From Neophaeotheca triangularis (Eukaryota): a stretch of DNA of 64,000 bases. Location: NCBI GenBank assembly GCA_054600435.1, contig BAAIJX010000024.1, forward strand, positions 1 to 64,000, read 5' to 3'. Below the pieces are notes generated by a model. The model made no database searches, was not told the DNA's origin, and worked only from the letters and a program-made list of their open reading frames with translations. Each line of letters opens with the position of its first letter. The first letter of the stretch is position 1. Positions 1 to 64,000 of the stretch are shown here, piece by piece. The translations under genes were made by a program, and so were the position numbers.

Positions 1-168
1 CCCCCCTGAAATCAAAAAAAAAAAACACTCCACGCTATGCTCCCAAACGCCCATCCTCCAAAATTCCTCCCATCCTTAAAGACTCCTCTCTAAATCTGTC
101 CAAAGGTCAAACCCTGAGAAAGAAGATCACCATTCCAGTCTGTGCCACCCCACCACCAATCATCTGCC

Positions 169-1198
169 CTAATACTTGCGCCACGGTGGGTGGTAATGCT
201 TGTCAAGAATCTCCTCAAACACACTTGTTGCATCCCATGGCCCAGGTGCAACCCCACTGGTGTTGCGCGCGAACCACCTAACCGGGTCCTTGTAGAACGA
301 GGTATTTCGGTCCTCGTAGTCGTGTACTTCGTGTTCGTCGCCATGATTACGACCGACCCACTTCTGGTAGGCAGAAGACTCTGTGCATAGGCGGGATTTC
401 TCGAGGCGTTTGCTGTATCGGAAATTCTTCAATTCTGTGCTTCTTGGCTCTTGGATGACCCCGGTGTTGATTTTGCAAAAGCGCCACGCTGTAGCAAGCC
501 TTTCGCAGACCACCTCGTCGTCCAAGTTGAAGGGGACTTTCGGGTCGTCTTCGTCGTAAGCTTTCCAAATTTCGTCGTCTTCCCACAAGCCCCAAAAACT
601 GCCTTCTTCAGGGCCGTCGGTATTAAGGTGCCTGGTCCACTCCTTTCGGTCTGTCGCATTCTTTTGATATACCGCGGCCAAGAAGCTCCTGTACGCATCG
701 ATGGTCGTCTCTTTCCCGTCAAAAGCAAGCCACGTGCCATTCGAGCTCTGCCATTTCTCGTCAAACTTAAGCTTCGGGTTGATAAAGGTGATTTCATTCG
801 CCCAGTTTGGTTGTTTGATGGCAGCTTTCTGCAGAGATTGATCGATCATGTCTTCGCGGACGCACTTGATGCCTGCGCCACCTGGATACCCCAAAAGGAC
901 AGAGACATCTGGGTTTGTCGTGACATGTCCGACCACGACAAACTTCTTCGCTGGAGTTCTTTTGTCCTTTCCATAGATGGAGCGCACCTCGAGATCCGGG
1001 ATGACGGACATGTGGACTCCTAGACCGTCTTGGCCAGTGTACTTGTGAATGTCGTCATGTCGCTTGACTCTTTTGGATGGTCGTTTCACAAAATCGAATG
1101 GGTAGACTAAGGCGAGCGGTTAGTTAGACATGGAAAAGTAGATTTTTTGTTTTGCTTGCGCATCACCTACTCTCGTCGGATGCTTTACGCTTCGCCAT
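169..1198 (-). CDS. Orphan protein A (~320 aa, basic NLS-like N-terminus), 2 exons
   Basis: ATG at 1198 (MAKRKASDE). Intron 1107-1170 (GTAGGT...CTAAC...TTAG) splices in frame into the 306-aa ORF 169..1089 (IYPFDFVKRPSKRVKRH...). No family recognised. Confidence 0.75.
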
Positions 1199-1310
1199 TT
1201 TCGGGATAAATCTTCTCCAATTGGGCTGATATGTAGTTTGACTACAGTCAAGTCAAACTCATTAGCCCTCGGAGTTGGTGAGATTTCGGTGGGACCGGAG
1301 GAGGAAGCTC

Positions 1311-1583
1311 GGAGGGTGGAGGGTGGGGGAGGGGGAGGGTGGAGGGTTGGTGTGTTGTAAGGAAGAGAGAGAGAGAGAAGAGAGAAGATATAAGAGTACC
1401 GTTTCCACTAGCGCGCCAAGACTAAGGGGTCTGAGTGAAGCGTGAGGGAGGGTGGAGGGTGGAGGAGGGGGAGGGTGGAGGGGTTGGTGTGTTGTAAGGA
1501 AGAGAGAGAGAGAGAGAGAGAAGAGAGAAGAGATAAGAGTACCATTTCCACTAGCGCGCCAAGACTAAGGGGTCTGAGTGAAG
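1311..1583. repeat. Tandem duplication of a ~135-bp G-rich/(GA)n unit in the divergent promoter
   Basis: Two copies (~1311-1440 and ~1448-1583) share GGAGGGTGGAGGG...TTGGTGTGTTGTAAGGAAGAGAG...TTTCCACTAGCGCGCCAAGACTAAGGGGTCTGAGTGAAG. Confidence 0.95.
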
Positions 1584-1670
1584 GGTCGATATCTAGGCAC
1601 CGATATCGAAGGAACCAAATACTAGTACAAAAGGGTCGATATCTAGGCACCGATATAAAAGTAACCAAAC
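1581..1670. repeat. 50-bp-period tandem repeat carrying the dyad element
   Basis: AAGGGTCGATATCTAGGCACCGATAT at 1581 and again at 1631. Confidence 0.95.
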
Positions 1671-1756
1671 CGGTCTGTGCGAGTGGATGGAGCTTAGGTA
1701 TATAAACTTTCTCCCACGTACATGTTTCCTTCTAAACTACAAAACATACAACAACA

Positions 1757-2466
1757 ATGGCTGATACACGGTAAGTTGACTTGATTACTGGAAGTAGACG
1801 CCAATCAATACTAATAAGATTTGTAGCCATCAGAGGTACTTGGCCTCGCACAAGGATGTCCTCCACAAGTTAATCGCCACGAAACAAGCAATGGTCGATG
1901 TGCTCGCCCCCCTGGATAAATTGACGATTCAAGTCGGCAAGACCATCGACCGCTATGTCCAGTACATATCGCAAACCTCGTTTCAAACACCTGCCAATGC
2001 TATTCGGACTGTTGAGGATATTGTCGTCGTTACTCAAACGATGCCCGAGTTTTCCGAAGTATAGCTAGCGGATGTTTCTGACGCGATGATTATCATGCTC
2101 CACGGCCGCGCCAAATTCAAACCCTTTCTCGATTTGAACCGCATCAGGACAAGCGTCGAAATTCACACCTCCGCCATTAGAAGCCTCTATCGAGAAATGG
2201 CAGGTTACCACGAGGATTATGAGTTTGGGATGGATCTCGAACAGCGCTTGAACGATCCAGAAACGAACTTTGGCGGCATTGACAAAGTCAAGGGCATCTG
2301 GGGCAATGTGCAAGGTCGATTCCTCGAGCGTTGCGGGCGGTTTCTTGGTGCGCGCAAGAAGAATGTATACCTCCTCGTTGGTCGAGCTTTGACCACGTGC
2401 AGACGAGCTTCGAAATAGAACGAGTGCGGCGTCGATATCGGTGTAATTTGTAGTACTTCCAAATGA
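1757..2466 (+). pseudogene. Orphan gene B, interrupted by in-frame TAG codons
   Basis: ATG 1757, intron 1771-1826 (GTAAGT...CTAAT...TAG), then ORF 1840..2064. TAG at 2062-2064 is followed in the same frame by ORF 2086..2418, a second TAG at 2416-2418, and TGA at 2464-2466. Confidence 0.6.
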
Positions 2467-2553
2467 GGCTTCGATATCGTAGGAAGCACCAAAAGCATTA
2501 TACGTGAGCCGTGGGTCAAGATGAAACGCATGAATTGTAAGCAAGCCTATACC

Positions 2554-2755
2554 AAGTATACTTTGAGGTTATCTACGGTTTGAGAGCCTTACCCCCGATG
2601 ACATCTTCTCTCCCTCATCAGTAAGGCTCTCTCCCTCGTAACCTTCGCAATCACTAAGTATACTATGAGGTTATCTACGGTTTGAGAGCCTTACTCCCGA
2701 CGACATCTTCTCTCCTTCATCAGTAAGGCTCTCTCCCTTGTAACCTTCGCAATCA
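2554..2755. repeat. 102-bp tandem repeat (2 copies) with internal inverted repeat
   Basis: AAGTATACT(T/A)TGAGGTTATCTACGGTTTGAGAGCCTTAC...GTAAGGCTCTCTCCCT(C/T)GTAACCTTCGCAATCA occurs twice. The copies differ mostly by C/T transitions. Confidence 0.95.
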
Positions 2756-2820
2756 ACCATGTCTAGCTATACTCCCCCTCTACGGCACCCGACTTGGCCT
2801 TGTGTGCTCTACTTATCGGC

Positions 2821-3335
2821 TTAAAGACCTAGAGGTTTATTAGTTAGCAATATGATTCGGCAGCTTGTCTTGCTTTGCTATAATGAGTACTTACCAAAGA
2901 CGATTCGGGCTTGTCGGGCTACGGCTTGTGACGACAGGCCAAAAGCTTGGTCCATATCTTTGATCGCCTCAACAATCTCCTTCACATCGTCACCGATGGG
3001 GTTCCTTCTCACGTCGGAAGCTCCAGTGCTAGGTGACGCGGGCGAGGGAGCCGACACTGATGCATGATTTGGAGATCTGTGGCGGGTAGATTGTTGATTT
3101 TGCATGCTTTGATGTGGAAGATGGGTGGATGGCTGAGAGGACTGGCCCTCTGTTGGCTGATGGGTCCGTTGTCGATTTTGCATGCTTTGATGTGGAAGAT
3201 GGGTGGATGGCTGAGAGTACTGGCCCTGTGTTGGCTGATGGGTCCTCAATGGAGAAGGGAATGTGGGGGGCTGCCGAGCTTGCTGCTGCTGTGGTGGGGA
3301 ATACTGCGGCGGTGGAGTCTGATACTGCTGTAGAG

Positions 3336-3366
<31 letters not shown>

Positions 3367-3723
3367 TGGGTAGTGGTGAGGCTGTGGAGTCTGATACTGC
3401 GGCATCGACGGGGGATAGCCTGGTGGGTTTTGTTGCTGGTATGGACCTGGTGGTGGGCCATAGCTCGACGGGTATTGAGGATATCCGGGATTCATTGGTG
3501 GTGGGTAATGGCCTTGTGGAATTTGCTGCTGCATCGGCGGGGGATAGCCTGGTGGGTATTGTTGCTGGTATGGACCTGGTGGTGGGCCATAATTCGACGG
3601 GTGTTGAGGATATCCGGGATTCATTGGTGGTGGGTAATGGCCTTGTGGAATTTGCTGCTGCATCGGCGGGGGATAGCCTGGTGGGCTTTGCTGCTGGTTT
3701 GGGTAGCCGTTGTGAGGCTGCAT
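2821..3723 (-). CDS. Orphan protein C: Q/P/Y/G-rich low-complexity protein with internal repeats
   Basis: ATG 3723 (MQPHNGYPNQQQSPPGY). Contains 43-aa (129 bp) and 26-aa (78 bp) tandem repeats and a polyQ. Intron 2829-2894 (GTAAGT...GCTAAC...TAG), then GL-stop. Confidence 0.75.
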
Positions 3724-4117
3724 GGTGGGCGGTTTGTTGGTGGTCGGCTCGGAGGGCCGACGAGAGAGTTGTGAGTAGTAAGAAAGGAAGAGAGTGTTGA
3801 GCGGTCTCGAGAGCCAAAGATATAATTCGCTAGGTGGTCCGTGCACGGCGCGTTGCATCGATATCGACCTCACGCATGCATAAGCAGTTGCCTAATCGAC
3901 ACTAAGCCTAGCCGGGCCGCTAATACCGTCCATATCGAGAGCTTTAAGCTTCACTTCCATCTGGAGGGGTCGATATTGAGGCTTCGAAATCGACGTACGT
4001 GAAGAAGCTCGGACCAGGTGGCTCCCATAAAACTCCCCTCCTCTTCCTAAAGAATTCTTCTTCCTCTCATCATCCTCACCAACTCCTCCCTCTCCTCCCT
4101 CCATTCTCGCCACAAAC

Positions 4118-4582
4118 ATGGAGGAGCTCCCAGACATCGACTCGATGCGCCGCGACAGACACAGCATACAAGACGAGCTCGCCTTGAACTCCGAAGACTC
4201 CCTGCGCAAGCAATTCAGAGGCACTCTTGCTTTTGCGATCAATGCTCAACACGCCAACAACCCAGAAGTCGTCAAAAACCTGCAAAAGGACGCGGAAAAG
4301 ATGATACGCCCCCTGCGATCGATTCTGGATCGTCCCAGGCACGAAGTCGATGCTCATCACCCCGAGCTCCATGCTTTGGCCGAAGAAAAATTGGAGGCGG
4401 TGATGGCAGTGATGGACCAGAAAAATCACTTGGACGGCGCTCAAGCCAGGTACGATAAATGGGGCCGCTACATCGAAGCCTTGATGCAGCTGGATCCCGA
4501 CAAGCCAACGCCAGATCAGCAGCCGTCGCATCGCACTGAAGCGATGGGTGGGGCGGCAGATCCAGGAGGAGCAAGTTCTTGA
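4118..4582 (+). CDS. Orphan protein D (154 aa, helical-looking), possibly truncated
   Basis: AAC-ATG-G start after a CT-rich leader and CATAAAA box. A canonical intron (4592-4643) lies just downstream of the stop. Confidence 0.65.
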   Translation: MEELPDIDSMRRDRHSIQDELALNSEDSLRKQFRGTLAFAINAQHANNPEVVKNLQKDAEKMIRPLRSILDRPRHEVDAHHPELHALAEEKLEAVMAVMDQKNHLDGAQARYDKWGRYIEALMQLDPDKPTPDQQPSHRTEAMGGAADPGGASS

Positions 4583-5473
4583 CAGCAGTAGGTAAGCCCC
4601 ATCTCAAGACTTTCAAGGCGTTGTGCTGACCACATCTCGACAGAGAACGGAGATGCTCTGGGGGAGTCAGCTGGTGCCGAATGGTGGTGCTTTTTTGACC
4701 CTTGAAGAAAAGGAAGGAGGAAATGGCCCTCCGTGGGCAGCTGAAGTTCTCTAGACCTCTATGTAGTCCACATAGTCACGGAGAATACAGCAGAAGCACA
4801 GGATGAAGTCGCTGGAAGCCAAAGTATATCCCCAGACTCGAGTCAATGCACCGATGTCGGCAAGGCTCACGAGCATCCAATCAGAGCGTGGGCATGTCTC
4901 TTCCCTTTTGCCAGACAAACGACACCTTGATAGACCAACTTCTCGTCATAAATAACAGACACTTCCTTCTTCGCTGTCCGTGTGCATTCACCTCTCATCT
5001 CTTTGTCTACGGTGGATTCCATTCCAACGAGAAGACGCAGGTCTCCTGTCTCCATGAGGCTACGAAAGTCGAAGCTCGGGGCACGGGACAAATGACCTGA
5101 TTAGGCAAAAAGATGTCGTCCGATAGGGCGGCCCGCTCAGCTTGGCCAGCCTACTCCACTCGCATTGTCGCACTGGTTCAATGGCGATGATCTGGCAACA
5201 TGAGGTGACAGGGCAAGCATGGCCTGAAGGGCATACGAACTCCTGCAGCATCGAGCTCCCTGCGCTGCTCTCGACCTCCGCAATGGCCCCGCACCCACAT
5301 GACGAAGGCTCCAGCTTTGTAGGTTGAAAAGGACTGAAAAACCCCCCTTCCTCCTCTCTTATCGTTTTCCCCTCGCCATACACAACCAATCTCCCAGACT
5401 CAAACCGTACCTCCCAACTACACCACAACCACCGCCAACAACACAAACACCACCAACACAACCAACCACCAAC

Positions 5474-6043
5474 ATGTCTTCCGTCTCCCTCCACCCCATT
5501 ATCGACAATGGCTTCAAGAAAGGCGACGCCAACAAGGCCGGCGGCAAGCTCGCCTGCAAATGCCCCTCCCAAAGCCAGCGCGTAGTCGTCCAGCTCGGCT
5601 CGCAAGTCGCCCACAACCACGCCTGCGGCTGCTCCAAGTGCTGGAAGCCATCGGGCGCCCTCTTCTCCCTCGTCGCCGTCGTTCCCAAAGACAAAGTCTC
5701 CGTCGTCCAGAACGAGAACAAGCTGCGGGTCGTCGACCCCAGCGCCGCCATCCAGCGCCACGCCTGCTCCCAGTGCGGCGTCCACATGTACGGCCGCATC
5801 GAGAACAAGGACCACCCCTTTTACGGTCTCGACTTTGTCCACGTCGAGTTGAGCGATGAGGAGGGATGGCAGGAGCCGCAGTTTGCGGGCTTCTTGCCCA
5901 GCTTGGTGGAGAATGGAATGTCCGAGTCGAAGATGCCGGAGGTCAAGCAGGTCTTGTCGAAGAATGGACTCGAGGCTTACGACGCTTTGAGCCCGCCGTT
6001 GATGGATGTCATTGAGCAGGCTAGCAAGAAGCAGTCTAAGTGA
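5474..6043 (+). CDS. gfa: Glutathione-dependent formaldehyde-activating enzyme (S-hydroxymethylglutathione synthase)
   Basis: [57 protein letters not shown] are hallmark Gfa motifs. Confidence 0.93.
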
Positions 6044-8635
6044 GTGATGTTCGACGACGCATATGTCGTGTAATTTAGGTATCCTCGTTTTGTCGACACG
6101 GGGGCTAATGATTCAATTCAGGTTGTGATCTTCACGATCTTACCGAGTTGACGACGTTTTGCAAGCATTATGATGGATTCTGTAGCAACAGACTATGAAA
6201 ATGAAAAAAGTTAATTCAGATTGAGACCTTTGGAAGAGATGGTTATGACAAAGAGATGAGGACAATGAGCGTGTCAAATTAGATAGGGAGGAGCTTCGAT
6301 CATAAGTATGAATGATACCCATCATGGTAGATCTCATGTTCTCCACGACTCGTGCTGCCGTGGCACAAAGAACGGCTACCCTGACCTGACCAAGGATAGG
6401 GAGTGTGTTGCCAACCTCTCTGAAGTCTGCTCAATGCCACTTTCGCGGCCGCCGTCGAAGCTTGTCCCCAGCCCCATAGCATGCAGTAGTCGCTTTCGGT
6501 GCCCAAAAACGGTAGCTCCTCACCAAAAGCCCCCGTGCCACCGCTCCCAAAACCCAGCAACACCCTATTCCCTACCGTCGGACCATCTCACTGCCAGCGT
6601 AAGCCCACCCAACTGCTCTCGGAGACATTGCGTAGCTCAGTCTGCAAGAGAGAGAGGGAGAGAGAGGCATTTCTAGCACGCCCGAAGCGCCAACTTCGAC
6701 ACAAAAGCAGATTTCGAGAGCCAATGCCCAAGGCCTCGCTCGATCGTCCGAAGCAGGTACCTAGGTATTGCGCCTGGATTTGCTTGATGGTCTTCCGCTC
6801 CGGTGAGGGCTGCTAGCAAGATTCTGGGTGAGGCCGTCCTTCTTTGCTTTTCGATGATGGCAACTAAGGGATTGCTTTGGACTTCAACACAACGGTCGGG
6901 TTACGTCGTTTTTCGCACGGCTTTGCCAAAGGCTTTATGTTTGCTCTCAACCGAGTCTCACCAACGTTAGGCGTGGCCGGTCTTCTTCACCGTGAAGAGC
7001 AGTGGCTGGGGGTGAAGAGGGTGCAGAGACTGGCTTTGTCAGCGACAGCGTTGTAGGTGCGCCGAGGGTCTGTCTCGCGAGATTCGTTCTTCTGTCAAAC
7101 GTGGCTTCCTCGCTCATCTCCACACTTGTCTATCTGCATTTCTTCGATACAACAAGCCGACCACGGCTGCGAATCTGTAAAAAGCGCCGTGAAGCATGAA
7201 TGATTGATGCAGGTCCTGTGATGATCTAGGGCTGCAACGATGAAAGCCATGGCAAAGTCAAGTCACCAACGGGAGCGGAGATGCCAGGCGACTTGGCCAC
7301 GCCAGGATGTGCCTCAGATCTACTGTACAGCAATTGGATGCACACAATGATTACCGACACGTGAAACCCGAGATAAAGCCTACCTCCAACTGGACTACTG
7401 AAGCTTACTCCCAGACGCAGCACAACAACATTACAAGTATACATTTCGACATCAGGTGACCGTTGTCTAGAAGCATAACGCCTCCCTTATTCCCGCTGTA
7501 CCACTGGCTTAAGAGCTTAGCGAACCAATTGCGCTCTTCCAATCTCCCATATGTCCGTGGATGCTACCTCGATGTTTCGGGCGACGAAGCTCTTTTGGAT
7601 GGTGCGATCGTTTTCCAACTATACGTACTCTCTTTCCCCTCAGGATCAGCGGGAGTACGCCGTCGTGGATGTCTGGACTTGCCGGATCCGAGACTGGTGT
7701 CATGAGCTACATGCAGCAGCAGAGCATTAATGATACCAAATACCCTACGCCTGGGTTTTCTGTGAGATTGTAAAGCCCGTTAACGTAGGGCAGAGCCTAC
7801 TCCTAGTTAATGCCCAGGGACCAACAGCTGCCCACAAAACATGTGTCCCGTCTTCTCGACGTCTGCGATCTAACATTGCCTTGAGGTACATAGGTAAGTA
7901 GCCTTGGTTAGCCAACCCCACACTACCTTACCTTATCATGTGGACCAATCTGGCACCCTTCCCCAGATTTCCCCGCGTTCTTCTGCCACCACAACCTTAG
8001 CCAACTTAGCACTCCCTGGTTGTTATTCCTTTCAAAGCATCCGTGAAACTTGAGACATCGACAAGCCTTGGCCTTCTCATGATTCAAGTTCACGATATTC
8101 CAAGAATGGAAGATGCGCACAAACCTCCCCCTCTCAATCGTGATTCTACCCTGCGCAAATCACTTACCTAGCTTCCCGGTACATCCGCATCCAAGCTGCC
8201 GGGGAGACGCTTGCGTGTGGCTATCATCGAGGGGAAACGGGGGCGCGGTAGGTGCCGACCAACCGTAAAGTCGACTGTGGAGTGCATTAGGCCCGTCTTG
8301 GATAGCTCAAGGGTGCATTCGCGTCTTGACCAGACGTGTAGCTTGAGTTCAAGCATGGCAAAGGTGAGGAGAAGTCTTGATGGTCCTTGCAAGTGGCGTA
8401 CGACTCACCACTCATAGCTTTCGCTTCCTGTCGTCCAGGTAGACACGGCTTGATTTGAGTAGCGAGCTGCTCCAGGATCCCTCCTTTGGTCAAGTGCGGA
8501 GTCTCTTTGGTTGCTGATACTAAAAGGAGCTCTCCTCTCGTTGCACCGCGCTCATTCATTAGCCTCCTTGCCCAATCTCTCTTCCTGCATCTACTCGTTG
8601 CCATCAACCTCACATAACAGCCCTTAGCTTCCACA

Positions 8636-9843
8636 ATGGCAGAATATCGAGCGGCGCAGGAGAATACCAATCTGAGCGCAGGTGACCCTCAACTTGATGC
8701 ACCTCTGGAAAAGGACTTTAGCAACGGTGAGTGCAGGTTCTAGATATGCCACTGCTCCCTATTGCTTATTAGAAGCAACAGCTGAACACCACGAAGGCTA
8801 CCATCTCGACAATGACATGGACTCTGGAGCTGCGCTGAACCGGATACGAACGGCCGGCAGCATCAGCATCTCCCCCGAACTCTTTGAGAAGATCTATCTT
8901 TCACCTCACAACAAAGTCTCTGGAGATCTTCGAAAGACGTTTGGCAATCCGACGCCAATGTGAGTTCTGCGTTGATTGGCTTGAGCTCGAATGTTATCCT
9001 GACATGCTGGACAGCGCTCTCATCGGCTTCCTCATCTCCCTGACACCGCTCTCTTGTACTCTCATGGGCTGGCGGGGTGCGGCCGGTAACGGTGCTGCGA
9101 CCACAGGCGTGTACTTTTTCTTTGGCGGCGTATTGATGATCGCTGGTGCTCTCGGAGAGGTGAGGAGTGGCACGTTCTCATCTTGTCGTGATGATTGCTG
9201 ACACCATGAGTAGTGGATCATTGGCAACACATTCCCCTGCGTCGTCTTCGCTAGCTTTGGTGCCTTCTGGCTCTCGTTCGGTGCCACTCAGGTACCTTTC
9301 TACAACGCTTGGGGCGCATTCGCAGAAAATCCCGACACACCTTCAGGGCTTGCCACTGGCCTCGAGGACCCTGGATTCAACGCCAGTTTCGGTAAGTCGC
9401 TGTTCATTATGCCCTGCACCTCAGGCTGACACTGCCATCTCAGGCTTCTTGCACCTCTGGATGGGCTTCCTCTGCCTAATCTACATGATCTGCGCCCTCC
9501 GCACCAACCTCGTCTTCGTCGGCATCTTCGCGACCCTCGTACCCGCCTTTGGTTGTCTGGCTGGCGCCTACTGGCATCTCGCTCAAGGCAATGCGGACAC
9601 TGCTACCACGCTATTGGTCGCCGCCGGGGCTGTTTCGTTCATATCCGATTTGCTTGGATGGTGGATCTTCGCTGCGATCATGCTTGCGGCCCTCGACTTT
9701 CCATTCCAACTCCCCGGTAAGTCATCAAGGACCAGTGTTGACTTTGAATGTATTTGCTGACATGTGTCATAGTCGGCGATCTCTCCCGCTTTATCAAGGG
9801 TCACTCGGAGAAGCAGAAAGAGAAGGAGAGGTATAGCGCTTAG
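8636..9843 (+). CDS. GPR1/FUN34/YaaH-family (AlcS/Ato-like) membrane transporter, multi-exon
   Basis: ISISPELFEKIYLSP, LRKTFGNPTP, GNTFPCVVFASFGAFW, ALRTN, PVGDLS reconstructed across five introns. Confidence 0.9.
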
Positions 9844-10493
9844 GGTGGATGTCTGTATTCTGGTGTTTCGGAGTAACGATGTAATGGGAATAGGAAGAGT
9901 GCGTGCAAACACAACACGGCCCTCGGCTTGTATTGCTTTTGTGGAGCGTCTGTAAACGCTCATCAAGATCTTTTGTACAAAGACATTCTGCCTTTCCGCC
10001 TTGGTTCCGTTTTCTTATGGTGGTAGCTCGGCCAGCATGGTCCTCACGCATTATCTGTCAGGTCAGACCTCCCTCGCCATCCAGATACAAGAGCTCACTG
10101 AGTGAGTGTGTACTGTGTAGCGTAACCATCAACTCGCAGTCGGCCTGAGCTACACTCAACCACTCCACCATTTTACCACGCTTTGAACATGCCGTGATTC
10201 AGAAGTCCGTCCGCCAATTCCAACATTTGCAGTTGTTGCAAATTTCCATCACGTCAGGCGTGCCTTCCTCTTCAGTCAATGCCAAGGCGGATGGCCGCAT
10301 AGACCCCCACGGCAACCTACATGAGCTCGAAACTTCTCGTCAGGTCCGTCTCTCCTCGCATCCAGCACCTTTCACAAATTCACCTTCACTTCCGCCACCG
10401 CGGAGACATTGTCCCACCCCCGGAGGTCGGCAAGCTCTTTGTTGTATATCCTCTCTGCCAAGCAATACCCGATTGCACGGTTAGGCAGCGAAT

Positions 10494-11782
10494 ATGGACC
10501 TCACCGGCGATGATGATGACGAGGCCAACACCTACCAGCAAATTGTCAACGGGTACAAGGCTCAGCTCGTCAGGCTTCAAAGGCAAAAAGGCCAGTTCCT
10601 TGCGGAGAGGGCCAAACATGAAGCCGCCATGACCGAGGCCAGTACGAAAGCCGACGACTGTTCCCAAAGGATTGATCAAGTCCAAAAGCTTCTTCAAGAA
10701 GAGACTGAAGACCGTGCCCGTCAGGTAACAACTCCCATCGTACTATGACTGGGTCAAATACAATTTTACTGATTACTTTCTGACAGATCCAGACCAAGTC
10801 CGCCCGCCTGCGCCAAGTTAGCAGCACCCCCGACACCTCCCGGAGCAGCATTCGTCAAACTCCTGGTGAAACGCTCGCTGCCGGAGTGGAGAACGATCAG
10901 CGCGCCGAAGAGCAACCCGACGGCCAAACCCTCGTCTCCAACGACTTCATCACAAAGACTCACGCTCCTCGGCATTTCTTCGATCCGCTGCACGAGATTT
11001 CATCAGCCGTCGGACGCAATAGGATTTCAGTCGACTCCTTGCGTGATAGTACGGAGAGCATGTCGATGCCCCCGATCAACACCCGAGCCAAGCGTGATGC
11101 GCATGACATGCCCGAGGATACTGAACAGCCTGCGAAGAAACGCAAGTCCGACGGAAGCACGAGGGTGAAAAGCTTGAATAACGCCCACGCTCAGGCCACT
11201 ACTCAGGAAGATGAATACACGGTCCCAGATCATGGCCGCATTCCTGCGCGCTTCGGCGTACAAGATGCCGACGCAGATCAGGATCTTCACCAGCCAGGAA
11301 AGCAAACCTCAGGCAGCCTCAGACGCCGCAACTACAGCCACGCCAGCGCGTTCAACGACACTGCAGTGGACTCGACAAGGCCAACTCGGAATGATGAAGT
11401 CGAAGATCCCGATTTCGACCCGGACTCACTTAAAGAGAACGCAAGTTTGAATCTTCGTCGGAAAGGGAACTACGCCCCAAATCTTGGTTTTCGCAGGCCT
11501 GAGAGAGTGAACGCAAGATGGTATTGTACAGATTATCAGTGGGCAGCCTTGAGCGGCAGTATGAGGGAAGCACTTTCGCACGCTGGCAGGATGATGGAGG
11601 TCGAAGGGTACGGGGTGCTAGCCGATAAGCCCTGCAGCGCTTGCGAAGCCGAGGGCTGCGAATGCATCGTCTACCCGGTTGAGTACCAATTGAGAAATGG
11701 GCGGCGCTGTGCTCACTGCCGATACTCGACCAAATCGATCAAGAATCCGCGTTGTGAGTTTCCGGGAGACGAGAGGAAATGA
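10494..11782 (+). CDS. Hypothetical protein with N-terminal coiled coil and C-terminal divergent Zn2Cys6-like motif
   Basis: ORF 10494.. joins ORF 10886..11782 through an intron at ~10725-10786 (GTAACA...CTGACAG). C-terminal C-x2-C-x6-C-x14-C-x2-C-x11-C. Confidence 0.7.
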
Positions 11783-12244
11783 GCAGGAGGCCGGGGTCGC
11801 CGAGAACAGCATTCATGGGTATTGAAGCAATTCATGGTAGCTGGACCGGATTCCTTTAGATGCCAGCGAGCCGATTATTCTTCCAGGCTTGTGTCAGCTT
11901 TTCAAGCACGACTGGGGGTATATTGGATAGGACCTAGGTACTGTTCACGAGGTGGCGTCTGGTCGCGTACGTTTTGGCTCTGCACCAACGCGGATAAAGT
12001 CCGCCTTGACCGTGTCCACACACGGCCTGTGCTGGAAGCTGAGCAGGTCAACTAGGTACTACGGTAGTGAATATAACGAGTCACGCAGCTGAAGTGAAAT
12101 GTTTCAATCACTCAATGTCTCCGACTTTACCATCAGAGTGACCTAGGGAAAATGTACATGTGAAAGCAATTTTCCCTACTGTGACCTTGGTATCTACTTC
12201 TCAAGAACGAGCGGACGCATAACGAACCCGGGCATAATGTTGGC

Positions 12245-12251
12245 TTAGTAA
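12245..12251. promoter_or_regulatory. Yap1/AP-1-type site upstream of ERG28
   Basis: TTAGTAA within GCTTAGTAAGC, ~180 bp upstream of the ATG. A single short motif that could be chance. Confidence 0.25.
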
Positions 12252-12427
12252 GCAAGCATCACCAACCTGCCCACGATCGACTTCTTCACAACACGACGGC
12301 TCCATAGGCTCCAACCCTAATTCCCACGTCCTTCGCGCGCCCGGGCTCTCGCCTTCGCAAACCGAGCCTCGAGGGTCAAGACCTCCACTCCCTCAGCCAC
12401 GCCACGCCAAACCCTCCCACCGCCAAA

Positions 12428-12958
12428 ATGTTCACCAAACCAAGCGACCCCACCTCCTACCTCCCCCAACACCCCGGCCTCCTCCCCAAATGGCTCCTCT
12501 TCATCTCCCTAGTCTCGCTAGCAAACAGCATCCAATCCTACGCCTCCCTAGCAGGAACGCGCGAAGTCTACGCCGGCAACCCGGCCACGACTCCCCAAAA
12601 CCCCAGCGGAACCGGCGACGGCAGCAACGCCCACCCCTCAGCCGCGCCCTCGACCGCGCCCCCCAAAACCAACCCCTCCGCGACAACCTCACCCGTAACC
12701 CCCCTCTCCGCCCGCACTTTCGGCACTTGGACTACCATCACAGCTCTCGTGAGGTTGTACGCGGCGTATCACATCGACAACGGGCCGGTTTACGAGTTGG
12801 CGCTTTGGAGTTTTGTCGTTGCCGGGGGGCATTTTTATACCGAGTGGTTGGTTTATGGGACTGCGAGGTGGGGGCGTGGGCTGCTGGGGCCTTTGTGTGT
12901 GGCTACGGGGACGGGGACGTGGATGGTGTTGCAGTGGGGGAGTTACGTCAAGGCGTGA
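12428..12958 (+). CDS. ERG28: Ergosterol biosynthesis scaffold protein Erg28
   Basis: GLLPKWLLFISLVSLANSIQSY, VTPLSARTFGTWT, RLYAAYHI, HFYTEWLVY. Confidence 0.93.
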   Translation: MFTKPSDPTSYLPQHPGLLPKWLLFISLVSLANSIQSYASLAGTREVYAGNPATTPQNPSGTGDGSNAHPSAAPSTAPPKTNPSATTSPVTPLSARTFGTWTTITALVRLYAAYHIDNGPVYELALWSFVVAGGHFYTEWLVYGTARWGRGLLGPLCVATGTGTWMVLQWGSYVKA

Positions 12959-13625
12959 GGAGGGAAGGGAGGCGCTGGGCAGCCGGGCGGGCTTCGAGGG
13001 TCACGCGTGGATTGGAAGTAGTGTTGGCGGGACGGTATGTGTTGGGGGGAGGTGTGGAGGTGACCAGGCGAGGGACCTGGTCCCTGTGAATGATTCTCGC
13101 CGCGCGCAATCGACGCAACGACCCGGCTTGTGTGGCGAACAACGCGATACGCAGCCGGACGAGTCACAAGAACGACATCCAAACGTAGCCCAACTCAAAA
13201 CTCAAAAGAAAGATTCATCCACGGAAAGAATCTGGTTGAACAACCTATTTAACCATCCAACAGAGTCAAAAAGCCAAAAAACCACAACAAAATAACACAA
13301 AAAGCCCGGTTGAATGGGGTATCTTCGCACACAAAAAACACCATCGCCATATGCCCCCTTTTTGCGGCAGCAAAGCAACTCCGCCACGCAAATCGCCACG
13401 TTGGATGCAACACCCTTTTTTTTTCTCACGTCAATCGTACGTCTTTCGTCTTGTTCACCGTTTGAAAGCCGGTGCCCAGGTTGACTGAACCCGAGCCTTT
13501 TGGTCTTGTTGAAGACCCGCTCTGTCGTCACTCCCCTTTTGTATTCAACGCAGATCACCCGTCTTGATGTAGCTGTATCACCGCTCCGTTACCTCTAGCA
13601 TCGTCGACCATTTCCGTGTATACGT

Positions 13626-15608
13626 CTAATTCTTCACTTCAGCCGTGCTAGCGAGCTGCTCAGCACCATTGACAGCGTTATTCCCATCCGGCACGCCATT
13701 CGTCTCGGGCTTTGTAGGCGGCGTCTGCTTCTCCCCACTCTCCGCCAGCGGTTTCTCCACGCTTCCATTAGCGGTAGGTTTCTCAGTCTCGATGTGCCCA
13801 TTCGTTGTAGGCGCCTTCACCTCATCGATACCCTCGACTCGCAAACCATCAAAGAGTGGGAAAATGCCCCGTGTTTGGCGGAAATCGTTGTGCACGATGT
13901 TGACCAAGTACCAAGACTCGTTGAGCTCAGTGATGAGTTTGCGGCTCTCTGAGCCCTCGTCGTAGCACTTGCTCCATTCACTGCCAAGCATGTAGAACTC
14001 GTCACGCCAGGCGAGGAAAGAGACAGTCTCCACGATTGTGGGCTGAACGATTTCTTTGCCCGGAAAGACACCCCAGGTTACGGCATTGGGGCCGCCGTCC
14101 TTGGGGGCGTTGGTGCGAAGGGTGCCGGCGTTGTCGACCGCGTAGTAGGTTACTTCCGGGTCACTTTCCATGCGTTGGATGAGAGTTTCGATGATCGATG
14201 GAGGGATAAAGACTTCGAGGTAGGCTTTTTGATAAACGTAGCCGTTTTTCGGGCCCCAGCCGTAGATGGGGTGGCTGGACTTGGCACCGTCGACGGCGGG
14301 CTGGGAGTTGATGGTTAGAAGGCCACGGCGGTTGAGGGATATGAGGTCGTCGCGGAGCACGTCGGCTTCCGATGAGATTGGGGCTTCGCTCCAGGGAAGG
14401 GTTTCGACGCGGCCTTCCATGAAGCCGGCGAAGAGGTTCGCAATATCTTGGTAGCTGGTAGGCGAGCCCCAGAGTTTGCGATTGTGCTCGTTCGTCCCTT
14501 TGAGACCTATACCGTACGCATCGAGCTCACCGTAGGCCGGAGAGCGGGAGTCACCCCAGCGGCCGTTGGGGAATTCGTCCCAATCCTGAGTGCGGGCAAC
14601 GTACGAGCGGTTGCGGTTACGCCAGAAGATGGGTCGGACGTTCTCGTCGCGGCGGTTGAGGCCGAGACTTTGACGCCATGGAAGAGGCTTGAGGTCGGGA
14701 TCGTGGGAGTCGGAAGGTGGAGTGACGGCCAACTCTTCCAAAACCATCTGCGTGGCAATTGCAAGGTTCATGGTGTAGAAGTGTAAATGCATGACTCCAG
14801 CATCCAACAGACGTCGACAAAAGTCAGCGACAAGACCCTTGCCAACCTCACGAACAGCACCGTCGTCGTTCTGCACCGGTTCGAGGGCTTCGTTCCAATG
14901 CGGAGGGATGCGGCAGTTGGTCCAGTTCGCACGGCGTAGGAAGGACGCGTGCGTCTGAATCGGCATGATCCCCGGGATGATTATCACACTCTCGGGCACA
15001 CCCGCTTCTCTGACCTTCTTCATCCAGTCGATAAAGATATCGGCATCGTAGCACATTTGGGTGACGACGAAAGTGCCACCGGCATCAATCTTCTCCTTGA
15101 GGAATGGAATGTGGCCTTCTTGATCCGTCTCCTCATCACAGCCCTCGGGATACCCGGCCACACCAATGTCGAAATGATCCCCGTACTTCTCCTTGATGTA
15201 TTTGATCAGATCCCTCGCGTACCTAAACCCACCCTCAGTGGCCTCCCACTTCTCCTTCTCTCGTGGGGGATCACCCCTCAGCGCCAGAATGTTGGTGCAT
15301 CCGGCATTGTAGGCCTCCTTCAGACCCTCGTCAATTTTCGACCTCTCCATGTCAGTGCAAGTCAAGTGCATGCATGTCTCCAGACCGTAAGCTGACTGCG
15401 CCACTTTGACCATTTCGCAGGTCAGGTTGGAGTGTCGGCCTCCAGCGCCCCAGGTGACGTCAATGAAGGCAGGTCCGAGAGAGTGCATGCGGTCCATGCG
15501 GTCGTAGAGATTTTGTACCCCCTGGGCTGTTTTGGGAGGAAAGTATTCGAAGGAGTAGGTCGGTCGGCCTTCGGCGTGGGCGGCGGCCAGTTTCTTGGAG
15601 ATGTGCAT
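13626..15608 (-). CDS. MET13: Methylenetetrahydrofolate reductase
   Basis: SFEYFPPKT, DVTWGAGG, MHLTC, ILALRGD, HFYTMNL, and the regulatory domain WDEFPNGRWGDSRSPAYG. Confidence 0.95.
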   Translation of the reverse strand: MHISKKLAAAHAEGRPTYSFEYFPPKTAQGVQNLYDRMDRMHSLGPAFIDVTWGAGGRHSNLTCEMVKVAQSAYGLETCMHLTCTDMERSKIDEGLKEAYNAGCTNILALRGDPPREKEKWEATEGGFRYARDLIKYIKEKYGDHFDIGVAGYPEGCDEETDQEGHIPFLKEKIDAGGTFVVTQMCYDADIFIDWMKKVREAGVPESVIIIPGIMPIQTHASFLRRANWTNCRIPPHWNEALEPVQNDDGAVREVGKGLVADFCRRLLDAGVMHLHFYTMNLAIATQMVLEELAVTPPSDSHDPDLKPLPWRQSLGLNRRDENVRPIFWRNRNRSYVARTQDWDEFPNGRWGDSRSPAYGELDAYGIGLKGTNEHNRKLWGSPTSYQDIANLFAGFMEGRVETLPWSEAPISSEADVLRDDLISLNRRGLLTINSQPAVDGAKSSHPIYGWGPKNGYVYQKAYLEVFIPPSIIETLIQRMESDPEVTYYAVDNAGTLRTNAPKDGGPNAVTWGVFPGKEIVQPTIVETVSFLAWRDEFYMLGSEWSKCYDEGSESRKLITELNESWYLVNIVHNDFRQTRGIFPLFDGLRVEGIDEVKAPTTNGHIETEKPTANGSVEKPLAESGEKQTPPTKPETNGVPDGNNAVNGAEQLASTAEVKN

Positions 15609-16305
15609 GTTGGCTGGTTGGGTTGGATGGGAAGGCAGAATTTCAGGGTGTTCGGAGTCTCCAGAAAAGGGAGAGATCGGAGGTGGTAGAAAAGGGGTTT
15701 CTTTGAGAACAATGCTAACAGAAGACGTGGAAAAAGGGCCAAAGTGTGATGTGATGTTCTGGGTGAATTTAGTTCTTGTTGGAGTATCTCTTGTGATCTG
15801 CGAGCTCCTGTTGGTTGTACAATGACATTATTACCGAGGGTAGGTGTCAGAGTGAGTGTTGTTAGGAAGCCGGGGAGAGATGGAAAGATGAAGACATGGT
15901 GGTGTTGCAAAAGAAAGAAGTCAACCTTGGCCAACGTTGAAGGAATGTCCGACACGGCGGGACCAAGAGTACTATGTACTAGTACCTAGGAAGACTACGA
16001 AAGCAACCCCACTCCCAAAAAGTTGCACCAAGACAGGACAGGCACCACCCGACCCCCACCCCACACTTGACGTCGTCTTTGGACCTCGCCTACACCTGCA
16101 GTAGTACCTACTACTACCTACTCCTCGTCTCAACATGGTAATCCGTTGGAACGAGCTAGTAAGTAACAATACACGTTGCCATTTATAAAATACGCAGAGT
16201 AATAAACACCTCCTCTCCCACAACTCTACTCTCATTATCTCTCTCTTAACCACCCCACTACCACCTAAACACCCACCAACCTCCCAACAACACCCATCCT
16301 AAACA

Positions 16306-17088
16306 ATGGCACCCCTCCCCTCCACCCGCCCCAAACGCCTCCTCGGCACCTCTCTCAAAATGTACTTCGACCTACCCAGCACCCTCCGATACATTGACGC
16401 AGTCGCCTCCCTCGCCCCAACCGCCGAAAGCGCCAACCTCGATCTCTTCGTCATCCCCGACTTCCTCACAATCCTACCCTCGCAAGCCAAACTCAAAGAC
16501 ACTTCCGTCCTCCTCGGCGCCCAAGACACTTACTCCGCCGACTCGGGAGCTTTCACTGGAGAAGTCTCGCCGCTTAGTCTGGCGCAAGCGGGCGTGAGGA
16601 TTGTCGAAGTCGGGCATGCCGAACGGAGGAGACTTTTTGGAGAGGATGATGAGGAGGTGGGGAGGAAGTGTGAGGCGGTTTGTAGGAATGGGATGGTGCC
16701 GCTTGTGTGTATTGGGGAGAAGGCGGCGCCGAATGTGGGTGCGCCGGCGAGTGCGGCGGTGGGCAAGGCGGTGGAAGAGTGTAGGCCGCAGATTCAGGCT
16801 GCGTTGAAGGGAGTGCCGGACGAGGCGGAGGTTGTGCTGGCTTATGAGCCGGTCTGGGCGATTGGGGCTAGTCAGCCTGCTGGAGCGGATCATGTTGTTG
16901 GTGTAGCGCAGGGTTTGAGGGGAATGGTTGAGGGTCGCAAGGGGAGAACCAGGATCTTGTATGGAGGTTCTGCTGGCCCAGGAACGTTTGAGGCGTTGAA
17001 GGATGGAGTGGACGGGTTGTTTTTGGGGAGGTTCGCCCATGACACGGAGAATTTGAAGAAGGTTATCGAGGAGATGGGGAGACCGTGA
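16306..17088 (+). CDS. Triosephosphate-isomerase-family protein, non-glycolytic (tetrulose-phosphate isomerase-like) type
   Basis: SLKMYF, GAQD, GAFTGEVS, GHAERR, AYEPVWAIG, YGGS, GLFLGRFAHD. Confidence 0.85.
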   Translation: MAPLPSTRPKRLLGTSLKMYFDLPSTLRYIDAVASLAPTAESANLDLFVIPDFLTILPSQAKLKDTSVLLGAQDTYSADSGAFTGEVSPLSLAQAGVRIVEVGHAERRRLFGEDDEEVGRKCEAVCRNGMVPLVCIGEKAAPNVGAPASAAVGKAVEECRPQIQAALKGVPDEAEVVLAYEPVWAIGASQPAGADHVVGVAQGLRGMVEGRKGRTRILYGGSAGPGTFEALKDGVDGLFLGRFAHDTENLKKVIEEMGRP

Positions 17089-17887
17089 GGAGCGTTTATA
17101 TCTTCTGTTCACGATGCAGCTGAGCGTAATGCAAACGCAAAGTACATGAATCAAATACTCTCGAACAAAACCAAGAAGGGAGGCTCCAGGAAGGAAGATA
17201 CCAAATTCCGAGGTGCTTCCTAACATTGCGCCAGATTCCACTCATAGTTTACTCAGCCGCCAAGGTGAACACAAACGACCACGAGGATCGAACGGGGACC
17301 TAGGCAGTAGACTCAATTGGGAGATACATCGAATCAACCACAGGACCAAGCTTGTGAGTGCCTGGTGTTGGGTCGAATATATACGCGCAATCAAGATTGC
17401 TTTAAAAGCGGGACTTTTGGGCACTTTGCAAACACACTGCCTGGGTAGACATCATCTAAGCTGTTTTGAAATTCATGGGTCCAGAATGTCCCTATACAAG
17501 ACATCTCAATCTCAATCTGAAAGTGCCTCCACCTGATATCCAAAGCCCCTGACCTTCTCGGCGTCAATCACTCAACTGCACAATTCCCACAACCATTGAC
17601 ATCGGCCGAACCTACCAACTCAACTGGACTTTCCCATACTCAAGGCCTTACCTCACGGTGCAATAATTGGAGGCGCAGCACATACAACGAAGACGTCCCT
17701 GCTCGCGAAGATCATCTTTACTTGCCAGAGACTTCGACCTACTGAGAGATGGGACACTTTCATCTCGACGCCGAATGCGTACACGAAAGGATGATGCTCG
17801 GTAGCACTGCTTGCAAAGTCTCACGCAAGGCCGATCAGGTATCAATCAATTGTTGCATGAATGTGATGAGTTTGCTCGTAGCGTTGG

Positions 17888-17889
<2 letters not shown>

Positions 17890-17922
<33 letters not shown>
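17890..17922. repeat. (GAGCAC)n hexanucleotide repeat
   Basis: About five tandem copies. Confidence 0.9.
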
Positions 17923-17923
<1 letters not shown>

Positions 17924-18776
17924 CAACAAGGACTGCTGTTCTTGGTAGTATGCGGAGTGACGATGAGACTTTGAGACAACTCATAAGGTCGGCGCATGCG
18001 CGTGGTTCTTCTCTTGGAGTGTTCGGACATGGCTTTGGTTTCTTCTCCGTTCGGTTACATAGCTTTTCTTGATGAGTGAAGGCGATCTTGGAGTAGTGAA
18101 GTTGGAGTCGTACAGTCGTCAGGCCAACGGTGAGAACTTGGGGTACACTAGGCGCGGCAACGACGGGGCGCTTAAAGGCGAGTGCCGGTTACAGATTCGA
18201 GGCTTCGGTCATGGTCGGATTTGATGAATTCATCACGGAGATGGGTAAACATTGACAACGCGCCTAAAAAAAACCGCGACGCGCTGGTGGTTGTTGTTGT
18301 TTGGGAGAGCCGAACAGCGAACGCCTTATTGTTGCATTAGTGTGGAGAGATAGTAGAACGGGCATCACATTGACCCTGCAGCTTGTCCGTCTCATCATTA
18401 CTTGGTATTAATAATTATCTGTGACGGGAGGCTGGAAGGCTGAGGCCAGCCACCCACCTTATTACTCTTCCCCCAATGCCCAACTACTTTCGGTCGCAGG
18501 GCAAACAGTGCTGATTACCCATCAACACCATCTCCCAGCCTCTGTACCAATTCCGCCCCTTTCCCATTCGTGAAAATACTTCCGACCGTTACAATTACCA
18601 ACTATTCTACAATCTGTTCCTCACTCTTGACCAAAAACCTGCAAACCCCGTCTGTTCACTCCATCTCGCTTCACTAAGCGAGAACCACCCGCCAACCACC
18701 CGGCTTCTCATAAGCGCCATCCCCCATCTGACTGCCAACCCTTCCTCCTTCTCTTTTCTTCTCTTTTTCGATCACA

Positions 18777-19962
18777 ATGTTCTTCAAACGCCTATCCCGC
18801 TCTCGCAGCAACTCCCAATCCTACGTCGACAACTCCCCGCACGACTCCAAAGCCAACAGTCAAGACTACGGCAACGACAAGTTCCGCGACGACTACGACG
18901 ATCGTCGTCCGCCCTCTTCCCGGCAGAGCAACCAGCAAGCCCCACAGCTCGGCGACCCGCTCAACAAAGAATCAGGCGGAGGCGGCATGTACGCCCGCCC
19001 GCAGCAGCCTCAAGAGGTGCAGCACGGGGGCTACGGGTCACCGCCGGTTAGTGGAGGCGGAGCGAGAGGCATGAACGGTGGCAGTGGCGGCTACGGCAGC
19101 TACGATGGTGGACAAGACATGAAGAGCGGCGGTGGCAGCGGTGGCATGGGTAGTGGAGGTGGCAGCACCGGCGGCGCTCCAGACCTGCTGCTCGCGGCTT
19201 TCAACCAGGCGCTCAAACCGTACAACGACAAAGTCGACACCCTCGAAGCCGAGATTGCCGACCTCCGCGCCTACATTGATCAATTGGAGGCCCAGCGCAG
19301 CGATGTGCACGCGTGGATCGACAAGCGCGGTCTCCGACCAGGTAAGCTGCGCCTTCATTCAGAATTAGCAAGAACAGACCCACTGACACCACATCACAGA
19401 CGTACCCCCAAGCATCGCCCACCAAATGGACAGCACAACCTCATCCTCCTCCCCTACTCACGCCGCCGCAACCCTGAACGCGCAACTCGACCGCAAAATC
19501 ACAATCGTAAACTTCGACCTTCACCGCCTACAAGACGACCTCAACGACTCCCTCCCAACCCCAAGCTTCAGCGCCTGCATGCTCAAGTTCCTCCCCGATA
19601 TCTCACGCCTGTCGGCCCTGCCATCCGGGCCGCGCTACGGTTTCGACCTCCTGCTCAAACTAGGCGGCAACCTAAACTCCCATGGCGGGTTGGAAAACGG
19701 CGACGAAGAGGACTTGAACGAACGCCGGGCCTTTTACGGCAGGCTCGATGATTCAATGGTGGAAGTCGTACGCGGCAGGTTCAGGGAGGAGGGCGATAGC
19801 TGGGGCGTGCAGAGGGAGATCAAACGTATCGAGAAGACGGGAGCATATCTCAGGAATTGGGGCGTTGAACCTTATTTCCCCCGGACGTTGGAGGTCATGC
19901 GTGAGGGCAGTGGCATGAGTCAAGGGGCTGTTGGTGGTGCCGCGAGCCCTGGGGCGTACTAG
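18777..19962 (+). CDS. Fungal hypothetical protein (G/S-rich N-terminus, coiled coil), 2 exons
   Basis: Intron ~19342-19399 joins ...WIDKRGLRP|DVPPSIA... to ORF 19426..19962. Confidence 0.8.
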
Positions 19963-20757
19963 GAGACGCCGCAGGGGGAATCGTCGGGGGCTGCTAATGT
20001 TGATCGCAAGGCTGAACCGGTTGCGGAGAGTGAGAAGCGTGGCTCTGGTGTTGAGAGCACGCAGAGTTCTCCCAACTTGGGCACGGCGAAGAAGGTGCAG
20101 TTCCATCGTGCCAAAGCGTCGCTGGGGAGTGTGTGAACTACATCGACTGACGAGCTGCTCGTTGCTGGATACGGAGTCGGAAAGGGTGGGTGTAGTGGAG
20201 CCAACGTTGTGCACATACCGGGTACAGCAGCAGTATATTCTAACGACTGGTCACGAACGGGATTACGGGCGTCAATAATCGAAGCAAGGGGTAGAAGGGA
20301 AAGGCGTTGCATCTTCTCCTCGATATGGGTTTGCTTATGGGTACTTTTCTTTCTTTTCGCTTGCTTCGAGTGGGCTTTGTGTAATAATTCTTTGCTCCGG
20401 CTGTTTTAAGCTGGCATTGGTAGATAGAATCGGTATGGTCGTTCATAACGCTACTTTCTCCGCCTAGCTGGAAGAGTGAAGTGTTGCTTTGTCCTACTTC
20501 TTTCGATTTGACGCCGTACTTCTCGCCGAAGATGCTCGGGTCGAATTGGCTTCCAAGTTATCAGCAGGATAGGTCCGTGCACAACGACAGCTACGCTTCA
20601 CTTGAGGCCAGCTAAGCTAGGTAGCGGAGCTTTGTCGCTGCCTGCTCGATTGCGACAACTTCTCCAATCCAGCAATTTAAGGTGCACAACGCCCTCGCAA
20701 CACAACACAAGCCTTGAAGAATAAAATTATTTGCCTGAACCGACTGCTGTACAAGCA

Positions 20758-21905
20758 ATGGCAGCCATGATGCCCTCGGGGCCCACCAACAGCGGAAACC
20801 AAACCGCCAACCCCTACGACCGCTACGACGCGCCCACCGACGGCGACGACCTGATAGACCCCGATGACGGTAAGCGAGCCAAACCGCTTCCCAAAGAAAG
20901 ACAATTTACTGAACAAAGAACTAACTCCCCATCCCCTCAGCAACCCTCGACGACCTCGACGACCCCCGCGCCGCCCCTCAAAGCACCTCCTCCCGCGCAC
21001 CCTTAACCGGGCAAATCACGCCCTCAACCTCCCAAGCCCGCTCCGCCCATAATGCTTCCTCCAACACCCAATCCTACCTCAACAACACGATCCGCGGCGA
21101 AGACCGACGAGCGGCGCAAAACACCATCGACGAGAGCGTGTGGGAAACATTACGCCGCGACTTGCTAGCCGTTTGGGAGAAGATGCGGCAAGTGCTGTAC
21201 CCCAAGTACTTGCTGGGGGGTGTGTTGAACAACAGTGCCGAGGGCGGGATGAGCGAGGGAGTTGGCGGGGTTAGGGGATTGGTGGGGAGGTGGCCCGATG
21301 CGGAAGCGCTGGTGCAGGGGGGCATGAGTGAGGGGCTCAGGGATTGGGATCTTTGGGGCCCGTTGCTGTTTTGTCTGTTGTTGAGCTTTTTGCTCAGTTT
21401 GAATGCGAGGGAGGCGCAGGGGGAGTTGGTTTTCTCCGGGGTTTTCGCGACGGTGTGGATTGGGGAGGCCTTGGTGACGGTGCAGATTAAGCTGTTGGGG
21501 GGGAATGTGTGAGTGCCTTTTTCCCTTTTCTTTTCCTCACTTGCTTCTTCCCCGGTTTTGGTTGCGAGGGTGGTGGCTTGGTTTGAGCCAGACCGAGCCG
21601 AAAGGAGGACGAATTGGTCTTGATTCTTGATACTAACTCGCTTCCGCATCTGCAGCTCCTTCTTCCAAGCCATCTGCATTATAGGCTACACGCTTTTCCC
21701 GCTCGTCATCGCCGCCCTTCTCTCGGCCCTGCACGTGCCAACCATCATTCGTCTCCCACTCTTCGCAGTTCTAGGGCTCTGGTCGCTAGCTGCGGGCGTC
21801 AGCATTCTGGGTGGTTCGGGAGTTGTCAAGGATAAAGTTGGTCTTGCGGTGTACCCGCTATTCTTGTTTTATCTGGGACTGGCTTGTCTGTGTTTTATTT
21901 CGTGA
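20758..21905 (+). CDS. Yip1-domain Golgi/ER membrane protein (Yip4-like)
   Basis: NTIDESVWETLRRDL, WDLWGPLLFCL, SFFQAICIIGYTLFP, LAVYPLFLFY. Two introns. Confidence 0.9.
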
Positions 21906-22530
21906 TTTGCTGGGAGCGGGAGGGGTGATGGGCGTGTTTTTGTATGGTGGGAAGACGGGGGTACTGTGCTAGGACCGGAAGGGATTGTCGGTGGTGGTGG
22001 AAGGGTTTGTCACTACTATATGGCACTGTTGAGCTAAGGTCTCCAGTATGCTTAGAATTCGTCAAGTTTCCACAAAATATCACGCTTGGTTTGACACTCC
22101 AGCTGTGTCGGCCGTATAATCAATCTCACACAGGGGATCAAGTCTCCATGCCCTGTTGAACGTTCAAAGAGACAAACAATATCTCAAGCAACGCTCTATG
22201 GGTATCCATCTTCCAGCAAAAAGCCGAGCATCCAATTCGTAGTTCTCATGTGCCCCTCCGATCGTGCCACAGATAGGAAGCGCCATACATATATCAGCCA
22301 AACAGACAAAGGATTTCCACTAAATTCCATACTGGCGCCGTTGCCACGCCTATACCGAACACCGAAACGCCAATCCCAAGAACAGCAACATCCGTATCAA
22401 GACCTCCATTCATCATTCGTGTCGCTCACGGCTCTTTCCGTGCTGGATCCGTCCCGAACACCTCAGCCCGACGCTCGAGGATGGTAAGCGATATGCAGTC
22501 GGATTTCGAGAAACCCCGAAGCACTTCGAA

Positions 22531-23805
22531 TCACCGTCCGCTAGGTGTGTGCGACCTATCCCGGTGCACAGTCGCCATGTGCCGGTCAAGGTGATCTTGC
22601 CGGGCGAAACCATTCTGGCCGACCTTGTCACAGCCCTGGAAAGGGCAAGCCATGAATAGAGGCGTCTGCGCTAGACGCTTCCGGTGTTGTTTCGATCTAA
22701 AGTGACGCTTTAGGTCTTTGTTCCAAATGAACTTCTTCTCGCACATTTCGCACTCGAATGGCTTATCCTCGTGGGAAACGTGGTTCCGTTCGTGGTGACG
22801 GAGATCGGCTCCGGTATTGAAGCCCCTGCCGCAAGAGGAGCAGCTATTACGCGAACGAGTGCTCGAGGCGCTACGACCGCGACTTCGATCTCTGCTGAGC
22901 GGATTGGAAAAGTTACTGATGCTTGAAGGGGACACGGTGTTGTTGGATGCGTGCCAGGAGTCATGCGAAGTGTCAGTGGTCCACGGAGAGTTTGCGGCCG
23001 TTGTGTCTAGAGGGCTCAGAAATGTGCGGTCTTGCGAGATGGGCACGCAGTTGGTGTCAAGCCGCGGCACACGTCCACGTCGGCGGCCACGTTCCGAATC
23101 CAGATGCGACAAGCTCATGCGATCTCTGCTGAAGACCTGCTGAATCTGCACGGGCTGTGGGCCCTCCGGTATGAGTACCGGCGGTGCTGGTATCTGCGGC
23201 GGACGGCGAGGTGGCTCAACGAAGTTCCGTGCTATGTGTGGATCGAAAGGCTGAGCTGCTCCGTGCATTCCCGGGTATTGTGCGGAAGGAGAAGCCTGGA
23301 AGAAGTGTCCAGGTGTACCATAGTGACGGCTTGTTTGTTGGGGGCTAGGTATGTACGGTGCAGCTGCAGGGTTCAGAGTCGTGGTCCGTCGGGGCGGAGG
23401 ACATGGTTGTTGGTCTTGCAACACTGCTTCGGTCATAAAAGGAGAATGAGAGGGGGAGGGCTCTTGCGTGGTCCCACTGAAGTCGATATACCGCTCCCAC
23501 TTCGGGCCATCAGTACTTTGAATCTCCTATACCGTAGCTCGAATGCAACGTACCTGAATATACTCGAGATCTAGTCCCATGGCCTCTGGCGGCGGTATGC
23601 TTGCATCCTGCGTTCCCGCCCATCCCCCGGGCGCGAAGACTCTGTCGTCCAGGCCATTCGGATCGGACATGAAGCTTTCAAACTCATGATCCTGGGCCAT
23701 GTCGGATATGGGGCCTTCATCGCTCGTCGACGCGATGAAGGCAGGGTCACCGGATGGCTGCGGGTGCGTGGTGCTGTCTCGCTGATTGTTCCGAGTAGTA
23801 TACAT
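22531..23805 (-). CDS. C2H2 zinc-finger transcription factor 1 (three C-terminal fingers)
   Basis: CSSC..HERNH, CEMC..HFRSKQH, CPFQGC..GFARQDHLDRHMATVH. Phase-0 intron 23500-23553. Start uncertain (23805 or 23700). Confidence 0.82.
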
Positions 23806-25474
23806 GCGAAGGAGCAAAGAGAGGCGAGATGGATTCAAGTAAGCAGTAGAGGAAGGTGGTGCTCAAGTGCGTGCTGTGTGTTTGCTTGTAAAAGGCTATG
23901 AGGATGGAGGAGATGGGAATGTAAGGAACCTACGTGGTATAGCAGATTGCGAATGCGAAAGAAGAAATGCTATGGGTACTCGACGGCCGTTTTGTAGGCT
24001 TCGTAGGCTGCGCGGCCTCAATAATGAGCGAGCAGCAGCATGACGGGTGCCATACAGCTCCCATCAGCTCTCGTGTGCACAGCGGTGCTAGCTCCAGGAA
24101 CCACAGGGGGCTTCGCCACAACTGGACGTGGACCTGCAGGTGTACTACGGAAGGATTCGTGCATGTTGGCCGCAATTAGTGAGAAGTGTGCTGAATTGAA
24201 GCCACACCATGGAGCTTCCAAGAGTGAAGTGCCATTGAAGTAGCTACTACGAGGTGAAGTTTGAAAAGAGTTAGATACTAGGTAGAGAGACGTTTCACCT
24301 TTGTTGACTTCCCGTCCCGAACGGGCAAGGCAAGGCAAGGGCCCGCAATAAGTTAACGGCGAACCACACTCCAACCCCTACTTACCTCCTAGACCTCACC
24401 TCTCTTTGTCCATCCATTCACTATTCTTCACTACTCACCAAACTACACGCAACCACCGTGTCTACCTAACTCTCACTACCACTTGGCCGTCGTCACTCAG
24501 CCTTTCAACAGTAGCGACAAAGTCCACCTACCTTGTTACGACCACAACCAAAGACCTTGGGGAGGGCCCAGAATACATACTATGGTACTTATGGCAGGCA
24601 AATTCAGCTCTCAGGCAACCGACGAATCAGACACTATCAGTCTTCTTGGACGAGCAGCTACCTTGGGTACAGTCGACTCGACATCGGCCACAAGACGGGA
24701 GAGCCACGTCACGTTTTCTACGATTCAAGAGCAGCATCGCATCCGTATGAAAAGGCATGTGCTCGAGTAATGCGCTAACTCATGCAGAAGGTGTTGGCTA
24801 TTCGTATCAACCAACTTGCTGCGCCCGCTTTTACTGGCTCTCTTCCACATCCATGTCTACCTCGAGTCCCGCTAAAACAGCAACAGATCCCGAGCTTCCC
24901 GAGATAACATACTGCTGCGCTGCATTATTGGGCTGCCGCGAGAGCTGACTGTCAACCATCAATTGACGCGTTTCAAGTTACGAAGGCTGCAGCAACCGGA
25001 CCATCTGCCTGGTCGCTGGACAGACGAATGGATTAACCTCTCTTTCCGGTAGGTAGTCCGGTCCCTCGCAACCAACACAAGCCAAGTCGTCCGAGACTAT
25101 GCAACCATTGTTCGGTTATTGTTTGCTACTCAGGATTTCAAAATACTGCTCGTGCTCCAGATCAGGCATGGCGGTATCTCCAAAGTTAGCTGTTCTGTGC
25201 TCATATTCACAAACGCTGTAGCACATGAGCAGCGCGGCCGGGGAACCGTACCGGAGTTGCACGAGAGAAACATGAAGCGCGTGGCACTTTTTTTCAGAAC
25301 CCACTCGGGAGGAAGTCGTTGATTACGCTAACATACATTGAGGGTATCTTCTCGAGAGACTGGCTGCAGCCCCCTTCTCCGCCACATTCAGGCCCAGAAA
25401 GCAACGCAAACTCCTTGTCAAAGCCAAGTCCACCCCCTTACTCAGTCCGCCTGCGCTGTACCGCTCTGCTATCG

Positions 25475-26804
25475 TCACGAATAAATGGTCCGCGAAGAAG
25501 CCGAACTCGACACGGAAGTAGAAGAGGCTCCGTGTGTGTGTGCCAAGTGCCTTTGCAGATGATCGAGCCGGCCGAATCCTTCAGTTGCTCGCGGACAGTC
25601 GGTGATCTCACAACGATATTTCGATGACATGTCCTTGATGTGTATTGTGGATACATGCCTATCACGCTCGCGCGGCATGTTAAACCGCTGTTGGCAAAAT
25701 TCGCAGCCGTGCTTGCGTTGCGCAGGATCACCATGGCAGCGCTTCACATGCTTGTGGAGTGCCGACTGGCTGCTGAACTTGGAGTGGCATTTCTCACTCT
25801 GTGTGCACGGGAAAGGATCGTTGGAGTCTTTCATTTCCTCCTGTGTGCGCCGCGGGCGTTTCCCTGACGATCGCATAGACAGCGGCGCAACAGGATGCGT
25901 GGATCGACGCTTTGAAGTACCAGGTGAAGTCGGTACGACCTGCCCATGCACACCCAAAGCTTCAACACGAGACGGCGTGGCCCCGAGCCATATAGTAGGG
26001 CTTGTAGGATTGTCCACATCTCTCTGGTGGTTGACGCCAACGGGCATCGTGGGGCTAGGCCTTCCTGTTTCGACGTTCACCCGAGACCTATTTCGCTGTT
26101 CTGCGGCGAGGGCTTGCTGTGCCTGTAGAGTCGACATGCTGAGCGCAAGGCAGTCCTGCTGGAACTGCAAGGTCCACTGCGCACCCACGTCCGGTGAGGG
26201 ATGGATGGACAGGTAGTGTCTCTGGGGCGTGGGTGCCCGTTGCGTCGAGGCGGTCAGTCCGATCTGACTGGACGATGATGGCCTTGGATAAGCATTGCCA
26301 AACGCGGGTGCTTGCCGGGCGACGCTAGCATAGCTGAGACCGAGCCTAGTTGGCGGTGCATCCTGCGCTCTTGGAGAATGCACAGAAGGAACGGGCGACA
26401 GCAAGGTAGGAGTTTGTGGTTGCGGCTGTGGCTGGTATGGACTGCGCTGAGGACGACCGGCAAGTGTTCGATTGTTATTCCCCGGCCGCCCTTGCGTTTG
26501 AGTGTCCTGCGTCTCTGCTCTTTCACCACGCGCTCCATGTAGGACGAGCACAGGGTAAGGTACCGGCGTAACAAGTCGTGGAGACTGGTAGGTGTAGGCT
26601 CGGAGGCAATGGGGACACCCGTCCGGAGGTCCGTACGGGTACGGACACCCTTCACGATGCCCGGAAACGATCTTTGCACAGTCGTGTCAGCTCTACCCGC
26701 CGTCGTCTTTTTTGATTGAAGCTAGAACCTACAACAGGCTGTTCATCTGAATAGGGAAAGGCATCCTCAAATTGGGCTCCGACGCCCGGGAGCTCTGAAT
26801 CCAT
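25475..26804 (-). CDS. C2H2 zinc-finger transcription factor 2 (three C-terminal fingers)
   Basis: ATG 26804 (MDSELPGV), phase-0 intron 26672-26732. Fingers CTQSEKC..HVKRCH, CEFC..HVSTIH, CEITDC..GFGRLDHLQRHLAHTH. Confidence 0.82.
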
Positions 26805-28692
26805 CTTTGCCACCACGAAGCTGATGGCAGCAGCGCCCGAGTCAGTCCTCGAACAAACGTTGCCCAGGTAGGCCGAGGGCGAAGTGGCCTGCGGATGGCA
26901 TGCTATTGGGGGCGCAGGAATGTCTGTGCCTGTTTCGTAAGGGCAGGAAGACTATGAAAGCGAGAAAGGTACGTTACGAGTGCCAGCAAAGATGCTTGAG
27001 GATGGAGGAGTGTCGAGCGGTGGTGTATCATGTATGGATGAAGGTTAAGAAAGAAATCTTCTCTCCCGCTCACCTACATATACTTACGACCAGGGCGGCC
27101 TCGCGGCTTAAAGCAACAGGTAAAGCGGTGGAAAGAGTGTGATGACGTTTCAAGGCATTGTGCTGGATCCGAGGCAAGCAATGCCACCGCGCCAGAGTCG
27201 ATACGCTTCCCTCGACTTCACATCCCAGCGGCAAGAAAGGTCAAAGATGCTGGCAGCAGTGTAGTGCTGCCGCGCATGGCTGCCTAGAGCACGACACTAA
27301 TTCTACGGACATTACAGGCACAAGTAGTGATACTGATCGCTGTCGCAGCTCCCAAGGCGGGGCATTCGGAAGACGTTCTTCACAACGCCTCGTACCAAGA
27401 CTTGCGCTGCACCAGTGAAGATGCCGTGCCGATTGCGTGTCTGGAGCTCGTGCTCGATCAATTGATCAAGACGCCCACGTTTTGTGGCTTATTAACCTGG
27501 AGTCGGCACGGGGAGGAGGCACCCGACCGACCTTGATGAAAAAGGCTCAAACCGAGAGCAGGGGAAATGTTCAACGTCCTTGGTTCGATCGCCCTGTCGA
27601 CCACTGAGCAGGCACGTGCGGAAGCTCGCCTATGCAGCTACCCTGTCGACACGCCGGGACGATCGTTCCCTTCGCCGGCAGAACCTCATGTCACTGCCAC
27701 GGCATCTTCAGATCAGCTGGCCACGTCCTGCTGTGTTCGTTGACAAGAGACAAGTCCTCAAAGTACCGGGCGAGCAGCTCTGTGGCATCAAGGGTTCATA
27801 CGGTCTATGGAGACGAAACGACTGCGACAGACGGCCCGCATACAAGCTTCAGGTTTAAGCAGTCTAGCAACAGCAACGACAACGACGACAACAATGGCGA
27901 TGACAACACGGATGGCGGCGGCACGCCCATAGAAGCACCCGACTTTTCTTGCTTAATCACCCCCGGCAAGTCATTTTGCAAGTATCGTCCACAACACCCA
28001 TCACCACAATACTGCCCACTTAGCGCCCTGTCTTGGAAGCGTCGTCCCCAGAGCACCCCGAGGCAATCCCTGCTGCGGACGTTCAATTCTAGCTTTCCCG
28101 ATGCCACGGATTCCGCAGCGGGCGACGCCGTTTCCCGCTACCAGGGCGGCCGTAACCATTCACAAATGTCGGAAACTTTCCAGTCCTTCCTGCCGCGAGA
28201 CTATTCGTGGTAATAAGCCAAAGTGAAGCCAAGGTCGAGCGTCTTTGTGGGAATCCCATGTCGGGTCCGCTCCGCTCTTCCCGTCGAAGAGTGATTCAGA
28301 GTCCTCAGCACGCACATTCAGGCAACGATGCTGGCCTCGGTCGGAAGTCACGTTTTTGACCGTATTTTATCATTCCGCGTTGGTGCCGACCCTATTCTTT
28401 GCATCGTTCAATGAAATGTGCGGTAGCGATAGCGGGTTTTCACCCGGCGGAGTGTTTAGGAGAGCGGAAGAGAAATTGCATCGTCTACAGCAGCCCAAAG
28501 GAATACTAAGGGCGCTCACGGAGCGCCAGCTACATCTGACCGAACGAGCGATATAGTCGCATGTCAGGGCTCGCGGTATGCCCAAAGCCTACCACTAGCC
28601 ATTGCAACTCTATCCGCAAGCATAGGAACATTGATTTCCCAAACCCTCGTCGCAAATCTCTCCTCTCAATCCCGGCCACTCGCCAGCTCTCC

Positions 28693-30045
28693 CTAACCCC
28701 AATACGTCGCCCACCGACTCCCACCTTTCACAACCTCAACAAACTCCCTACCAATAACCCGCTGCGTCTGCTCACTAGGATGCAACTCATCATACCACAA
28801 GTAGCTATCCGGATCCGGCCTCTCAACGCATCCAGACCGAGTACTAACATCGCAATGATTAACATATCCCGTGACATTCAACGGGGCCGTCCCATTCAAG
28901 TAGTCCGCGGGATTGTAATAGATATCCGTCAACTGCAGCAGCGTCAACGTCAGCAAAAATCTCACTCTACTTGTTCCAAAGCCAAAAAACACCAGTTGGA
29001 AAAGGGGTAGGTCGTACCAGCCCATAAACATCCATCACCGCCACCTTGGCACCTGGAAATTTGCGCGCAATCTCCACTTCAAAAGGCGTGCGATAAGCGA
29101 AAATCTCATTCACCGTGGCGACTTGTTCGAGCATGCGGTAGTGCACTGCAGTGATGTTTTCGGGTTTGTTGGGCCAGTACTGCGACTGCTCCAGCCCTCC
29201 CATCTCGGGAAGCGAATACTGCGGCAACAGCTGCAGGGGTGCGAGGTTCTGGAGGACGAAGTACCTACCCCCTTGATCGTAGAGGCGGGAGAGCTGCTCG
29301 TAGACGCAGGAGGTGTAGGTTGTGAGGTTAGTCCCCGGGAGTTGGGAGTCGGTTAGGAAGGCCCCGTTGCCCAGGTCGTTGGTGCCGATGAAGAGGGAGT
29401 AGACTGTTGAGGCTGGCGAAGTTTGGAGGAATTTGCTGCCGTTGGGGGTAATGTAGGCGTCGTCGGCTATGAAGGCGGGGACTTCGTAGTCGGCGACTGA
29501 CGGGAAGGGGGCGTTGATGGCGGAGAGGGGGCGGGGGGTTATCTCGTTGGAGCAGACGGCGCCGCTGACGGCCTGGAAAACAAAGGGGGTCAGTTGAGGG
29601 AGTTTCTGTGGGATGTGCGAGGTTGGAGTTGACGCACGTAGTTGTAGGTGTTGGCGCCTGAGTACTGGCCTACATACTGCACCCAGATTCTGCCTCCCGA
29701 GCTGGCGGAATAGGACTGCGGGAAGTGTTAGCTTGTAGATGACATTCGATGAGGATGGCTTTGGTTTACAGCAGGATTCTCGTAGCCCACTGGCGGCGCT
29801 TCGCCATCATTTTCGATAAAATAGCTGAGGCGAGAATCGTCTGTATAGCTGTCGCCAAATGCCACGAGCGAAGTGAAGTCTTCAAGGTCCCATCCGTGTC
29901 CTCTCCCGTAGCCATGGTGAGGCTTCGATGGCTGCTTATGTCCGAGCCGTGGTGGGTGTTGAGGTTTGTCCTTGGGGCTCCCAGGAGGATGTGCCAGCGA
30001 ATTGCCGCAAAGACACAACGCTGTGGCAACGATCAAGGATCTCAT
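28693..30045 (-). CDS. Secreted GDSL/SGNH esterase (CE16 acetylesterase-like)
   Basis: Signal peptide MRSLIVATALCLCGNSLA, FGDSYTD, AVSGAVCS, IGTND, WYDELHPS. Three introns. Confidence 0.9.
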
Positions 30046-30658
30046 TTTGACAAATGAATGGCGGGTTTTCTGATAGAAGAGAAAGGAAAAGACGTCTTGG
30101 GTCTCCTTACTATCTAAAGTCAAGAATGCTTCATGTAGCTTGCTGCTTTTCTATCTGCATGGCACGGCTTTTGACCATTTTTATTGTCCGACGGCAAAAG
30201 GCTTACCTACTTACGACCTTCCTGGCTAAGTTAGCATCACTGATGAAGATGACGATGTCGTTGCCGTTGTCGATGTTTTACCGGCGGGGTCGACGTCGTG
30301 GAGTGGAGCTTTCACGGCTAAAGACCACCTTGGAAGCAATCGGGTACACAATCCACCAACGACACAGCAGTTGCGCCATGTTAAAAGCTTGTATCACTGC
30401 GTATTTGATGCTTGTGGTTGGATCTTGGTGAGGTTATATTTGTCTGTGAGGTCGAAATAGTTGAACATCGCCAACGCAGTACGCTATCGTGCAAGAAGCT
30501 TGAAAGCCTGACCAGACGTGCAGTATACATTTTGTCCCCGCTACTTATGCAGCACCGCCAAAAACGCAAAAGCAAAACGATTGCTCGCAGCAACACCCTA
30601 CGCCATGCTAATCGCAACATCACATCCAAAAGCCACCCAAAAAGACACCAACCCTCCC

Positions 30659-31858
<1,200 letters not shown>

Positions 31859-31991
31859 TTATTTCGAAGCCAATGCGAGCTCACTAGGACGATCGTCCGT
31901 CAGCCAGCAACTTCTAGATCCCTTCAAGTCCTTCTTCGCTCCTCCAACTCTTCCACAACCGCAACTTCTACTACCTACCTTCCTCACGGCA

Positions 31992-33488
31992 ATGGCGGAG
32001 CAAACCCGCCCTCGCGTCTTCTTAGACGTCTCCATCGCCGACAAACCCGCAGGCCGCCTCATTGTCGAGCTGTTCACTGATAAGACACCCAAGACGTGCG
32101 AGAAGTGAGTTGACTTCACTTGAAATTTAATATTCCCACAGCAGCTATACTAATATGCTCGCAGCTTCCGCCAGCTATGCACAGGCGAGCATGAAGGCCT
32201 CACCTACGCGACTACACCCTTCCACCGTGTCATTGACGAATTTATGATCCAGGGAGGTGACGTAGAGAAGCGCGACGGCACTGGTGCGCAAAGCATCTAC
32301 GGTGGTGAGTATGAGGATGAGAATCTGCAATGGAGGGATATCGACGCTAGAGGTTTGGTTTGCAGCGCCAACAGTGGAAAGGACACGAACGGGAGCCAGT
32401 TCTTTGTTACATTGGAGCCGTCGCCGCATCTGAACGGGTTACACACGGTTTTTGGCAGGTTGGTGGCTGGAGAGGACTGCTTGGAGAAGGTCGCGAAGGT
32501 CGAGGTGGACAATGACGACAAGCCGCGTCAGATGGTATTGATCAGCAAGTGTGGTGAACTTGAGAGGAGGAAGAAGAAGCCGGCGCCAGCGGCAGAGTCG
32601 GTACCAGCCCCGGCTGAGAAGGAGAATGGCGAAGCGCAGGGAGACGGCGTCAAAGCTGCAACAGCCACAGCAAAGGCCTCTACCGACACCGACGAGGCCT
32701 ACGATAGCCACGACCGCGGCAGAAAACGCAAAAGCGACGACTCGGACCGCGAGGCAGAGGATGACGGCGCAGTCAAAGCTCGCCGCACCGAGCACCAACG
32801 TAGTCGCCGCCGTCGCAGCGATAACATCGTCGATGAAGGTCTGCGCGGACGCCCGAAGCTGCGCTCCCACGACGGATCGCCCTCCCGTTCTCACTCCCTG
32901 TCAAACTCGCAAGCCGCCGAAGAAGACGCCTCTCCTCGCGAGGAAGCGAGCGATCGCGACTCCCCAGTCGCCAGACACGCGCGTAGACGCAGCCCTTCGC
33001 CCAGCCGCCGCGACGACCGCAGGGACGCCTCGGCCGATGGTAACGGCAGAAGACGCCGCAGCCTGCCTAACCAATATCAGAACAATCGCTCCCGACGTGG
33101 AGAAGATCGCTACCGTCCGGACAGGGATGACCGCCACGGAGAAGATCGATACCGGCCCAACGACTCCCGTGGTCAACGTCGCGGCGAGGACCGCTACCGT
33201 CCAGGTGAAGACCACGACGGAGGTGGCTGGAGACGCCCCGATCACGACCGTCCCAAGAAGCCTCGCGGTGGCCCTGGCGATCCATACGGGGACATGACAC
33301 GCGCGGAGATCTTCGGCGCAGAGTGGGACCGCCCGCCTCGGTACGGGAACAAGCAGAAGATCAGGATGGACGAAGGACGCCTTGGAAAAGTCGACGATGG
33401 AAGACTGGGCGGACCGTCAATGGGAGACGGGGATGGCCTGAAAATGGAGTACAAAGGGCGCGGCAACATGCGATATCGTGAGCATTGA
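31992..33488 (+). CDS. Cyclophilin-type PPIase with long R/S/D-rich C-terminal tail
   Basis: RPRVFLD, PKTCEN|FRQLCTGE, FHRVIDEFMIQGGD, NGSQFF, HLNGLHTVFG. Tail has RSPSPSR and three GEDRYRP repeats. Confidence 0.9.
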
Positions 33489-34235
33489 GAATATGAACTA
33501 CGACATGCCGGGAACAGGAAAAGCCGGTCTTGAACACGCTTGTGCTAACTTTCTTCCTTTTGTTCTGAAGGCGACGTTGGTATACCTGAGCATGAGATTC
33601 CCAAGTCGCCCGAGGTCTACTATTGCCTCGACGGCTCTGTATTCGATAACAGCTGGCCGCTTGACGACTGAGGAGCCTAGGTGAGTTTCTTCGCGCTCGC
33701 TCCGGCGTGCTATTCTCTTTGAGGAGCGAGGGAGAGGCAAAGAACGAGAGACGATGATCGGCTAGGAGATCACGCGGGTTACTTGGGAGGCGTCATCATG
33801 AATGCATGAATGACTGTCGTACAACCCGAGAGAATGGAGGTTCGTGGGCGATCGATCTGGGTTGACGCCATCATTGCGAGCACTCTATCCGCAGCATGAG
33901 GTGATGGATGGCAGATAGCAACAATTCGAACGTGAACCAAGAGTGGAGAAGAGCTTTCGTGAGACTGCTGCATTGAAGTACCAAATAGGGAGCCTTGATA
34001 GCAGCTTTGACAGGCTCAATTTCTCGGCTGCAGTCACCCGCGGCGCCATCGGGGCCTCCTCAAGCACGACTCCTTACCACTCAAGCTTCTTGTTGTCACC
34101 CCCCGAACCGCAACTACCCTCTTCCTTTCCCCAGTCGTAAATTCCTTCCCGCTCCACAAACAACTCCCTATCCCACTCAAGCTGCTGTATAGCCGCCTTG
34201 ACGCCAACCTCCCAAATCGACCTGCTCTTCCACAG

Positions 34236-34965
34236 GATCAAAAGAAGAAAAGCACTAACCCTGCTGGTGGATTTGCGATCATCTGTATCCTTGATGCGAT
34301 CGCTTTCGTAACCCGTACCCCTAAGATTACATTCAGACCACGTTCAGTACTAGGCCGACAGGGGGAGAGCAGGAGAAGGAATGCTTTGCACGTACCTGGC
34401 AATGCAGTACTCGCTCGTGCACTACTCGGTAGGGCGACGGTCTCCGCGACTGGATGCATGGCAACCAGGATACACCTCTCGCGGTCACGATCAACGACAA
34501 GGTCGAATCCCAGTCCTTCTTGAGCTCGCGTGAGCTCAATCCTTTCATCCGTGACGCCATCGGAGCTGCTGTCGAAAGCTCTCGACAAGGGGTTTTGCTG
34601 GATGGCTATCCTCGTTGCAGGGAGCTGCTGGACCCAGTCGCTTGATTGCTGGCCTTTTGAGGATGCCTAGCCGCGGCAGAAGAGAGCACCGGTTTTGCTG
34701 CTCTCGGTCGATGTATCAAGGGAAAGTGCGATGGCATTCGAGATACTTGGGGCGCGAGAGTGATTTCAGGGATAGCTTGGAGAAGCTTGCGAAGCGCTTT
34801 GAAGGGTATATACGGGAGACTTTGCCGGTCGAAGAAGTCTACTGGGACAGGTCGGCCTACATCCACGTGAACGGGAAGGCGGCTTGGGAGGAGATAGTTG
34901 CGGAGCTCGAGCAGTTGTTGGGAGAGGGCGCTCAATGGAAGGAGCTCAGTCTTGTGACTGGGTAG
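34236..34965 (+). pseudogene. Adenylate/UMP-CMP kinase-like pseudogene
   Basis: FAIICILG, a degenerate P-loop (AGEG), LVHYSVG/DGLR, VLLDGYPR and KRFEGYIRETLPV lie in different frames. Confidence 0.7.
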
Positions 34966-35213
34966 GTAGGTGCCTTCTACTACTCCTCATCAGTGGCAAT
35001 GAAGATTTCCGGCACTCAAGAGGGCTTTAGCGGTGGATAGGCAGAATTAGGCGAAGTCGAAAGCGCTCGGCGTTGAATGTTGAGATCTGGAAAAGTTCTC
35101 AGAATGCGGAGTGAGAATTTTATGCCAACTTCTGGGAGGATGCTTTAATTTTTGAGGCGTTGGCTTGAGAGCTGGAGCCTAACGATCTTTCATGTTCTTT
35201 TGTCCTTAACATG

Positions 35214-36884
35214 TCAGTCTTCCATGAGGTCCACGCCCACCCCTCGCAAAGCACCGACAGCCCACTGGGGGTATTTTGTCTTGTCTCCAGCGTAGAGCTT
35301 CGCAAACCAACCCTTCAAGAACGCGGGATACCTGTCCTCCAAAATAGCCTGCCTGGCCTCCCCCATCATGCTCAGCAAGTAGTGCACATTGTGCATGCTC
35401 AGCAGATGCGCACCGACAGTCTCCTTGGCCGCGGTGTGGTGGATGAAAGCCCTCGTAATACCCAGACCACCGTCTTCCTCGGACTTACAGCAGACGCAGC
35501 CGCACCCTTCATCAATGGCACCAAAGTCGTACGCATAACTCTTGTGTCGTAGATTGAGCGTGCCGGTGGAAGTCACAGCATTCCCGAACCTTGCGGTCCG
35601 CGTCGGCCATACGCAGTCGAACATATCTGCGCCCAACGCCATAGATACGAGCAGGTCTTCCGGAAACCCAACGCCCATGACATACCTAGGCTTCCCTTCC
35701 GGTAGTAACGAGGTGCAGGTCTCGACGACCTTGCAATACTCCTCCTTCGCCTCGCCGCCACTAAGACCTCCAATAGCAACACCTGGCGTGTCTCGCGCAG
35801 CCATCTCTCGGCAGCATTCCCGACGAAGCTCAAGATCCAGCCCACCTTGAATAATGCAAAAGATATTCTGAGTCGTTGGATTCGCGTGAGCACTTATGCA
35901 TCGATCAAGCCATCGAATGGAGCGGTACATTGCTTCTTTGATGCGAGCGTGGTCTGGGGAAGTAGTGGCGATGACGTCGTCGAGCTGCATGATTATGTCT
36001 GACCCGATGCTGTTCTGCAGGGAAATGGAGTGTTCAGGTGTGAGAAGCCTGGTCATATCTTAGATCCCGGTGTGCTCAGTGTGGGAGGAGGCTACCCACA
36101 TTGGAGTGCGGTCGTGTGGGCTGAGAAAGCGGACACCCTCTTCTGTGACTTGGGCAAGCTCCAGAAGGGACACCATCTGGAACCTGTCGGATGTCAGAAG
36201 GGTGAAAGCTTCGTGTGAGCATATGGAAACCCTACCCCCCGCTATCTACTCGAGGTCAGCACAAGTCTTGATATGGCGGATACCGATGGTTGCTTCTACC
36301 TGTCAAAAGGTTCCCATTCCATCCCTGTAGCTTATGTGCTCCACCGATAGCGTCGAGAACTTGTTGACCTGGTTTTAGAGCTCTGCCGAACAGCATTAGA
36401 TGAGCTGCGGGTTGTCAGGCGCTGGCCCGAAAGACTCACAAATGGTACGTGTTGTTTAAGCACAAGTTGCATCCAGTCTGCTCAAGTTGAGCGGGCGTCA
36501 ATCCCTTCAGAGATGCTTGAGTAGCTACTGGCATGAAGACTGGCAGAGGTACAGTCCCGTGAGGCAGATGAAGGGTCGCCGCCCGAGCTTTGGTGGTCTA
36601 TCGTGCAGATTAGCTGGAAGTGCTTTAAAGTGTGCTCAAAGGTAGGCCTTAGCCGCTTGCTTGTTCGAAGATGTTTCAGAGCATCGTAGCGAGACAATGA
36701 CTTTGCCTGGACTAGATGATGCCTATCTCATTCAATGAGGATGGTGCGATGCCAATGCTCGGGAATAAGTTCAGTGCAGTAGGTCGAGTTGCGAAAGAGA
36801 GAGGTCGCGAGAGAGCTCATCACCTACCGAGCATTTTGCCAGCAATTCATATCGAAGGGCTGGAGGTAAAGCTAACGTGGACAT
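35214..36884 (-). CDS. QTRT1: Queuine tRNA-ribosyltransferase catalytic subunit
   Basis: [77 protein letters not shown]. Five introns. Confidence 0.93.
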
Positions 36885-37668
36885 GATTATGAAGAGCTTG
36901 AATGCGTCTGGTGTTCAAGGTATAGGAAGCTGGTGCTACACATTCTCAAGGGAAGGAAGTGTTGGACGTCGAATGATGAGCCTCATCTATAGGACGAGCC
37001 ACCTAGCTGATTGCGGCTTAGCGCACTCTATGTATACATTACTGTATACCTATATACATGTACTACATGTATTATGCAGGTGGTATGCGGTGTATGGATC
37101 AAGTTCATCCTGCACAGCAGTAAAGATAGTAGTAGAGTAATTTTACCTAGCTGTCCATAGGTAGAGCTGAGCCTCAGGCTGTGCTGTATGTAGCTTGTCA
37201 CACAACCAGCAGGCTGCGTCTTCGCCTTTAACAGCTCTGCGCGTCTAATTTCGTCTACTACTACACCTACACCGGTCACCAATTTCGATCCCTCATTGGC
37301 TTGTCCAGTAGCACCAAGTCGCGCTGCTTCCACGCGCGTCCACAGAGTACATGTACTGTACCGTATGCTGGCTCGAGGCTGAAGGATTCAAGGCTGCGCC
37401 TGGCCTCTCCCTCTCTGTCTACCCTTGTGGTTGATGGTGTGACCGGTAGGCGAGGGAAAGCGCTTGCCAGATAAGTATATATGTGTCGAAGGAACGCTCT
37501 CGTCCTGTTTACCCTCCTCCAACTCCGATCCTTAGACACAGGCAAGCAGCCTCGAGACCTTCACGAATCACCTTGAAAAAACAAACCCACGACCTGCTCC
37601 AAAACCAACCCAGATCCAACGCTCATTACGTTCAACATCCACTACGAGACATCAACCTCCCCACCAAA

Positions 37669-38300
37669 ATGTTGAACATCATTTCCTTCGTCCTCCGTGG
37701 CCTTCAACTTATCTTCGGCGCTATCGTACTCGGTCTCTCGATCCGAGCTATACAATGGCAACGCACCGGATCCGCGCCGGCAACCACTTCCTACAGCGCC
37801 TTTGCCGGTGCATTCTGCATGCTCGTCGCTCTAGTCGGAATAGCAGCCGTTTGGATACACAAGCTGGCGGGATTGATCATGGCCGGTATCGACACTCTAG
37901 CCTCGATCTTGCTTGTCGCCGGTGGAATAGTAAGTGCATTCTCGCTCCGGAGCGCTTCCGTCAACAGTGCTTTCGAGTCTCGGCCTGCTAACGAGCTTGT
38001 CAGGCTTTTGCGGTCGGCATGAGGGGCATCGATTGCGGCAATCTTACCACCGAGATCAACGGCGAAGAGCACATCATCGACGGCAGGTCTAGGGGCCTCA
38101 TCAGCGGCGGTTGTCGTGAAGACAGCCGAGCGAATGATGAATATGTGTGCGCGTTCGGAGGCAAGTCGACGGTAGAAGGACGCTGCCAGGCGATCAGAGC
38201 AGACACTGCGTTCTGTTTCTTGGGTTTCATTGCTTGCGTCGCAGCTGCCGTGGTTTGCCTTCTCCAGAGGAGGAGGGGAAACCAGACTGCGAGGTTCTAA
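37669..38300 (+). CDS. MARVEL-like four-helix membrane protein
   Basis: LRGLQLIFGAIVLGLS ... CQAIRADTAFCFLGF. Intron ~37930-38003. Confidence 0.82.
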
Positions 38301-38963
38301 TTCGCGTCGACTTTCAAAGTGGCCGTGCGCATTGGACAATTCGCCGCGCCAGTGTAGAGCCTTTCAGTAGACTCTGCGCGAGATGCCGCGGGGCTGAAAA
38401 AGATGCATGATAACATGTGGGGGATATCGACTTACGGGAGTCGGTTTCGATATTGTAGTAGTGTTTGCTTTATTAATGATGATCACACGATTCTCCTCTT
38501 CTTCTCGAGTCACTTCTTTCCAAAGCGCCAGGAGTGTTTACGTGTTTCTTCGCGCAAAAGATTATCTGGTCGAGCTGCGACTGGGTATATGGGATAGAGT
38601 CGTGGAGAGTGCAAGGATTCGCGAACAAGCAAGGTATGGCCGTATAGCGATAACGACGCGATGTCGTAGGCAGTGGTTCTCTGCAAATAACAATATGCTG
38701 GTTAGGTGTAGGAAGCCGTATCTTGATGAAGCTGGTTTGAGAGAAAGCTAACAGCGAATCGGCATTCAGGGGAGTAAGCTTACAGTGGACATGTCCTCGA
38801 GGACATTTGAAGAGCCATCGACTGTAAATCGTTCCCTTCCCCGTTTCTTCTCCTTTGCCGCTCCTTGCGAAATATATCGAGGTACATAACCGCATCGACA
38901 AGCGAGAATCGCATGCCAGCAATAATATCCAAGTCCATCCATCAGATCCATCCATCAAGGGCC

Positions 38964-39258
38964 ATGGCTTCTGACAAAACCCTTGAGGCTCCTGAACCTG
39001 CAGGCTCACGACCCCCTCCGTACTGGGTAAGACCTAAGGGCACGCCCCGTCATATAGCGGCCAACTAAGATCGCCCAGGAAGAGACATCCTCGCCCCACA
39101 CGTACATCAATATCGCAACGTACACTGAACTACCAGTGCTGGAAGATGACGAAGAACTCGCCCTTCGTCTGGCGTTCTGGTCTTCCTTGCTCTTGATGCT
39201 CGTTCTCGCACTCTTCATGTGCGTCGGTACGGCTGTGGTTGTCTACCTGAAAGCGTGA
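38964..39258 (+). CDS. 80-aa small membrane protein with PPxY motif, 2 exons
   Basis: GCC-ATG-G start, intron 39027-39078 (GTAAGA...ACTAAG...CCCAG), C-terminal hydrophobic helix. Confidence 0.6.
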
Positions 39259-39607
39259 AGGACGACGCATTTTGCTTAGGAGGTCATGGCGCGTCGTGGT
39301 GAAACGGTGGCGCTGGCAGAGAGGCGAATGGATATGAGCGTAGCCAGGAAGGTGGCGACTTAAAGCACTCGCTCCGCACCTCAGTGTAGCGTTGATAACG
39401 TTTGTCGAATCTCACACAGCAGTGCACTTCTTTCTTCAAAGCATGGTTCCCGCTGCATGATCCTTTGCGAGTCCGTTTGTCTGCCCTGATATCAACCACA
39501 TTACTTGAACGAAGTCCGAGTACTTGAAGACGGTTAATCTGGTAGGTGAAAGCCAGAGTGAGGCGTAACCTTCAGGCCATTAGGCCTCGTCCGTCCAAGT
39601 AATGAGA

Positions 39608-40386
39608 TCAGCTCGAAGTTCCAGGTGGATATACCAAGCACGTAGCCATTGCGTAGTCGCCATCATGGCTGATACTAAGTCGAGCAATTTGTCCTTCTGG
39701 ATCGAAGATACGAGATGAATGTGGTATACTAGAATGAGCATGGCTGCCCGCTCCGTTTTTCAGCTGAAAGGGGGACTCCTGTTCTTCGATTGCCGTAGAA
39801 TAATGAGCGCTGAATTTCGCATGCTGCAATGCGTTTTTGAGCTCCTCCCATGATGTGCCACGTTCAGTGTCGATTTCTGGGGCTTCACGAATGGACTCTG
39901 ACTCTTGAACAGCGCCATGGGAAAGCTTCTGTTCTTGCTCTAGCAATTGCCATGCTTCCAGGACAGACATGGGGGCCGGTTCATCCAGTATAAGCGCATA
40001 TGGCTTCCAGACTCCGCCGTGGTATTCTTTCAAAATCTCGACATCGCTGGCGGTGATTTTCCTCCACTCGACGGCTTTGATGGCTGCTTCTTTCGCAGCC
40101 CATCTAGCAGAGTCAGTAGGTTCACATAGCCTCGCGATTGTGTCTTAAATATTCACCTCGAAGCAAGGTAATGACACACTCCTCGCAATTGCTCGTCGCC
40201 ATTCTGTAAGATTACTTTAGTCTTGCCGAACCTATTGTGGAACACATTTGCCTCACGCCAGGTCAAGCTGCGTCGAACAAAATTGTCAAGTTTTCCGTGT
40301 GATTGCGTGATGATCTTGCGCACCCTCCTGATATCGCATATGTCGGTGCCAATGGATATCCCAGATGGGAATGGTCTTGCGCGCAT
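39608..40386 (-). CDS. AcpS-type phosphopantetheinyl transferase (mitochondrial Ppt2-like)
   Basis: IGTDICDIRR, YLASR|WAAKEAAIKA, LSISHDGDYA. Confidence 0.88.
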
Positions 40387-40884
40387 GGAGAGCAAGTGGG
40401 TTGGATGGGAAGAGAACAGTAAATGCGTTACAGTTTGGCGTATCCTCCAGTGGTGTCCCCTGAGCTGCTCTCCACAGTATAATACTATGTATAGGGGACA
40501 AGGGATGGAAGCTTAGCCGAGCGACCGGAATCTCTCCTAACCATGGCCGTCACCAAGCGGGGCACCTCAAAACTTCCTCTTTATTTATTGCCAACGTCAC
40601 TGCCTCTGCCCCTCGACACCACAGGAAATACGGCACGAGAAGGACAAGCAAACATCTGTCCACACCACCACCTTTGTCCCCTCTCTCGGGTTTCTACAGC
40701 TTGCCTCCTTAGACTACCCTCCCTTCTTCTTCAGCGCTGCGTCAATTCAGTGCTGCATCAACCTTCAACAACAATACAAAGCAAGGCGCCTAGCCATTTT
40801 TGACTGATCCACAAAGGCTCAGTGGGAGCATCGCCAGCACTTATTCCCCTTCGCCACTGCGACCGCTTCATCAAACCCGCAAAC

Positions 40885-43858
40885 ATGGCGGCAGCCGCAA
40901 CAATGAACGGACAGTCCGGCTACGCCCCGGTACTTTCTGCCTTGGCTACCATGCAGAGCAACGTCGACCGGGCAGAGAAGCACCAGGCGCACACCTACCT
41001 TGAGCAATTTCAAAAGTCGGAGAATGCTTGGTCGTCCACTTTCGAGCTGCTTCAATCTCCACAATCAAACGACGAGGCCAAGCTGTTCGCTGCTACAACG
41101 TTGAAGGGAAAGGTAAGGTAATATGCCCTAAACAGGGCAAAGGAAGCCTTGTTGACGCCTTCAGATAATCTACGACTTCCACCAACTTCCTCGCGAAAGC
41201 CTGCCTCAGCTACGAGACACCCTCCTCTCCCTACTTGCTACCTACGCCAAAGGCCCGAAACCGATCCGCACACAGCTATGCGTTTGCCTTGCAAACCTTG
41301 CGATTCAAATGCTGGAATGGAAGGACGTGCTGCAAACGGTGGTGTCAACCCTGGGCAACGAGAGCCTTGCATGCCTGCTCGAGTTTCTCCATGTCCTTCC
41401 GGAAGAGGTCACAGAAGGCCGCAAGATCGCCCTAACCGAAGACGATCTGCGCCAACGGACGACTGAGCTTCTCGAGAACAACGCGCAGCAGGTATTGGGC
41501 TTATTGACGCAGTATGCGCAATCGTCGGAGGACGCACCAAGGAATCCGCAGCTCATGGAGTGCATCACTTCCTGGACGAAAGAGGTGCCGTTGGCGGATA
41601 TTGTGGGGTCGCCGTTGATGGAGGTGGTTATGCACGCGGTGCAATCGGATGACTCCTTCGACGCTGCGGTGGAGACTTTGTGCTCCATCTTCAGAGAGAC
41701 AAGGGATGTGGATGAGAACTTGGCAACGATACAGCAGCTCTACCCGCGACTGGCAACGCTCCAGCCGAGGATACAAAAGTGCGCCGAAGAGGAGGACTGG
41801 GAGACGTACAAGGGCATTACGAGGATCTTCGCCGAGGCGGGTGAGGCATGGGTGGTGTTGATCGCAAGAGAGCCAGCACAATTCCGGGCGCTGGTGTCGT
41901 GCGTGCTCGAATGCTGCGCGAGGGATATCGAGAGGGACAGTCTGAGCCAGACCTTCATCTTCTGGTATGAGCTGAAGCAGTACATCACTCTTGAGAGGTA
42001 CATGGACGCCAGGCTGCAGTTTGTTGATGTATACGGCAAGCTGGTCGAGATCATGGTTGGCCATCTCCAGTTCCCGGTGCCAGAGGACGGAAACGATCAG
42101 GATTTGTTCGACGGTGACAGAGAGGCGGAGGACAAGTTCAGAGAGTTCAGGCATCAAATGGGAGATGTGCTCAAAGACTGCTGTGAAGTGATCGGGGTCA
42201 CGGAGTGCTTGAAGAAGAGCTATGAGATGGTGGACAAATGGGTTAAGCAGTACGGTCCCCAAGCACAAGCAGGCAGCGTACCGCATTGGCAAGAGCTTGA
42301 GGCGCCACTCTTCAGCATGCGCGCCATGGGTCGCATGGTGCCGGCAGACGAGAGCATTATGCTGCCACAGCTCATTCCGTTGATTTGCCAGATTCCGGAC
42401 CAGGAGAAGGTCCGCTTCCAGGCAGTCATGGCGTTAGGACGATACACCGAATGGACGGCCCAGCACCCGGAAACCCTGCAGGACCAGCTCAACTTCATCA
42501 TGGCGGCTTTCCAGCATCCCAGCAAAGAAGTCGTGCGTGCAGCCGCTCTGAGCTTCAAATTCTTTTGCAACGATTGCGCCGATCTTCTCAAAGGATATAT
42601 GCCTCAGTTGCAAGGCTTCTACGAGCAAGTTCTCGACACTCTCCCGTCCAGCAGCCAGGAAGAACTTACCGAGGGCGTTGCGTCCGTCCTCGCCAAGCAG
42701 CCTTTGGACAATCTGTACCAGTCATTCAAGCAGTGCTGCGACCCCGTCGTCAACCGCTTGATGTCCCTAGCGCAGAACGCCACCGACAAGGAGTCCAAGG
42801 TTGCGCTCGCAGACCGCTTGAATCTCGTCACCGTTTTCGTGCAGTGGGTCACGCCGTGGGTGGAGCCAAGCCAACCCCATCCAGCAGTGACTTACTGCCA
42901 GGAAATCTTCCCGATCCTTTCGGCAATTGCGGAGCGCTTCTCAGACTTTGTTCCAATCCTCGAGCGGGTTTGCAGATGTTGGCGGTACATGATCCTCTCC
43001 TACCGCGTTCACACCAAGGTTCTTTTGCAGCAGCTAGCTGAGAAGTTGGCGGCCGGGTTCACAGCAAGCCGCCAAGGGTGCTTCCTATGGGCCAGTGACA
43101 GCCTGGTCCGCGAGTTCTCAGACGTCTCTGAATACGTGCCGCAGGATATTGTTGACGCCGTGTTCAACTTCTACACCCAGCAAGCTCTCACATTCCTCCG
43201 CGCCCTGAATGATCTCCCTGCCGAGGAGCTTCCAGACGTCATTGAGGACTTCTTCCGCCTTTCGACCGACGTGATACTGTACCACGCCAACTCCTTCATC
43301 CTCTCTGAACTCGCGCCCTCGATCCTTTCTGCCGCCATCCACTCGCTCACTCTGCTAAAAGAGGAACCACTTATCGCGACACTCCACTTCCTCCGCGACT
43401 TCCTCGCCTATGGCAACGAAGAAGCGCCTACCTCGCACTTCACGGACCAAGAGTACCAGCTCCGCCACAATCCACCAGAAGTGCGCGAGACGGTACACAA
43501 ATTCATAGCCTCCCAGGGTGAAGCCATGACCCAGCGCATTCTCACGGGCATGATGTACTCCTTCCCTCCCGACTGCTTCCCAGACGCCAGTGGTGTCATC
43601 TTGGCACTCTTCCAGCTCATGCCTCAACCCGCTGCGCAGTGGGTTTCGCAGACAGTTCGCGCGCTGCCCGAGGGAAGTATTGCGCCCCAAGAGCGCGAGA
43701 GACTGATCAACAACATCGACCAGAGGATTCAATCGGGTGAAACGAGACGGATCAGAGCGCTTTTGCAGGACTTCACCAACAGTTACAGGAGGAGGAATGT
43801 GGCTCCAAGAGAAGGACTGGGGGGGCTAGAGCCGGGGAGGTTTAGGTTTGCTGGTTGA
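40885..43858 (+). CDS. MTR10: Importin-beta family nuclear import receptor Mtr10/transportin-SR
   Basis: LEQFQKS, LFAATTLKGK|IIYD, FLHVLPEEV, FRHQMGDVLKDCC, FTNSYRRRNV. Confidence 0.9.
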
Positions 43859-44568
43859 GCAGGTAGCTGAATTTCGAAAGGCTATGGGTGACGGATGATG
43901 TGGCTCTTTGAGATTGCTGGTGCTGAGTTGCGATAGCGAGGTGTTCCGGTGGGAAAAGGTCGCTAGAAGAGCGGCGAAAACTTTTGAAGATTACGAGAAT
44001 GATACCTGACATCATATGTCGAGCGTGGGATGCCTGGGGAACCAGATAGCCAGAATATGCTTGATGTGGATGAAATCAGTTTTCGAGGAATATCCATATC
44101 GCCATGCCGGGTTGGACGGTCATCTGTTTGCAAGGAGCGCTATTCTGGGAGCAGCACGACCGAGTGTCCTCGATGGAAATCGATCACTGAAACACAGCTG
44201 GGTGGTAAGAATCGTGCGCGGACACTGTCCAGGTAATCGCTGCTCCCACGCTCAATGGCAAGTACTCCTCCGCTAGATATGGCGCCTGCCGACAACTTCG
44301 TCTTTCCAGTCGTCAAGGGAAGGGCAGTCACCACGGTCAACGCAACGACCAGCCGTCACCTTTGAACTTGGACTCGGGCAACAATAGTAGTATACTTGGG
44401 GCAAAATCATGTCTCACGCAAACATATTGCATTCATCACTCACACACTTGCCCACCAGCGCAGTCACTCACTCAATCGACTAATTGATAGCGAAACGCAA
44501 TAATGTTATTAACATCCACTCCTAATCATCACAACGAGAAACGGGCCCACCGGACCATACTACCTAAA

Positions 44569-45663
44569 ATGCTCTGCCCCCTCATCTTCCTCGCACTCAG
44601 CATAATAGGGTTAGGCATTCTAGGCATCTGGCTGCTTCCGAAATGGGTGAAAGCGGCGAGCGGAAGACCGTCATGCAGCAAACAAACTGCCACGACGTCG
44701 AGTACGACATCTAGCTCATGGCCACAGAACGAAGGACACAGCGCTTGGCCTGGAGTCGTCAATTCAATGCACCCAGAAACGCCTCGTCCCACCAAAATTC
44801 CCGCGGAAACCGACCTACCATATCTCTACGTACCCTGGGACGACACGAAGCAAAAGGCACCAAAGACAACCCTGCGAACCTCAGTCGTAAGATCGCACGA
44901 CCCTTGCGACAGCAACAAAGATTCCACTACAGACGACGGCTACCTAACCCTCCTCCACAGCCGCAGCACCACAACCACGGATCCCTCGCCTTCCGGCGCT
45001 TGCCAGCACGGCGGCCCGGCCTGGGAGTTCTCCGCGAGAGACCCCCTCCCCACGCCAGAGGTGAAAACCGTCGATTCCGAGTACCCGCGTCTGATGCCTT
45101 ACTACATGGATCACTATCGCCTGACTACGCTGAGTACCAATGGCTTCCGTCCGCAACCTACGCACCAAGGGCCTTCGGGAGAGAGTGTGAGTCATGAAGG
45201 GGGGCAGAGTCGGGGTGGAAGTGGGGGAGGAGGAAAAGAGAATGGGTGGTTTGAGTGGGAGGAAAGCGGTGAGGCTGGGGCGAGTGAGGCTGAGGCCGAG
45301 GGAAAAGAAGAGCCTGTGGGAGAGGAAGGCGATGGGGATTTGCTTGAGGGCAAGAAGGCTGCAAAGGGTGAGGAGAAAGGCACGGAGGGGATCTTTGGGA
45401 GTGGAGGTGCAGGTTCTCATAGACTATTCAGCGAAAGCACCGAGGCTGGTGAGAGCTCCCACGGGATTTTCGGCGAGAGCGCTGAAGCTGGCCCCGAGGC
45501 TGGTGTCCTTGGTGAAGCTGGCGAGAATGCATTGTCGGCCGAGCATGTTTCTCCGGGTTTTGAGATGCCTCATGGCATACCTCGGAAACGAAGCAGGCTG
45601 CAAGGACCCAGCGAGTTGGCAGGAAGGGCTACAATAATGCAAGCTGTGGGCGAGGCTTTCTAG
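44569..45663 (+). CDS. Hypothetical protein with N-terminal membrane anchor and acidic G/E-rich C-terminus
   Basis: Long ORF. AAA-ATG start followed by LIFLALSIIGLGILGIWLL. Confidence 0.55.
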   Translation: MLCPLIFLALSIIGLGILGIWLLPKWVKAASGRPSCSKQTATTSSTTSSSWPQNEGHSAWPGVVNSMHPETPRPTKIPAETDLPYLYVPWDDTKQKAPKTTLRTSVVRSHDPCDSNKDSTTDDGYLTLLHSRSTTTTDPSPSGACQHGGPAWEFSARDPLPTPEVKTVDSEYPRLMPYYMDHYRLTTLSTNGFRPQPTHQGPSGESVSHEGGQSRGGSGGGGKENGWFEWEESGEAGASEAEAEGKEEPVGEEGDGDLLEGKKAAKGEEKGTEGIFGSGGAGSHRLFSESTEAGESSHGIFGESAEAGPEAGVLGEAGENALSAEHVSPGFEMPHGIPRKRSRLQGPSELAGRATIMQAVGEAF

Positions 45664-46182
45664 CGGGTGTATGGCGGACAGAGCACTTGCTGCTTCTACC
45701 GGGAGACGTGAGAATTATTGTTACCGCAAATAATACCTGCACGACCCCAGCCAAGAATTGACATATAGATCCACGACGTCTGTAACTACTGTCGAGGGGA
45801 CTGATTCATTGCTGTAACAATTCCGATCATCGGTACCGCGTTTCCGGACAAGTGGTAGGATATTCCGTTGATCGAGCGCGTCTCATGGCTCGTTTCGATC
45901 TTAGACCTCATGTCCCGTCTAATATATCGATATCTTCTTGTCAACAGGCAGCTTTGGACCGTAAGCAACTAAAGACAGGCGTTTTATTAGAGAGCGCCTC
46001 GTCTTCGTGGTCGCAGCACTGCCTACTATATTTTCGCAATATGCGGGTAAGAAGAAGCTAAGTGTTGGTTGGTCTGGCCATGCTCGTGTAATGTGCTACT
46101 GCAGTAGGTAGTACTAGTTAGTATGTTGGATGGAATGGAATGGTTGATTATGGATGAAAGAACAGACCAAGGCGAGATGGAC

Positions 46183-46462
46183 CCAATCCAATTCAATCCA
46201 ATCCAATCCAATAGCGGCACACGGCGTGCACGCAATACCGAGGTCTTGGTAGAGTAGATCAGGGGGGGTTTGAGTCAGTGAGTCTACTCTAACTTATCTG
46301 TAGGTAAGGTACGTACCGTTGTCGGGTGTTGGTCACTATCTGGGAATAGGTACTCTACTACTACAGTGTTCCTCATAGTAGCTGTATAGTAGCTGTATAG
46401 TAGCTGTAATCAAATTACCTTACCTACTACCTATCGACTGACTTGACTTTATGTTGTTATTG

Positions 46463-46515
<53 letters not shown>

Positions 46516-46928
46516 CTTATCATCATTGTTATCAGGATATTAACAAGGTACTAACTGTAGATGACGGCAAAGACCCCAAACTGTCCAGTCCCCCGCCCGA
46601 GATGGTGCCATGAAACGGCGGTGTCGATAAAGGCTAGTAGTAGGAGATCAGTGGACCTCACCGATTCTTCCTTTCCTTTCATCCTCCCTGCTACCTGCCT
46701 GCCTTTCATCCTCATCTCGCGCTATTATCATTATTATCATTATTATCATTATTAACCTTTTACCTCGGGCAAATCCTGCCTCGCCTTCTATCAATATCTA
46801 CCTAACTTATAATTATTACTATCTGCTCCTGCAATAATCCAATAGTGCAATTCCCAACTGCAGAGATCCACAGTAGTAGGTACTTCGTCCGCTCCACCGT
46901 CCACCGTCCACCGTCCACCGTCCACCGC
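46183..46928. repeat. Microsatellite cluster: (CCAAT)n, (TAGTAGCTGTA)x3, (TTA/TCA)n, (TCCACCG)x5
   Basis: Visible at ~46183-46212, ~46376-46408, ~46452-46531, ~46724-46754 and ~46893-46927. Confidence 0.9.
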
Positions 46929-47180
46929 TCGTATGATGCGCATCAGGTCATAGGAAAATCATGCAAGTGGCATCCCCCTTCGCAAACGCTTGAACAGGGC
47001 GTACAGGGCAGGGCGTACATCAACTGCCCTCTTCCCTTTTCCCATTATGCCTGAACTTTTCCCTTCTCCAACACCTCCATTAATACCCTTTGCGTTGCGC
47101 GTTTCACCACATTCCTGCCCTACTACCATCGTATAATAATCAACCTGGAAACCGCCTCTGTACCTCTGATCGCCGTTATC

Positions 47181-48233
47181 ATGAAGGTCTTTCAGGCATC
47201 TCTTGCCATGTATACAACTGTTGCAGCTTGTCTCTCGCCTCTGGTGCTTGCTTTCCCAGGCTTCCCGGACGCCTCTCGCCAGGAACTGGTCGTCGAAAAT
47301 GGGCTGAAATACTCCTGGTTCTCCTTCTCCGCCTCCACCGACGAGTCCAACGGTACCGTCGTCTTACTCCACGGCTTCCCCGACTTGAGCTACGGCTGGC
47401 GGAACCAAATCGACCTCTTCAGAGGCCTGGGCTACGACGTTGTCGCCATGGACATGCTGGGATACGGGCAGACAGACGCGCCTGACAGCCTTTCCTATTA
47501 CACTCACCGAAGCATGGCCGATGACCTCGCGCAAATCGTCGACCACGTCAGCGACCAGCCCGTCATCCTAGGTGGCCACGACTGGGGCAGCTTCCACGTC
47601 TGGCGCGCCGCCATGTTCCACCCGGACAAGTTTCGCGGCCTCTTCGGCCTGACAGTCCCCTTCATCCCGCCCATGGAAGAGTACGTCGACCTCTCCGACA
47701 GCCTCGACGAGACCCCAACCTTTGGCTACCAACTCCAACTCCGCGAACCCTCGACCGACGCCCGCCTGGAGAAAATGGGCACCGCCGGCATCCGCGGCAT
47801 GCTCCGCGCTCTGCACGGCGGCAGCACCCCGGGCGCCAACAAGCCCGGCTTCGTCGCCACCCAAGGCCTGCAGTGGCAATCCCTCCGCGCCATCCGCCGC
47901 TCGCCCTTCTACGCCCAGGACACCGAAGACTACTACATCGACCAATACCAAAAAAACGGCGTCTCGGGCCCGCTGAGCTGGTACAAGACGGCCTACCTCA
48001 ACTACCTCGCCGAGCGCGAGTACGCCGGCACGAACATCACTTTCGACCAGCCGACCCTTTTCATTGCCGCTGAACAGGACACCGCTATCCCGCCGGAGCA
48101 GAGCGAGAACATGGACCAGTGGTTTAGCGACTACGAGCGCGTCATCCTCAACACTTCGCACTGGGTGCACTGGCAGGACCCGCTGGGCACCAACGCCGCC
48201 ATCGAGCAGTGGATGGTCAAGAACTTTGCTTGA
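47181..48233 (+). CDS. Epoxide hydrolase-like alpha/beta hydrolase with signal peptide
   Basis: LLHGFPD, DMLGYGQTD, GHDWG nucleophile, lid Tyr candidates (FGYQL, LSWYK), EQD acid, TSHWV His. Confidence 0.88.
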   Translation: MKVFQASLAMYTTVAACLSPLVLAFPGFPDASRQELVVENGLKYSWFSFSASTDESNGTVVLLHGFPDLSYGWRNQIDLFRGLGYDVVAMDMLGYGQTDAPDSLSYYTHRSMADDLAQIVDHVSDQPVILGGHDWGSFHVWRAAMFHPDKFRGLFGLTVPFIPPMEEYVDLSDSLDETPTFGYQLQLREPSTDARLEKMGTAGIRGMLRALHGGSTPGANKPGFVATQGLQWQSLRAIRRSPFYAQDTEDYYIDQYQKNGVSGPLSWYKTAYLNYLAEREYAGTNITFDQPTLFIAAEQDTAIPPEQSENMDQWFSDYERVILNTSHWVHWQDPLGTNAAIEQWMVKNFA

Positions 48234-48448
48234 GTGGCTGTGCTCCATAAAACCCCGCTCGTTAGTCAAACTATCTGATCGAGGTCTTGGGGAAAGTGTA
48301 GATAGATTTCCGTCAAAAAGTTTGGATGCAGAGTGATTTTTTGCCTTCCGATTTTTGCTTTTGCTTTTTGCTTTTTTCTTTTCTTTTTTCTTTCCCCCTT
48401 TGGCGCTCATTATTTCGGTGTCATCTAGGAAATCATCAACGAACCGAA

Positions 48449-48485
48449 GAGAGAGAGAGACGTGTGTGTGTGTGTGTGTGTGTGT
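48449..48485. repeat. (AG)n(TG)n dinucleotide microsatellite
   Basis: Directly visible. Confidence 0.95.
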
Positions 48486-48957
48486 CGATTTGCCAGAGGA
48501 AAGGTTTGCAAAGCGATATGTGCACGGCTCGTTGCAGCGACGGAAGAGGCCAATTCCCGGGTCGAACGAAAAATTGTCTGTTTGGTGTAACGCATGAAGT
48601 TGGCCTACGAGCGTCAAGGAGCCTTCTCGAGTGCTTTCGGGAAGGAAGTTCAGCCATGGCGACATAAGTCGGGCCAATTTATATTGTAATGGCTTCGGCT
48701 TTGCCCACTGATATCTCATCATGTGGGCTTTGGTTCGTTGTGGCTGGTAGGCGCTGCCCTTATACGACCGAGGGGAAGACGCAGGGCAGGGCAATTCTCT
48801 TTGCTAGTAGTTGGTCGAGCTATCAGTCATCGATGGAACGGTCGAAGATGTGATACGCCTCTCTGCGTTCTAGCTACTTCTATTTTACCAGTCAGCGCAG
48901 GCAATACGAGATCGTCCCTTGCTACCATGGCATCTCAGCCTCGACAAAGGACGACGC

Positions 48958-51114
48958 TTACGAGCTGACCCCAAGCTCCTTGTAAAAGGCTTCCGTACTA
49001 GGCTTCCTCCCCAAAAAGTCCTCCAGCGTTTGCATCTCGTCCTGCGAGCCCCCACGCTCGAGCACCGTATGCCTGTACCTCCTACCCTCCTTGCCATCCA
49101 TGGGGTTCTTCTTGAAAACAGAGTAGAACATGTCGGCCGAGTAGACTTGCGACGACAGGTAGCCGTAGTAGCCGGCATCGTAACCTCCAATCAAGTGGCC
49201 GAAAGTCGCTTGACCGTTACCCCAGTTGTAACCTTGGCCGAGAGCTTCCGGTCCATCAATCTTGGAGATCTCGTTGCGGAGGCGGTTGTAGGTTGAGGAC
49301 GCATCGAGCTTCTCCGCGTCGGCGTGGGAGGCCATTTCGTGGACGGTCATGTCAAAAATGCCAAAGTGCAGTTGACGGAGGTTGAAGAGGGCGTCATTTA
49401 CGTGGCGCGTGCTGACGATGCTGTTGATGAGGTCGTCGGGCATGTTCTCTGCGGGCTGCTTGGCGTCACCTTTAGCTTGCTCCTTCCAGGCTTGCGTGTA
49501 TTCTGGCGTGAGGTATGACCAGTGCTTACTGAGCGACTTGAGCTGGGAAGGCGTCCAGCACCAGTTCTCGAGCATTTGGCTGGGAGCTTCGACGAAGTCT
49601 CGGACGGTAGAGGTTCCGTGGAAACGGCTGTAGGTGGTCTTACTGACAAGGTCGTGAATACCGTGGCCCAGCTCGTGGAAAAGCGTGACAACCTCATCAT
49701 GTTTAAGCAGACTCGGCTTCTTCGGAGTGGGTTTGCTAAAGTTGCAGACCAATGCAGTGGCTGGGTATCTTCTGGTACCGTTTTCGGTGATGAACCCAGG
49801 TTGGAGGTTGAAGTTGGCGGCGTGGCCGTACTTTCCATCACGAGGGAATAGGTCCAAGTAGAGATACCCGACAAAACCAGAGCCCTCGCTCTCATCATCC
49901 CAAACGCTGAACAATTGAACATCTGGGTGCCAAGCAATGTCTTCACCTTTGCCGCTCTCTGAGATGGCCTTGCGGTCCTCACCCTCAATCTTGACGAACG
50001 CAAGACCAAAGAGCTCTTCGAATATGTTGAGCATGCCTTCGATGCAAGTCGAAAGAGGGAAGTACTCGGCAATGGCTTGCTGGTCAAGCTGGTAGTCCTT
50101 CTCAAGCATGAGCGTATCGTAGAAGCGGTGGTCCCAGAGGAAATAGTTCTTGGCCTCGCCCGTCTCAGCCTTCTTGAGTTCCTTCAGCTTCTCAATCTCC
50201 TTTAGCCCACCTGGAGCCAATCGCGTACGGAGGTCACCGAGAAAGTCGTCGACAGTCTTGGGTGTCTTGGCCATCTTATCCTCAATTCTGAAGGTGGCAT
50301 GGTTGGGGTAGCCGAGCAGCCTTGCTGCCTCGTCACGAAGAACAATGGCTTCCTTGAACAAGCCAATGTTCTCACTGCACTTGTTCTCGTTGGCAACAAA
50401 CAGCTTGTGGCGGGTTTCAGGGACCTTGCAGTACTTTTGGGTAGGGAAGAGGTCGGGGTACTTGAAGGTGAGCCACAGTTTTCCTTCACTCTCCGTGCCA
50501 GCTTCACCCTTCTTCAATCCATCCGTCACGTCTGATGGCACACCCTCAAGCTCCTTGTGCGTGAACCACAGCCCGCCATTTTCTTCGTTCAAGTTCTTCT
50601 GGAATGTGATGCTGATGTCCGACAGTCTCTTCTTGATCTCCTTGAAACGATCTCTTTGCGGACCAGCTGGCAAACCCAGACCCATCCTGACGTACCCCTT
50701 GTGATCTTTTTCCAGCAGTCGTTTGCTTTCAGCATCAAGCTTCGGGTCATCCTTTTGCTTCTTAAACACCGAGTCGACTAGCTGGAAGATGTCGTCACGC
50801 ATGCTTGACTCGATAGCGAAATCGTCCATCTTCTTCTCGGCCTCAGTGCTCGCATCCCTCAGCTTGGCATCTGTCGAAACAGCCGAGTAGAAACCGATGA
50901 TGTGAGTCTCCAAAGCCATCTTGTTGTCATCCCGCGCCATTGGGAGAAGCACGCTGTCGAAGGTAGCGCTATCGGGAGTATTGTTGGACACAATGCCATC
51001 TTGAAGGCTCTTGCTCTGCTTGAGGAGCTTGTCTGTCTCGCTGAGAACACTCTGAGGGGTGTGTGTGAACAACGGCGGCGCCTGAGGGGGCTTCTTCATC
51101 TTTGCTCCGGCCAT
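48958..51114 (-). CDS. M3A metallo-oligopeptidase (thimet oligopeptidase/saccharolysin Prd1-like)
   Basis: YLDLFPRDGKYGHAA, FHELGHGIH, DFVEAPSQMLENW, GYDAGYYGYL. First in-frame ATG at 51114. Confidence 0.93.
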   Translation of the reverse strand: MAGAKMKKPPQAPPLFTHTPQSVLSETDKLLKQSKSLQDGIVSNNTPDSATFDSVLLPMARDDNKMALETHIIGFYSAVSTDAKLRDASTEAEKKMDDFAIESSMRDDIFQLVDSVFKKQKDDPKLDAESKRLLEKDHKGYVRMGLGLPAGPQRDRFKEIKKRLSDISITFQKNLNEENGGLWFTHKELEGVPSDVTDGLKKGEAGTESEGKLWLTFKYPDLFPTQKYCKVPETRHKLFVANENKCSENIGLFKEAIVLRDEAARLLGYPNHATFRIEDKMAKTPKTVDDFLGDLRTRLAPGGLKEIEKLKELKKAETGEAKNYFLWDHRFYDTLMLEKDYQLDQQAIAEYFPLSTCIEGMLNIFEELFGLAFVKIEGEDRKAISESGKGEDIAWHPDVQLFSVWDDESEGSGFVGYLYLDLFPRDGKYGHAANFNLQPGFITENGTRRYPATALVCNFSKPTPKKPSLLKHDEVVTLFHELGHGIHDLVSKTTYSRFHGTSTVRDFVEAPSQMLENWCWTPSQLKSLSKHWSYLTPEYTQAWKEQAKGDAKQPAENMPDDLINSIVSTRHVNDALFNLRQLHFGIFDMTVHEMASHADAEKLDASSTYNRLRNEISKIDGPEALGQGYNWGNGQATFGHLIGGYDAGYYGYLSSQVYSADMFYSVFKKNPMDGKEGRRYRHTVLERGGSQDEMQTLEDFLGRKPSTEAFYKELGVSS

Positions 51115-52011
51115 GCTGCTGGTTGTGATAGGTCTCGCGACACTAAAGGGCGATTTAGGGACGGATATCTGGGCCAAGGAGCCGCGCAATCGAGGTCCGA
51201 GCTGGGTGAAAGCCACGATGAAGAGGAGGATGAGGAGGAGAGAGAAGAGGAGAGGACGGCGAAAGAAAGATGTTCGAATGCCTGAGGGCGCCAGGATTGG
51301 GACGGTCTATGGAGTCTGCGCGTGACCGCCTCGTGTCAGATATGCTGTGGCAGGTGACGGTGGAGCCTGTTTCGGGTATCTACCTACAGTTGGAGCTGGT
51401 ATTACTAACTATGAGAGGCTTAGTAGTGGGGTGTTGGTGAAGTTGTTCTATGCACAGGTGACGTCTTGAGACGCTGAAGCTGAAGTCCAGGGCAGCTCAT
51501 TCAGTTCGCCGACCGTTGTCGGCCCCGCCAGCTTCAGATGCCAAGGCGAGGGCAGCGAGACGATGCGCGATGAACAGGGTATATCTCAGACAACAAGCGT
51601 ACATTAACGGACAAGTCTACCATCGTTTATTCGCAGCTAGACCGACTACCCGAGCTGTGGTTCGTTACGACCGCTGTGGTGCTCCTGGCGGGGATACTTA
51701 CCGCCTTGAAGAGGGCTACCTGCTTGAAACTAATCATCTAGAACCTGGGTAATCCATTCAGTAGCAGCCTCATCAGAAAGCATGCGGCCGGGGCGAAGAT
51801 AGGGCAACGAGCACCAGTCTGCTTGCAGATCGATGCGAACCTTGCACAACCCACAGCACGACGTGTTGGGAGGGACGGTGGGACGACTTCGCGCTTCATC
51901 GACGAACGGATGTCGTAGTTGTCGGCCAGCAATCTGCATCCCCCCATCATCTCGCATGCTGCTATGGTCACGTGTGCAATCATCCGGCATATGCCAATGG
52001 TACCTACAGTA

Positions 52012-52677
52012 CTAAATGCAACGATGGCCGATAGAGGAAGGACAGGGATTGTTGAATAGTCCTGATTCGTTCAAGCTACTACAGGTCGCACATACCCACG
52101 ACGGAACCCATTCGAACCCCAAAACCCAACTTCGCTTGTCCAATTCCTCTGGCGTTCGATTCGACCGCCTCATTCTTCCATGCGTAAAGCCACTTCGGTA
52201 CACCATAAAGGCTCTCTCGTTCATCTGGTCATCCAAGCGCCTGTTCCTGCTACCATCTCGTCACTAGTCTGCTCTGCCCCAAGGAAGGCGAGCAGCTCAA
52301 TGGCTTGGTCTTCGATGGGCAACGCCGCTGCTTCTTCGAGCTGGTCGTCGCCAAAATTCACGTCTAGCGATTCGGCTGCTTTGCTTTCTCTGCGATATCC
52401 GACAAAGTCTTCGGGGCGGAAGCCTTTGGGTATTTGTCAGCAGATGAAGATTGTTGGAGTCCTCTAGACCAAGCTCACTGCCATTCAGAGCAGTTATCGA
52501 CTCAATAGAGATATAGGCACTGGCCGCGGTGTCAGCTTGTCCTTCGCCGGTAGCAAGGGCAGGACGTGCAGTACCAGCGGCAAAAGCTATCTCCAGGATG
52601 CGACCGTTTTCATTCAGCCACACTTGGTGGAATCTCTGAAGCCCGTACTGTTGGACAGGCTGCTGTTGATGCGCCAT
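52012..52677 (-). pseudogene. Degenerate hypothetical gene
   Basis: Intron-like GTGAGC...GCTGAC...AAG joins ORF 52297..52677 to an acidic exon. A W-x-C-x2-C-containing tail sits in another frame. Confidence 0.35.
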
Positions 52678-53729
52678 CTCGAAACTTGCTGCATTGACTG
52701 CAAGTCCTGGGTGTCTTGGTAGTTGATAGTGGCTGAACGATCTCTCAAGGCCATGAGAAGGGAGTAAGTGACCGTTGCTTGATTTGAGACGGTGTCTGAT
52801 TGATCGTGAATTGCTTGGACAGTTTAGCCTTTGCGAGGTCAGACGAAGTATTACTTATAGACTACTGGAAAAGGTGCGATGACGTCCTTGCGAGGCAGAA
52901 AGGCAGCGAAGCGTGAGATGCAAAAATACAACCATCGTCACGCGCTATTCGTGCGGAAAAGCACGTAGCCAGCTACTCGAGATGTACGCAGCACGACGTA
53001 GCAGCCAATGCTGTTGTTGAAAGAGGAGGTGTCGTGCGGCTTGACGTACTTAGCCACGCTGCCACACGCAAAAGCCGGGTCAGAACGGAAACTTTATGTC
53101 GGACTGGGCGTAAGGACCAATGGTAATCGCTGAGATCCAAGGTCCATATTGCTTGCACGCCCTGGCTGCCGTGCCAGGTGAGCGTATCGAGATTTGTAGG
53201 TTGTCATGTGTCGTACGAATGGTGCCTAAGGTGTGAACCGATGACAAAAGAAGGCAGCACCCTCGAATTACTACATGTATAGTACTCGCAAGCTCCGCGG
53301 CTTTGCCGGTACAAGAACCGGATTGCGAAAGTACAAATGGACGGTACAGAATCCTCCAATACGAATGCTTTGGACAATTGGGCTCGAGCTACAGCTCTAC
53401 GCGATGCACGAGATGCGGTTAGGAAGCTAAACGACCTCGTAACGTTTATAAGAACAGGAAGTATCGCAGATGCTTTACTCCTATGCGATTGGCCATATGG
53501 CGCAACTATAGGTCGTACAGTGTAAAGTAAAGTAGTTTGTTAAAGTACAATAATGGGGAATAGTTGGAGCTGACGTGAGGTTGGACATTTTAAGCAGCGG
53601 TCAAAGCGCTTGTAGACTTCAGCTAGTGCGCGAGCTTAGTTTTCGAAATGGCTTCTGGTTGCACATTTTCAACTTCAACCTCCCAGCCCTTTACAAAAGC
53701 AGTCGACGAAGTCACGAGATCAGGAAACA

Positions 53730-55298
53730 ATGTTCGCCGTCAAAGGTTGGTCGGTCGACTCGTCCTCGTTGAAGCCGCAAACGGAGCCAGCGAAGCCACC
53801 GAAGAATGCGCCTCAAGAGAGTGGTGAAAAGCCCAATAAAAAGCGCAAGCGTGAGACGACGAATGTGACGAATGAGAACGTCGCTAGGTTGTGGGAAGAA
53901 CATGTAGAGGGTAAGAAGCCAGCGAAGAAGGAAAAAAAGGAAAAAGCTCGGCCAGAGAAGCAGCAGAAAGAGGAGAGAGGAGCGGGAAAAGAGAGCCAAT
54001 CCGCAGGAGGCGAGGCTGACGGCAATGGCGCCATCGAAGGGAAAGAGAGCAGAGGTACTCAAAAGCTGAAGAGGCTAAAAGAGAAGAAGAAGCGGGAGAA
54101 GGAGGCCAAGTCTGGAAACGGCGAAGATGTGAAAGCAGAAGTCAAAGCTGCTGAGGCGGCCGCCAATGTCCCACCACCAGCGCCCGTCCTTCCAGCGACT
54201 GCTAAACTCACTCCGATGCAAAGCGCAATGCGCCAGAAGCTGACCTCCGCTCGTTTCCGCCACCTGAACGAGACTCTGTACACCGCACCATCAGAGGCTG
54301 CGCTCAAACTCTTCGCCAGCAACCCGGAAATGTTCGAGGACTATCACGCAGGTTTCCGCCAGCAGGTATCTGTCTGGCCCGAGAACCCGCTCGACAACTT
54401 CATCCGAACACTTCGTCAACGGGGTAATGTACGACAGTTCAGTCAGAAGAAAGCGTTCAAGAGCAAAGACAAGAAGGGAGCCGCGCAACCCGAGTCAACA
54501 GTCGAAAGTGGACTTGCCGCTCTCCCAAGAACGAGTGGCACGAGCACAGTTGCAGACCTTGGTTGCGGTGACGCTCGTCTCGCTCAGACTTTGAAGGACT
54601 CTGGCGATATGACGAAGCTGAATCTCAAGATCCACTCTTTCGATCTTCACTCCCCCTCACCCCTGGTTACGAAGGCAGATATTTCCAACTTGCCTATGGC
54701 GGAAGGGTCCGCGGACGTTGCACTCTTCTGTCTTGCATTAATGGGGACAAACTGGATCTCCTTCATCGAGGAAGCCTACCGTATCCTTCACTGGAAGGGC
54801 GAGCTATGGGTCGCAGAGATCAAATCAAGGTTCGGCAGGGTTGGCAAAGCGGGCAAACCGGTGGAGCATTCCGTCGGAAACAAGAAGAAGCAAGCCGCTG
54901 CAAAGAAGGCGCAGGAAGCAAAGCAGAAAGAGGAAGTCGAAGTCAATGAGAATGTCGTGCTGGCAACGGAAGTCGACGGTGTTGAGGTCAAGCAACAAGA
55001 GACCGATGTTTCGGCTTTCATTGACGTTCTGCGGAGACGTGGGTTTGTCCTCAAGGATGGCGACAAGAGCGTTGATCTCAGCAACAAGATGTTTGTGAAG
55101 ATGGAGTTCGTCAAGGCTGCTACCCCAACCAAGGGCAAGGGTGCGCCAGAAGGTGGTATTGCTCCCGCTGGCAACCGACAAGGCGAGACGTGGAAGCCGA
55201 AGGAGAAGAAGAAATTCATCGATGAAACTGCGGCTGACGATATCGCAACTGATGATGAGGCGAAAGTGCTGAAGCCATGCCTGTACAAAATTAGGTAA
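53730..55298 (+). CDS. RRP8: 25S rRNA adenine-N1 methyltransferase Rrp8
   Basis: MFAVKGWSV, SARFRHLNETLY, YHAGFRQQV, WPENP, ADLGCG, FCLALMGTNW, LKPCLYKIR. Confidence 0.95.
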   Translation: MFAVKGWSVDSSSLKPQTEPAKPPKNAPQESGEKPNKKRKRETTNVTNENVARLWEEHVEGKKPAKKEKKEKARPEKQQKEERGAGKESQSAGGEADGNGAIEGKESRGTQKLKRLKEKKKREKEAKSGNGEDVKAEVKAAEAAANVPPPAPVLPATAKLTPMQSAMRQKLTSARFRHLNETLYTAPSEAALKLFASNPEMFEDYHAGFRQQVSVWPENPLDNFIRTLRQRGNVRQFSQKKAFKSKDKKGAAQPESTVESGLAALPRTSGTSTVADLGCGDARLAQTLKDSGDMTKLNLKIHSFDLHSPSPLVTKADISNLPMAEGSADVALFCLALMGTNWISFIEEAYRILHWKGELWVAEIKSRFGRVGKAGKPVEHSVGNKKKQAAAKKAQEAKQKEEVEVNENVVLATEVDGVEVKQQETDVSAFIDVLRRRGFVLKDGDKSVDLSNKMFVKMEFVKAATPTKGKGAPEGGIAPAGNRQGETWKPKEKKKFIDETAADDIATDDEAKVLKPCLYKIR

Positions 55299-55942
55299 AC
55301 GAGGATTACAAGCCGTGTCACGGGTCGCTCGACGACTGACGATCAATCTGTCCCTCCCTTGCTCGTATCCTTTGAGGTTTCACAATCTTATCTCGCCATT
55401 GCTTGCTAAGGGTATTGGACTGCTCAGCCTAATGCGCAGTTACCGTGCGACGAACGTAACTATCTTTTACTACTTAGTAGCTTTATTAAGATAGGCTTTC
55501 TTTGCTTATGTTCAACGTGCTACGTAGTGATTGCTGTAAGGTTAGAGTAAGTTCTACTATCAGATGATCTATACACGCAGAACTAACATCAACGTATGTG
55601 TACGTCAATGAACTATAGGGGGCTATAGTTCTGTAACGTAGCGCATTCCAAAAGTTTGCGCAAAGTCGTCCTAAGTACCCTAGTAATGACTGAACCGCTG
55701 CTCGCAACGCTTTATAAAGGCTATCAGTCGAGGCAACGATTAGAACCCTTCTCTTTTACTCGGAAAAGTATACTTGAAGAATTCGGCTAGCGACCTCTTG
55801 CCTTGAATCGAGCGATAGTACACGGCATAACTCATCCCTAAAACAAGATACCAGCCATCTCGACAACCGTCAGACCAACCTACGGCACCACTTAACCAGC
55901 CTACCAAACGCCGACCTCCTTTTCACACTAGCCGACACAGCA

Positions 55943-56494
55943 ATGCGGAGCCCAACCCTCGAAACATCGTCCAACACCCACTTTCAACTCAGCTACCAGA
56001 GTCGTCTCGATCTCAACTCAACACACCACCAAGCGACCGTCTCAACGCCCACCCACCACTTCCACCTCAGCCACCACGACCCGCCCCAAGCCCCTCCCTC
56101 AAACTCCCACCGTACCCCCTGCCACTGTCCCCTGCACCTCCCAACCCTCACACCCTCCCTCATCTCCCCCAGTCTCTCGGAAAACAAAACCTACCTCTTC
56201 CTGCCCCTGCCATATCCAAACCCGCATCTCCAACCCCCAGAAAACGCCGGCCCAGAGACCTCGTCGCCACCGCTTTTGGCTCTGGAGACTGGAGACCGCG
56301 AGCCGGGGACTCCGCCTAGTACGCCGCTGAATTGCTGGTTGGGAGCTTGGAGGCCTAGTGAGGTTGCCGAAGGTTTGGAGGATGGGAAGGTTTATTGGTT
56401 TACGAGGACTGCGGATCCGGAGGGGTGGTTATTGGCTTATGAGGTGGGGGATAGAGGGGAGGAGGGGCTGACTGGTACAAATGGAGGGGTCTGA
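55943..56494 (+). CDS. Hypothetical protein (183 aa)
   Basis: GCA-ATG start and the C-rich to G-rich skew seen in real genes here. No motif recognised. Confidence 0.4.
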   Translation: MRSPTLETSSNTHFQLSYQSRLDLNSTHHQATVSTPTHHFHLSHHDPPQAPPSNSHRTPCHCPLHLPTLTPSLISPSLSENKTYLFLPLPYPNPHLQPPENAGPETSSPPLLALETGDREPGTPPSTPLNCWLGAWRPSEVAEGLEDGKVYWFTRTADPEGWLLAYEVGDRGEEGLTGTNGGV

Positions 56495-57099
56495 AAGACC
56501 GGGCGACAGGTCTGGCGGTACTTGATTCGAGGGTCGTTTTATCCCGCTCGGCTGTTGGGATCTTTCACGTTGGCCAGAGGGACGTTTGTCTTTTCGGTAT
56601 TGGTGCAGGAGCATCGATGGTGCTGGAGGCCCTTCTTCAGACTTTCAGGTTCTGCTGCGCCGCCAGGAGGAATCACACGATCGGGCGACAACTCCCACTT
56701 TCAGAGCCTCATGCCCAGTCCACGAGGATTGTTCCACTGGGGTTTCGTCGGAGCCAGCGACGGAAGGCATCGGATCTCATTCCCAGCAGCTGATCAGGAT
56801 TTTTAGAGACATTTTCCGGCTCGCTTCGAGTACGAGCAGCTTATGTCTGAAGCCAGCTTCGGCAACATGATGGCCAGGAAGTTTCTTTTCCGGACACATG
56901 TACTTTCCTCGGAATCTGGAACCGATAGTGGACGCAGATTGCATCTCTGTAAACGTTTGTGGGGCGGTCATTTTCAGGTCGGGATCGTCAGATTGCGCTA
57001 CATTTGCGCGTGCAGATGCCCGTCTTCTATTGTCTTGTTAGCTGAATATGCGGGAGTCGTAGGTATTTTGGAATGTTCAAAGCCGCCTTTACACTTCTA

Positions 57100-58479
57100 T
57101 CATGTACGCGACGGCGCCTCTCTATGCGAAGGCACGTCTTCGAAGTCCTCCACCTCTTCAGTTCCACCACTTTCACCCCCACTATCAACCTCATCCATCC
57201 CCTTTCTCCGCATCTTGCCCTCGACTGTTGTGCCAACGACCGACGAGCTCGTCGCTACGCTCCGACCAAAAAAGTCATCCGTCCGCAAACCCCTGACTGG
57301 CTCCTCCTTCGCCCTTCTTCGCCTCCCTCCACGCAGATTCATATCCTGTCCCTGGCTCCGCATAGTCCTGATATATTCCCTCACTGGCACCATAGCAGCA
57401 TCCCGACAGGCCTCCTTGATATCGCTCCCACTCATCCCGGCACTCACTCTAACCAAAGTATCCATATCAAAATCCACCTCGTCAATCTTGGTCTCCCTAA
57501 GCGTCAGATCAAAAATCTGTCGCCTCTGCCTCGCATTCGGCAGACCAACTGAGAATTTCTTTGGCATGCGTCGCAAGATAGCCTCATCAATATCCTGTAT
57601 TCTATTTGTAGCTCCCAAGACCACGATCCGCTGCGCCCCGGTCTCGACAGTGTTGCTGTTCAGTCCATCCCAGTGTGTCATGAACTCAGCCTTCACCATA
57701 CCGCTCGCCTCATGCTCTCCCGATCTCCTTTGGCCCAGCACAGCGTCGATCTCGTCGATAAACACAATGGTCGGACTCAACTTTCGCGCAAGTGAGAAGA
57801 CTGCTGCTACCAACTTGTTGCTGTCACCGTACCATTTTTCTGTCAAGGTGGAGATGTGTAGGTTGATAAAGGCCGCGCCGGACTCCCGTGCTAGTGCCCT
57901 CGCGAGCATGGTCTTGCCGCAACCAGGAGGGCCGTAGAGTAGTACTCCCGAGGGCGCAGTGAGGAGAGAAGAGTGTGAGCTGTAGAGGTGCGGCATTGTG
58001 AGCGGGTAAATGATGCTCTCGCGCAGCTCGTCGATCTGCGTGTCCAGTCCGCCTATGTCGGCGAAGGTTGTGTTGATGTCTGCAGGCGAGACGACTTCCA
58101 TGGCGATGTTCTGTTCGTAGGTGGAGAGTGTGAGTTCCTCTTTGCGAGGTCGGCGGGGCCGAGCGGAGGCCTCGTCTTCGTCGTCTTCGGAGTCGGATGC
58201 GGCTTCATCGCGGTCGTCTTCTCCGTCTGGGGCGAATATAGACTGGAGGCGGTTGCTGGCGGCGACAGCCTTTTGTCGGGCTTCTGCTTTCGCGCCGGCG
58301 TCAGGGTCGAGTCGTTGCAGAACTTGGCGGGCAATGTAGAAGGCTGTGCCGACCTGGGGGTGGTGATTTTGTTAGTATATTGAAGGATTAGGGTGAGGAT
58401 GGAGGTTAGAACGTACAGTGCCCGCCCAGAGCAGGATATCCTGGATGTAATTGAACAGCTTTCGATTGTCCATTCCCAT
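57100..58479 (-). CDS. MSP1: Membrane-anchored AAA+ ATPase Msp1/ATAD1
   Basis: N-terminal TM exon, FADIGGL, GVLLYGPPGCGKT, EKWYGDSNKL, FIDEID, KAEFMTHWDG, GATNR, RRMPKKF. Confidence 0.93.
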
Positions 58480-58670
58480 GATGGTGAGTGATATGTCGAT
58501 TGGGGGGGTTGGGGGGGTTTTAGAGAGGGTTGGAAGGGGTTGCTGTCGCTGTCGCTGTCGGTCTTTCTTTCACATGTCGTCGTCAAGTACAACTGTGGCT
58601 TTTGCACGTGTGGCGCATGGTGACGAACCTGCAGCCACTCTAAAGTCCTAAAGGCTAAGGTAAATGTGAA

Positions 58671-58692
58671 GTCGCGTCTTCCCCGACGCGAC
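58671..58692. promoter_or_regulatory. Paired MCB-like (ACGCG) sites in the MSP1/thymidylate synthase divergent promoter
   Basis: GTCGCGTC-TTCCCC-GACGCGAC, a perfect 8-bp inverted repeat ~80 bp upstream of the TS ATG. Confidence 0.5.
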
Positions 58693-58771
58693 AAAGTTAA
58701 TAAAACTACTACTATCAGGTACTGTGTATATTGACCGGCAACACTATCAAGGTAGACACTGTTACAACGCC

Positions 58772-59812
58772 ATGGCCTCAAGTACTACAGAAATCAACAT
58801 TAGCCCTGCCAGTGGCCCCGACACCCAATTACAACCAACAACGACCCCCTCACAATCAGCATCTACCTCCACCCACTCCGATCACGAAGAACACCAATAC
58901 CTCAACCTCATCCGCCAGATCCTCACCGAGGGCGAACACCGCCCCGACCGCACCGGCACCGGCACCCTGAGTATTCCCTTCCCACCCCAACACAAGTACA
59001 CCCTCTCCGACCCCTCAGGCCGCCTACTCCTGCCGCTCCTGACAACCAAACGCGTCTTCCTCCGCGCCGTGATCGCCGAACTCCTCTGGTTCGTCAGCGG
59101 CGACACCAACGCCCGCACCCTACAAGACCAGAATGTCAAAATCTGGGACGGTAACGCCAGCCGCGCCTACCTCGACAGCATAAACCTCACCGACCGCGAA
59201 GAGGGCGATCTAGGCCCCGTCTATGGTTTCCAATGGCGGCATTTCGGCGCAGAGTACAAGACCTGTCGTGACGACTATAGCGGGCAGGGCGTAGACCAGT
59301 TAGCCGAAGTCGTGCGGAAACTCAAAACCACACCCTACGACCGAAGAATCCTACTGAGTGCCTGGAATCCCGCCGACTTGGGCAAAATGGCTCTCCCCCC
59401 ATGCCACATGTTTGCGCAATTTTACGTCTCCTTCCCACCCTCCGCTCCGACGAGAGATGACGGTAGTAAAAAGGGCACTCTGCACTCGTTGCTCTACCAA
59501 CGCAGCTGCGACATGGGTCTCGGCGTACCTTTCAACATTGCCTCGTACGCGCTCCTAACCCATATGCTGGCACGGGTCTGTGATCTTGTACCGGGTACGC
59601 TGACGCATACTATGGGTGACGCCCATGTGTATTTGGACCACCGAGAGGCTTTGGAATTACAGGTGCAGAGGGAGCCTAGGCCGTTCCCTATGCTGGAGAT
59701 TGACGCTAGGCATGTTCCTGGCGTGACTGGGGTGGATGGGTGGAAGGCGGAGGATTTTGGCGTCGTAGGGTATGAGCCGCACAAGGGGATTGCCATGAAA
59801 ATGAGCGTCTGA
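58772..59812 (+). CDS. CDC21: Thymidylate synthase
   Basis: [62 protein letters not shown]. Confidence 0.97.
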
Positions 59813-60369
59813 TGAGAGAGGTGTGGGGTAAGGAAGATGATCATGAAGGCAATGTAGCGACAATGACTGGGTAGGACATGTGCTATAGAGTGGAAGGGCA
59901 GGGTGTCAGGTCATTATCATGCCGGCAGGCCCGGTATTGTAGACACCAAAGGCCTCTGCGTGGTAGGTCGGGCAACATTTGGGATTGCAAATACACCAAT
60001 CAAAGTGGTTATAATCGTCGAGGGAAACCCGACAGTGACAAGCTCACATAATAACGGCTCCTCCATCGAGTCCAAATAGATTCATATATCAAAAAACTAG
60101 GTATTTGAAAAAGTAGATAAAGAAAAGAAAATCCGCGCCACACAGTGGCTGGCCCCTCACCAGGCCTCTCATCTCAACAAGGACCGCCAAGCCGTCAAAC
60201 CCCCATCCCGTCCCCTCAAACTCATCTCCCCGCTTTCAAGAAGCGAAAAAGTCCGGCTAAAATACTAGAGAATAAACAACAATCTAGCAATCCCTATTGT
60301 GAGTGAAACAAGCGCCCATGCTCGCTAAGAAGAAAGAGAAATCTCATCTGTTATCGTTCACGCGTAGAT

Positions 60370-61575
60370 CTACGCTCCCAACAGCTGGCCCAAAGACCTC
60401 AGACGCTGCCTCATCGTGCCCGAGCCGCTGTAGTAGGAGTTCTCAGGAGACGAGGCAGGGTAGGCTGTCGGTGCCACTGGGACCACGAGGGCGGTGGAGG
60501 TTGGGATATCGGGGTTCGCGGAGGCGGTTGCGAGAGTGGTCATGGTTGTTGGGAGGAGGACTGGGATGGAGCTGGAGTAAATGCTGCCGGAGGGGACGAC
60601 GCCGGATGGGACGACGCCGGTCGGTGCGATGATGCCGGTGCTGAAGCCCGTGCCCGTGGGTCCGGCGGTTCCAGTTGGGTGCATGTAGGGGACGGTGCTG
60701 TTGCCGCCGTCGTAGAAGACTGGGGGTCCCGATGGGATGGGAGGGTAGGAAGTTGTGGCTGAAGAGGTGACGACGACTGGGGCGACGGAAACGTCGGTTT
60801 CGGAGGTTGGGGTACGGGTGACTGTGAGAGTCGAGGTGCAGGGCGTGGATGTCGAGTTTACTCCGGCGGGAGAGATAATGGTAGGTGCGTCGACTGAGGT
60901 GACGGCCGGGTTGCCGTATTCGGGTGGCGCTGGATATTGGGTCTCGATGGCTGGGGAGGTGGCTGAAGGTACGATGGGGTCCACGATCACCTCGGTTGCG
61001 AGGTCTTCCTCCAGAAAGGGCGTTGACGAGGAGCTGACCAGCTCAGCTGAAGAGGCGATCGATGTCTCCACAGGGACCGAAGAGGGCGGCGCAATTGTGC
61101 CGTATTCGAATGGCGTCTCCAGGCCGGTCGAGGTCGGGCCTTGAGAAAGGCTGTCGACTGAGGTGATGGTAGACGAGAGCGTCCACGAAGTGGGAGTGGT
61201 CGAGGAGCCGATATATATGATGGTCGGGACTGTGGTCGTTGGCTCGGGTGTGGTCAAGTCAACGGTGCCGTAGGCTGGCGGTGCTACTGGGGAGCTCGTC
61301 GTGGTGCAAGTCGTGTCTGTTGAAACGACAGCAGACGCCTCTGAAGAGACGGCTGTGATGGTGGTAGAAAGCGTCCACGACGTCGGTGTGGTGGAGGAAC
61401 CCACGAAGGATTCCATCGTGGACGTAGGCGTTGGGGTGTAGGTGACGCTGGCCGTGTAATCGACCTGGAAGTTGCCGAATGCAGACGGTTGGAGCAAAAT
61501 GTCCTCCGACTGTGGAATGGCAAGCGCATAGCTCGAGACGATGAGCGTCGAGGTGAACAGGACGGATGCAATCAT
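60370..61575 (-). CDS. Secreted S/T/P-rich (cell-wall/mucin-like) protein
   Basis: Signal peptide MIASVLFTSTLIVSSYALA. Repeated GSSTTPTSWTLS and (P/E)xYG motifs. Confidence 0.8.
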   Translation of the reverse strand: MIASVLFTSTLIVSSYALAIPQSEDILLQPSAFGNFQVDYTASVTYTPTPTSTMESFVGSSTTPTSWTLSTTITAVSSEASAVVSTDTTCTTTSSPVAPPAYGTVDLTTPEPTTTVPTIIYIGSSTTPTSWTLSSTITSVDSLSQGPTSTGLETPFEYGTIAPPSSVPVETSIASSAELVSSSSTPFLEEDLATEVIVDPIVPSATSPAIETQYPAPPEYGNPAVTSVDAPTIISPAGVNSTSTPCTSTLTVTRTPTSETDVSVAPVVVTSSATTSYPPIPSGPPVFYDGGNSTVPYMHPTGTAGPTGTGFSTGIIAPTGVVPSGVVPSGSIYSSSIPVLLPTTMTTLATASANPDIPTSTALVVPVAPTAYPASSPENSYYSGSGTMRQRLRSLGQLLGA

Positions 61576-63562
61576 CTTTGCGTGATTGAAAAAGGGTGTA
61601 GTCTGAGTGTTTATGGTGTCTAGACGAGCTCCGTTCAATGTTCGTCGTAAGCTGTGATATCTGATCGGGTCTGTGGGTCGTTTCGTGAAAAGTGTAGTGG
61701 GACGGCTCGGCCGTGTATAAGAAACGCGAATAGAATGTCAATCAAGTAACGAGTGTGGGGTCCTCACGGAGGAAAGAAGTAAGAACTAGGCTTGAAACCA
61801 ACGAAGTTGCAGCAGTATCGTAGTGGTGAACAGCAAAGGAATCAGAGGTAGAAGGAAGGGAAACGCTCACTTACATCAAAGAAGCGAGCCCAGCAACAAG
61901 CAGCAGGGGCAGCATCGGGGAAAGAAGTTAGATGCGGTCTGGCCAAGGTCCGGACTCACTGATCATCACGGGTGCCTATGCATGTAGCCTTGTCTTGTCA
62001 TCATTCAACCAATCTGGCGGAGGCGGCATAAGCCTGGGGTTGAGCCACGACGTCGCACGTTTTTTAAATGTGAGGTCCGTGTTGCAAAGAAGCGAGTAGA
62101 GGAATTCATCGGATTGGCGAGAGCTTTGACTCGGCTCCTCCGCCTGGGCGCTACGGAGGTAGACTCGTTGCGTTTCCAGAGGCACAATGTACTTACGGAT
62201 TCTTCACCCAGCAATCGGAAAGGTGAAAAGGCTTCCCGATCGCTATGCCAGTCACTTGGTCGAGATTTTTAGGCTTCTCGCGTCGGGCTGTCGTCTCGCT
62301 TCCACGAGGCTGCGAGAGCGTGTCTGTCCCGGCGTGCAGGAGACACAGCATACAGTATTATGGCGGGTACCCATGGAACGATTTGACGAGGCCGCATGGA
62401 TGGTGTCGTCCATGAGGAGATTGCGCAGTCTTTGTCCAGTCTCGTCAGTCTACGCATGATAACCGATTCTGATGAACGAATTTGCCGTTGATTGATAATG
62501 ATGGGTGATCTACAGTGGTAGAATTGCAGCAGACGGGGTCAGGGGTAGGTACTAGGTACTACTGGGTAGTAGGTAGGGGTGAGGTCGGTTTCGCCTTTAG
62601 TTTCAGTTGGCGGGCCGTCCCTTTACCTTATATACCTTGTGCCTACATATACATATATACTTTCCCGTGACCTCGGACTCTTGCTTTCTCTGTGCGGCGA
62701 GCCACGTGCAAGTCCGGTGGAACTTGAAAGGGGCCCCCGGGTGCATGCAGCATGATGACTTCAAGGCAATTATCTACCTTCTATCTACCTTACGCTTTCA
62801 CTCTTCTCGTGAAAGAAATGCATCCTGCAATCAACCTCGTGTTACCCTGACACTTTAACGCATTTCGTCCGAGGGTCCAGCTCGCACCAACCTCGGCTCC
62901 CCATCCACGTCGGGCGGCTGGAGTCTGGATGTAAAGCAATAAGTGGCTGTTCCTACTTGAAACATCATTGGCGTCCGCGTTGGCACCAATGCCTGTGCTA
63001 GGAGAAGCGCGCAGCCATGCAAAGGGGGGGGCGTTTGTCTTCCGCAACCAAAGTGTATCGTATCTCCAGGACCATGTCAGGGTCACGTCGAGAACTACAT
63101 GCTCCCCGAAAACGTTTCGTCATGGCATCCAGGCTATACCCGGGTATCGTTCCAACAACAGTACCTCGATTGCCTTTTGTAGCGTTTGCCGAGGCCACCA
63201 CGGGATTTTGAGACGCCCAAAGATATACATACGTCCTCGGTCGTCTCATTCAGCATTCAGTGACGCCTGCGTCGTCGGGGTCTGACAGCCTGCGTCGGAT
63301 CTATCAAAGCCTAAATAGCTCTCCAAGAATACGGTAGTGTTTTAGCAACCGAATTCAATGTTTTCTCCTTCTAGTTGCCTCACCAAGATTGGCGAATAGG
63401 TGATCTGCTTGGTCGCGAGCCTCAACATCTTTTGAGCTTGTTCAAGCCCGTCCGGGCTTTCCGCTGGTTCTTGTTGCCCATCCGGCAGAGCCTCGCAGCC
63501 CGAGATATGTCATATACTGAGGAATCGCAGGCAAAGCAACATCTCTGCAAGCCACCGCATGA

Positions 63563-64000
63563 TCACTGTTCCTTTTTGCCCCCGGTCCTGCCCTTACCAA
63601 CTGCTCCATTCAGCCTCGCGACCATATCTAACCCCATGAACACCGCTGCACCCAAGGGTATCAGCTCATGATCTAGATGCCATCCAAGGCAGAAAGGTAA
63701 ACTTACACAAAGCCAAATACGGCACATACAGCTTCCCCAACTCCAGCTTCTGCGCACTACTAATAGTCGTCCAACTCAAGTAGTCCGCAATACAAGTACT
63801 CGTTGTGACAGCAGTTTGAACGGCGAAAACCAGCAATTGAATCGAGAGCCTCGGGTCATCTAAATACACTACAGTCAGCTAGAACAAGTATGTCGGGCTC
63901 GCAAGGACGATCTCACCTCTCAACAATGCCCCCACAGCCCAAACGCTCACCGGCACATGGTAGAGCACTTCGAACCAGAGGTATAGGCCGAACCATGGTG
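63563..64000 (-). CDS. EXPERA-domain (TMEM97/EBP-like) membrane protein, 3' part only
   Basis: PWFGLYLWFEVLYHVP, QTAVTTSTCIADY, LYVPYLAL, MGLDMVARL across two introns. The 5' end is outside the window. Confidence 0.8.

Follow-up and report, generated by a model that had tools for sequence, protein, structure and literature searches.

Eight genes behind four bidirectional promoters with a locus-private palindrome in Neophaeotheca triangularis

Known systems and layout of the array

Fungal meiotic drivers such as Spok, rfk-1/rsk, wtf and tdk1 are small, fast-evolving intracellular orphans with pseudogenised neighbours and haplotype turnover. Co-regulation through a private palindromic site is known in fungi mainly from metabolic clusters. 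In the aflatoxin cluster, the AflR site TCGN5CGA is a cluster-specific palindrome (PMC4329819). The Neurospora allorecognition locus doc-1/doc-2/doc-3 consists of paralogous genes of 830-920 aa, two of them with transmembrane segments (PMC4831770). We found no description of the present locus or its motif in the open-access literature.

The window, i.e., the whole 64,000-nt stretch analysed (C24:1-64000), starts at a contig end, and its first bases (poly-C/poly-A, 1..22) adjoin the right end of G000:C45. In X2, a run from a second strain, the loose end before position 23 has 13 exact bases in common with the terminal 60 nt of C45, whereas four other contig ends compared with it share 1-8 bases each; the C45-C24 join rests on this match, and no reads spanning it were seen. 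Two divergent pairs had been predicted, A(-)/B(+) and C(-)/D(+). Both are real, but the total is four, because C45 adds SNF2(-)/E(+) and F(-)/G(+) with promoters P1 and P2 (C45:178,613-187,208), and the whole array of eight genes and four co-oriented bidirectional promoters spans ~13.4 kb. A host-type gene, GH53(-), lies inside it on C45 and has no motif clump. Ordinary host genes flank the array on both sides, those named being creA/aldolase and gfa (5474..6043, plus strand; PF04828, E 2e-11), which comes first on the right-hand side. The expectation of a multicopy unit was not borne out: both halves are single-copy in the genome, with a source-run read depth of 101-128 across the greater part of the block. 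The four short DNA matches in other parts of the genome proved to be GGA/GGT tracts.

Shared promoter design

The dyad elements on which the original prediction was based are real (1586, 1636, and 3970), and a pattern built from them matches only these three places in the genome. Each consists of two units, 14 bp apart, of a 10-bp palindrome, TCRATATYGA. Perfect units number 7 in 15,209 nt of array versus 0 in 149,284 nt of background, and with at most one mismatch there are 22 in each, 19 of the 22 array sites lying within five intergenic clumps. All eight genome matches to the tandem form fall at this locus (control, 0). In a hold-out on C45, the motif as defined in the window gave 9 sites in 8.7 kb versus 0.75 expected (P 1e-7), confirming that the promoter layout is common to the pairs, including the two on C45, and private to the locus. 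The four promoters share this palindrome and a TATA-like box, each having a palindrome clump and one TTATATCY box, which occurs 4 times in the 15-kb array versus once in 149 kb of background.

Promoter P3 (1199..1756) contains tandem duplications of 143 bp (1311-1583) and 50 bp (1581-1669), palindrome units with a 14-bp period at 1586, 1600, 1636 and, in degenerate form, 1650 (1586..1659), and, as its TTATATCY box, a minus-strand TTATATCTT at 1385..1393 (AAGATATAA on the plus strand). P4 (3724..4117) carries AAGGAAGAGAG at 3784, AAGATATAA at 3817, CATAAA at 4026, and units at 3858, 3929, 3970, and 3984. The predicted AAGATATAA boxes at 1385 and 3817 thus hold, with none in the other 59 kb, and so do the TATA-like boxes on the plus-gene side (TATAAA at 1701, and that at 4026). 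For the AAGGAAGAGAG tract, the position in P4 was correct, but that given as ~1349 was off by 10 nt (actually 1359); the tract recurs at 1496 and nowhere else. Two further palindrome units (2432..2480, at 2432 and 2471) lie where the 3' ends of B and C converge, outside the promoters. This region aligns with 3927-4002, and the two units are probably the remnant of a fifth promoter.

We consider the architecture and co-regulation of the array likely. One homodimeric factor would switch on all eight genes together, and the small duplications would multiply its sites. Like an aflatoxin-type cluster, the array links unrelated genes whose promoters all contain one TCG/CGA half-site palindrome that is rare elsewhere. 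It differs in that the spacer has 4 bases (ATAT) instead of 5, that the array contains neither a biosynthetic backbone enzyme nor a Zn2Cys6 regulator gene, and that its products look nuclear and half of its genes are dead. By analogy between TCG-N4-CGA here and the TCG-N5-CGA of AflR, the candidate factor may be Zn2Cys6-like. The nearest Zn2Cys6 ORF (L036) lies ~20 kb to the left, outside the array, and a weak match (E 0.13) lies 6 kb to the right; no DNA-binding domain was found among the array products. For the symmetric dyad, a regulon extending across the genome was rejected, as 7 sites versus 8 in the control is chance level; that scan did point to C45. Rfam gave no match, and none of the 172 and 264 matches from metagenome pattern scans was confirmed.

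Array genes and their decay

The SNF2 gene of C45 has an intact, divergent ORF of 859 aa with domains PF00176 and PF00271 (SNF2-related, E 5.6e-42; helicase C, E 1.1e-12) and the helicase motifs (I-VI) present (7/7 tested). It is a clear member of the SNF2-family ATPases, but it is intronless and far from every solved member (best solved-structure match, 115 bits); one motif suggests that it may be Rad5/16-like.

Gene A (169..1198, minus strand; ATG 1198, intron 1170-1107, stop 169) encodes a spliced product of 321 aa (P0005) with a basic N-terminus. Its homologues, found only in Hortaea, are distant (20-28% identity) and form 8 clusters that are 63-92% alike on best local matches; homologues at such identity in another genus indicate that A is old. 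Models of A reached a mean pLDDT of 41.7 from a 14-row alignment (best Z, 3.5) and a pLDDT of 31 from the single sequence. Fold comparison gave no match at E<=0.001, from which, with so weak a model, neither a new fold nor a lack of matches follows. Residues 46-99 might form a small SH3/Tudor-like barrel, an assignment of low confidence with a Z of only 3.3 on a poor model.

Gene B (1757..2418, plus strand; intron 1771-1826) has an in-frame TAG at 2062-2064, and among near-length matches a protein search returned only B itself. Gene C (2821..3723, minus strand; intron 2894-2829) encodes a P/Q-rich low-complexity protein of 278 aa (23% P and 21% Q) with a short helical C-terminus and in-frame duplications of 129 bp and 78 bp, and gene D (4118..4582, plus strand) encodes an acidic, probably helical protein of 154 aa. 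Genes A to D had been called unrecognised, rightly so: no Pfam family reached the cut-off for any of them, nor for F. Searches of Pfam, PDB sequences, PHROGs, and the ESM Atlas left A, its Hortaea homologues, B, C, D, and F without an assignment; the ESM Atlas rows either stayed under 0.9 or concerned a poor model. In A-D and F, no HET, NACHT/NLR, HeLo, or doc-like domain was detected at the Pfam cut-off, and no strongly hydrophobic 19-residue stretch occurs (maximum, 1.03).

Sequence comparison indicates that the eight genes are unrelated to one another. Paralogy between the pairs was rejected, since the B-D and A-C scores were reached by 357/1000 and 183/1000 shuffles, i.e., by chance. The B-F score was borderline (reached by 43/2000 shuffles), and that of P0003 with F, over 26 residues, was reached by 14/2000, but the family profile did not bear it out.

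SNF2, A, C, and D are intact, and the other half of the array genes (B, E, F, and G) are broken, F by RIP. The predicted RIP-type stops are weakly founded in the window, with one TAG in B and a composite RIP index of -1.5 to +0.22 over 1-5000, but true RIP is present in F, where the index rises to 6.2 and the stops are 9/9 TAA/TAG. As the peak sits on a local 44-bp tandem array, this RIP is explicable without a second copy. RIP implies a sexual cycle, and F therefore points to one in this host; the yeast is thought to reproduce mostly clonally. The five tandem duplications predicted in the block (143, 50, 102, 78, and 129 bp) were all recovered, the 102-bp one at 2554..2755. The two array halves contain 4 and 2 duplication blocks versus 0 in window 5001-64000.

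These observations bear on a neutral explanation, in which slippage in an unstable region multiplied a strong bidirectional promoter, and the genes attached to it, having no common function, drift until they are lost. The density of duplications, the unrelatedness of the genes, and the breakage of 4/8 fit it, and so does a pN/pS near 1: between X2 and the source, A has 22 non-synonymous and 5 synonymous changes among the differences listed (pN/pS 1.12; frame open). From these 27 SNPs, omega <=0.3 is rejected (P 0.003) but omega 1 is not (P 0.52), so that plain loss of constraint fits as well as diversifying selection. Nevertheless, A is old, the SNF2 protein retains all its motifs, and the palindromes have been kept although the surrounding promoter sequence barely aligns, and we regard neutrality as rather unlikely. 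If it holds, the array still illustrates clearly how a cluster can grow promoter first.

Haplotypes, conflict and mobility

Three non-source runs were compared over window 1-9000. X2, in the form of contigs, was the informative one; X3 gave 4 low-depth pieces and X4 gfa only, so that neither covers the block. X2 carries the block at the same site beside gfa with alternative content, and its contig joints and depth suggest two haplotypes. In one of these, the body of B (1849-2340) occupies the slot of D (joints 4168>1849 and 2340>4785), so that one haplotype has this body facing A and another has it following the C/D promoter. X2 differs from the source at 84/2115 sites (4.0%) in the block; for the flank, the figure is 44/2484 (1.8%; P 8e-6). 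The evidence thus supports a fast-evolving orphan block. Haplotypes that differ in structure and are more divergent than the flank recall allorecognition loci, although the divergence is modest compared with doc. The likeness extends to a ~14-kb interval, lineage-restricted hypothetical genes, rearranged haplotypes, duplications, and deletions (PMC4831770), whereas the array genes are small, unrelated, and without transmembrane segments, and the haplotypes are only about 4% apart.

Tentatively, we favor a resident, single-copy, co-regulated, high-turnover, non-metabolic cluster driven by genetic conflict. The array would have arisen as one bidirectional promoter cassette was duplicated in tandem, with coding sequences swapped, gained, and lost. 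The intact products (the SNF2 ATPase, A, and the P/Q-rich C) would work within the cell, with chromatin as their probable target, and the turnover would most likely be driven by conflict at cell fusion or sex, i.e., by drive, drive suppression, or non-self recognition. A toxin/antidote or drive cassette had been proposed, and conflict remains the likeliest function by our reasoning, but fixed pairs are doubtful because the B body changes slot between the putative haplotypes. The array resembles meiotic drivers in the traits named at the outset but shows no detectable sequence similarity to them, and the pairing of its genes varies between haplotypes. It would be a compact, testable case of orphan genes gaining regulation and turning over, and a candidate conflict locus for black yeasts if it drives or discriminates. 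A chromatin ATPase and orphans with bodies exchanged behind conserved promoters would, if true, be a new setting for the private-palindrome design. The GH53 gene without a clump, the two palindrome units outside the promoters, and the 4/8 broken genes were counted as points against the favored explanation. A more specific version, which we hold to be quite unlikely, is a chromatin-acting selfish locus with a private regulon, whose promoter cassette multiplies in tandem at a single site and takes up exchangeable gene bodies, SNF2 and the Tudor-like A biasing transmission or recognizing non-self nuclei; this would parallel, in a eukaryote, the design of a cassette array.

A mobile origin was considered, too. 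The original prediction had suggested the end of a Starship or an integrated virus-like element while seeing no transposase or recombinase; the latter observation extends to 75 kb, and the former suggestions are not supported. Among 83 ORFs of >=165 aa (C45:142.3-187.2 kb plus window 1-30 kb; E<=0.001), none has a recombinase or transposase domain, and no DUF3435 recombinase was found in the 45 kb to the left and 30 kb to the right that were covered, although such a scan could miss a heavily split or RIP-ruined captain. In the one informative strain, X2 (window 1-9000), no joint skips the block; no long terminal repeats were found at the array. Starships share with the array low copy number, accessory orphan genes, and strain variation (PMC11162782), but neither a DUF3435 captain nor boundary repeats nor an empty site was seen here. 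No viral relatives or loci were found: PHROG matches were 0 for 6/7 proteins and generic helicase ones for SNF2, and capsid, packaging, polymerase, and Rep genes were not found, nor was any fold match at E<=0.001 on the weak model. A mobile element with cargo, or a virus-like element, now decayed to a remnant without a captain and with the palindrome as its regulon or subterminal binding array, would account for the private motif, the intronless divergent SNF2, the orphans and pseudogenes, the RIP in F, and a 299-nt stretch of C58 that copies part of F (89% identity). It is unlikely given the ORF scan, the single copy, X2, the lack of viral relatives, the spliceosomal introns in A, B, and C, the local origin available for the RIP, and the C58 fragment, which has no motif nearby.

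Alternatively, the palindromes could be the sites at which a homing or cassette-shuffling system, comparable to integron- or WHO-like systems, recombines and stacks unrelated gene cassettes. The 8-8-8 arm-spacer-arm geometry at 1586 and 3970, the units between converging genes, the unrelated genes in co-oriented modules, and two X2 indels (2437>2474 and 3871>3925) that end in or within 4 nt of palindrome units accord with this. We nonetheless judge it improbable, as no recombinase is nearby, unit number and spacing vary like those of binding-site clusters, and the B/D swap breakpoints (4168/1849 and 2340/4785) fall within or past coding sequence rather than at units, their joints having 2 and 0 bases in common. 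X2 also lacks 2438-2473, has the 102-bp duplication in single form, and carries 186 extra bases in its allele of D (4575/4576). Its haplotype paths rejoin at 4785..4814, which is the practical right edge of the variable block.

Extent and setting of the array

The host genome comprises 25.4 Mb in 136 contigs, and because the window is the start of one of them (C24, BAAIJX010000024.1), the finding lies at a contig end. Four genes, three dyads, both boxes, both purine tracts and the TATA-like sites were all found as described in the original prediction, with one coordinate 10 nt off, as were all five tandem duplications. Flanking this block on the right are normal genes of the host (gfa, acetate transporter, ERG28, and MTHFR). 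A genome search with the symmetric dyad gave 7 sites versus 8 in a control, i.e., chance level; one of the 7 lay near the end of contig C45, inside a promoter built like those in the window. The last bases of C45 shared 13 exact letters with a loose end of a second strain (run X2) left of window position 23, versus 1 to 8 letters for the 4 other contig ends tried out of about 270, and poly-C was present at both ends. On these grounds, C45 and C24 are taken to be probably adjacent; no read across the join was seen.

The array spans about 13.4 kb (C45:178,613 to window 4780) and contains four divergent pairs, twice the size first reported. The order is a C2H2 gene, which we take to be creA-like, aldolase II, SNF2(-) P1 E(+), GH53(-), F(-) P2 G(+), the join to C24, A(-) P3 B(+), C(-) P4 D(+), and gfa, where P1 to P4 are bidirectional promoters. 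The GH53 galactanase gene between E and F (C45:182,441-183,671) has no palindrome clump of its own. The array is a real feature beyond chance and bigger than originally noticed.

The shared promoter element

The dyad consists of two copies of a 10-bp palindrome, TCRATATYGA, 14 bp apart; when up to one mismatch is allowed, window 1-5400 contains nine copies. The pattern TCGATAT[CT], defined from the window alone and then counted on C45, had 9 matches in 8.7 kb versus 0.75 expected (P 1e-7). Perfect palindromes numbered 7 in the array (15,209 nt) and 0 in the background (149,284 nt); at one mismatch there were 22 in each, and 19 of the 22 in the array sit within five intergenic clumps. Besides, the tandem form had eight genome matches, all at the array, and none in the control; since this pattern was derived from the array promoters themselves, the informative part is its absence elsewhere in the genome. 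The TTATATCY box occurs exactly once per promoter and once in the background, and neither AAGATATAA nor AAGGAAGAGAG has a copy in the remaining 59 kb of the window. A GGT/GA-rich block of 120 to 140 bp is present in tandem copies in both P1 and P3, and beyond the shared elements the promoters align poorly with one another. The element is genuine and private to this locus. One clump (2432, 2471), between converging 3' ends, is similar to part of P4 and is probably a remnant promoter. At 2759-2824 (+), past the 102-bp duplication, a 21-codon frame starts from an ATG in favorable context and may be the stub of the plus gene of a fifth promoter.

No description of the locus or motif was found in the open-access literature, a scope outside which most subscription papers and preprint supplements fall. 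PMC4329819 describes AflR binding to TCGN5CGA in all promoters of its own cluster, a likeness to the palindrome here, which has TCG/CGA half-sites in every promoter (TCG-ATAT-CGA). By this analogy, a homodimeric factor would bind TCG-ATAT-CGA in all four promoters and would switch on the eight genes together; the array would work like a cluster under a private regulator, but its content is nonmetabolic and unstable. An orphan 330-aa ORF (10784-11782, +), 6 kb from the array, has a C-terminal cysteine cluster with weak Zn_clus and DUF3716 matches (E 0.13 and 0.23) and is a remote candidate for the binder. Farther right are two adjoining C2H2 zinc-finger ORFs with long low-complexity N termini (22531-26686, -) and an AT-rich patch (46183-46927; GC 0.44) with short tandem repeats CCAAT, TTA, and TCCACCG.

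Gene content, RIP, and mobility

No paralogy was detectable among the array genes. SNF2 is an intact intronless ORF of 859 aa with 7 of the 7 motifs tested, distant from every relative with a solved structure. The spliced product of A (321 aa) is recorded as P0005 and labeled Neophaeotheca triangularis, a black yeast. It is nearly identical to one relative, P0001 (91%), and a single distant match (E 3.7e-4) was found among 1.84 billion representatives. Its profile added 8 clusters, 7 of them with a member labeled Hortaea werneckii; these are 20 to 28% like A and, by best local matches, 63 to 92% like one another. The structure model was poor (pLDDT 41.7), and residues 46 to 99 model as a small barrel; against Tudor, SH3-like, and KOW domains it scored Z of about 3, a possible likeness that serves as a lead only. 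In C, proline and glutamine make up 44% of residues, and the sole protein match of B was its own 3' part. Early stops occur in E and G. The D stop is followed (4583-4755) by CAG CAG TAG and by a GTAAGC donor, from which a 54-nt intron could plausibly run to 4644; this putative intron and 186 extra bases in X2 suggest that D was formerly longer.

RIP, a mark of sex, had been proposed from stops in the window block. B has one in-frame TAG; the composite RIP index there is -1.5 to +0.22, and RIP is not evident in that block. On C45, F is RIP damaged (9/9 stops TAA or TAG), and the tandem array at its 3' end (C45:184,900-185,430; period about 44 bp) has an index of 6.2 and is nearly devoid of CpA/TpG. 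F also has internal helical repeats (0/300 shuffles). A 299-nt fragment on a third contig (C58:14101-14405), 89% identical to the F 5' coding part, lacks the palindrome motif, and C>T or G>A changes toward the C45 copy account for 14 of the 27 substitutions; its neighbors are presumably an F-box-like ORF and a DSBA-like gene.

The array might be a decayed mobile element, and RIP damage and dead genes are present in it; no recombinase or transposase domain was found in 83 ORFs (≥165 aa) over 45 kb to the left and 30 kb to the right, and we regard this reading as unlikely. The multicopy unit predicted earlier was not supported: in a DNA search of the genome, both halves were single copy, as were A, B, and D by protein. 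As defined in PMC11162782, Starships have a DUF3435 captain together with cargo and direct repeats; no captain-type domain was found among these 83 ORFs, and the Starship-like origin suggested earlier is not supported. Nor did an integrated virus gain support: viral searches for a locus, family, or fold gave only generic helicase matches, and the introns of A, B, and C are canonical. The tests made do not place the array in the Starship, viral, or known driver families.

Structural haplotypes and gene turnover

Four sequencing runs were compared over window 1-9000; X1 is possibly the source, X3 and X4 had little coverage, and X2 covered 30/30 bins with no empty site seen. X2 contig depths fall into two groups (near 65 to 75 and 100 to 150), read as two haplotypes. 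The first path joins A-B-C-D to the gfa flank without the 143-bp and 102-bp duplications, and its D carries the 186 extra bases. In the second, the first 17 codons of D run in frame into B at 1849, and B at 2340 runs to 4785, although other letters may lie between the joints. Read depth doubles over B and P4 relative to A and to the bodies of C and D, where it is single. Therefore, the B body can sit behind P4. Site-specific cassette shuffling could move bodies in this way, but the B/D breakpoints miss the palindromes, which makes it very improbable. We instead propose that the promoter cassette would have been copied in tandem and gene bodies exchanged behind it via illegitimate recombination.

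Counted in the longest listed records only, X2 differs from the window at 84/2115 sites in the block and 44/2484 in the flank (P 8e-6). Among the SNPs listed, A has at least 27 (22 nonsynonymous and 5 synonymous; pN/pS 1.12), which rejects strong purifying selection but not neutrality. Neutral turnover of genes in the array would agree with this ratio, and it seems an unlikely account of the whole.

The private palindrome common to the promoters, the unrelated genes, their turnover, and the structural haplotypes are established. Genetic conflict fits the array better than metabolism, because A is old with amino-acid-biased change, the chromatin ATPase is spare, neighbors are dead, and RIP is present. 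The full reading, a coregulated, high-turnover cluster in genetic conflict, is quite possible but tentative. In shape, the closest locus described is the Neurospora doc region, which PMC4831770 gives as 14 kb with rearranged haplotypes; there, unlike here, the genes are large paralogues. Residues about 260 to 280 of A (window 349-400) are hypervariable: P0001, the loose end of X2, and the window each have a different sequence there, between flanks that are nearly identical in all three.
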